Origin: Actinomycetota bacterium
GTDB taxonomy: Bacteria > Actinomycetota > Actinomycetes > JAKEEW01
Reading direction: 5' to 3'
Length of the DNA: 33,158 bases
NCBI GenBank assembly: GCA_046725875.1
Contig: JBKOZJ010000095.1
Location: 1 to 33,158 of the forward strand
Shown piece by piece: positions 1 to 33,158 of the stretch; within the stretch, counting starts at the first letter, position 1, and every line of letters begins with the position of its first letter. A program made the translations under genes and the position numbers. Below the pieces are notes generated by a model, which ran no database searches, was not told where the DNA came from, and saw only the letters and a list, made by a program, of their open reading frames with translations.

Positions 1-837
1 CTTCTGAACCTCGGCATCGGCGTGGGCGGGTTGATCTCATCCGCCATCGTGAGCGTGGACCGGGTGCGGACCTTCCAGGTTCTGTATGCGCTTGACGCAC
101 TGACGTTCTTCGGGTTCGCCCTGATCCTGCTGACGATGCGGAGGGCCGGCGGGCCGGTCCGCCGCGCGGCCGCCGACGCAGGCGGTGATGATCCCGAGGG
201 CGGCGACGGTGAGGGTTGGCGGCTGGTGTTGCGCGACCGGGTCCTGCGCCGGGTTTTCCTGATGGCGCTGCTGGCAATCTCATCCGGCTATGCGCAGTTT
301 GAGGCCGGCTACACGGCCTTCGCGACCCAGCAGGCTGACCTGGAGCCAAAGCTGCTTGGGATCGCGTTCGCCGCCAACACCGGCATGATCGTGGCAAGCC
401 AGATGCTGGTGTTGCGGCGGTTGCAGGGTCGATCACGCACGCGGGCGCTTACCCTCGTGCTGCTGATCTGGGCGTCGTCTTGGGTCTTCGTTGGTGCGGC
501 AGGCCTGGTGCCCGGAACCGGCCTGGCGACCGCGTTGCTTATCGTGGCACCCGCGATCTTCGCGGTGGGCGAGACAATGTGGGCACCGATCACTCCGGCA
601 ATCGTGAACGACCTGGCGCCTCCGGAGCTCCGCGGCCGCTACAACGCGACGGTGTCAATGACGTGGAGCGTCTCCTTGATCATCGGGCCTCTCGTCGCCG
701 GCTTCCTTATCGGGTCTGGTCTGTCGGCGGTTTGGATCGTCGTGATCGTCGGCGGCAGCCTCGTCGCCGCCGCGATGGCTGCTCAGCTGCGCCGGCACCT
801 GACCCCGGAGCAGGACGGTCGGTCGCCCCTGGGCTGA
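1..837 (+). CDS. MFS transporter (5'-truncated by window)
   Basis: Multiple hydrophobic TM segments; MFS-like motifs 'DLAPPELRGRY' and 'IIGPLVAGFL'; frame open from the window start. Confidence 0.85.
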   Translation, partial: LLNLGIGVGGLISSAIVSVDRVRTFQVLYALDALTFFGFALILLTMRRAGGPVRRAAADAGGDDPEGGDGEGWRLVLRDRVLRRVFLMALLAISSGYAQFEAGYTAFATQQADLEPKLLGIAFAANTGMIVASQMLVLRRLQGRSRTRALTLVLLIWASSWVFVGAAGLVPGTGLATALLIVAPAIFAVGETMWAPITPAIVNDLAPPELRGRYNATVSMTWSVSLIIGPLVAGFLIGSGLSAVWIVVIVGGSLVAAAMAAQLRRHLTPEQDGRSPLG

Positions 838-959
838 TCGCCGGCCAACGTTGGCGAACCGCTCGTTATTTGCCCCAGTTGACGCGAGTCCTGGCGGTAT
901 GGCGCCGAGCTGTGAACGGCCGAGTGCGATCGGCGGGCCGCGAGTGCAAGGATGGGTGT

Positions 960-1541
960 ATGGCCGACACCAAAACGTCGCCAGCGAAGCTGCGTGGTGC
1001 GATCGATCGAGCGGGCTACTACCCGGCGCTGGTCGCCGAGTCGATCGAGACCGCCGCGGGCGGCGAGAACGTCGACTCCTACATCGTGCACTTGGAGACG
1101 ACCTTCGAGCGGGACGAGGTACGCCGGCACGTGACCGTCCTTGCCCTCACACCGACTCGGCTGATCATGGGCCACACCGACGAGCATCCCCCGGAGGAGG
1201 GGGACACGAGCTCCTACGCGACTACGTCCACCGAGGCGATCCGACTAGACCGCATCAGTTCAGTAGTGCTAACGCGCACCGTCGACGACCCCGCCGGGCA
1301 CGTGCCTGGCGCGCCACCGCGGGAGGTCGTGCTCAGCATCGGGTGGGGCGGCGTGAGCCGTATCGACCTCGAGCCCGCTACCTGTGGCGACCCGAACTGC
1401 GAGGCGGACCACGGGTATACGGGCACGGTCAGCGCCGACGACATGTCGCTGCGAGTAAGCGCCACCGCCGACGGCCCGGACACAGTGGCCCAGCTCCTGG
1501 ACTTCGCTCGCGCCCTGTCTGCCGCGACTGGCCGCGGCTGA
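960..1541 (+). CDS. DUF5998 family protein
   Basis: MADTKTS...GYYPALV...HLETTFERDEVRRH...RIDLEPATCGDPNCEADHGYTG is the typical actinobacterial DUF5998 sequence; it lies upstream of the phosphodiesterase as usual. Start moved to ATG 960. Confidence 0.85.
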   Translation: MADTKTSPAKLRGAIDRAGYYPALVAESIETAAGGENVDSYIVHLETTFERDEVRRHVTVLALTPTRLIMGHTDEHPPEEGDTSSYATTSTEAIRLDRISSVVLTRTVDDPAGHVPGAPPREVVLSIGWGGVSRIDLEPATCGDPNCEADHGYTGTVSADDMSLRVSATADGPDTVAQLLDFARALSAATGRG

Positions 1542-1556
1542 CCGGCCGGCCGACCT

Positions 1557-2714
1557 GTGGGCGCGAGACACGGCTCGCCTGAACGCGCGTCCGCCGGCGC
1601 CTGGCGACGGCCCGGGTATGGCGAAGCCTCGCTCGCCGAGCTCCTTCCCTCCGTACTCGCGTCGCTAGACGTCCCGGGCATGCCGAATCCGCTCGATCTC
1701 GCCCAAGCTCGCCGCGCATGCGTGCTGCTGATCGACGGGATGGGGCGCGAACTGCTGCAGGGGAGTCGAGATTCGGCGCCTGTCATCGGACGTGCGCTGG
1801 CTGACGCCCGCGAGCTGACCGCCGGCTTTCCGACCACGACCGCGACCAGCCTCGGCACGCTCGGAACCGGCGTCGCTCCTGGGCAACACGGGTTGCTGGG
1901 CTACCAGGTAGCGGTGCCAGGGGACGGCCGGTTGCTGAATTTGCTCAGGTGGGACCAGCCGGTCGCGCCCGAGCAATGGCAGCCGGTGCCCACGCTCTTC
2001 GAGCGAGCGGCATCGTCAGGCGTGGCCGTCACCCATGTTTCATCGGAGAAGTTCCGTAATGGCGGGCTGACGCGAGCGGCACTGCGGGGAGGCTCCTTCG
2101 CCCCGGCGGAGGATTCCACTGCTCGAGCGGACCGCGCGGTCGAGCTGCTCTCGGACAGCCAGCCAGCGCTCGTCTACGTCTACTACGGCGGCGTGGACGA
2201 GGCGGGACACATCGAGGGCTACCAGAGCGACATTCAACTCGAGCAGCTGGGCCTCGCGGACCGGATGGTGGAGCGGATCGCCGAGAACCTCCCTGAGGAT
2301 GCGGTGCTCTATGTCACCGCGGACCACGGCATGGTCGACATACCTGAAGACCGACGGATGGACGCCGACGAACTCGCGCTCCTGAACCGGGGCGTGGCAC
2401 TGTTGGGCGGCGAGGCTCGGGCGCGCCATGTCTATGCGCAGCCGGGTGCCGTCTCCGACGTTCTCCAAACGTGGCGCGAACTGCTCGGAGACCGAGCCTG
2501 GGTCCTTTCCCGTCAGGAAGCGATCGAGGCCGGATGGTTCGGCCCAGTCGAGGACTGGGCCGAACCGCGGATCGGGGACGTGGTCGCCGCATGCCGCGAC
2601 AAGTGGGCAGTAATCGCGAGCATCCGAGAGCCCTTGGAGAGCTCCCTTCGAGCCATGCACGGCTCGCTGACCGGTGCCGAGCTGGTGGTGCCGCTCCTCG
2701 AATACCGCCCCTGA
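1557..2714 (+). CDS. Alkaline phosphatase superfamily / nucleotide pyrophosphatase-phosphodiesterase
   Basis: Metal and catalytic motifs LLIDGMG, FPTTTATSL, DEAGH, TADHG, MHGSL. Start uncertain. Confidence 0.85.
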   Translation: MGARHGSPERASAGAWRRPGYGEASLAELLPSVLASLDVPGMPNPLDLAQARRACVLLIDGMGRELLQGSRDSAPVIGRALADARELTAGFPTTTATSLGTLGTGVAPGQHGLLGYQVAVPGDGRLLNLLRWDQPVAPEQWQPVPTLFERAASSGVAVTHVSSEKFRNGGLTRAALRGGSFAPAEDSTARADRAVELLSDSQPALVYVYYGGVDEAGHIEGYQSDIQLEQLGLADRMVERIAENLPEDAVLYVTADHGMVDIPEDRRMDADELALLNRGVALLGGEARARHVYAQPGAVSDVLQTWRELLGDRAWVLSRQEAIEAGWFGPVEDWAEPRIGDVVAACRDKWAVIASIREPLESSLRAMHGSLTGAELVVPLLEYRP

Positions 2715-2767
2715 CCTCGGCGCCATGCGTACCGGCAGCAGATCGACGCCGCGGTTGAGGAACAAAC

Positions 2768-3535
2768 CTACGGATGGCCGCTCGCGCTGTGGATGACGTT
2801 GAAGCCTGCCCCGAAGCGGTCCTGGACGACCGCCATCCGCCCATAGGGCGTGTCCTCGGGCTCCACGAGCACCTGGCCGTCGTGCTCCAGGACCCTCGCC
2901 ACCGCCACGTCGGTGTCGTCGACTTCGAAGTAGACCGACCAGTGCGGCGGCAGCTCCGGCATGCCTTCCATCGGCCCCATGATGCCGCCGACCTGCTGCG
3001 CGCCGACCTGAATGATGTGGTAGTCCATGCCTTCCACCGGCTCGTAGGTGTAGCCGAAGACGGTGGAGTAGAAGTCCCTCGCCGCAGGAGTGTCTCGAGT
3101 CGTCAGCTCGAACCAGCTGAACGCGCCATGCTCGCCCATCAGCTCCGCTCCGCGTTGCGCCTTGCCTTGCCACAGGCCGAATGCGGCGCCAGCCGGGTCG
3201 ATGGCGAGCGCCGACCGGCCCTGATCCATGATGTCCATCGGCTCCATCGTGATCGACCCGCCTGCGTCGCGGATCAGTTTGACGGTGGCGTCGACGTCAT
3301 CAGACCAGAGATAGATCGTCCACGCGACCGGCTGCTCGGGGCTCATAAGGGGACCGATGCCCGCGACCTGCCTGCCGTTCCTGGTCGCGATCAGGTAGCC
3401 GCCCGCTTCAGGGCCGGGATCGAAATAATCCCAGCCGAGGACGGCGCTGTAGAAGTGCTTCGCCGCCTCGAGGTCGGGCACTCCGAGATCCGCCCAGCAG
3501 GGAGCGCCTTCATTGAAGGAGGTCGTCTCTGCCAT
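2768..3535 (-). CDS. VOC (glyoxalase/bleomycin resistance) family protein, two-domain
   Basis: GAPCWADL...FYSAVLGW and WFELTT...FYSTVFG duplicated VOC domains; GGAGG RBS upstream of ATG 3535. Confidence 0.9.
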   Translation of the reverse strand: MAETTSFNEGAPCWADLGVPDLEAAKHFYSAVLGWDYFDPGPEAGGYLIATRNGRQVAGIGPLMSPEQPVAWTIYLWSDDVDATVKLIRDAGGSITMEPMDIMDQGRSALAIDPAGAAFGLWQGKAQRGAELMGEHGAFSWFELTTRDTPAARDFYSTVFGYTYEPVEGMDYHIIQVGAQQVGGIMGPMEGMPELPPHWSVYFEVDDTDVAVARVLEHDGQVLVEPEDTPYGRMAVVQDRFGAGFNVIHSASGHP

Positions 3536-3730
3536 CGCTGCCTCCGTCGCTTCGTTCGTGCCACGCCGGCCGCTCCGGTGGGCTACTCGACGCACACTGC
3601 CACCGAGGTCTGACAGAGTCGATAGCCCACGCGCGGGTCACGTTGACCGGCAGGCGTCGAGTCGATTGGGCCGCGTACCACATGGCGGACGCACCTGCTC
3701 GACCCCCTCGTCGTGGGCGGTGACCCCGCG

Positions 3731-4096
3731 CTAACCGAGCAGCGGGCGCCGGCCGCCGAAGCCGTGGTCGGGCCGGTGCCACCAGCCAAGCTCGCGCTCG
3801 CCCTCGAGCCAGCACAGCAGGGCGGGAGCGCCGTCGATCTCGGACGGGAAGTCCAGCAGGAGCGGGGCCAACCCCTTCGGCTCGAGACCTTGGCCGACGA
3901 ACCACTCGATGATCTCGTGAATACGAGCCTCCCAGCCCTTCACCTCGGGCATCCCTCCGAGCGAGGAGCGGGCGCCGGCGTTCATTGCGGCGGCGACCTC
4001 GGTCACGTCAGCCCGCAGCGCCACGAACTCGCGCGCTCTCTCCTGGACCTCGGGGAGCAGCGCACGCGCGTCCTCCACCGTGAACAAGCGCCCCAC
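3731..4096 (-). CDS. DUF2203 domain protein
   Basis: LFTVEDARALLP...LLDFPS...LLCWLEGE...WWH...GFGGRRP matches DUF2203. Confidence 0.85.
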   Translation of the reverse strand: MGRLFTVEDARALLPEVQERAREFVALRADVTEVAAAMNAGARSSLGGMPEVKGWEARIHEIIEWFVGQGLEPKGLAPLLLDFPSEIDGAPALLCWLEGERELGWWHRPDHGFGGRRPLLG

Positions 4097-4147
4097 GCTT
4101 CCATTCTCTCGCCGATCGGGAACCGTATCAGGTCCAGTTGACGGTCC

Positions 4148-6799
4148 TCACGCCGCGCCGAGGGGGAGAAAGGCAAGGGCGGTCGCTTGCGCGACGGGGT
4201 CGGCAGTAGTCGCCTTGCGCGCGTAGTGCATGGCGTGCGCAAGGTCGTCCCCGGCCCGCAGGCGTTCGTGTACGAGAAGGGAGACGCGCACGGCCGCGTC
4301 GTCGTCGACCACGACTGTGCTTCCAAGCAGCCCCGCTGTCCCAAGCGAGATCAGCGCGCTCGCCAGCCCAAGCACCTCGTCCGCGCCCGCCTTCGTACCG
4401 ATGCCCGACTCGCACGCGGAGAGGATGAGCCGGTACGGCGCCCGCCGGAGGCGTTCGATGTCGTACACCGTCAGCGGACCGTCATGCAGCGTCAGTGCCG
4501 AGAACAAGGGGTTGTCCGAGCGAAGCGTGCCGTGTGCCGCGATGTGCGCTAGCCAGGCATTGTTCAGCGCCTTCAGAGCGTCCTCGCACCGCGCTGTGCC
4601 ATCGGCAAGGACCATGGCCTGGTCGTAGGTCCTCTGCAGCTCTGTTACCTCCGCCCCGCGCGAGCCGAGATCTGGGCCGGCGATGAGTACGACATCCCGC
4701 CTACGCGGCGGTCGCCGGTTCTTGGCGCGCAGCCACGCCGCCGCCGAGGGTGCGACGGTGAACGGCCGATCCCGGAGCGCAGGGAGTATGGCCCACGGCA
4801 GCGCGTGCAGTTTCGCAGGTGGCACTACGATCACCGGCCCGTCACCGAGCGCACGCACGGCCTTGCCGAAGAGCATCTCCTGCAACCGAGGCGCAGCGAC
4901 GTCGACCCGTTGCAGCGCAACTCGTGCCCGAGCCTCACCAGTGCCGGCGGCGCCGCGCAACGCGAACCGCGTGTGGTCGACCTCGCGCGCCACCTCCTCG
5001 ATCCGCCCGGCGTCGAACCTCCGCACCTTTCCGCCACCCGCGACGAGAGCGATGAGCTCCCCGTCGACCTCCACGATCGACACCAGCCGCCAGCCGCCCA
5101 GGGACTCCAGCAACTCCCGAATGTGGAACGACGCCGAAGTGGCGCTGCCCCCTAACCCCGGCGTCTGCAGCGTCCGCGCCCGGATAGCCTCCTCCAACCG
5201 CCGCCGGTCCCGCTCGAGCTGGGTCGTGGACTGGCCAGCCAGCCTTGCCTCAGTCAGCTTGTGTGTGACGCCTCGAAGTTTGGCGAGATCAGCGACAAGC
5301 TGCTTGTCATCCGGCGGCTCCGCCGGCGGAATGGCGGCGATGGTCGCGCGCCAGCGTTCGGTCCATCTGAGCAGCGCACGCGGATCGTTGGCCACCAGCG
5401 CCTCGTGGATGGCTATCTCGGCAAGAGCGGCGCCATGGGCAGTCGCTGATGCCTGCATTTCGGCCGCTCCAAGCGTGACCCGGTAAGCGTCTACGATCTG
5501 CAGGCCGCGCTCGCACGCGTCGAACACTGATTTACGCCGTCCGGCCGCCTGGGCACGCAGCGCCGACGCGTGCCAACCGAGTACCCGGCTCAGCGGCGCC
5601 CCCCGAGATCGGGCACGGGCCGCCCGCAGCAGGTGGGCCTCGGCGGCTGCGCGGTCGTCCAGGCCGGACGCGATCTGCCCAGCCAGCAGGTGGGCGTCGA
5701 GCGCCTCAGCCACGCGGTGCCGATCGGCCGTTGCCGCCACCTCAGCCGCAGCTCTGAACAAGCGACGGTCGCGTTCGCCGGACGCATACCGGGCTCGGAC
5801 AACCACGAGCCGCGCCAGCGCTTCGCCGCGCTCGCGTCCCTGACGCCGGAAGAGCCGAACCGCCTCGATGGCGTCGGTCTTGGCGAGTTCCACGTCATGG
5901 GTTGCCAATGCGGCCTTCGCCGCGCGCACCAGAGCGTTCGCCCGGTAGGCCGCCGAACCCCCCTGGCGGCGCAGAATGTTGACCGCCTCCTGCCCGTGGC
6001 GAAGGGCGTCGGCGTACAGACCCACGGCGAGCAGCGCCGCACAACGGACCTCCGAGAGCTCGGCCGGCCGCGCCCCGGCTTCGGCATACCTCCCCTCAGC
6101 CGCGTCGTAGTGCGCCAGTGCTTCGGGTACCTTTCCCAGCAGCGCCGCAACGATTCCGCGGTTGTGGCGCGCGACAGCTGCTTCGAACTGTTGGGCATTC
6201 TCGGTCAGGACGGCTTCCGCTCGGGCGAGAGCCTCCTCCGCGCGGCGGGCGTCACCGCGATCGAGGAGAACGTCCGAAAGGGTGATCAAAGCGCGAGGCT
6301 CCCAGACGGTGTCACCTGCGGCACGGAGGGTCCGCGCCGCACGGCGAAACTCCTCGATTGCCTCACCGGTGCGGCCGAGGATGCCGAGGAGGAATCCGCG
6401 ACGCACCCTCACCCGCGCCGCCATTACCCCCGATACTTTGGCGAGTGCCGCATCCATATGGCGAAGCGCCTCGCGGCTGCGGCCAGCGTAGGCGAGAGTG
6501 GCGCCAAGGCTCGCCTGAACATCGGCCTGCCGCTCGCCGCCGCAGGAGGCCGCTGTAACTAGCGCGGCGCGGAGGTGGCGGACAGCTCCGCCAACGTCAC
6601 CCATCTCCCTGGTCGCGATGCCAAGCGCCTGGACCGCGTACGAGCGGACGTATGGATCACGGGTCGTCGCAAGCACGCGTTGGGCCACCAGCGCGGTCTC
6701 CTGGGGCCGAGAAAGCGCGCGCACCGGAAGATCCTCTGCCTGGCCGTCTAAGGTCATTTCGGCGGAGGAGGAATTTGGCTTTGGTTTCTCCAGGACCAC
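4148..6799 (-). CDS. TPR-repeat + CHAT domain (caspase/HetF-like) protease
   Basis: Ala-rich TPR-like helical repeats, then a CHAT domain with LHALPW, catalytic His in AHIAAHG and Cys in LSACESG. Start at GTG 6799 (TAGCCT -10 element 7 nt upstream, leaderless); ATG 6757 is the alternative. Confidence 0.9.
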   Translation of the reverse strand: MVLEKPKPNSSSAEMTLDGQAEDLPVRALSRPQETALVAQRVLATTRDPYVRSYAVQALGIATREMGDVGGAVRHLRAALVTAASCGGERQADVQASLGATLAYAGRSREALRHMDAALAKVSGVMAARVRVRRGFLLGILGRTGEAIEEFRRAARTLRAAGDTVWEPRALITLSDVLLDRGDARRAEEALARAEAVLTENAQQFEAAVARHNRGIVAALLGKVPEALAHYDAAEGRYAEAGARPAELSEVRCAALLAVGLYADALRHGQEAVNILRRQGGSAAYRANALVRAAKAALATHDVELAKTDAIEAVRLFRRQGRERGEALARLVVVRARYASGERDRRLFRAAAEVAATADRHRVAEALDAHLLAGQIASGLDDRAAAEAHLLRAARARSRGAPLSRVLGWHASALRAQAAGRRKSVFDACERGLQIVDAYRVTLGAAEMQASATAHGAALAEIAIHEALVANDPRALLRWTERWRATIAAIPPAEPPDDKQLVADLAKLRGVTHKLTEARLAGQSTTQLERDRRRLEEAIRARTLQTPGLGGSATSASFHIRELLESLGGWRLVSIVEVDGELIALVAGGGKVRRFDAGRIEEVAREVDHTRFALRGAAGTGEARARVALQRVDVAAPRLQEMLFGKAVRALGDGPVIVVPPAKLHALPWAILPALRDRPFTVAPSAAAWLRAKNRRPPRRRDVVLIAGPDLGSRGAEVTELQRTYDQAMVLADGTARCEDALKALNNAWLAHIAAHGTLRSDNPLFSALTLHDGPLTVYDIERLRRAPYRLILSACESGIGTKAGADEVLGLASALISLGTAGLLGSTVVVDDDAAVRVSLLVHERLRAGDDLAHAMHYARKATTADPVAQATALAFLPLGAA

Positions 6800-6912
6800 T
6801 CGACCAAGGCTAGAGACCGTGAAGTGGCAAAGACAGCTCCGCGGTAAGCGGAGATGCACGTAGAGTGATCTCAGGTGTACGGAAGGGGTTACTCGCTTCA
6901 GGAGGGGAAGTC

Positions 6913-8274
6913 GTGTCCCAGGACGACAATGGCGCCCAAACGCCGGAGGCCGTTGAGCAAGCGCGCGACGAGCTCCGGCGGCGATTGGTCCCAGAGGTGC
7001 GGACAGCCCTGCAGAATGCCCCTGATGTGCGGGCGTGGCCGCTGAACTGGGATGAGAGAGGGCGGATCGATTACTTCTATCGCAGCCGATCGCTGTTAGC
7101 TCGTGACCGAGACCTTCCGCGTGTCCACAGCGCGCTGCGTGCCTTGGGCGTCCAGTTCGGGGACGCCGACACTGCGGCGGCACAGGCCCTGCCCGAGCCT
7201 GCCGACCATGCGCTGGTCAGCGGCGTCACCAGGCTCGACGCCCGTGTCCGCGAATCGCAGCACACGCCCGATGTCGTCGACGACCTCGATAGGCGCCTCG
7301 GTGTAGGCGTAGTAACGCACGATCACGTGTGCGTGATCACCTACGGAACCGTCTGCCCGGCGACGGAGCCGGAGGAAGTCATTACGCCTCAAGCGGCGGA
7401 GAACCCGGCGGCGGTGCGGGAGGCCCTGTGGCCGAGTGTCGGCGACCCAGCGGCGGGGCGTAATGTCAGGATCTCCGTCGTTGATACTGGTCTGCTGTCC
7501 GGGGCGACCGCGTGGGCGCCCTGGATACAGGGTGTACGCCCCAACACGAGCGCCGACATCGAGGATCCAGACCAGATCACGGTCGACTCCATGGGCCGCG
7601 GAATGGACGGCTTCGCCGACCCGTACGCTGGCCACGGCACCTTCGTGTCTGGCGTGATCCGTTGCGTCGCCCCGGGCTCGCACATTGTCGTCGAGCGCGC
7701 CCTCGGAGTCTCGGGCTTCACATGGGAGTCCCGCCTCGTCACACAGATTCACGACGCCCTGTCCCGTTCCCCCGACATCATCAGCATGTCTGCTGGCTGC
7801 TACACCCGGGGGAACATTCCTTCACTCGCCTTCCAGGTCCTATGGGAGGAGCGCCTCAGCCAACTCGGCGGTGTCGCACTCGTTGCCGCCGCAGGCAACG
7901 ACTCGCGGACTGCCCCGTTCTGGCCAGCCGCGTTTCCATGGTGCGTGGGGGTGGGCTCGACGAGTCGCGATGGGCAGCGCCGCTCCTGGTTCAGCAACCA
8001 TGGAGCCTGGGTCGACGTCTATGCGCCGGGCGAAGAAATCGTGAACGCCTACGCCCACCTGAAGTACAAGACGATCGTCAGCGGCCAGGTGCGGGACACC
8101 TCCGCAGGCATCGTCAAATGGAGCGGTACATCGTTCTCGACCCCGATCGTCACCGGTCTTATCGCGGCCCGGATGTCAAGCACCGGAGAGAACGCACGCC
8201 AGGCTGCCGACGCGCTGCTCGCCGGGGCGCGATACCAGTTCCGCCCCGGTGTGGGACCTCGCCTTTTCCCCTGA
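6913..8274 (+). CDS. S8 (subtilisin-like) serine peptidase, no evident signal peptide
   Basis: Triad VVDTG / GHGTFVSG / SGTSFSTP, oxyanion AAAGN; GGAGG at 6901 upstream of GTG 6913. Confidence 0.92.
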   Translation: MSQDDNGAQTPEAVEQARDELRRRLVPEVRTALQNAPDVRAWPLNWDERGRIDYFYRSRSLLARDRDLPRVHSALRALGVQFGDADTAAAQALPEPADHALVSGVTRLDARVRESQHTPDVVDDLDRRLGVGVVTHDHVCVITYGTVCPATEPEEVITPQAAENPAAVREALWPSVGDPAAGRNVRISVVDTGLLSGATAWAPWIQGVRPNTSADIEDPDQITVDSMGRGMDGFADPYAGHGTFVSGVIRCVAPGSHIVVERALGVSGFTWESRLVTQIHDALSRSPDIISMSAGCYTRGNIPSLAFQVLWEERLSQLGGVALVAAAGNDSRTAPFWPAAFPWCVGVGSTSRDGQRRSWFSNHGAWVDVYAPGEEIVNAYAHLKYKTIVSGQVRDTSAGIVKWSGTSFSTPIVTGLIAARMSSTGENARQAADALLAGARYQFRPGVGPRLFP

Positions 8275-8585
8275 CCCTGGCGCCCACACTATCGCCCGCC
8301 CAACAGCGACGAGGATCTTCGCCAGTGGCTGGTGGGCGAAGCCTCCGCACAAGTGTGAAGATCACATGGCAATCCCCTGGAACCGTGGAGACTCCTCTTA
8401 GCTGATTCGTGGTCTTGGCCGGCACGCGCCGCGCGTGGCCGCGGGCAGGCTGGGCCTGCCTGTCGTTGCTGCTCGTCAGGGGCCACGGAGGCTCCGCGGT
8501 CAAGGGCGGAGGCCGTCGCGGAGCGGCCATGGGCCCTTGACGGCGGAGGGGTGGCCCCGTAGCCGCGCGGCGCACCGGAGGGTGG

Positions 8586-9467
8586 TCATGCCGCCGTCTC
8601 CTGTCGGGCCCGTTCGTAGTCGACCGGGGCCACCATGCCGATCGTGGAGTGCCGCCGGTGGTGGTTGTACTCCTCGAGGAAGGCCGCGACGGCGTGCCGC
8701 GCTTCGGCGCGGGTGATGAAGTGTGCCTCCCGCAGCAGCTCGAACTCCACGGTGGAGTGGAGCGACTCGGCGACGGCGTTGTCCAGCGCGGACCCGGTGC
8801 GTCCCATCGACTGGGTCACCGCGGTGTTCGCGCACGCGGCGGCGAACAGCTGCCCGGTGTATTCGCCGCCCTGGTCGGTGTGGAACACCACCCCGGCCAC
8901 GTGGCCGCCGCGGATCGCGATGGCCATGCACAGCGCGGCCCGGGCGAGCTCGCCGTTGTGGTGGTTCCCCATCGCGAACCCGACACAGCGGCGGGAATGC
9001 AGGTCCAGCACGCTGGCCAGATACAGCGGCCCCTCGTCGGTGGGGATGTCGGTCAGGTCGCCCACCCAGGCCTGGTTCGGCTTGTCCCGCAGGGAGAAGT
9101 CACGGCCCAGCAGGTCCGGGGCTTTCCGCGCCGACCGGTCCGGTTTGGTCAGTCCCCGCCGGCGCCGCGTCCGCCGAGCCGCCAGCCCGTGCTCGCGCAT
9201 GAGTTCGGCGACGGTGTTCTGGCTGACCCGCCACCCCAGATCCCGCAGTTCGGCGGTGATCCGCGGTGACCCATAGCGGCGGTTGTGCTTGGCGAACAGG
9301 TACCCGACCGCGGCGGCCAGCGCCCGCCGTCGAGCCCGCCGCAGCGACACGTCGCCGTGGCGCCACTTGTAGAACCACGCCTGCGAGACACCCAGTGCCC
9401 GACACGTCACCGCGTGCGGGATGCCGAACTCGACCCTCTGGGTCGCGACAAAGCCGGCCAGGCTCAC
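8586..9467 (-). CDS. IS3-family transposase OrfB (DDE integrase core)
   Basis: RYGSPRI, WVGDLT (D), FHTDQG (D), DNAVAES (E), YNHHRRHSTIG. Confidence 0.95.
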   Translation of the reverse strand: MSLAGFVATQRVEFGIPHAVTCRALGVSQAWFYKWRHGDVSLRRARRRALAAAVGYLFAKHNRRYGSPRITAELRDLGWRVSQNTVAELMREHGLAARRTRRRRGLTKPDRSARKAPDLLGRDFSLRDKPNQAWVGDLTDIPTDEGPLYLASVLDLHSRRCVGFAMGNHHNGELARAALCMAIAIRGGHVAGVVFHTDQGGEYTGQLFAAACANTAVTQSMGRTGSALDNAVAESLHSTVEFELLREAHFITRAEARHAVAAFLEEYNHHRRHSTIGMVAPVDYERARQETAA

Positions 9468-9757
9468 CGCCCCATCGCTTCCCTCACCCAGAGGGCGGCC
9501 GAGCGCTTGAGCACATCGCGCTCCATCGCCAGCTCGGCGTTCTCCCTGCGCAACCGGTTCAGCTCGTCCCGCTCCGACTCGGTCAACGCGCCGTCACCCG
9601 CGCGGGCCCGCCGGTCCCTAGTCACCCAGTTGCCCAGCGTGCCCTCGTTGATCCCCAGCTCCCGAGCCACCACAGCGATCGGCTTCCCGGTCTCCCGGAC
9701 GATGCGGACCGCGCCCTCCCGGAACTCCCGATCGAACTTCCTGCGCCCGTCTGCCAT
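9464..9757 (-). CDS. IS3-family transposase OrfA (HTH)
   Basis: RRKFDREFREGAVRIV...VARELGINEGTLGNWV...coiled coil ERDVLKR; GGAGG RBS upstream of ATG 9757; stop overlaps orfB start (GTGA). Confidence 0.93.
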   Translation of the reverse strand: MADGRRKFDREFREGAVRIVRETGKPIAVVARELGINEGTLGNWVTRDRRARAGDGALTESERDELNRLRRENAELAMERDVLKRSAALWVREAMGR

Positions 9758-9888
9758 CGCCCACCTCCTCAAGGCGATGTCTCCACGCTACGAGGGGAAG
9801 CCCACACAGTCGGGGTCGACGAGCGCTGGTTGCGCGGGTTCATGCCGAGACTGTGGGGGAGCGTGCGGAAGAGTGTGACCGCTGTTGG

Positions 9889-10356
9889 CTAGATATGGAG
9901 CCAGGTGGTGGCTATCGGGGTCGCCGCGCCAGCGGGAGTGGCGACGAGGCTGACGACACCAGGCTCGATGGGATCGGCGATGAAGCGGCCGAGGTCATCG
10001 ACCGAAACGGTCATCGTTGACCGCTTGCCTGCGTGACGGACCTCTAGCTCAGTCGCGACGCTGGGCGTCAGCTGACCGATCAACCGTCGGCTGTCGCCGG
10101 AAATGATGATCTCCATGTCGATCGTCACCGGACCGGCCGCGAAGGTCACCAACCGCGACGCCTGCTCGCTCCGTACACCCGCCAACTCCGCACCCGCGGA
10201 GTCCTGGACGAGTTCGGCGAGCTCGGCGTCGATGCGTCGCCAAGTGAGGCTCGCCCGGGCCGCCTCCGACACCAAATCCGGCAACGGGTCGGCGGCCTCC
10301 GCCACCTCGCGAAGCGCGGCCAGCAGCTCGCCGTCGTCCTCCCACGCCTCGGTCAT
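9889..10356 (-). CDS. Hypothetical 155-aa protein downstream of ECF sigma; putative soluble anti-sigma/partner with beta-rich C-terminus
   Basis: Helical N-terminus (DDGELLAALR...DAELAEL), then beta-strand-rich part ending VDDLGRF...PG, reminiscent of carboxypeptidase-regulatory-like folds; co-oriented with the sigma gene. Function is inferred. Confidence 0.7.
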   Translation of the reverse strand: MTEAWEDDGELLAALREVAEAADPLPDLVSEAARASLTWRRIDAELAELVQDSAGAELAGVRSEQASRLVTFAAGPVTIDMEIIISGDSRRLIGQLTPSVATELEVRHAGKRSTMTVSVDDLGRFIADPIEPGVVSLVATPAGAATPIATTWLHI

Positions 10357-10438
10357 CGAGACCCCCGTTGCGCGGATGCGCGAGGTCCGGCGTGGGCCCG
10401 CTCCCCGCGCACCAAGTCGTGTACGAGCCTGGAGTGCA

Positions 10439-11077
10439 TCAGCTGACCTCCGCCGCCAGTTGTGCACGCAACTGCTGGAGGCAGCGTTGGCGGGTCGGGC
10501 CGATGCTGCCGATGGCCATATTGAGCGCCTCGGCGATCTGCGCATAGTGCGCCTCGGTCGCCGCCGAAAGCGCCCGCAGGAGCACCTGGCACCGGCGCGG
10601 CAGCAGCGCCAGCGCTGCCCAGAGTGTTTGGTGCCGCTCGTTCGTCAGGGCCGCCGTCTCGGGCGACTCCACGGGATCAGCGGCGGGGCGCTCGGCCAGC
10701 TCAGCCTCCGGTATCTCCCGGCCGCGCGCCCGTACCATTCGCAGTGACTCGCGCTGCGCCACGGTTACCAGCCAAGCGGCGATGCGGGACGGCTCGCGCA
10801 CGACCGACAGGCTCTCGATCAGGCGCAGCCATACCGTCTGGCTCACGTCGGCCGCGTCGGCGACATCCAGCCCGTACCCCCGCGGAATCGACCAGACCAG
10901 CCGAGCGAAGCGACGTACGAGCTCGTCCCAGGCGCGCTGGTCGCCTCCCGCCGCAGTCTTCACCAAGAGCGCAACGTCGGTGTTCGCGAGCGCGTCAGGC
11001 GCGCACGGGTAGGTTCCCGCGGAACCCCGGTGATCCGTATTGCTGAGCTCGCCGTGGTCTGCGGGTTTGACCGTCAC
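10439..11077 (-). CDS. ECF-type RNA polymerase sigma-70 factor
   Basis: Region 2 (AWDELVRRF...DAADVSQTVWLRL...WLVTVAQRE) and region 4 (LPRRCQVLL...YAQIAEALNMAIGSIGPTRQRCL); GTG 11077 has TACATT -10 element 6 nt upstream. Confidence 0.92.
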   Translation of the reverse strand: MTVKPADHGELSNTDHRGSAGTYPCAPDALANTDVALLVKTAAGGDQRAWDELVRRFARLVWSIPRGYGLDVADAADVSQTVWLRLIESLSVVREPSRIAAWLVTVAQRESLRMVRARGREIPEAELAERPAADPVESPETAALTNERHQTLWAALALLPRRCQVLLRALSAATEAHYAQIAEALNMAIGSIGPTRQRCLQQLRAQLAAEVS

Positions 11078-11763
11078 GGGCGCAATGTAACCGACCCACC
11101 GCCTCGACGTCCCCGGCGCGCCACATGTCTCCCGGCGGACCCCACCAGACGGCGAGGCGACTCCCCCGTGGCCGCCCCACCGCTCGGTGCCCCCGCTGGT
11201 CGCCGCCGACCGCGGGCCCGGCGACAGAACCCCCGCACTGCCGCCGGCCCACGGCCAGATGACCCCGTAACCCCCGTGGCGCCACGGCGTCCCAGCGCCC
11301 CGGCTGGTCGGGCGAACGACCCCCATCGGACCGCCCGACCAGCCGTGGGAAAGTGCGCCGGCGAGCCAGCGCCACCGGGTTGACCCGTGGCGAAGAGCAC
11401 GACCGCGCAGGACATCGAATCGCGCCACGCCACCCCCTCGGGTCTCAGGTTGCTGGCTCGCCGACTGGGCACCCCATGCCTCGAGAGGCGCCCGATTACA
11501 AGAGATCGGGGCGGGCTCGGGTGATACGAGCGACACATCACTGTCCGGTAACGATGTCCCGCTCGATGCGTCATGCCACTCTCCAAATCCCGCCGCCATG
11601 TGCGGCCAAGTCAGGCCGCTGCCACGCCGTCCGAGCGCTGGTCGGATGGTTCCGAAGTTGCCCCCCCGGGGACCTAGACGTTTCCCGGCGACGTAACGTG
11701 CGATACCAGGCTGGCGGCATCTCGCCACTTGTCCCGCGGGGAGGTGTGGCTAACGTGACCCGC

Positions 11764-13029
11764 ATGGCGACCGACCCGACCGATCAGATGTACGCGGAGA
11801 AGCTCGACGCGGCCGACGAGCTGGCCAGTTTCGCCGACCGCTTCATGGTCGATGACCCGGATCTGATCTATCTGGATGGCAACTCGCTCGGCCGGCTTCC
11901 GCGCACTACCCGCGACCGCCTCGCCCGCGCCGTCGACGAGGAGTGGGGGCGGGACTTAATCCGCTCCTGGGACTACTGGATCGACCTGCCCACCCGAGTC
12001 GGTGATCTTCTAGCGACCGAACTCATCGGCGCCCACACGGGTGAGGTGGTGGTCTCGGACTCGACCACGGTCAACCTCTACAAGCTCGCGGCCGCCGCGC
12101 TAACCGCCCGCGCCGGCCGGCGAGTGATCGTGACCGACGACGACAACTTTCCGACCGACCGATACGTGGTCGAAGGGCTGGCCGCGGCCCACGGGCTCAC
12201 ACTCAAGATGGTGCGCTCGGATCCGGTGCACGGTCCTAGCCGCGAGGAGCTCGATGCGGCGATCGACGAGGACACGGCGCTCGTCACGCTTTCGCATGTC
12301 GCTTTCCGGTCCGGCGCCCTTTTGGATATGAGCGACATCACGCGGCTCGCCCATGAGCGCGGGGCGCTGATGCTGTGGGACCTGTGCCACTCGGTCGGGT
12401 CGGTGCCGGTCGAGCTTGCAGCGGCCGGCGCGGATCTGGCGGTGGGCTGCACGTACAAATACGTCAACGCCGGGCCGGGCGCCCCCGCCTTCCTCTACGT
12501 ACGCCGGGACTTGCAGGACGCGCTTCGCCAGCCGATCTGGGGATGGTTCGGGCAGCGGGACATGTTCGCCATGGGCCCCGCCTATGACCCAGAGCCGGGC
12601 ATCCGCCGGTTCACGACGGGCACGCCGTCGATCTTGGGCGTATACGCAGTTCAGCAGGGCGCGGAGCTGCTCGCGGAAGCCGGGATGTACCGAGTGCGAG
12701 CGAAAGGTATCGCGCTCACGTCCTATCTGATCGACCTAGCCGACGCCTGGCTCGCGCCGCTCGGCTTCTCGGTGGCGACACCGCGCGACCCGGAACGGCG
12801 TGGCGCCCAGGTGTCGCTCCGCCACGACCAGGCGTGGCAAATCTGCCAGGCGTACATCGAGAAGGCCCGGGTCATCCCGGACTTCCGCGGCCCCGACCGG
12901 CTCCGCCTCGGACTGTCTCCCCTAACTACCAGCTTCGTGGACGTGTGGGACGGGCTCTCCCGGCTTCGGGCCCTCGTTGAGAACGGCGACCATCAGTCGT
13001 ACCCAGCATCCGCATCCCGCGTGACTTAG
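11764..13029 (+). CDS. kynU: Kynureninase (PLP-dependent)
   Basis: YLDGNSLG, WDLCHS, GCTYKYVNAGPG (PLP lysine), WGWFG, PDFR; TAACGT -10 element 7 nt before ATG 11764. Confidence 0.92.
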   Translation: MATDPTDQMYAEKLDAADELASFADRFMVDDPDLIYLDGNSLGRLPRTTRDRLARAVDEEWGRDLIRSWDYWIDLPTRVGDLLATELIGAHTGEVVVSDSTTVNLYKLAAAALTARAGRRVIVTDDDNFPTDRYVVEGLAAAHGLTLKMVRSDPVHGPSREELDAAIDEDTALVTLSHVAFRSGALLDMSDITRLAHERGALMLWDLCHSVGSVPVELAAAGADLAVGCTYKYVNAGPGAPAFLYVRRDLQDALRQPIWGWFGQRDMFAMGPAYDPEPGIRRFTTGTPSILGVYAVQQGAELLAEAGMYRVRAKGIALTSYLIDLADAWLAPLGFSVATPRDPERRGAQVSLRHDQAWQICQAYIEKARVIPDFRGPDRLRLGLSPLTTSFVDVWDGLSRLRALVENGDHQSYPASASRVT

Positions 13030-13033
13030 CGGA

Positions 13034-13052
13034 CGCCGACGCATCGTCGGCG
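13034..13052 (+). terminator. Possible hairpin terminator after kynU
   Basis: CGCCGACG-CAT-CGTCGGCG, 8-bp perfect stem just after the stop codon; no U-tract. Confidence 0.35.
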
Positions 13053-13080
13053 GGTATCGCGCCCGCGAGGGTTGTGGTCT

Positions 13081-13160
13081 GATCCGCCAAGCGTTTGGAA
13101 CACGAGCCTGGCGTACTGGACCCCGAGCGTACGGCTCGGCCTTGACATGCTTTGCGGATC
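13081..13160. repeat. 80-bp REP-like element, copy 1 (GATC-ended inverted repeats)
   Basis: GATCCGCCAAGC-N56-GCTTTGCGGATC; homologous to 14256-14335. Confidence 0.8.
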
Positions 13161-13299
13161 AATCTGACCCCTGGGCAAGCGTCATCACGCAGCAGATGGT
13201 CACGAACCGCACCCGTACCTGTGGACAGGCTGTGGGCAACGTACGTGCGGTGGACGCCGGCGCGGGCATGCTTGTCTGGTCCAATTTGGGGGTTCGGCC

Positions 13300-14214
13300 A
13301 TGCATCCAGCTTTGAGCGCCGCGGAGCGCGAGCATGGTGGCGTCTTCCGAGTGGCCGAGGCGGTGGCCTGCGGCTACGCCGATGACGAGATAAGAGGCCT
13401 GGTCCGTTCAGGCCGGTGGGTTCGGGTCAGACACGGGATTCTCGCCGAGAGGGAGACCGCGGCGGCCATTCGCGCCGAGCCCGAGGGAGCGCTCGCTCTA
13501 TCCCTTGCCGGCGAAATTTGTGCCCGGCCCAGCGCCCGTCTGGCCGCTAGCCACGAGTCCGCCGCTCGGCTGCTCGGCCTGGATTTCATCGTCGATCCAC
13601 CGCGCATGCTCACGCTTACCACCGACACGCCCGGTAGAGGGCGAGGATGGGTGAGCGGGGTTCGCATTAGGCGGGCGACACTACCGCCCGGTCATGTCAC
13701 GGAGTGCCGTCGGCTACCTGTCACAACCGTCGCTCGCACGGTGGTCGACCTTGCTCGCGAGCAGCCATTCCGCAACGCGGTCGTGTTGGCTGACTCCGCG
13801 TTGCGGAGGGGCCTGACCAGCCGCGATGAGCTGGACCAAGTCGTTAGGGCTGCCTGGACCTGGCCAGGCATCCGAGACGCCAGCCGGGTGGTGGAATTCA
13901 GCGATGGTCGTGCTCAATCAGCTGCGGAGTCGGTCGCCCGCGTTCTGTTCGCGACCGTGGGGCTGCCCGCGCCTCTGCTGCAGGCAGTTATCTCGGACAG
14001 AGATGGCATTGCGGGCCAGGTGGACTTCCTCTTCCGCGAAGAGCGGACGATCGTCGAGATCGACGGGAAGGCCAAGTATCGCGAGCAGGAGGACGCCCTG
14101 TTTCTGGAGAAGAAGCGGCAGGACCGGCTGGAAGACCTTGGATACCGGGTCGTACGCCTAACTTGGCGCGAGATCGTTCACGAACCGGAAATGGTGCTCC
14201 GTAAGATCGCGTGA
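13300..14214 (+). CDS. AbiEi-like N-terminal HTH + DUF559 (Vsr-like PD-(D/E)xK endonuclease) protein
   Basis: N-terminal GRWVRVRHGI, SHESAARLLG, VTTVARTVVDLAR, QSAAES; C-terminal VDFLF...IVEIDG...EKKRQDRLEDLGYRVVRLTW. Confidence 0.85.
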   Translation: MHPALSAAEREHGGVFRVAEAVACGYADDEIRGLVRSGRWVRVRHGILAERETAAAIRAEPEGALALSLAGEICARPSARLAASHESAARLLGLDFIVDPPRMLTLTTDTPGRGRGWVSGVRIRRATLPPGHVTECRRLPVTTVARTVVDLAREQPFRNAVVLADSALRRGLTSRDELDQVVRAAWTWPGIRDASRVVEFSDGRAQSAAESVARVLFATVGLPAPLLQAVISDRDGIAGQVDFLFREERTIVEIDGKAKYREQEDALFLEKKRQDRLEDLGYRVVRLTWREIVHEPEMVLRKIA

Positions 14215-14255
14215 CTGGCTACCGGATAGCTCACTGCCTTGCTGCTGGCCGTTTC

Positions 14256-14335
14256 GATCCACCAAGCGCGCCAAGCATGAACATGACGTACCGCGTGCAA
14301 GCCGTTAGGTCACCGGTTCGGCAGCTTGGCGGATC
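14256..14335. repeat. 80-bp REP-like element, copy 2
   Basis: GATCCACCAAGC-N56-GCTTGGCGGATC; same length as copy 1 with a partly conserved interior. Confidence 0.8.
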
Positions 14336-14487
14336 AAAGCGTCGAGTGTCGGGGCCGTGGTAGTCGGCGGCGCCTTATTCAGCACGGCTAACGGCATTCA
14401 GCATGGCTAACGGCAAGCTTGGCGGATCAAAGCGCCAGCATCGGGGCTGTGGTAGTCGGCGACGCTAAATTCAGCGTGGCTGACGGC
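14324..14487. repeat. Imperfect tandem repeat (2 x ~72 bp, with a 19-bp subunit present 3 times)
   Basis: GCTTGGCGGATCAAAGCG...TCGGGGCYGTGGTAGTCGGCGRCGC at 14324 and 14417; ATTCAGCRYGGCTRACGGC at 14377, 14396 and 14469. Confidence 0.9.
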
Positions 14488-14510
14488 AAAGCCAGGGTGG
14501 CGCTAGACGG

Positions 14511-15803
14511 CTAGTCCGAGTTGCGGGTGCGTGTGCCGAAGAGGATCTCGTCCCAGCTGGGTACGCTCGCCCGACGCGGTCGGGGTCCGCTTGGCGGTCG
14601 CTCGGCAGGGCCGATGAGCCGCTCCTCGTAGAGGCTCGGCCGGCGGATCGGGGCGGTCGCCGAGGCGGGCACATGCGGGCGGCGGGACCGCCGGGCCGGC
14701 CGGTCGCGATCGGGGTCGTTGCGCTGTAGCGGCCGGCGCGGTGGTACCGGAGCCAGCGGCACGAGACCGCCCATTGCGGCGACACCGACTCTCGGAACGA
14801 CCAGGCCGTCGTCGCCGCTATAGGCGGCGACGCCGCGGTCCGGGCGCTGTCCGACACCCGGTCCCAGGGCACTCGTGCCGTCGGTTCTCGAAGCACCGGC
14901 ACCGGCGATCCCCGGGCCAATGTCGGCCGCCGGCGCCGGCAGATCGAGAATGTCGCCCGCGCGGCCAGGCTGCTCCCGCCCGTGCCGAGCCGCCGGCGAT
15001 CCCTTTGCGGCGCGGCCGCCGCGTGGCCCGGCGCCCCCGGCGCTGGCACGGTCGATCACGCCAGAACCGATGTCGATCGCGGCATCCTGGTCGCCGCCCT
15101 CGTCCGCCAAACCGGACATCCGCGGCCGCAGGCCGGCCATCGCCTCAGCCGCGAGGGTTTGCTGCTCGGCAACGAGCAGCCGCGCGTTGTCGTTGTCGGG
15201 GCTCACGGTGCGACGGGTTGGATCGAGCAGGAACAGTGCCCGTTCGGTTGCGCCGGCGCTGTCTTCGCTCCCTACTTCATCGCCGCTGCCAGCCGGGTTG
15301 CTCTCGGCTGGAGCATGAGCGGCTGCAGGTCGGTGGGCGACCGCGACCTGCCAGCGCCCGTCCTCCCGCCGCCATGAATCCCACGACGCGGTATCCGGGT
15401 CGATGCCGCGCTCCCGCAGGCGCTGCGCGAGCACGTCGCCGAGCAACGGCGCCGGTCGCTCATTTGGAATAGATGCGTGCATGGCGGTCCGTCGAGCCAT
15501 CGCCGCCATGTGCTCCCGCTCGGCGAGCACCGGGCCCTCGTAGCGACGGACCCGTTCGAGCGGAATGCCCGACGCCTCGGCCACGTCGGCGGCCGACTCG
15601 CCGGCTCGGATCCTGGCCTGGATGTCACGTGGCCGTAGCGGCGTGTCCAACTCGATCTCGAGCTGACCGAGCCGTACCCGGTCCCCACGGACCGCGGCCT
15701 TCAGCTTCTCGTCGAGCGGAAGTGCGTACTCGCTGCCGTCCAGGGCGCGGAGCAGGAGCCGGGCACCCTCGTCGATGGCCGTGACCAGGCGCAGCTCTTG
15801 CAT
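14511..15803 (-). CDS. sepH: Septation protein SepH (DUF3071)
   Basis: MQELRLV...LRPRDIQARIRAG...RVRRYEGPVLAER, WDSWRREDGRW, disordered linker, C-terminal RRASVPSWDEILFG. Confidence 0.92.
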   Translation of the reverse strand: MQELRLVTAIDEGARLLLRALDGSEYALPLDEKLKAAVRGDRVRLGQLEIELDTPLRPRDIQARIRAGESAADVAEASGIPLERVRRYEGPVLAEREHMAAMARRTAMHASIPNERPAPLLGDVLAQRLRERGIDPDTASWDSWRREDGRWQVAVAHRPAAAHAPAESNPAGSGDEVGSEDSAGATERALFLLDPTRRTVSPDNDNARLLVAEQQTLAAEAMAGLRPRMSGLADEGGDQDAAIDIGSGVIDRASAGGAGPRGGRAAKGSPAARHGREQPGRAGDILDLPAPAADIGPGIAGAGASRTDGTSALGPGVGQRPDRGVAAYSGDDGLVVPRVGVAAMGGLVPLAPVPPRRPLQRNDPDRDRPARRSRRPHVPASATAPIRRPSLYEERLIGPAERPPSGPRPRRASVPSWDEILFGTRTRNSD

Positions 15804-15990
15804 CACAGCCCTCCCCGGGAGCGTCGGCGGCAGCATTTCAGTCTGGCCCCTTGAACGGCTTGAACCCCGGACCGCCAGGTCGCCCGGCGCGTCGCGGTTC
15901 GCCCATTCGGCGCAAGCACCGTCGCCTGCACCGCAGCCCCGGGGTACGGAAGCCGCGCCGACACGTCGATCATGTCGAGTTGGTCAACGG

Positions 15991-17217
15991 CTAACCGGCG
16001 ACTCGAGCCGCCGCCTCGGCCGACTCAGGGACGCGGGCGAGGGTGCGACCGGCGCCCAGGGCGACCAGCGCGGCACAGACACCTGACGCCAGCGAGACGA
16101 AGAATGCCGCACTCGCACCATGGTCGTCGATCACCTGGCCGGCGAGCGCCGATGCCACCGTAATGCCGAGCCCGATCCCCGTCGTTGACCACGTCAGCCC
16201 CTCGGTGAGCTGGGCGGCCGGGACCCGGTCCTCGACCAGACCGAAGGCGGCGATCAGCGTCGGCGAGATGGTGAAGCCGGCAACGAAGATGACCGCGGTC
16301 AGCACGGGCAGGTTCGGTACGAATGGCAGCGGCACGATCGACAGCGCGAAGATAGGGCAGGCGAGGAGCAGCCGCCGAGCAAGCGACGCACGCCAATGCA
16401 TGGCGCCGTACAAGATCCCGGAGATCAGGCTACCGAGCGCCCAGGCTGCCAGGACGAAGCCGGCCGCCCCCTTCCGGCCCTGCTCTTCGGCGAACGCGAC
16501 GACGATCACCTCCACCGAGCCGAAGACGCCGCCGAGCCCGATCATGATGAAGATGATGAGCCGGAGGGCAGGAACCTGGATTGCGGATCCTCCGGCCTGT
16601 CCGCCCGTCCGTTCCCGTCGCGCGGGTGGCTCGGTCGATCGCTGTACGGCAAGCGCCAGCCCGCCGCCGAGCGCCAGCGCGAGGGTGACGGAAAGTCCGG
16701 CCAGGCGGTCCACGCCGGTCGCCAGCACGGTCACGAGGACCGGCCCGATCACAAAGATCAGCTCGTCGATCGCGGACTCCAACGAGTAGGCGGTATGCAG
16801 GCTGCGACCCGTGCCGGCGAGCGCGTTCGCCCACCGCGCGCGGACGAGCGAGCCGATGCTCGGCGTCGCACCGCCGGCGACGACGCCGGTGGCGAACAAG
16901 GTCCAGTGCGGGGCTCCGGTTACCGCGGCGACCATCAGCCCGATCATCGCGAGCACCTGCACGACGAGGACGGGTACCAGCACCGCCGCCTGGCCGAAGC
17001 GGTCCACCATCCGGGCGACCTGCGGCCCCACCAAGGATGCGGCGAGCGAGAACGCCGCCGCGACTGCGCCGGCCACGCCATAAGACCCGGTCGCCGAAGA
17101 GATCAAGAGCACGATCCCGATCCCGACCATAGATATCGGCATCCGCGCGACGAAGCCCGCCGTTGAGAAGGCGAGCGTCCCCGGCACCGTAAACAGGTCA
17201 CGGTAAGGAGCGAGCAC
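15991..17217 (-). CDS. MFS transporter
   Basis: PYRDLFTVPG...GFVARMPISM, RMVDRFGQ motif A, about 12 hydrophobic segments; start approximate. Confidence 0.88.
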   Translation of the reverse strand: MLAPYRDLFTVPGTLAFSTAGFVARMPISMVGIGIVLLISSATGSYGVAGAVAAAFSLAASLVGPQVARMVDRFGQAAVLVPVLVVQVLAMIGLMVAAVTGAPHWTLFATGVVAGGATPSIGSLVRARWANALAGTGRSLHTAYSLESAIDELIFVIGPVLVTVLATGVDRLAGLSVTLALALGGGLALAVQRSTEPPARRERTGGQAGGSAIQVPALRLIIFIMIGLGGVFGSVEVIVVAFAEEQGRKGAAGFVLAAWALGSLISGILYGAMHWRASLARRLLLACPIFALSIVPLPFVPNLPVLTAVIFVAGFTISPTLIAAFGLVEDRVPAAQLTEGLTWSTTGIGLGITVASALAGQVIDDHGASAAFFVSLASGVCAALVALGAGRTLARVPESAEAAARVAG

Positions 17218-17332
17218 GACCACGGACGCTATCGCCCAAGACCCACCAGCCCGCCGCCCAAGCAGGGCACGCGGTGCGCCCCACGCTGCCTGATCAATGG
17301 GAGGCGACGGGATCCTGGCAGGATGGGCAGAC

Positions 17333-18514
17333 GTGACGGTAAGCGCGGCTGGGAAAGGGCGTCCGCTCATGGGCGGCCCGTCCTCGCCGGCCGGGCGAGG
17401 CGCCGCGTCGGAAGGCGTTGGCCGAGCCGCGGGTATCGACGGTGGGGCGCGGGTCCGGGAGACGTTTGACGCACTGTTGCTGCTCTCGTTCGGCGGTCCG
17501 GAGGCCCCGCATGAAATCATCCCGTTCTTGGAGAACGTCACTCGCGGCCGTGGCATACCGCGGGTGCGGCTCGCGGAGGTCGGCGAGCATTACTTCCGGA
17601 TGGGCGGGCGCAGTCCGATCAACGACCAGTGCCGGAAGTTGCTTGCGGCGATCCGCGGCGACTTCGCGGCTAACGACCTTGACCTGCCGGTCTACTGGGG
17701 GAACCGGAATTGGCATCCGATGCTTGCCGACACCGTTCGGCAAATGATGGCGGACGGGATCACGCGGGCGCTGGTGTTCGTGACCGCCGCGTACTCCTCA
17801 TATTCGAGCTGTCGGCAATACCGCGAGGACATGGCGGCGGCCTTGACCACCGTGGGACCGGGGGGCCCGGAGCTCGTCCGGCTGCGGCACTATTTCAACC
17901 ATCCGGGGTTCGTGGAGCCATTCGTCGACACGACCGTGGCGGCGCTCGGCGAGGTCCCTAGGGGTTCCCGCCTGGTATTCACGACCCACTCGATTCCCGA
18001 GGCGTGGGCGGCCACGAGCGGTCCCACGGGCTGGGCGTACGTGGACCAGCACCGGGAGACTGCGAAGCTTGTGGCCGCTGGGGTGGCGGAACGAACCGGT
18101 CCGACGCCGGGCTGGGACCTCGTGTACCAGTCGCGGTCCGGACCGCCGTCCCAGCCGTGGCTTGAGCCCGACGTTGTGGACCACCTGAAGCGGCTTTCGG
18201 GTACGGGGGTCCCAGGTGCCGTACTAGTGCCGATCGGCTTCGTATCCGACCACATGGAGGTGCTCTACGACCTCGACGTCGAGGCGGCCGAGGCAGCCGC
18301 GAAGCTCGGCCTGCCCTTGGCCCGGGCGGCAACGCCGGGCACGGATCCGCGGTTCACCGGCATGATCCGGGAACTTGTTCTGGAACGAATGACCGGGACA
18401 CCGCCCGCGCAGCGGGTGGCGCTGGGAGCGCTCGGACCGGCCCACGACCGGTGTCCGACAGGCTGCTGCCCGAACCCTCGGGGTCCACGCCCCGCCGTCT
18501 CAGGAGCGGACTGA
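17333..18514 (+). CDS. hemH: Ferrochelatase
   Basis: [63 protein letters not shown]; start uncertain (17333 or 17369). Confidence 0.95.
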
Positions 18515-18515
18515 A

Positions 18516-19355
18516 ATGCTCGACGCCGATCCCGAGGCATCCGGAATGGTGCCGGCCGCCGCCGTCGACCACCAGAGCCTGCTGGAGGTCGCACTCGACG
18601 CGGCCACGCAGGCAGCCGCGTTCCTGGTCGACAAACGGCCGGCACGGGTCTACGTCGCGGCGACCAAGTCCAGCCCGACCGACGTGGTGACGGAGATGGA
18701 CCGGGCTGCCGAGCGCATGATCGTCGGTCTCATCAAGGAGCGGCGTCCCCACGACGGAGTCCTCGGCGAGGAGGGTGCCGACCGGCCCGGGTCGACCGGC
18801 GTGCGCTGGCTGGTCGATCCGATCGACGGGACCGTCAACTACCTCTACGGGCTGCCCGGGTGGTCGATAAGTATCGGCGCCGAGGTCGACGGGATAGTAC
18901 GGGTCGGAGTCGTCGCCGTGCCCACCTTTGGGAAGACGTACACCGGCCGGCAAGGCCAGGGTGCCTTCTGCAATGGGGAGGCTATCCAGTGCAACCCGGC
19001 CCCTGAGCTCGGCGAGGCGCTCGTTGGGACGGGGTTCGGCTACGAGGCACGGCGGCGCGAGCACCAAGCTGCCGTCATTCACCAACTGCTGCCGATGGTC
19101 CGCGACATCCGCAGGTTCGGCTCCTGCGCCGCCGACCTATGCGCACTGGCCTCCGGCAGCCTCGATGTGTACTTCGAGCGGGGGACCCAGCCCTGGGACT
19201 TCGCCGCCGGCGCGCTGATCGCTCGTGAGGCGGGCGCTCGGGTGGAGGGCATGCGCGGAGCGCTGCCATCGGAGGAGATGGTTCTTGCCGCGCCGCCGGG
19301 CCTGTTCGGACCAATGCACGACCTCCTTGTGTCGATGCGCGCGGACAGCGACTGA
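18516..19355 (+). CDS. Inositol monophosphatase family protein (SuhB-like)
   Basis: DVVTEMD, GEEG, DPIDGTVNY, WDFAAG. Confidence 0.93.
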   Translation: MLDADPEASGMVPAAAVDHQSLLEVALDAATQAAAFLVDKRPARVYVAATKSSPTDVVTEMDRAAERMIVGLIKERRPHDGVLGEEGADRPGSTGVRWLVDPIDGTVNYLYGLPGWSISIGAEVDGIVRVGVVAVPTFGKTYTGRQGQGAFCNGEAIQCNPAPELGEALVGTGFGYEARRREHQAAVIHQLLPMVRDIRRFGSCAADLCALASGSLDVYFERGTQPWDFAAGALIAREAGARVEGMRGALPSEEMVLAAPPGLFGPMHDLLVSMRADSD

Positions 19356-19383
19356 GCGCCGCCGGGAAGGAGATCGCGTACAC

Positions 19384-19686
19384 ATGGCCAGCAGAGTCAC
19401 GCCGCCAGGCCCCGGCCGGGTGGTGAGCGAGGACGAGATCATCGCCACGATGCGCGCGGAAGGTCTGACGCCGCACGGCTGGGGCAACGCGCCGGGTGAT
19501 ACGTACGGCTGGCACGAGCACCCTTATCACAAGGTGCTCTACTGCGTGCGCGGCTCGATCGTCTTCCATACACATGATGGCGATCTTGAGCTGCACCAAG
19601 GTGATCGGCTCGACCTCCCGCCGGCAACCAGCCACGCCGCGACCGTCGGTCCGGACGGGGTTCGCTGTGTCGAGGCGGCCAATTGA
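19384..19686 (+). CDS. Cupin domain protein
   Basis: WGNAPGDTYGWHEHPYHKVLYCVRGSI...GDRLDLP...HAA; AGGAG RBS upstream. Confidence 0.8.
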   Translation: MASRVTPPGPGRVVSEDEIIATMRAEGLTPHGWGNAPGDTYGWHEHPYHKVLYCVRGSIVFHTHDGDLELHQGDRLDLPPATSHAATVGPDGVRCVEAAN

Positions 19687-19827
19687 CCCCGTTGAGCGCC
19701 ATGTTTCAGGCAGCACGGTGGCATTGGGGGAGCGGCTTTTGAAGTTTATGGCGCGGCGTGGGTGGGGTAAGTAGCATTCTCCGCCGATGGAACTGGAACG
19801 ATCGTCTTGAGATTGTGCGATGGCTCG

Positions 19828-19853
19828 GGAATGTTCCGCCGAGCATCGGTGTT
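19828..19853 (+). promoter_or_regulatory. Candidate SigR/SigH-type promoter GGAAT-N18-GTT upstream of DUF4193
   Basis: GGAAT 19828-19832, 18-nt spacer, GTT 19851-19853 in a long intergenic region. Confidence 0.45.
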
Positions 19854-20130
19854 TGCAGCGAAACTCCAGGTCGGAGGCTTTGGTTGCGACACGACGCGTG
19901 GATCTTCCAAAGCGGCGCGTTTGGCCGTGATCGATAGGGAACAATCTCCGGCCCAGGAGGCGGCTTTGCGGGCACAAAGCAGGGCCGGCGGGAGTTACAA
20001 GCTTCCGGCGATGGCGTCGCCGGGCGACGAGCCCGGCCAAGCGCCGTGACAGTAATAGCGCGGCCTCACGAGGAGCACGAGCCACTTAGAGGGCTCCAAG
20101 CCGCATTGGACCCTATGTGGGGGAGAGGGC

Positions 20131-20430
20131 ATGGCGACCGACTACGACACCCCGCGTAAGACAGACGACGATCTCACTGAAGACAGCATCGAGGAGCTCA
20201 AGGCCCGGACTCGTCCGGATCTGGCTTCCGGTGTGGTTGACACGGACGAGAGTGAACTTGCCGAGAGCTTTGAGTTGCCTGGTGCCGACCTGTCGAACGA
20301 GGAGCTGAGCGTCCGGGTCCTGCCACGGCAGGCGGACGAATTCACCTGCTCCAAGTGCTTCTTGGTCCACCACCGCAGCCAGCTTGCACTGGAGCGCGAC
20401 GGCCAGCAGATCTGTGTGGACTGCGCGTGA
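20131..20430 (+). CDS. DUF4193 family protein
   Basis: MATDYDTPRK...ELPGADLSNEEL...DEFTCSKCFLVHHRSQL...CVDC. Confidence 0.93.
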   Translation: MATDYDTPRKTDDDLTEDSIEELKARTRPDLASGVVDTDESELAESFELPGADLSNEELSVRVLPRQADEFTCSKCFLVHHRSQLALERDGQQICVDCA

Positions 20431-22097
20431 CGTCCGGAGCGGCGATCGCGGGCATTCCCTTCGGCGCTCGTCCGTTCGACCGGCTTGCCGCTGAGCTGGT
20501 CGCCGACCAGCTCGCGGCGGAGCCGAATCTGGGCACGTTTCTCGGAGTGCCCGACTACGACGACCGGGTCGCCGACAAGAGCGTGACCGCGATCACCGAG
20601 CGTCAGCGCCGCGAAGATCTTTGGCTCGAGCGTTTCGGTGCGCTCGACGACGCCGACCTCGATCTTGACGAGCGTATCGACCGTGACCTGGTGCTCATGG
20701 TTTTGGCCGGCCGGCGGCTGATGCGGGACTGGTATGGCTGGCAGCGCAGCCCTGATGACTATGCCGGGAACATCCTCACCGGAGTGCAGCTCCTGTTGCT
20801 CAACCGGGACGCCGCCGACCCCGGCCGGTCGGCGGCGCTTACCGCCCGGCTGCACGGTGCAGCCGGGCTTTTGGCTCAAGGAGCGGCGAACCTCGATGCC
20901 GAGCTGGCAGCACCCGAGCTCGTCCGCCGCGGCATCGGCATGGCTCGGGCCGGTTCCGGCTATGTACGGACGATCGCCGGGCTCGTTCCGGAGGAAGACC
21001 GGCCAGCCGTCGGCGAGGCGGGTGAGCAGGCGGGTGCCGCGTTCGAACGGTTTGCTGACGTTCTAGAGGGGCTGGCTGAGAAAGCCACCGGCGCGTGGGC
21101 GGTCGGTGAGGAACGCTACGACGGCCTGCTGCGCAATGCCGAAGGTCTGAATTACGGTGCGCGCGAGATGCGCGAGCGCGGCCGGGCTGCTTGGGAGGAG
21201 CTCGCTGCCGACCTCCGCGGCCGCGCCAGGGAGCTACGAGGTGACGACGACTGGCGGGCACTGCTGGCGGAGCTCGACCGCGACCATCCGGCGACGCCTG
21301 AGCAGATGCTGGCTTCGTACAAGGAGGCGACCGAGGCGGCACGGGACTTCTGCCGCGAGAACGATCTAGTGACACTGCCCGCCGGAGAGGTCTGCCAAGT
21401 TCTGCCGTCCGAGCCATTCACCCGGCCGGTGCTTGCGGTCGCCCACTACATGGCGCCCCCGGCATTCTCGGCCCGGCCGCGCGTCGGGACGTTCTACGTC
21501 CCGTACCCGCCGGACGGCGCCTCCCCGGAACAGATCACGCAGCGCCTGTCCACCAACGCGTACTCGTCCCAGTGGACGATCGCGGTCCACGAGGCGTATC
21601 CGGGCCACCACTGGCATCTCGCCCATCTGACCGCTAACCAGCGCCGACCGCTCCGCTACGTCTTCGGATCGGCGTATTTCACCGAGGGCTGGGGCCTGTA
21701 CGTCGAGGAGATGATGAAGGAGCAGGGTTTCTTCCCGCACCGGCAGGCCGAGCTGCGTCAGGTTGACATGCGGCTGTTCCGCGCCGCCCGCATCGTCGTA
21801 GACACGTCGCTCCACCTTGGCGAGATGACCGTCGACCAGGCGGTGGAGCACATGTCCACCAAGGCGTCGCTCTCCGAAGATACGGCCCGGGCGGAGGTCC
21901 TGCGATACTGCGCCTGGCCGACCCAGGCTGCGTCCTACCTGACCGGTGCACTGGAAATCCAGCGGATGCGTGACGACTGGCTGCATCAAGCGCGCGGCAG
22001 CTTGCGAGACTTCCACGATCTCGTTGCCGGGACCGGCCGGCTGCCGATCTCGCTGGTCGATCACTACCTTGCCGCGACCGCGCCGAAGGACGCCTAG
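20427..22097 (+). CDS. DUF885 family protein (putative metallopeptidase)
   Basis: HEAYPGHH, FTEGWGLYVE, RAARIVVD, PTQAASYLTG, LRDFHD; GTG overlaps the DUF4193 stop (GTGA). Confidence 0.88.
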   Translation: MTSGAAIAGIPFGARPFDRLAAELVADQLAAEPNLGTFLGVPDYDDRVADKSVTAITERQRREDLWLERFGALDDADLDLDERIDRDLVLMVLAGRRLMRDWYGWQRSPDDYAGNILTGVQLLLLNRDAADPGRSAALTARLHGAAGLLAQGAANLDAELAAPELVRRGIGMARAGSGYVRTIAGLVPEEDRPAVGEAGEQAGAAFERFADVLEGLAEKATGAWAVGEERYDGLLRNAEGLNYGAREMRERGRAAWEELAADLRGRARELRGDDDWRALLAELDRDHPATPEQMLASYKEATEAARDFCRENDLVTLPAGEVCQVLPSEPFTRPVLAVAHYMAPPAFSARPRVGTFYVPYPPDGASPEQITQRLSTNAYSSQWTIAVHEAYPGHHWHLAHLTANQRRPLRYVFGSAYFTEGWGLYVEEMMKEQGFFPHRQAELRQVDMRLFRAARIVVDTSLHLGEMTVDQAVEHMSTKASLSEDTARAEVLRYCAWPTQAASYLTGALEIQRMRDDWLHQARGSLRDFHDLVAGTGRLPISLVDHYLAATAPKDA

Positions 22098-22108
22098 CGC
22101 AGCCGTAC

Positions 22109-22888
22109 TCAGATCTCGTCAATCAAGTCCGCGACGGAGGCGACCACCCGGCTCGGCCGGTACGGGAACCGGTCGACGTCAGCGAGCTTGGTCACCCCCG
22201 AGAGGACGAGGATCGTCTCGAGCCCGGCCTCCATGCCGGCGATGACATCGGTGTCCATTCGATCGCCAACCATGGCGGTCGTCTCGCTGTGCCCTTCCAC
22301 CGTGTTCAGTGCGCTGCGCATCATGAGCGGGTTCGGCTTCCCAACGAAGTAGGGCTCAACCCCGGTGGCCTTGGTGATCAGCGCCGCTACCGACCCAGTG
22401 GCGGGCAGTGCGCCGTCAGTCGACGCTCCGGCCGGGTCGGGGTTGGTCGCGATGAACCGGGCGCCGCCGTCCACCAGCCGGATTGCCTTCGTGATGGCCT
22501 CGAAGGAGTATGTGCGGGTCTCGCCGAGGACCACGTAGTCGGGATCGGCATCGGTCAGCACATAGTCGATCTCGTGGAGGGCGGTGGTCAGGCCTGCCTC
22601 GCCGATAGCGTAGGCCGTGCCATGGGGTCGCTGGCTGTCGAGGAACTGCGCGGCCGCCAGCGCCGATGTCCAGATCGCCGTAACCGGTACCGGCAGTCCG
22701 GCCCGGCTCAGCCGCGCATGCAGGTCCCGAGGCGTGAAGATCGAGTTGTTGGTGAGCACGAGAAACCGCTTCCCGGACCGGGCAAGTCGCCGGACGAACT
22801 CTTCGGCGCCATGCAGAGGCACCCCCTCGTCGACCAATACGCCGTCCATATCGATCAGCCAGCACTCGGCGGGCTTCCGCTCGCTCAT
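22109..22888 (-). CDS. HAD-IIA family hydrolase (NagD-like)
   Basis: DMDGVL, LTNNS, ATNPD, GKPNP, GDRMDTD, LVLSG. Confidence 0.93.
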   Translation of the reverse strand: MSERKPAECWLIDMDGVLVDEGVPLHGAEEFVRRLARSGKRFLVLTNNSIFTPRDLHARLSRAGLPVPVTAIWTSALAAAQFLDSQRPHGTAYAIGEAGLTTALHEIDYVLTDADPDYVVLGETRTYSFEAITKAIRLVDGGARFIATNPDPAGASTDGALPATGSVAALITKATGVEPYFVGKPNPLMMRSALNTVEGHSETTAMVGDRMDTDVIAGMEAGLETILVLSGVTKLADVDRFPYRPSRVVASVADLIDEI

Positions 22889-23007
22889 GCCACCAATCGT
22901 GGCATCCGACCCGCGGCGAAGCTGTCGCTTGTGTTGCCGGCGGGAAAACTAGTGGCCAAGCCCCGCCGCGGACCGGCGGGGCCGACCGAGCGGTAGTGTC
23001 GGCGACC

Positions 23008-23619
23008 GTGACCCGCGCAATGCCAGGTGGACCAGACTCGGTGGCCAATCCCGATGTCAAGGACGCGGAAGTGGACGTGGCTCACCGCCATCCAGACGCG
23101 CCAGCACCCGGCGAGCAGATCAGCTCCCACTATCACCGGTGCTTCGGATGCGGCGACGACCACCCGACCGGGATGCACATGCATGTCACAGCGGGGGACG
23201 GCCTCACCATCACTGCTAGCTTCGCCGTCACCGAGGACCACCAGGGCGCGCCGGGATTGGCGCACGGTGGTGTGCTAACCGCAGCGTTCGATGAGGCCCT
23301 CGGCTCGCTGGCCTGGCTGCTGCGCAAGCCCATGGTCACCGGCCGGCTGGAGACCGACTTCCTGCGACCGGTACCCGTCGGCACCACCTTGTCGATTCTC
23401 GCCCGGGTCGACGCGGTGGCCGGACGTAAGATCTACACGAGCGCGGTCGGCCGACTGGGTGGCCCGGGCGGTCGGGTGGCCGTGCGGGCAACCGCGGTCT
23501 TCGTAACGGTCGGGATGGAGCATTTCCTGGAGCACGGGCGCAGCGAAGAAGTTACGGCCGCGCTCAACCGCGAGGACGTGCGTGCGGCCGCCCGGAGGGC
23601 CTTCGATGTCAATCCCTGA
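23008..23619 (+). CDS. PaaI family thioesterase (hotdog fold)
   Basis: [16 protein letters not shown]...FDE, GRKI, ends DVNP; start 23008 or 22996. Confidence 0.88.
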
Positions 23620-24133
23620 CCAGACATATCCCCAGAGCAGCCGCGTCGACGTACTGGTCCAGCGACTCGACCCGGACCTTCCGCTCCCGTCCTACGCGCA
23701 TCCCGGGGACGCCGGGGCGGACTTGTGTACGGCAATCGACGTCGAGCTGCCGCCCGGCGAGCGGGCGCTGGTGCCGACCGGCGTCGCGATTGCACTGCCG
23801 GATGGTTATGCGGCCTTCGTGCATCCGCGCTCGGGGCTCGGTCATCGACTCGGTGTCAGCATCGTGAACACACCAGGCACCATCGACGCCGGTTATCGTG
23901 GGGAGATCAAGGTCATCCTGGTCAACCACGACCTGCGCGAGCCGGCCGCATTCAAGCGCGGTGACCGGATTGCCCAGCTGGTGATCCAGCGGGTGGAACG
24001 GGCTTCCTTTCATGAGGTCGCCATGCTTCCCGGGTCAGCCCGGGGCAATGGTGGGTACGGTTCGACCGGCGGCTTCTCCGCGTCAGGAAGCCCACACGCA
24101 GCCGTGACTGCCCCCGCACAACCGAGGAAGTGA
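23606..24133 (+). CDS. dut: dUTP diphosphatase
   Basis: [40 protein letters not shown]. Confidence 0.97.
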
Positions 24134-24882
24134 GAGAAGTGGTCTTTCGCCGGCGCCGGCAGCGGGATGCCGAAGGCGCCCCGGACGCGGGCGCCGATTC
24201 GTCCGACACATACGACGAATCGATGGCTGCCGATGACCTTCTGGACGCTGACCTTGCCCGGCCCGCCCACGGGCCATGGGACGTCGCCGACCTGGACGAT
24301 CCGGCCAAAGGTCGGGTCGACCTGGGTGGCCTGCTCATCCCGGCCGTTCAAGGAATGGAGCTGCGCGCCGACATCGCCGACGACCGCGTCGTTGCTGCGA
24401 CGGTCGTCCTCATGGACAGCATGATCCAGCTGCAGCCCTTCGCCGCGCCGCGAAGTCAGGGGATCTGGGACGAGGTACGCGGCGAGCTCGCAGCGAGCGT
24501 CACGAAACAAGGTGGGACGGTCGACGAAAGTACTGGGCCGTTCGGTCCCGAGCTTCGAGCGCGAGTGTCGGTGACCTCACCGGATGGTAAGAAGGGAACG
24601 CAGCTCGCTCGATTCGTGGGAGTGGACGGACCTCGTTGGTTCCTCCGGGCCGTCATCACCGGCAAGGCAGCCACCGAACCGGCGCCCGCCCGTCGGGTGG
24701 AGGACCTGCTGCGCGACGTGGTCGTCGTCCGGGGCGGGTCGCCGATGGCGCCGCGGGACGCCATCCCGCTCCGGCTGCCCGAGGAAGGCGCGCAGTCCTC
24801 CCTCGGCACCACCGAAAGCGGAGCCCAGCGCCCACCCTTGGACCCCTTCCGCCGTGGCCCCGAGATCACCGAGGTCCGCTGA
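24130..24882 (+). CDS. DUF3710 domain protein
   Basis: [45 protein letters not shown]; follows dut. Confidence 0.9.
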
Positions 24883-24903
24883 GCCGCCACTATCCTTGAC
24901 TTT

Positions 24904-25275
24904 ATGGAACGTCCGCTGCGAAAGATCTTCAAACGGCTCACCTCAAGCGATGAGCAGCTCGAGGCGGAGGAGCTGCTCGAGGAGACGCAGGAACGTGGCG
25001 CGACCCCGGTAGTCCGCTGTCGGGACCGCGACCGCGTGACCGTTTCCGGCACCTTGCGTACTGTGACATTGCGCCCTCGGGCGGGCGTGCCCGCGCTCGA
25101 GGCCGAGCTGTACGACGGATCCGGCACAGTGTCACTCGTGTGGCTCGGCCGGCGGCGGGTGCCGGGGATTGAACCCGGACGGGTCATCGTCGCCGAGGGC
25201 CGAATCACTTACCATCAGGGCGGGCCTGTGATCTACAACCCTCGGTACGAGCTGCGTGCGGTCGGTGCTGCGTGA
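24904..25275 (+). CDS. OB-fold nucleic acid-binding domain protein
   Basis: LEAELYDGSG...VWLGRRRVPGIEPG...IYNPRYEL; TATCCT -10 element 7 nt upstream. Confidence 0.88.
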   Translation: MERPLRKIFKRLTSSDEQLEAEELLEETQERGATPVVRCRDRDRVTVSGTLRTVTLRPRAGVPALEAELYDGSGTVSLVWLGRRRVPGIEPGRVIVAEGRITYHQGGPVIYNPRYELRAVGAA

Positions 25276-25407
25276 GGGAGCGTGGCGACCGAATAACGAG
25301 CAGGTCACTCATCACCTCGCCCAGGGGAGGGAGGCACCGTGAGCGAGCGCAGCGAGCGAACAATCGAGCAGACAATGCGTCACCTAGCCTCCGGAGGAGC
25401 TACGTGA
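25272..25407 (+). repeat. Two tandem ~66-bp imperfect repeat units (67 + 65 bp) bounded by GTGA
   Basis: GTGAGGGAGCGTGGCGACCGAATAA-CGAGCAG (25272) vs GTGAGCGAGCGCAGCGAGCGAACAATCGAGCAG (25339); both continue TCACCTxGCC...GGAGG...CGTGA. Confidence 0.8.
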
Positions 25408-26090
25408 CTGACGTCCGGAGCACGCCCGCGACCCAACCGATCGGTGTCGACACCGTCGAGGCGATCGTGCGCCAGCAACTCGGCAAGGCGCTCGGCGGCA
25501 AGCGCGGCTCGATCGAGGCGGCGGTGCCGACGGCTACCTTCGCCCTCGCCTGGGTCGTCACCCACCAGCTGCCCCTCGCCCTCGGCCTCAGCGTCGGGGC
25601 CGCGGTAGGTCTGCTGGCTGCCCGGCTCGTCCAGCGGCAGACCACGCAGTTCGTAATGAACAGCTTGTTCGGCATCGGCATCGCCGCGATCTTCGCGCTC
25701 CGATCCGGTCGCGCCGAGGACGCCTTCCTACCTGGCATCCTGTACAACGCCGTGGTCGCGGCCGCGCTGCTCCTGTCGATCGCGGTTCGCTGGCCGCTTA
25801 TCGGCTTCCTGCTCGGGTCGGTCACGGGCGACCCGACCAGCTGGCGCAAGGATCCGGCCATCGTCAAGCTATGCACGAAGCTGACCTGGCTCTTTGTGCT
25901 CCCGAACGTGATCCGCGTGGCCATCCAATGGCCGATTTATCTCACCGGCAACGTCGGCCTGCTGGCGGCCGCCAAGATCGCGCTCGGCTGGCCGCTGTTC
26001 CTCGGCGCGTTTACCCTGATGCTCGCCGTGCTTGCTCGCGGCCAGACCCCGGTGGCAGCCCAACCGTCAAACGCCGAGCCGGCTCACTGA
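25404..26090 (+). CDS. DUF3159 membrane protein
   Basis: ALGGKRGSIEAAVP, SGRAEDAFLPGI, RWPLIGF, AKIALGWP; GGAGG RBS upstream of GTG 25404. Confidence 0.9.
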   Translation: MTDVRSTPATQPIGVDTVEAIVRQQLGKALGGKRGSIEAAVPTATFALAWVVTHQLPLALGLSVGAAVGLLAARLVQRQTTQFVMNSLFGIGIAAIFALRSGRAEDAFLPGILYNAVVAAALLLSIAVRWPLIGFLLGSVTGDPTSWRKDPAIVKLCTKLTWLFVLPNVIRVAIQWPIYLTGNVGLLAAAKIALGWPLFLGAFTLMLAVLARGQTPVAAQPSNAEPAH

Positions 26091-26102
26091 CGGCCGGCGC
26101 CG

Positions 26103-26762
26103 CTAATGCGGGGCCAACAAGCTTTCTAGCTGCTCTTCGCGGTCCGCCGTGGCGACGAAGAGAAGCTCGTCGCCGGCTTCCAGCGGGTGGTCCTTGTCGG
26201 GGACCAGGACGCGGCCCTCGCGGATGATCGTGACGAGGGCGGTGTCGGTCGGCCACTCCACGTCGCCGACCCGGGTACCCACAATGGGCGCACCGGGCGG
26301 AAGCGTCAGCTCGACGAGGTTGGCCTCGCCCTGACTGAAGCGGAGCAACCGGACGAGGTCGCCTACGCTGACCGCCTCCTCGACGAGCGCCGAGAGCAGC
26401 CTGGGGGTGGAGACTGAGACGTCGACGCCCCACGCCTCATTGAACAACCATTCGTTGTTGGGATGGTTCACCCGGGCCACCACGCGCGGGACTCCGAACT
26501 CGGTTTTGGCGAGCAGCGAGACGACCAGGTTGACCTTGTCGTCGCCGGTCGCCGCGATGACGACCTGGCAGCGCTGGAGGGCCGCCTCATCCAAGGATGA
26601 GATCTCGCACGCGTCGGCGAGCAGCCATTCCGCGTTCGGGACGCTGTCTACCTTGATGGCGTGCGGGTCCCTGTCGATGAGCAGGACCTCGTGGTCGTTC
26701 TCGAGCAATTCGGTGGCGATCGAGCGGCCGACGGCGCCCGCTCCGGCGATGGCGACGCGCAT
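26103..26762 (-). CDS. trkA: TrkA family potassium uptake protein (second copy)
   Basis: MRVAIAGAGAVG Rossmann motif, TGDDKVNLV, TrkA-C domain. Confidence 0.93.
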   Translation of the reverse strand: MRVAIAGAGAVGRSIATELLENDHEVLLIDRDPHAIKVDSVPNAEWLLADACEISSLDEAALQRCQVVIAATGDDKVNLVVSLLAKTEFGVPRVVARVNHPNNEWLFNEAWGVDVSVSTPRLLSALVEEAVSVGDLVRLLRFSQGEANLVELTLPPGAPIVGTRVGDVEWPTDTALVTIIREGRVLVPDKDHPLEAGDELLFVATADREEQLESLLAPH

Positions 26763-27424
26763 CAGTGCTCCTCGGGCCCCTTGCCGAATACCCGTTCCAC
26801 CGTGGCCGCGTCCGACTCCCGCATGATCACATGGACCAGGTCGCCGTCTTGAAGCACCGTGTCGGAAGCCGGAACCAGGCCGGTTCCGAGCCTGGTGACG
26901 AAGGCGACCCGGCAGCCGGCGGCGGCTTCGAGGTCGCGGAGGGGGTGGCCGATCCACGCTTCGGCGATGTGGACCTCGGCCAGCCTTATGGTGCCGCTCG
27001 GGTCCCGCCACTCCGGCACTGAGCCCTCCGGCAGTAGGCGGCGCACCATCTGGTCGGCAGTCCAGGGAACGGTGGCGACGGTCGGGATGCCGAGCCGCTG
27101 ATAGACCTCGGCGCGACGGGGGTCTTTGATGCGAGCCACTACGTTCTCGACGCCGAACGTCTCCCTTGCCACCCGGGCGGTGATGATGTTCGAGTTGTCA
27201 CCGCTGCTGACCGCCGCGAGCGCGGCGGCCCGCTCGATGCCCGACTCGAGCAGCGTGTCGCGGTCGAACCCGACACCGGTGACCCGCCGGCCGTTGAAGT
27301 GGCCGCCGAGCCGGCGGAACGCGTCCGGGTTCTGGTCGATGATCGCGACCGAGTGTCCGCGATCCTCGAGGATGTGGGCGAGCGTGGACCCGACCCGGCC
27401 GCATCCCATGATCACGATGTGCAC
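26762..27424 (-). CDS. trkA: TrkA family potassium uptake protein (first copy)
   Basis: MHIVIMGCGRVG, SSGDNSNI, TrkA-C; stop overlaps the next ATG. Confidence 0.93.
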   Translation of the reverse strand: MHIVIMGCGRVGSTLAHILEDRGHSVAIIDQNPDAFRRLGGHFNGRRVTGVGFDRDTLLESGIERAAALAAVSSGDNSNIITARVARETFGVENVVARIKDPRRAEVYQRLGIPTVATVPWTADQMVRRLLPEGSVPEWRDPSGTIRLAEVHIAEAWIGHPLRDLEAAAGCRVAFVTRLGTGLVPASDTVLQDGDLVHVIMRESDAATVERVFGKGPEEH

Positions 27425-27454
27425 AGCCGTCCTTCCGTCCTCATCGCCCCCAAC

Positions 27455-27487
27455 CGCGGGCGCGGCAAACCGGCCCGCGTTTTCTTT
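27455..27487 (+). terminator. Intrinsic terminator-like hairpin + U-tract on + strand
   Basis: CGCGGGC-g-CGG-CAAA-CCG-GCCCGCG followed by TTTTCTTT. Confidence 0.5.
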
Positions 27488-27663
27488 CGTACAACAGATC
27501 TGGCTTGACGCTACACGCAGCGGGCACTAGCAGAGCCGTGGTCAGGCTGGAACATCCACTGGCGCGAAGCGCCAGCTTGCGCAACGACCTCCGACGCGTG
27601 GCAGAACGCTGCCGGACCGCTCTGGACAGGCAAAGCGGTCCGGCAGTGTCCTAGCATCCAGAC

Positions 27664-29742
27664 GTGTCGAAGTTGACCGACATCCCGAAGCGCATCCTCG
27701 TCGGCCGCGCGCTGCGCAGCGACCGGCTGCACGAAACCCTGCTTCCGAAGCGGATCGCGCTTCCGGTCTTCGCGAGCGACCCACTCTCGTCCGTGGCATA
27801 CGCTCCGCAGGAAATCTTCCTGACCCTGTCGATCGGCGGGGTCACTTTCTACCACTACGGGCCGTGGGTCGCCGCGGCGGTCGTGCTTCTCATGGCCGTG
27901 GTCGTGGCCTCCTACCGGCAGAACGTGCACGCCTACCCGAGTGGAGGCGGCGACTATGAGGTCGCGACGACGAATCTCGGCTCCGGGGCCGGCCTCACCG
28001 TGGCGAGCGCGCTGCTCGTGGACTATGTCCTCACCGTTGCCGTGTCGGTCTCGGCGGGCATCGACAACCTGGGCTCCCTGAACGGCTACGTCGCGGATCA
28101 CAAACCGCAGATCGCACTCATCGTCGTTCTCGTCCTGACTCTGGGGAACCTGCGCGGGGTACGCGAGTCGGGCACCGCGTTCGCCATCCCCACCTACGGC
28201 TTCATGATCGGCGTGCTCGGGCTGGTGGCGTGGGGGCTGTTCCGGAGACTTGTGCTCGGCGATGACCTGAAGGCGCCGTCCTCGGCACTCGAGATTCGCC
28301 CGGAGGTGGGTGCCGCCAGCCTAACCGGCTTCGCGCTGGTTTTCCTGCTGATGCGAGCGTTCTCGTCGGGCTGCGCGGCGTTGACCGGCGTCGAGGCGAT
28401 CAGCAACGGGGTCCCGGCCTTCCGGCACCCGAAGAGCAGGAACGCCGCCACGACGCTGCTGCTGATGGGCACGGTCGCCGTGACCATGTTCGTCGGAGTA
28501 CTGACCCTAGCGATGATCTCCGATGCACGGTTCGCCGAGAACCCGGCCAAGGACCTGTTGCGCAACGGCGGGCCGGTCGGGCCGGCATACCACCAGCAGC
28601 CGATCATCACCGAGGTGGCCTCGGCCGTCTTCGGCGAGGACGGTATGGGCGGCCTCGCCTTCGGCTATATCGCCCTGGTCACCGCGCTGATTCTCGTCCT
28701 TGCGGCCAACACGGCGTTCAACGGCTTCCCGGTGCTTGGGTCGATCCTCGCCCGGGACGGCTACTTGCCGCGCCAACTGCACACCAGGGGTGACCGGCTG
28801 GCTTTCAGCAACGGCATCATCCTGCTCGCCGCGTTCGCCGCACTGTTGATCTACGCGTTCGACGCGGACGTCACCCGGCTCATCCAGCTCTACATCATCG
28901 GGGTTTTCGTGTCGTTCACCCTCAGCCAACTCGGCATGGTGCGGCACTGGACCCGGCTGTTGAAGACGGAGACCGACGGCGCGGACCGGCGGCGAATGAT
29001 GCGCTCCCGGGTAATTAACGCGGTCGGCTTCACCTTCACCGGGCTGGTGCTCGTGATCGTACTGATCACCAAGTTCACGCACGGCGCCTGGATCGTGTGC
29101 GTAGCGATGCCGATCATCTTCATCGGGATGCGTGGAATCCGCCGACATTATGACCATGTGCGGCACGAGCTCGCCGTGGACGAGCAGGACGATGTGACGA
29201 TGATGCCCTCCCGGGTCCACGCGATCGTGCTCGTGTCGAAGATCCACAAACCGACGTTGCGGGCCTTGATGTACGCGAAAGCAAGCCGGCCGACGACCGT
29301 CGAGGCGGTGACGGTCAACGTCGACCCGGCCGAGACGAAAGCGTTGCAGGACGAGTGGGACCGGCGTGGAATCTCGGTGCCGCTCAAGGTGCTCGACTCG
29401 CCTTATCGAGAGGTCACTCGGCCGATCACCGACTACGTCAAGTCGGTTCGTCGCCGCAGCCCCCGGGACCTGGTAACTGTGTTCATCCCCGAGTACGTCG
29501 TTGGGCGCTGGTGGGAACAGCTGCTGCACAACCAGAGCGCGCTCCGGCTGAAGACGCGGCTGCGGTTCACCCCTGGGGTGATGGTGACCAATGTGCCGTT
29601 CCAGCTCCACTCGTCGGCCGCGCGCGTGAAGCGACCTGAGGGACCGGCTCCAGGCCAGGCCCGGCGCGGGGATCCAGGCGAGGGGGCGGCACCGGTCGGT
29701 GCGGCTGGCCCCGCCGGGACCGAAGATCGTCGCAACCCATGA
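27664..29742 (+). CDS. APC family permease (KimA/YdaO-like, probable K+ transporter)
   Basis: FASDPLSSVAY, YPSGGGDYEV, DYVLTVAVS, TGVEAISNGVPAF, cytoplasmic SPYRE...LLHNQSA; divergent from the trkA pair; TAGCAT -10 element 6 nt upstream. Confidence 0.9.
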   Translation: MSKLTDIPKRILVGRALRSDRLHETLLPKRIALPVFASDPLSSVAYAPQEIFLTLSIGGVTFYHYGPWVAAAVVLLMAVVVASYRQNVHAYPSGGGDYEVATTNLGSGAGLTVASALLVDYVLTVAVSVSAGIDNLGSLNGYVADHKPQIALIVVLVLTLGNLRGVRESGTAFAIPTYGFMIGVLGLVAWGLFRRLVLGDDLKAPSSALEIRPEVGAASLTGFALVFLLMRAFSSGCAALTGVEAISNGVPAFRHPKSRNAATTLLLMGTVAVTMFVGVLTLAMISDARFAENPAKDLLRNGGPVGPAYHQQPIITEVASAVFGEDGMGGLAFGYIALVTALILVLAANTAFNGFPVLGSILARDGYLPRQLHTRGDRLAFSNGIILLAAFAALLIYAFDADVTRLIQLYIIGVFVSFTLSQLGMVRHWTRLLKTETDGADRRRMMRSRVINAVGFTFTGLVLVIVLITKFTHGAWIVCVAMPIIFIGMRGIRRHYDHVRHELAVDEQDDVTMMPSRVHAIVLVSKIHKPTLRALMYAKASRPTTVEAVTVNVDPAETKALQDEWDRRGISVPLKVLDSPYREVTRPITDYVKSVRRRSPRDLVTVFIPEYVVGRWWEQLLHNQSALRLKTRLRFTPGVMVTNVPFQLHSSAARVKRPEGPAPGQARRGDPGEGAAPVGAAGPAGTEDRRNP

Positions 29743-29766
29743 AGTCGCCAGCAGCACCGGCCCTCG

Positions 29767-30846
29767 TCAGCCTTCGCGCACGGTAGCGGCGACCGCGAGC
29801 TCCCGCAGTGCCTCGCGCGCTTCGGCATCGACTGCGCTGCCTTCGAGTGCTTCGAGCGCGCGGCCGGTGAGGTCGCCGATGAGTCTCTCGACCTCCGCCA
29901 GGGCTCCGGTCTCGGCGAGGACGTTGCGGAGGTCGTCGAGGCCCTCGTTGTCAACCGACCGGTTGCCGAGGCGACCCTCGATAACGGTCCGTTGGCGCTG
30001 GTCGGCCCGCCGGTATGCGAGCGCGACGAGCAGCGTCCGCTTTCCCTCGCGCAGGTCGTCGCCGGCCGGCTTGCCGGTCTCTGCCGGGTCCCCGAAGACG
30101 CCGAGTACGTCGTCGCGCAGCTGGAAGGCCTCGCCGATCGGAACGCCGTACTCGCTATAGGTTGCGAGGAGCGCCGGCGGCGCACCAGCCAGCAAGCCGC
30201 CGAGGTGCAGCGGCCGCTCCACGGTGTACTTAGCAGACTTGTAGCGCACCACCCGGAGCGCGCGCTCGGTGTCGGCGCCGCCGGTGATCTGGGCCAGTAC
30301 GTCCAGATACTGGCCGGCCATGACTTCGGTGCGCATCCGCTGGAAGACCGGTTTGGCCCGGAGCATCACCTCGGCGGGAAGACCGCAGCTCTCGATCATC
30401 TCGTCGCACCACGATAGGCATAGATCCCCGACCAGGATCGCCGCCGCGCTCCCGAAGTCGGCGGCCTGGCTCTGGCCTGCGGTGCGGCCGGGACGGTCGA
30501 GAACACGCTGAGCGAATCGGCGGTGGACAGCGGGCTGCCCGCGCCGGGTATCGCTGCCGTCCATCAGATCGTCGTGAATCAGGGCCGCGGCGTGCAGCAG
30601 CTCGAGCGACGAGGCGGCAACGACGATCTCGGGGCCGTCCGGGGCGCCGGCTCCGCGCCACCCCCAGTAGCAGAATGCCGGCCGCAGTCGCTTGCCGCCG
30701 TCCAAGAAGTCGCGGACCGCCACAGCTACCGCTGACAGCTCCACGTCGATGGTCGTCAGTGTCGTCGTCTGATCGGCGATGAAGTCATCGAGCGCCTGCG
30801 CGACCCGGCGCCGCAAGTCACCCGACGAAGTAGCCGTCACCGCCAC
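29767..30846 (-). CDS. Polyprenyl diphosphate (GGPP-type) synthase
   Basis: GGKRLRP, LIHDDLMD..RRG, GQYLD, YKSAKYT, FQLRDD, DLREGK. Confidence 0.93.
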   Translation of the reverse strand: MAVTATSSGDLRRRVAQALDDFIADQTTTLTTIDVELSAVAVAVRDFLDGGKRLRPAFCYWGWRGAGAPDGPEIVVAASSLELLHAAALIHDDLMDGSDTRRGQPAVHRRFAQRVLDRPGRTAGQSQAADFGSAAAILVGDLCLSWCDEMIESCGLPAEVMLRAKPVFQRMRTEVMAGQYLDVLAQITGGADTERALRVVRYKSAKYTVERPLHLGGLLAGAPPALLATYSEYGVPIGEAFQLRDDVLGVFGDPAETGKPAGDDLREGKRTLLVALAYRRADQRQRTVIEGRLGNRSVDNEGLDDLRNVLAETGALAEVERLIGDLTGRALEALEGSAVDAEAREALRELAVAATVREG

Positions 30847-30963
30847 CTTGCGAGAGTATCTGCGCCGGTCACGGCCATCGAGGGATCAAGCCGGGAGCTG
30901 CCAGGCCCGCCTGGTCCAGGCCGCCGAGCTGCCGGGGATCCCGCTGCCAGGTACTCTCGCGGC

Positions 30964-31878
30964 ATGGCACTCGGGATCCCGTCGACCATGCCGGGCGGCG
31001 CGACCACGATTCGCGAGCTGCTCGCGGCCGGCGGGCGGTCGTACTCCTTCGAGTTCTTCCCGCCGCGCACCGACGAGGGGGAGCGGCAGCTCTGGACGGC
31101 AATCAGGCGGCTGGAGCCGCTACGGCCGACATTCGTTTCGGTGACCTACGGCGCCGGTGGATCGACCAGAGATCGCACCGTCCGCATCACCGGGCAGATC
31201 GCGCAGGACACGACGCTGACCCCAGTCGGTCATCTGACCTGTGTCGGCGCGCCGAGGTCGGAGCTGCGGACTGTGATCGGGGCATATGCTGACGCCGGAG
31301 TGCGCAACGTGCTCGCATTGCGGGGCGACGCGCCGCGCGGCGCCGTGGAGTGGACCCCGCACCCCGAAGGACTGCGCCACGCCGACGAGCTGGTACGGCT
31401 CGTCCGCGAGCTCGGCGACTTCTGTGTCGGGGTCGCCGCGCACACGGACGGTCATCCGGAAGCCCCAGACCCGGAGACCGACGCGCGGTATCTCGCCCAG
31501 AAGGCCGCCGCCGGGGCGGACTTCGCCATCACTCAGCTGTTCTTCGACGCCGGTGCCTACTTCGGCCTGCTCGAACGGGCCGGGCGGCACGGCTGCACGA
31601 TCCCGATCATCCCAGGCATCATGCCGGTGACGAACGTTCGCCAGATCCAGCGTTTCGCCGAGCTATCGGGCACGCCCTTCCCGGCCGATCTTGCCGAGCG
31701 CCTGCTGGCTGTCGAGGACGACCCGGAGGCTGTGCGGCGGATCGGCGTGGACCATGCCGTCAACCTTTGTGAGGAGCTGCTCGATGGCGGCGTGCCCGGC
31801 TTGCACTTCTACACGTTGAACCGGTCGACTGCCACGCTGGAGATCTACCAGGCGCTCGGGCTCGGCGTATCCGTTTGA
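30964..31878 (+). CDS. metF: 5,10-methylenetetrahydrofolate reductase
   Basis: SFEFFPP, VSVTYGAGGS, HLTCV, LALRGD, ITQLFF, PGIMP, HFYTLNRS. Confidence 0.96.
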   Translation: MALGIPSTMPGGATTIRELLAAGGRSYSFEFFPPRTDEGERQLWTAIRRLEPLRPTFVSVTYGAGGSTRDRTVRITGQIAQDTTLTPVGHLTCVGAPRSELRTVIGAYADAGVRNVLALRGDAPRGAVEWTPHPEGLRHADELVRLVRELGDFCVGVAAHTDGHPEAPDPETDARYLAQKAAAGADFAITQLFFDAGAYFGLLERAGRHGCTIPIIPGIMPVTNVRQIQRFAELSGTPFPADLAERLLAVEDDPEAVRRIGVDHAVNLCEELLDGGVPGLHFYTLNRSTATLEIYQALGLGVSV

Positions 31879-31912
31879 TCTCAGGCGCCGTCCCGGACGC
31901 GGAGGTGAGCCA

Positions 31913-32533
31913 GTGGACGAGGGGATCACCGTCACGGGCGTCGGCACGGCCACGGCGCCGCCGAATACCTTCCGGCTCGACCTCGGGTCACAGATCACCG
32001 CCGAGACCGCAACCGGGGCGCTGCGCGGCGCCGGCGACGCGCTCGACCAGATGCGCAAGGTGCTCATGGACGGCGGCGTGGGCCGGGAGGAGATTGAGAG
32101 CACCGGGATCAACCTCTGGCCCCAGCACTCCGCGGACGGTCATGCGGTCACCGGTTATACCGCCATGCTGCGGCTCACCGTCCGCGTCCGCGACGTGGAG
32201 CGGGTCGGTGCGCTGCTCGCCGAGACGGTGGCCGCGGGCGGGGACGCCAGCCGACTCGAGGGGGCGGATTTCGAGTACGACGACCCGGGCGGGCTTCTCT
32301 CCGGAGCGCGCGAGGCGGCCTGGCGGGACGCCGAGGCGAAGGCGTCGCAGTATGCCCGGCTGGCCGGCCGGTCGCTGGGCGCGGTCGTGGCCGTCTCCGA
32401 ACGGGTCGCCGACGGCGGCCCGGCGCCGATGCCGCGCTTCAAGCTCGTTGCGGCGGCCGCCGACGCCGTCCCGGTGGAACCTGGAACGACCTCGGTGACC
32501 GTACACGTCGACGTCCGCTGGACCCTCACCTAG
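31913..32533 (+). CDS. SIMPL domain (DUF541) protein
   Basis: ITVTGVG..., AREAAWRDAEAKASQYARLAG..LG.V, PVEPG...V.V.V.W; GGAGG RBS. Confidence 0.9.
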   Translation: MDEGITVTGVGTATAPPNTFRLDLGSQITAETATGALRGAGDALDQMRKVLMDGGVGREEIESTGINLWPQHSADGHAVTGYTAMLRLTVRVRDVERVGALLAETVAAGGDASRLEGADFEYDDPGGLLSGAREAAWRDAEAKASQYARLAGRSLGAVVAVSERVADGGPAPMPRFKLVAAAADAVPVEPGTTSVTVHVDVRWTLT

Positions 32534-32614
32534 TCCCCACTAACCGCAACCTCCCCCGGACACGTTCTAACCTGGTCGGCGCCTGGTTGGGGTGGGGGTT
32601 GAGGAGGCTGGCCC

Positions 32615-32789
32615 GTGGCGCTGTACGCGATGGTCGCGTGGTACAGCTTCCGGCGGAAGACCACATACCGTGCGGCGACTGCACGACGTGCAAGACCTGA
32701 CGGTGGAAGAGCCGGCCATCGAAGATGTCGTCCGCCTGCTCTATTCCAAGAGTCGGCAAGACGGTCGTCAGTCCGCGAGCGGTCGGTAA
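32615..32789 (+). pseudogene. Remnant of an ABC transporter operon: permease N-terminus joined out of frame to an ATPase C-terminus
   Basis: GAGGAGG RBS + MALYAMVAWYSFRRKTTYRAAT (ABC-2/DUF990-type permease start), then in another frame VQDLTVEEPAIEDVVRLLYS...stop (ABC ATPase tail). Confidence 0.7.
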
Positions 32790-32843
32790 GGACCGCAAAG
32801 CCAGCGTTCCCGGTGGCTGAGCGCTTCCGTGCGCACAGAGGCT

Positions 32844-33158
32844 TCAGTCGGGGACCACGTCTGCCACTCGCCCGTCACTTAGTCGTACGAGCTCTTCGAA
32901 CGTCGTAGGGAAGACCCAGTGCGGGTGTCCGGCGGCAGCCCACACGACCTCATGCTTCGCGAGCCACGCGTCTACCAGCGTCTCGATTCGTTCGGGGTGC
33001 CCAATTGGAGCGACGCCACCGATGGGGAAGCCCGTGTGAGCACGCACGAAGCCGGCGTCGGCTCGCTCGACTGCCGTAGCGCCGAGCTGGTCGGCGATGT
33101 GCGCTGCGTCGACCCGATGCGCGCCGCTCGTCAGGACCAGCAGCGGCTTGCCGTCGGC
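32844..33158 (-). CDS. YbaK/EbsC family aminoacyl-tRNA deacylase (5'-truncated by window)
   Basis: PLLVLTSGAHRVD...VRAHTGFPIGGVAPIGH...VWAAAG; frame open to the window end. Confidence 0.9.
   Translation of the reverse strand, partial: ADGKPLLVLTSGAHRVDAAHIADQLGATAVERADAGFVRAHTGFPIGGVAPIGHPERIETLVDAWLAKHEVVWAAAGHPHWVFPTTFEELVRLSDGRVADVVPD

Follow-up and report, generated by a model that had tools for sequence, protein, structure and literature searches.

A TPR-CHAT protease, a pro-subtilisin-like protease and a sigma factor with a predicted anti-sigma partner in an actinobacterial ECF54-like locus

Results

Two gene pairs and a mobile element

The window, by which we mean the whole stretch of 33,158 nucleotides that was analysed, contains four genes of interest. 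A caspase-like cysteine protease of the TPR-CHAT type (869 aa; 4148 to 6757, reverse strand) and an S8 pro-subtilisin-like protease, predicted to be cytoplasmic (453 aa; 6913 to 8274, forward strand), are placed head to head. Beyond them, both on the reverse strand, lie the genes for an ECF54-like ECF sigma factor (212 aa; 10439 to 11077) and for a protein of 155 aa, hereafter P155, which is the ECF54 "+1" protein and a predicted soluble anti-sigma factor (9889 to 10356). A leader of about 420 nt (11078 to 11500, reverse strand) separates the sigma start from a candidate autoregulatory promoter of the ECF54 type, GTATCAC-N16-CTCT, found by motif scan (11501 to 11527, reverse strand). The core genes of the window (DUF3071/SepH, ferrochelatase, dUTPase, DUF3710, DUF3159 and TrkA) form a conserved actinobacterial synteny.

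Two gene starts were corrected. A CHAT reading frame of 1011 aa (4148 to 7183) was over-extended: its first 142 residues are of low complexity and overlap the true N-terminus of S8 on the other strand. Because CHAT homologues are about 865-885 aa long, the start was placed at the ATG at 6757. An S8 start near 7297 was ruled out, since a GTG at 6913 stands behind an AGGAGG and homologues measure about 437-470 aa. After this correction the divergent region, read from the sequence, spans 155 bp (6758 to 6912) and not the 113 bp of the original prediction. Judged from their sequences, all four genes are real, with intact catalytic residues. The claim that none of the proteins has a transmembrane segment was borne out by Kyte-Doolittle averages: the highest mean over 19 residues was 1.72, within the part of the CHAT core that aligns to Csx29, and means did not exceed 1.42 in S8, P155 and sigma. 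All four proteins are thus predicted to be cytoplasmic.

Between the stop codons of S8 (8274) and P155 (9889), two convergent genes, lies an IS3-family insertion sequence of 1438 bp (8367 to 9804, reverse strand; Pfam rve and HTH_Tnp_1; NF033516 transpos_IS3). Its OrfA (9464 to 9772) and OrfB (8586 to 9467) match NF033516 with E values of 6e-14 and 5e-79, respectively. The terminal inverted repeats are imperfect, matching at 20 of 26 positions with ends TG...CA, and CACA, repeated directly on the two flanks, is the 4-bp target duplication. None of the CHAT, S8, P155 and sigma reading frames is interrupted, and the element, itself intact, was inserted later between the two gene pairs. The original prediction, from which the element was absent, had sigma and P155 converging on S8; the convergent orientation holds, but with the element between the two stop codons they converge only across it.

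The two proteases

In the CHAT protein, TPR-like repeats fill the N-terminal 600 aa or so (Pfam TPR_12), and the CHAT domain is recognised by Pfam at E = 7e-26. The catalytic dyad, His H742 in AAHG (AHG from residue 741) and Cys C782 in SACES (SACE from residue 780), is at least 90% conserved when the window copy is aligned with 52 homologues, which confirms the intact TPR-CHAT protease originally read at this place. The solved structures closest to the CHAT domain are those of Csx29 (8d9f/7x8a, E = 7e-4).

The S8 protease matches its Pfam family at E = 9e-23. Residues D191, H241 and S407, and the oxyanion Asn N329, are invariant across 37 sequences, and neither a signal peptide nor a membrane segment was found in the sequence, so that the complete triad and missing secretion signal noted earlier both stand. 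The protein is laid out as an N-terminal helix (11-34), a beta-alpha-beta prodomain (52-141) and the catalytic domain. Its AF2 model (pLDDT 85, pTM 0.89) suggests a fold like that of unprocessed pro-subtilisin: the best Foldseek match was unautoprocessed pro-subtilisin E (3whi, 1e-19), and the leading matches were unprocessed pro-subtilisin E, pro-Tk-subtilisin and pro-CylA, the alignments to such unprocessed forms extending over about 420 columns. The propeptide fold is common to all of these, whereas the secretion signal is absent from S8.

Conservation of the gene set in related loci

Related loci were retrieved by the peptide pattern [VIL]DAELAELV and are therefore a biased sample of the P155 family; the locus scan was seeded with a 12-sequence subset of P155, the full alignment being too diverse. 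Judged by the titles of their 80 records, the related loci are assigned to no phylum but Actinomycetota, a few being labelled only "bacterium", with one exception, a contig (L038) from a bin labelled Gemmatimonadales. Among the 46 loci flanked by 7 kb or more on each side, S8 and CHAT accompany sigma and P155 in 33, CHAT alone in 4, and neither in 9. The predicted co-occurrence of the four genes in other genomes was thus found. Order and strand of the pairs vary from locus to locus, and S8 and CHAT stay adjacent, usually divergent. In the 9 full loci with sigma and P155 and no protease within 10 kb, either the pair works without neighbouring proteases or these are encoded elsewhere in the genome. 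No fifth gene family recurred in more than 11 of 81 loci, a comparison that covered 3592 ORFs of at least 110 aa with third-position GC above second-position GC, so that smaller conserved genes could have been missed.

The sigma factor and its promoter motif

The sigma factor matches TIGR02937 (E = 8.5e-20) and Sigma70_r2, the models covering residues 49-207, and consists of domains 2 and 4 only, with no fused extension. It is 31-50% identical to the sigma genes that adjoin P155 homologues (72 aligned loci). By domains, neighbourhood and promoter motif, it appears to be ECF54-like. An N-terminal extension in the frame that stays open up to 11728 was ruled out, as relatives have stop codons there; so was a 170-aa ORF (11074 to 11586, reverse strand) whose stop overlaps the sigma start, which is Arg/Gly-rich and has no codon periodicity. 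The leader shows no coding periodicity and has a block of about 25 nt in common with Jiangellales leaders. No Rfam family was found in the window or in three Jiangellales loci (L001, L002 and L004).

The candidate promoter, 423 nt before sigma, is the only exact match to GTATCA-N16/17-CTC[CT] on both strands of the window, while block shuffles of the window gave a mean of 0.08 such matches. Each half differs by one mismatch from the published GTATCAG and CTCC, and the three Jiangellales loci share both the motif and its distance from sigma. Motif scans gave no ECF54-type match in the CHAT/S8 intergenic region of the window (6758 to 6912), nor upstream of its S8 and P155 genes. A weight matrix with fixed N15 spacing also found no site near the window S8 or P155, and missed the N16 site before sigma. 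Since S8 and P155 lack the motif here, the window copy supports sigma autoregulation only.

Among relatives, the pattern GTATCA (at most one mismatch)-N-N15/16-CTC[CT] was matched in 51 of 81 loci. It occurred upstream of sigma in 27/76 loci, of P155 in 14/80, of S8 in 19/54 and of CHAT in 0/61. In some loci S8 precedes sigma on the same strand, so a motif before S8 may simply serve sigma autoregulation; S8 lies on the opposite strand in 28 loci, and in 10 of these it has its own copy of the motif. With a sigma-type promoter in related loci, S8 looks like an output or feedback component and not just a CHAT substrate, and the earlier proposal was modified in that sense.

P155 and its pairing with sigma

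The AF2 model of P155 has two long N-terminal helices (3-22 and 27-54), a flexible linker and a C-terminal beta-sandwich (69-141). The protein has no cysteine and neither peptidase residues nor a peptidase fold. Its family is large, with 162 matches and 5630 representative clusters at E of at most 0.001, and the closest relative in the genome collection searched is 52% identical. The window P155 had no Pfam match, and PF13620 was found on 3 of the 120 relatives listed. Neither Pfam nor NCBIfam gave an anti-sigma domain, zf-HC2 and RskA included. Foldseek against the PDB returned generic beta-sandwiches and nothing at E of 0.001 or below; the sandwich weakly resembles carbohydrate-binding and Ig-like modules (best E 4e-3). 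A PDB profile search with the family alignment gave nothing below E 0.5. The search for longer or fused forms of P155, which is weak evidence, found none. As a side observation, matches in the ESM Atlas were unnamed actinobacterial clusters only, one of which, scoring 0.83 and carrying zf-HC2 in 36% of its members, is a lead only.

P155 directly follows sigma in 77 of 80 related loci; of the three misses, one is a contig end and two are real. With gene starts set heuristically, the two genes overlap in 39 of the 77 pairs, by 4 nt in 31 of them, a gene arrangement that points to translational coupling of P155 to sigma. When sigma and P155 were co-folded, ipSAE values of 0.81, 0.81 and 0.86 were obtained, versus 0.11 for the best of three controls. 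Among solved complexes 116 of 157 attain the mark used, as do 2 of 215 mismatched pairs; these counts hold only roughly here because the co-fold used self-built alignments. The runs agreed in at least 87% of contacts, with partner pLDDT of at least 83. Since no solved structure is related to P155 in sequence, this result is not the recall of a homologous complex.

In the predicted interface, P155 residues 1-55 face sigma residues 42-117 and 143-211, and the two N-terminal helices are placed between sigma domains 2 and 4. From this placement, P155 is probably a soluble anti-sigma factor; the role proposed for it at the outset is supported by its position after sigma and by the co-fold. Having two helices and no HxxxCxxC, it would act like an anti-sigma factor yet fall outside the class I and zinc-binding families. 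The V61-R62-S63 of the linker lies within a low-confidence stretch (56-63) outside the sigma interface, and reads V-R-[G/S/A] in 73 of 73 P155 sequences; V-R-G is also kept in the protease-free loci.

Discussion

The group ECF54 is said to stem from Huang et al. 2015, and has reportedly been catalogued since that year. According to the supplement of Casas-Pastor et al. (2021), it is restricted to Actinobacteria and its sigma factors have domains 2 and 4 only; the neighbours are a carboxypeptidase-regulatory-like protein at +1, a subtilase at +2/-1 and a CHAT protein with TPR repeats at +3/-2, and the predicted promoter is GTATCAG (-35) and CTCC (-10). The gene context that the original prediction had named is therefore in print, and, as it had also stated, the neighbourhood is published there without a demonstrated mechanism. 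The model protein named for the group is SFT86700.1 (PMC8999054). Of the papers that a literature search for ECF54 gave, those consulted report no experiment on it, and the RIViT-seq paper and a 2021 ECF review contain nothing on ECF54 or CHAT outside their reference lists.

The window has the sigma factor with domains 2 and 4 only, P155 at +1, the subtilase, the TPR-CHAT protein and the promoter motif, in an actinobacterial setting (DUF3071, DUF3710 and DUF3159 are present). It is another copy of the catalogued gene set, split by a mobile element. It differs in having IS3 between +1 and +2, a promoter about 420 nt upstream and an S8 gene without the motif. It differs also in that its +1 protein is a predicted anti-sigma factor, whereas the published description has ECF54 without one (PMC8999054; Casas-Pastor 2021 supplement).

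We explain the module as two gene pairs, sigma with P155 and TPR-CHAT head to head with S8, in which CHAT is most likely the protease at the input, with P155 as substrate and S8 as the sigma-driven output; for the explanation as a whole we would claim a little less than an even chance. The P155 helices, as predicted, would insert between domains 2 and 4 of sigma and hold it off RNA polymerase. CHAT, outside sigma-type promoter control, would receive an intracellular cue through its TPR region and cut P155 at the exposed linker with its conserved Val-Arg-Gly/Ser. The freed helical fragment would be unstable and sigma released, to transcribe its own gene, that of P155, as negative feedback, and S8. 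The latter would be made as a zymogen and, once matured, provide the proteolytic output. S8 may in addition complete the removal of P155, a positive feedback.

In the RseA pathway, an ECF sigma factor is set free when successive proteases (DegS, RseP and ClpXP) remove its anti-sigma factor. This is a membrane-bound, envelope-sensing route, whereas the four proteins here are predicted to be cytoplasmic, and P155 has two helices in place of a zinc-binding or four-helix class I anti-sigma domain. Another parallel is type III-E Craspase, in which Csx29 cuts Csx30 and frees CASP-sigma (PMC10028731). The two have in common a TPR-CHAT protease whose His/Cys dyad is the same, Csx29 being its nearest solved relative, and a soluble inhibitor that holds an ECF sigma via its N-terminal part until cleavage lifts the inhibition, which here is predicted by analogy. 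However, the window has no Cas7-11, crRNA or CRISPR array, the score of CHAT with the Csx29 model NF041237 is 20.9 bits where the cut-off is 300, NCBIfam and PDB profile searches show no relation of P155 to Csx30, and there is a second protease, S8. Two further systems are similar in part: in type III-B SAVED-CHAT/PCaspase one protease activates a second, with a sigma factor in the same operon, and in CalpL-CalpT-CalpS a protease cuts an anti-sigma factor and an ECF sigma is released. Both are triggered by cyclic oligoadenylate via SAVED, whereas the window has no SAVED domain or cyclase, and its second protease is a serine pro-subtilisin seemingly linked through transcription.

The proteases could instead be outputs only, regulon members or merely co-located genes beside a self-contained sigma/P155 pair whose beta-sandwich reads a signal such as a ligand or protein. 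The motif before S8 in related loci, the 9 full loci without proteases nearby, and the conserved sandwich with its weak likeness to carbohydrate-binding and Ig-like modules are all consistent with this, and we consider it unlikely, though with an appreciable share of the probability. Yet CHAT, which never has the motif, is the most retained neighbour (37 of 46 full loci versus 33 for S8), and this fits an upstream regulator better than a target; moreover, the linkage of the two gene pairs, rearranged but persistent, argues for a functional tie. Improbable to our minds is the published hypothesis, put forward in the review PMC8999054 and not decided in the Casas-Pastor 2021 supplement, that ECF54 has no anti-sigma factor and that the subtilase, the CHAT protein or the carboxypeptidase-like protein degrades sigma itself, turning the system off. 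It agrees with the lack of a Pfam or NCBIfam anti-sigma domain in P155, but not with the anti-sigma-like co-fold of P155 and its probable translational coupling to sigma, nor with a +1 protein made of two helices and a beta-sandwich, devoid of cysteine and of peptidase residues or fold. If sigma drove the promoter of a protease that destroys it, the result would also be pure negative feedback, leaving activation unexplained.

An anti-phage or abortive infection role, in which CHAT would detect infection and the subtilisin induced by sigma would kill or arrest the cell, in a CRISPR-independent cascade like that of Craspase or PCaspase, has in our estimate only a small chance of being right. It draws on resemblances to two systems (Csx29 with Csx30 and CASP-sigma, and the cascade from SAVED-CHAT to PCaspase), on conflict systems of caspase, ECF sigma and TPR described in PMC8195603, and on an AbiEi_4/DUF559 gene 2.2 kb away (13300 to 14214). 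The window, however, is core-genome synteny, with no CRISPR array, and no cas domain among 32 ORFs scanned. PADLOC gave no match for CHAT, sigma or P155, and among 123 flanking ORFs of 13 loci it matched 7, all generic domains, with no complete system; variable defence-island neighbours do not recur among related loci. The defence setting suggested at first is thus not supported.

Taken alone, the window is ordinary: one more copy, with an insertion sequence in a harmless place. What is new here is P155 as a predicted anti-sigma factor, the distribution of the motif (sigma, P155 and S8, never CHAT) and the predicted pro-subtilisin fold of S8. If P155, from a large family without a name, is the missing anti-sigma factor, with CHAT outside the regulon and S8 inside it, the neighbourhood becomes a concrete, testable pathway. 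More broadly, though we think it rather doubtful, ECF54 could be a widespread, CRISPR-independent and wholly cytoplasmic pathway of Actinomycetota from caspase to sigma factor, CHAT as initiator cutting a soluble two-helix anti-sigma factor of a new class at its conserved Val-Arg-Gly/Ser linker and sigma inducing an S8 executioner. It would then be a transcription-coupled cascade of two proteases, and possibly the stock from which Craspase logic came, or a parallel invention. Caspase-like cutting of a sigma inhibitor would not be a speciality of CRISPR, and the ECF54 module may be an instance of gene control released by a protease without CRISPR.

Gene boundaries and catalytic residues

Profile searches of the flagged span recovered a TPR-CHAT protein (CHAT, a caspase-like protease), an S8 subtilase (S8) and an ECF sigma factor (10439-11077, minus strand). 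The 155-aa ORF (P155, 9889-10356, minus strand) was present but gave no family match in these searches. The four genes flagged in the original prediction are thus real, although the boundaries it gave for the two protease genes were wrong. Long spurious ORFs are common in the window, because its G+C content is about 68%. A 1011-aa ORF at 4148-7183 was rejected as the CHAT gene: its first 142 residues are of low complexity and lie antisense to the true N-terminus of S8, and CHAT homologues cluster at 865-885 aa. Homologues of S8 cluster at 437-470 aa. From these lengths and the low-complexity antisense start, CHAT begins at ATG 6757 (4148-6757, minus strand, 869 aa) and S8 at GTG 6913, behind AGGAGG (6913-8274, plus strand, 453 aa). 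The gap between the divergent genes is therefore 155 bp, not 113 bp.

The catalytic residues of both proteases are intact, as predicted, and conserved. In CHAT, the AAHG histidine and the SACES cysteine are each at least 90% conserved among the window copy and 52 homologues (nine of the 61 matches, incomplete or off-length, were left out). In S8, D191, H241, N329 and S407 do not vary across 37 sequences, namely the window copy and 36 of the 53 matches, 17 incomplete or off-length ones being left out. A sequence scan of all four proteins found no signal peptide and no credible membrane segment, in agreement with the original description.

An overlooked IS3-family insertion sequence (8367-9804, OrfA and OrfB) lies between the stop codons of S8 (8274) and P155 (9889). 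It ends in terminal inverted repeats with 20 matching positions out of 26, and CACA flanks it on both sides. No gene is broken by the element; were it absent, the convergent S8 and P155 genes would be about 170 bp apart. Third-position G+C is about 0.9 in the transposase genes (8586-9772) and about 0.8 in the surrounding genes, a composition consistent with recent acquisition from a different high-GC genome.

Two gene pairs are conserved in relatives

Of 2214 candidates sharing words with P155, 162 are relatives at E ≤0.001, and PF13620 was found on 3 of the 120 relatives listed. A profile search gave 5630 representative clusters at E ≤0.001, 2734 at ≤1e-10 and 609 at ≤1e-30. The best 150 of the 5630 matches are 145-254 aa long, nearly all below 210 aa, and each of these 150 matches the profile almost end to end.

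A scan with the P155 alignment, using one genome per species, confirmed 116 loci. The 80 that were kept (numbered with a prefix L), a sample biased by the peptide pattern [VIL]DAELAELV used in the scan, were searched by tblastn with the four window proteins (E ≤1e-5). In 77 of the 80, P155 is immediately preceded by the sigma gene; of the three others, one is at a contig end, and the other two, L040 and L045, are true exceptions. S8 is present in 53 of the 80 loci and CHAT in 61. Where at least 7 kb were available on both sides (46 loci), both proteases were found in 33, CHAT only in 4, S8 only in none and neither in 9. The four genes thus co-occur in other genomes.

With C for CHAT, S for S8, G for sigma, P for P155 and an arrow for the strand, the gene orders were C< S> G> P> (23 loci), S< C> G> P> (19 loci), G> P> C> S< (3 loci) and G> P> S< C>, that of the window (3 loci). 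Across these varying orders S8 and CHAT remain adjacent, and usually divergent. When gene starts are set heuristically, 39 of 77 pairs have a sigma stop that overlaps the P155 start, 31 of them by 4 nt, and 25 further pairs are spaced by 0-30 nt; the 82-nt gap of the window is a minority case. Sigma/P155 and CHAT/S8 are two conserved gene pairs. Clustering of 3592 ORFs from the 81 loci, window included, revealed no further family in more than 11 loci.

Some loci carry extra copies. In L011, two tandem P155 copies follow the sigma gene and a second subtilase follows CHAT (L011:9502-10444, L011:14467-15624). L046 has an additional P155 copy, encoded next to S8 on the opposite strand (L046:1071-1499).

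A sigma-type promoter motif precedes sigma, P155 and S8 in part of the loci

The motif searched was GTATCA (no more than one mismatch) followed by one free base, another 15-16 free bases and CTC[CT]. The 2.55 Mb of strand sequence of the 80 loci contains 125 occurrences, and at least one site is found in 51 of 81 loci. Within upstream windows reaching from -550 to +60 nt relative to each gene start, it lies upstream of sigma in 27 of 76 loci, of P155 in 14 of 80 and of S8 in 19 of 54, but of CHAT in none of 61. In relatives, sigma-type promoters thus precede sigma, P155 and S8 but not CHAT. S8 is on the strand opposite sigma in 28 loci and has its own motif in 10 of them, so that S8 is there an independent target, not just the first gene of a sigma operon.

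The window has a single exact match on either strand, GTATCAC-N16-CTCT at 11527-11501, 423 nt before the sigma start, against a mean of 0.08 per window in block shuffles; no match was found upstream of its own S8 and P155. In the Jiangellales loci L001, L002 and L004, the motif lies 387-447 nt ahead of sigma. The P155 homologues of L040 (2341-2811) and L045 (3130-3659) have CTATCAA-N15-CTCT just upstream, and no sigma gene was detected in the 2.4-3.2 kb before them; these orphan copies may be controlled in trans.

The 686-bp gap between the sigma and kynureninase starts (11078-11763) has no coding periodicity; in it the candidate promoter is followed by a leader of about 420 nt. A block of about 25 nt is common to this leader and those of the three Jiangellales loci, which are of equal length. 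The region gave no Rfam match. The adjoining kynureninase-like PLP enzyme (11764-13029, plus strand, 421 aa) likely starts at ATG 11764 behind GGGGAGG; a 558-aa ORF proved over-extended. In the Jiangellales relatives, unlike the window, the DUF3071 gene is directly upstream of the sigma promoter.

P155 is predicted to bind the sigma factor

The P155 model (73 sequences, pLDDT 83.8) has helices at 3-22 and 27-54, a low-confidence linker at 56-63 and a seven-strand beta-sandwich; for P155, Foldseek and PDB profile searches gave weak, generic beta-sandwich matches at best. V-R-[G/S/A] is present in the linker of all 73 sequences, two alignment offsets being read by eye.

Co-folding of sigma with P155, on alignments from 72 of the 80 loci (eight with incomplete or off-length genes were left out), gave a median ipSAE of 0.81, versus 0.11 for the best of three controls. 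Of 157 solved complexes, 116 reach the mark for this score, as do 2 of 215 mismatched pairs; these counts hold only roughly here because our own alignments were used. Runs agreed in at least 87% of contacts, with partner pLDDT of at least 83. In the predicted interface, residues 1-55 of P155 and a few beta-sandwich residues contact sigma domain 2 (42-117) and domain 4 (143-211); anti-sigma factors occlude sigma factors in such a way. The model supports binding of P155 to sigma, and together with its position after sigma it favours the putative anti-sigma role first proposed for P155, as a prediction.

The S8 model (37 sequences, pLDDT 85.1, pTM 0.89) places a beta-alpha-beta prodomain (52-141) between an N-terminal helix and the catalytic domain. 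Its top Foldseek match is unautoprocessed pro-subtilisin E (3whi, 1e-19, 419 columns), followed by pro-Tk-subtilisin and pro-CylA; by its predicted fold S8 is therefore a pro-subtilisin, one lacking a secretion signal. Among solved structures, the CHAT domain has its closest relatives in Csx29 chains (E 7e-4), with His and Cys aligned. By computation, then, S8 is zymogen-like and the CHAT domain Csx29-like.

Discussion

The original ECF54 paper is reportedly that of Huang et al. 2015. The neighbourhood is already known, and the CHAT/subtilase/carboxypeptidase-regulatory-like context named in the original prediction was correct. The Casas-Pastor et al. 2021 supplement describes a group restricted to Actinobacteria, in which position +1 holds a protein with a carboxypeptidase-regulatory-like domain (0.61 copies per ECF), +2 or -1 a subtilase (0.68) and +3 or -2 a CHAT protein with TPR repeats (0.71); the predicted promoter is GTATCAG / CTCC, and no putative anti-sigma factor is reported. 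By every feature examined, the window module is an ECF54 member. A 2022 review (PMC8999054) classes ECF54 as 'regulated by proteolysis', as a proposal only.

We propose that CHAT, constitutively expressed, would be the input protease and would cut the P155 linker at the conserved Arg. The freed sigma would raise expression of its own gene, of the inhibitor P155 and of S8, which would act as an output or feedback protease. The scheme as a whole falls a little short of an even chance. That both proteases are outputs only seems to us unlikely; in none of the 61 loci searched does the motif precede CHAT. Degradation of sigma itself by the proteases, as suggested in print, is improbable.

A phage-defence role has equally little probability. 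The window has the conserved gene order of the actinobacterial core genome (DUF3071/SepH, ferrochelatase, inositol monophosphatase, dUTPase, DUF3710, DUF3159, TrkA) and contains no CRISPR array. PADLOC gave no match for CHAT, sigma or P155, and a generic subtilase match for S8. Among 123 flanking ORFs from 13 loci (out of 150 picked from 15), seven matched at E ≤1e-8, all through generic domains: an ATPase, a kinase, two matches to the mad2 model (one taken to be a methyltransferase-like domain), a trypsin-like protease, another subtilase and a TPR protein. A defence-island setting finds no support in these results. Between the kynureninase and DUF3071/SepH genes of the window lies an ORF that joins an AbiEi_4 antitoxin-like N-terminus to a DUF559 C-terminus (13300-14214, plus strand), followed, before DUF3071, by a 92-bp unit repeated 1.8 times (14319-14488, 83% matches).

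Under the CHAT-input scheme the module would work like Craspase (PMC10028731) and like CalpL-CalpT-CalpS and the SAVED-CHAT cascade, without being a member of any. It has no Cas proteins, its CHAT falls short of the Csx29 model threshold, and the searches run show no relation between P155 and Csx30. Relative to the ECF54 descriptions cited, in the parts consulted, three points, all of them computational, would be new: the prediction that the +1 protein is an anti-sigma factor; the placing of S8 within the regulon and CHAT outside it; and the predicted pro-subtilisin fold of S8.

Follow-up and report, generated by a model that had tools for sequence, protein, structure and literature searches.

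Between the genes kynU and sepH of an Actinomycetota bacterium, a gene for an AbiEi-like protein fused to a DUF559 nuclease domain is bracketed by two palindromic elements of 80 bp each, which raises the question of what these elements are and whether they belong to the gene. A sequence-only reading of the 33,158-bp stretch of DNA analysed here (referred to as the window) had likened them to REP elements maintained by a RAYT nuclease. Here, we compared the locus with 80 homologue loci from other actinobacteria, and 300 genes served as controls. In the reading that we prefer, to which we assign a probability of about 0.5, the two elements would be cognate operator-type sites for the AbiEi-type winged helix of the enclosed protein, with the site duplicated downstream of the gene.

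Direct reading of the arms confirmed both bracketing elements and their 56-bp interiors. The upstream element (13081..13160, not assigned to a strand) begins 52 nt past the kynU stop codon and ends 139 nt ahead of the start codon of the enclosed gene (-220 to -139); its arms, GATCCGCCAAGC at 13081-13092 and GCTTTGCGGATC at 13149-13160, have one mismatch between them. The downstream element (14256..14335, likewise without strand) starts 42 nt past the stop codon of the enclosed gene, and one mismatch separates its arms, GATCCACCAAGC at 14256-14267 and GCTTGGCGGATC at 14324-14335. In both elements the arm pair consists of inverted copies of GATCCRCCAAGC placed 56 bp apart, and the outermost arms of the pair, each taken as 13 nt (13080-13092 and 14324-14336), are perfect inverted repeats of one another. 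The identity between the interiors had been given correctly as 23/56 (shuffle mean 14.7, P=0.009), as had a stretch of 14/20 (best 20-mer, P=0.0016 against shuffles). The same orientation ascribed to the two elements is undecidable, the inverted alignment of the interiors (25/56) being no worse than the direct one. A further arm noted at 14417 is indeed present (14417-14428), but should not be counted as an element of its own, since a 92-bp tandem duplication (14319..14488, no strand; period 92, 1.8 copies, 83% matches) has its second copy starting with this arm. The duplication copies the right half-site of the downstream element plus the DNA beyond it and ends 23 nt ahead of the sepH stop codon at 14511. 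A 19-bp sub-repeat lies inside this duplication at 14377-14415.

Hairpin folding of both 80-mers is possible on either strand (-35.0 and -33.0 kcal/mol; z -3.20 and -3.45, 200 shuffles). The interiors alone fold no better than shuffles (z 0.12 and 0.01), and the palindromy in the window thus resides in the 12-nt arms. All four arms and the duplicated fifth have kept 11-12 of 12 bases, and the spacing is identical at 56 bp. Kept arms around decayed interiors are the pattern of half-sites under selection, and not that of a recent duplication or of a selected hairpin.

The enclosed gene (13300..14214, + strand) encodes a protein of 304 aa, in which an AbiEi part (residues ~1-215), consisting of a winged helix and the AbiEi C-terminal domain, is followed by a DUF559/Vsr-fold nuclease domain (residues ~225-304). 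Pfam matched AbiEi_4 at residues 8-47 (35 bits, cut-off 25) and DUF559 at residues 241-303 (33.7 bits, gathering score 20.6), and beyond these two sub-threshold families only; the match to MTES_1575 stayed below its own cut-off (22.8 vs 38.2). PADLOC AbiEi models matched residues 11-214 (E 2.6e-22), and the AF2 model of the protein has a pLDDT of 94.8. The top Foldseek matches were 1zel (Rv2827c, E 2e-5) and 6y8q (AbiEi, E 4e-5) for the AbiEi part, and 3r3p, 1cw0, 1vsr and 3hrl for the nuclease domain (best 3r3p, TM 0.72 on target), which also matched 3hrl in sequence at E 1e-5. The C-terminal domain superposes on 3r3p, 1cw0 and 3hrl and so resembles the Vsr-fold homing endonuclease I-Bth0305I, Vsr and the DUF559 protein 3hrl; unlike the intron-encoded I-Bth0305I, the window gene is free-standing and carries an AbiEi-type DNA-binding part. 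D242, E253, D255 and K259 are kept in 17/17 members of the clade that contains the window gene (clade A, see below); in the sister clade (clade B) the three acidic residues are kept in 58/58 and K259 in 57/58, and G256 is likewise conserved. Such conservation suggests that the acidic and lysine residues are catalytic. Pfam, Foldseek and the conserved residues agree with the earlier assignment of DUF559 to the Vsr-like PD-(D/E)xK domains, and with a protein in which a DNA-binding AbiEi part is joined to a Vsr-fold nuclease. The protein lacks ~12 C-terminal residues present in its closest homologues, and hand translation of the three frames past its stop codon yielded no remnant of them. The neighbours are kynureninase and SepH, as previously named, with no adjacent AbiEii/DUF1814 gene, and DUF1814 was also absent among the 85 homologue-neighbour ORFs scanned (of 150). 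Without such a partner, the gene does not form a type IV toxin-antitoxin pair.

Published experiments (PMC3985639, PMC7319586) show that both AbiEi and Rv2827c bind inverted repeats of 23 bp upstream of their own genes. AbiEi occupies two such repeats, separated by 3 bp, and represses its own promoter; for Rv2827c the repeats come in pairs, separated by 13 bp, in the region from -1 to -131. These operators are a simpler precedent, which the sequence-only reading had overlooked. Each element in the window has two inverted half-sites of 12-13 bp, in both cases 56 bp apart. We propose that the elements are cognate sites rather than dispersed repeats, and that the winged helix of the enclosed protein recognises the half-sites on double-stranded DNA. 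Like its counterparts in the abiE and rv2827c promoters, the upstream copy would be an operator for autoregulation. The downstream copy would be a second site of the same kind, which might take part in a loop, act as a roadblock or be a substrate, and the gene with both sites would make up one self-contained, bracketed module. We infer that the encoded protein binds the sites and represses.

The likeness extends to several features. The first two thirds of the window protein have the same fold as AbiEi of Streptococcus agalactiae and Rv2827c of M. tuberculosis; the gene of each protein is preceded by inverted repeats, with arms of about 10-30 bp in the family against the published 23 bp; and several tandem repeats occur in some family loci, comparable to the four repeats of Rv2827c. 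However, in contrast to AbiEi, the window protein has no AbiEii/DUF1814 partner and is fused to a Vsr-fold nuclease. The predicted half-sites of the family are also wider apart, their total span being about 70-80 bp and that of the published sites 49-59 bp, and genes of the window's clade have a second copy on their downstream side.

Homologue loci were searched with a profile built from a 12-sequence alignment, a 32-sequence set being too diverse. The family comprised 450 matches among the 8,000 candidates scored, and at least 499 AbiEi-DUF559 stretches were found in species-representative genomes. The earlier suggestion that homologues should carry cognate palindromes in their flanks held: a 50-95-bp palindrome common to both flanks was present in 12/74 homologue genes and in 4/300 controls, a count from a local-alignment test, whereas a stricter test on the outer 12-mer matched L034 alone. 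Counting the window, there are 13 paired loci, and a quick tree placed 12 of them inside one clade of 17 members with long branches, so that paired palindromes occur in 12/17 of clade A vs 1/58 of the others, at 11 different genomic sites. Long palindromes upstream of the gene (span 40-120, up to 300 nt upstream) were enriched over the whole family (43/75 vs 43/300 controls, p=1.7e-13), with a median span of 70 bp and a median arm of 16.5 nt (about 10-30 bp). Spans of 62-76 bp made up 32/44 of the family palindromes compared with 19/88 of the control palindromes (p=1.8e-8), and this clustering suggests a spacing constraint. The palindromes recur with different, locus-specific sequences, which are related only at protein identities of about 60% or more (861 pairs), and their expected covariation with the protein was thereby borne out; one exception is L034 vs L051, whose proteins are 64% identical and whose palindromes are unrelated. 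Common AT-rich cores were observed at the arm ends (GACTT in 8 loci vs 0.7 expected, ACTTT in 6 vs 0.2). Mismatches between arms were 75 G.T vs 69 A.C, and this lack of strand bias is expected for a double-stranded DNA site.

The homologues also bear on whether the second copy is a neutral by-product, that is, a palindrome duplicated at the arrival of the gene or locally, with both copies decaying. In other loci, identity between the upstream and downstream copies is 83-97% over 31-97 nt and extends to the interiors, and local tandem duplication is evident from the 92-bp repeat in the window as well as from extra half-sites in tandem in L065 (at least ten) and L077 (at least five). Such a process would not explain why arms and spacing in the window are unchanged around near-random interiors, or why the trait was kept over the long-branched clade A at so many genomic sites, and we regard it as highly improbable.

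Another explanation would be structural and independent of the protein: on either side of a nuclease gene that may do harm, a long hairpin descended from one ancestral terminator would end or insulate transcription. Both elements follow stop codons on the + strand and could fold on either strand, the genes around the downstream copy are convergent in the window as well as in L021, L034, L051, L049, L065 and L077, and the stems of relatives are very stable, with 19-30 bp through the whole element and -40 to -62 kcal/mol. However, a sequence scan gave no terminator-like site at either element, and structure alone would not need the arm sequence to be conserved over interiors that fold at shuffle level. 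Downstream palindromes were not enriched over the whole family (17/75 vs 45/300, p=0.12), the neighbours of sister-clade genes are equally convergent yet lack the downstream copy, and the clustering of spans near 70 bp is left unexplained. Termination or insulation is therefore improbable as the origin of the elements.

Possible promoter elements differ between the clades. In the window, a CTGTGGA box followed by a CTGTGGG repeat (13219..13236, + strand) lies between the upstream palindrome and the start codon, and is possibly a promoter or activator site. TGTGGA occurred within 160 nt upstream of 10/17 clade-A genes, 6/61 clade-B genes and 4/300 control genes, at -46 to -50 in six clade-A loci and at -80 in the window. 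A promoter scan found no sigma-70-like promoter (0 sites) for the window gene. A published account of PafBC-dependent DNA-damage promoters of mycobacteria (PMC8635444) gives the bipartite PafBC motif as tGTCgg(N10)tA(N3)T. In the sister clade, a motif of this kind ends 6-7 nt before the start codon in 38/61 genes vs 2/300 controls. The window gene, in contrast, has just TTGTCTGG at -28, without the A at the -10 position, and is not matched by TGTC-N13-A-N3-T; the spacing was matched by only 1/17 clade-A genes. In 12 sister-clade loci the right palindrome arm ends at -23 to -30 and abuts the promoter element that begins at -28/-29, a location that fits a repressor site. In this clade, the promoter box that overlaps the arms may account for some of the common arm-end cores.

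The operator reading is favoured by the AbiEi homology in sequence and fold, the upstream enrichment, the clustered spans, the kept arms and spacing in the window, the even arm mismatches, the palindrome sequences that follow protein relatedness, the shared arm-end cores, the position of the right arm in the sister clade and the tandem half-sites of relatives. Against it stand the distance of the upstream element from the start codon and the missing sigma-70-like promoter in the window, a downstream operator without precedent in the excerpts of PMC3985639 and PMC7319586, and the position of the downstream element between convergent genes, where a promoter is unexpected. In addition, whole-element palindromy and compensatory changes in relatives, one of them between the two copies of a single genome (L021), are more easily reconciled with a hairpin or cruciform than with two separate half-sites. 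A passive operator also does not explain L055, where a flipped interior lies between arms that stay direct.

In REP/RAYT systems, the gene of a nucleic-acid enzyme is flanked by cognate palindromes whose sequences differ between family members, and a single REP is two to four times shorter than the elements described here. The window gene and the twelve homologues with paired flanks share the layout of putative cognate palindromes on both sides, but the enzyme has a PD-(D/E)xK/Vsr fold instead of HUH (Y1), and dispersed copies were absent from the DNA examined. At one mismatch or fewer, the 12-mer has 6 sites in the window, of which five lie inside 13081-14428 and the sixth, with one mismatch, at 3487; outside the cluster none was exact and the others had two mismatches. 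The exact 12-mer had no match in the 80 related loci, and a search of 193,704 bases around 13 loci for a third copy of each locus's own palindrome gave 0 real matches and one by chance; within the DNA searched, the palindromes are restricted to the flanks of the gene. The REP/RAYT analogy is thus not supported by the DNA examined. A dispersed REP/REPIN-like family or structured small RNAs, of which the window would hold two local copies, would suit the hairpin size (60-95 nt) and the intergenic position, which resemble REP doublets, and the absence of real matches in 194 kb is compatible with up to roughly 100 copies per genome. Nevertheless, given these searches and the lack of a HUH transposase, we consider this explanation scarcely credible; the structured-RNA variant, also put forward before, is further disfavoured by the even G.T and A.C mismatches and by the covariance models of Rfam 15, none of which matched at E<=1 in 12800-14800 on either strand. 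Neither an integrase, as an integron attC reading would involve, nor an IS200/IS605-type transposase was found in the window.

A selfish or once-mobile cassette is a further alternative. The winged helix would guide the Vsr-fold nuclease to both palindromes, extruded or double-stranded, and cutting or junction-type processing would lead to excision, copying into new intergenic sites, or recombination that flips an interior. The single-gene unit lies among housekeeping genes, between kynU and sepH here and elsewhere next to purA/DUF3151-fbaA, purK/purE-THUMP methyltransferase, aspS, yebC, bioB and others (85/150 ORFs scanned). The kynU/sepH context was found in none of the 80 loci, apart from one 30%-identical kynU-like match in L011. 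L005 and L029 have flanks 86-88% identical and a gene aligned at only 75% over 511 nt, and the points at which their homology is lost (-113, +84) are no more than 8 nt away from where the L029 palindromes end on the outside. In most paired loci the start of the downstream copy is close to the stop codon (-5 to +14), and the TGA stop is part of the terminal TGATC in L031, L029 and L077. Interiors are direct in 5 loci and inverted in 6, L055 shows the flip between fixed arms, and the catalytic-type residues are conserved in a domain whose best structural match, 3r3p, is that of a homing endonuclease.

On the other hand, closely related genes were always at the same chromosomal site, and nothing indicates recent movement. 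Palindromes were common to two loci only where the loci are orthologous, and the closest known protein is just 62% identical (among the 8,000 candidates scored). Unlike a transposon or MITE, the unit has no target-site duplication, the 10 nt outside the outer arms (13070-13079 vs 14337-14346) being different, and no further copies were found. It contains no recombinase or transposase; an IS3-type gene is located 3.6 kb off (8586-9467). Comparison with plasmids by tblastn gave 4 weak partial matches, and 13040-14500 as a blastn query matched neither plasmid nor phage DNA. Among 426 ordered locus pairs with both flanks matched, all span the homologue gene and no empty site was seen; one-sided flank matches gave no clean empty site either, L047 and L063 sharing metG next to a different other neighbour. 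We consider such a cassette unlikely. If true, it would be a new kind of minimal selfish cassette that corresponds in function to REP/RAYT but uses no HUH enzyme, and that by now has mostly settled among the housekeeping genes of Actinomycetota.

The locus belongs to a large, uncharacterised family of Actinomycetota, the AbiEi-DUF559 fusions, whose members are routinely annotated as antitoxins despite having no toxin partner. None of the papers in the literature searched names both DUF559 and AbiEi. The PafBC-type promoters of the sister clade tie the family to the actinobacterial DNA-damage response. With the present comparison, a concrete cis-element can be named for the family: it is a palindrome spanning ~70-80 bp, it tracks the protein, and genes of one clade have it on both sides.

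Two 80-bp palindromic elements lie on either side of the AbiEi_4-DUF559 gene of the window (13300-14214, plus strand), and direct reading confirmed their length and arms as the sequence-only reading had described them. The upstream element has the arms GATCCGCCAAGC (13081-13092) and GCTTTGCGGATC (13149-13160), and the downstream one has GATCCACCAAGC (14256-14267) and GCTTGGCGGATC (14324-14335), each pair enclosing a 56-bp interior. The outermost arms of the two elements form a perfect 13-nt inverted repeat, and five of the six occurrences of the 12-mer in the 33,158 bases (at most one mismatch) are inside 13081-14428. A further arm is present at 14417, as previously noted, but it belongs to a 92-bp tandem duplication (14319-14488), whose second copy it begins. 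Both 80-mers fold into hairpins better than their shuffles (z = -3.20 and -3.45); the interiors by themselves do not (z = 0.12 and 0.01). No consensus promoter was found on either element. The reported 23/56 identity between the interiors was reproduced (P = 0.009), whereas the claim that the elements share one orientation could not be established, since the inverted register gives 25/56. Matches in both registers make a common origin of the two elements likely and leave their relative orientation undefined. Arms and spacing have both been retained, in contrast to the decayed interiors, and this argues for putative cognate operator-type sites of the encoded protein, a reading to which we assign a probability of about 0.5.

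The 304-aa protein contains AbiEi_4 (residues 8-47) and DUF559 (residues 241-303), and PADLOC AbiEi models cover residues 11-214. In an AlphaFold2 model based on 32 sequences (pLDDT 94.8), the first two thirds match Rv2827c (1zel) and S. agalactiae AbiEi (6y8q) best in the PDB, and the C-terminal domain best resembles the homing-endonuclease domain of I-Bth0305I (3r3p), Vsr (1cw0, 1vsr) and the DUF559 protein 3hrl, which is also matched at the sequence level. D242, E253, D255, G256 and K259 are invariant across 32 relatives; the first four are found in 75/75 locus proteins and K259 in 74/75. The window protein ends in VLRKIA, approximately 12 residues short of its closest homologues (14200-14260). 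A full-length C-terminus would finish just before the downstream palindrome (14256), and hand translation revealed no residual reading frame past the stop codon. The three most similar proteins from elsewhere share 62, 61 and 59% identity, and the others among the matches listed at most about 51%. Flanking neighbours are the genes for kynureninase (plus strand) and SepH (minus strand), and no DUF1814 toxin gene is present beside the window gene, in agreement with the earlier statement that an adjacent AbiEii toxin gene is absent. Elsewhere in the window, which is one entire metagenomic contig, an IS3-type transposase ORF (rve, HTH_21; 8586-9467, minus strand) lies 3.6 kb upstream of the elements, and a 1011-aa TPR/CHAT-domain ORF (4148-7183, minus strand) adjoins and overlaps a subtilase ORF (6865-8274, plus strand), a pair that could be a protease-based conflict system.

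Relatives were obtained by scanning species-representative genomes, the source genome not being in the set, and the best 80 loci of 499 confirmed stretches (599 matched) were retained with up to 10 kb on either side, their homologues being 37-46% identical. None of the 80 loci has the kynU-sepH context or the 12-mer of the window. Recurrent sites of the family genes are purA/DUF3151-fbaA and purK/purE-THUMP methyltransferase, and others include aspS, yebC, bioB, ftsK, gatB, metG and a histidine kinase with its response regulator. Of 150 neighbour ORFs, 85 were scanned; the Pfam matches among them point to ordinary proteins, chiefly housekeeping ones, and none is a DUF1814 gene. Across genera, family genes return to a small number of intergenic positions flanked by core metabolic genes, such as the fbaA site (L015, L023, L035, L036, L042, L049, L058, L061, L062, L066 and L070) and the THUMP methyltransferase site (L006, L008, L009, L019, L039, L040, L053, L054 and L072). 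The homologue frames of L039 and L056, as delimited here, hold an in-frame stop, which may reflect pseudogenes or frameshifts; the L056 ORF as called extends to 458 aa, and both palindromes are still kept there.

We scored the 350 nt upstream of each gene against the 350 nt downstream by ungapped local alignment (+1/-2), taking the best value over both orientations, and none of 150 mismatched flank pairs scored above 14. As the sequence-only reading had anticipated, palindromes flank homologous genes more often than control genes from the same loci (longest non-overlapping ORFs rather than curated annotations; gene starts in the loci are estimates): scores above 14 were observed for 12/74 homologues with enough flank and 4/300 controls (Fisher p=1.5e-6), and scores of at least 20 for 9/74 and 1/300, respectively (Fisher p=2.6e-6). 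The window itself scores 13, due to its 13-nt arms alone. A maximum-likelihood tree, quickly built from 75 proteins, left out L003, L048 and L067 (length), L039 and L056 (in-frame stop) and L020 (which runs off its contig). The tree splits into 58 proteins and the 17 of clade A, to which the window belongs, at a branch whose SH-aLRT support is 99%. Loci with a matching palindrome on both sides are concentrated in clade A (12/13, window included; p=2.9e-9), the only one among the 58 being the weak L012, and they occupy 11 different genomic sites, orthologous sites being counted once. Of the five unpaired clade A members, L059 carries a direct repeat that matches at 19/22 positions and is located at -72 and +56. 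L049 is a clade A member at the fbaA site, which is otherwise occupied by the sister clade.

The segments common to both flanks are palindromic, measure 62-94 bp and form stems that reach 30 bp (approximately -30 to -62 kcal/mol), and copies within a locus are 83-97% identical across 31-97 nt. Of the 13 paired loci, six have GATC ends (the window, L005, L029, L031, L055 and L077) and the other seven do not. Upstream copies lie at about -160 to -40 relative to the start codon; in most loci the downstream copy starts between -5 and +14 relative to the stop codon, and in L031, L029 and L077 the TGA stop is inside the terminal TGATC. The interiors are direct in L031, L021, L051, L034 and L077, and inverted in L055, L011, L049, L029, L005 and L012. 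In L055 (9870-9955 and 11005-11095) identical asymmetric arms stand in direct order and the interiors are reverse complements, a pattern that, from the sequences, is a flip of the spacer between arms. Tandem multiplication of half-sites and of entire elements is seen in both flanks of the gene in L065 (at least 10 half-sites; 9340-9880 and 10980-11225) and L077 (at least 5; 120-365 and 1360-1520), resembling the 92-bp duplication of the window. Six loci (L053, L045, L070, L033, L016 and L061) have short tandem arrays within 400 nt of the homologue (7 x 20 bp, 8 x 18 bp, 6 x 14 bp and others), possibly in neighbouring coding DNA.

In the main alternative, both palindromes would be acted on by the nuclease, and the unit would be a mobile cassette or a former one. 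The flipped interiors, the downstream palindrome abutting the stop codon and the homing-endonuclease-like domain favour it, as do homology boundaries that coincide with palindrome ends: L005 and L029 are 86-88% identical in their flanks and 75% in their genes over 511 nt only, and in L029 coordinates the homology ends at -113 and restarts at +84, at most 8 nt from the outer ends of the palindromes, which have only a GATCAC start in common. At the aspS site shared by L034, L051 and L059 (flanks 87-89%, genes 70-83%), the palindromes are unrelated between loci, yet paired within L034 and within L051; L021, L056 and L020 are collinear at ~84% identity, including the palindromes. On these same-site alignments, the palindromes belong with the gene, not with the site. 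However, there is no sign of recent movement, and we regard the cassette as rather unlikely. Less likely than either the cassette or the operator reading are hairpin terminators, which we consider doubtful (no consensus terminator was found on either window element), and neutral duplication of the element, which is more doubtful still.

Dispersal of the elements in the manner of REP sequences, the analogy drawn at first, was not observed in the DNA searched. When flanks from the 13 paired loci were searched in all loci by blastn-short, extra copies appeared in orthologous loci only. The arm of each locus, represented by its outermost 13-14 nt with at most one mismatch, had a single match in 193,704 bases outside the cassette zones (L055:20276), and this match is in coding DNA that has no palindrome. 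Several hundred copies per genome, a REP-like density, are thereby excluded; a few tens would be compatible with the result. The elements also have no Rfam match. REP-like or RNA elements are the least probable explanation considered.

Upstream palindromes (span 40-120, arm score at least 10, within 300 nt) are found in 43/75 family genes, window included, and 43/300 controls, and at an arm score of at least 12 in 24/75 and 15/300; downstream, the family-wide difference was not significant (17/75 vs 45/300). The 44 upstream elements have a median span of 70 and a median arm of 16.5; the span is 62-76 bp in 32/44, compared with 19/88 control palindromes (p=1.8e-8), and GACTT, ACTTT, GACAT and CACTT are enriched at arm ends. 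The suggested covariation with the protein was observed: related elements were found in 0/642 pairs below 50% protein identity, 1% at 50-60%, 33% at 60-70% and 3/4 pairs above 70%. In the five copies of the orthologous L021, L056 and L020, five stem pairs have changed on both sides, one of these changes separating the two copies of L021. Within the arms, mismatches are free of strand bias (75 G.T vs 69 A.C).

TGTC-N13-A-N3-T, with TGTC ~30 nt upstream and the motif ending 6-7 nt before the start, occurs in 38/61 sister-clade genes (loci drawn from L006-L080), 2/300 controls and 1/17 clade A genes. The PafBC motif printed in PMC8635444 has the same pattern, and this agreement suggests leaderless, DNA-damage-induced transcription in the sister clade. 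The window, in contrast, has a weak counterpart, TTGTCTGG at -28 (13272-13279), with no A at the -10 position. A CTGTGGA box between the upstream palindrome and the start codon is present in 10/17 clade A genes, compared with 4/300 controls; the ten are the window (13219-13225 and 13230-13236), L001, L005, L011, L029, L034, L051, L059, L065 and L077, at -46 to -50 in six loci. Reverse copies exist in L002, L004, L049 and L065, and in L065 the box forms a small palindrome of its own.

The literature searched yielded no paper that connects DUF559-fused AbiEi proteins with flanking palindromes. AbiEi has been shown to bind two 23-bp inverted repeats, 3 bp apart, and to repress its own promoter (PMC3985639), and the sites bound by Rv2827c are two pairs of 23-bp repeats, with gaps of 13 bp, between -1 and -131 (PMC7319586). 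The DUF559-fused family keeps this fold and has upstream palindromes with similar arm lengths and a clustered span, and the right arm of sister-clade palindromes lies directly against the upstream element of the promoter; together with these precedents, such features argue for operators. The encoded protein would then recognise both palindromes as its own operator-type sites, the downstream copy being a new feature.
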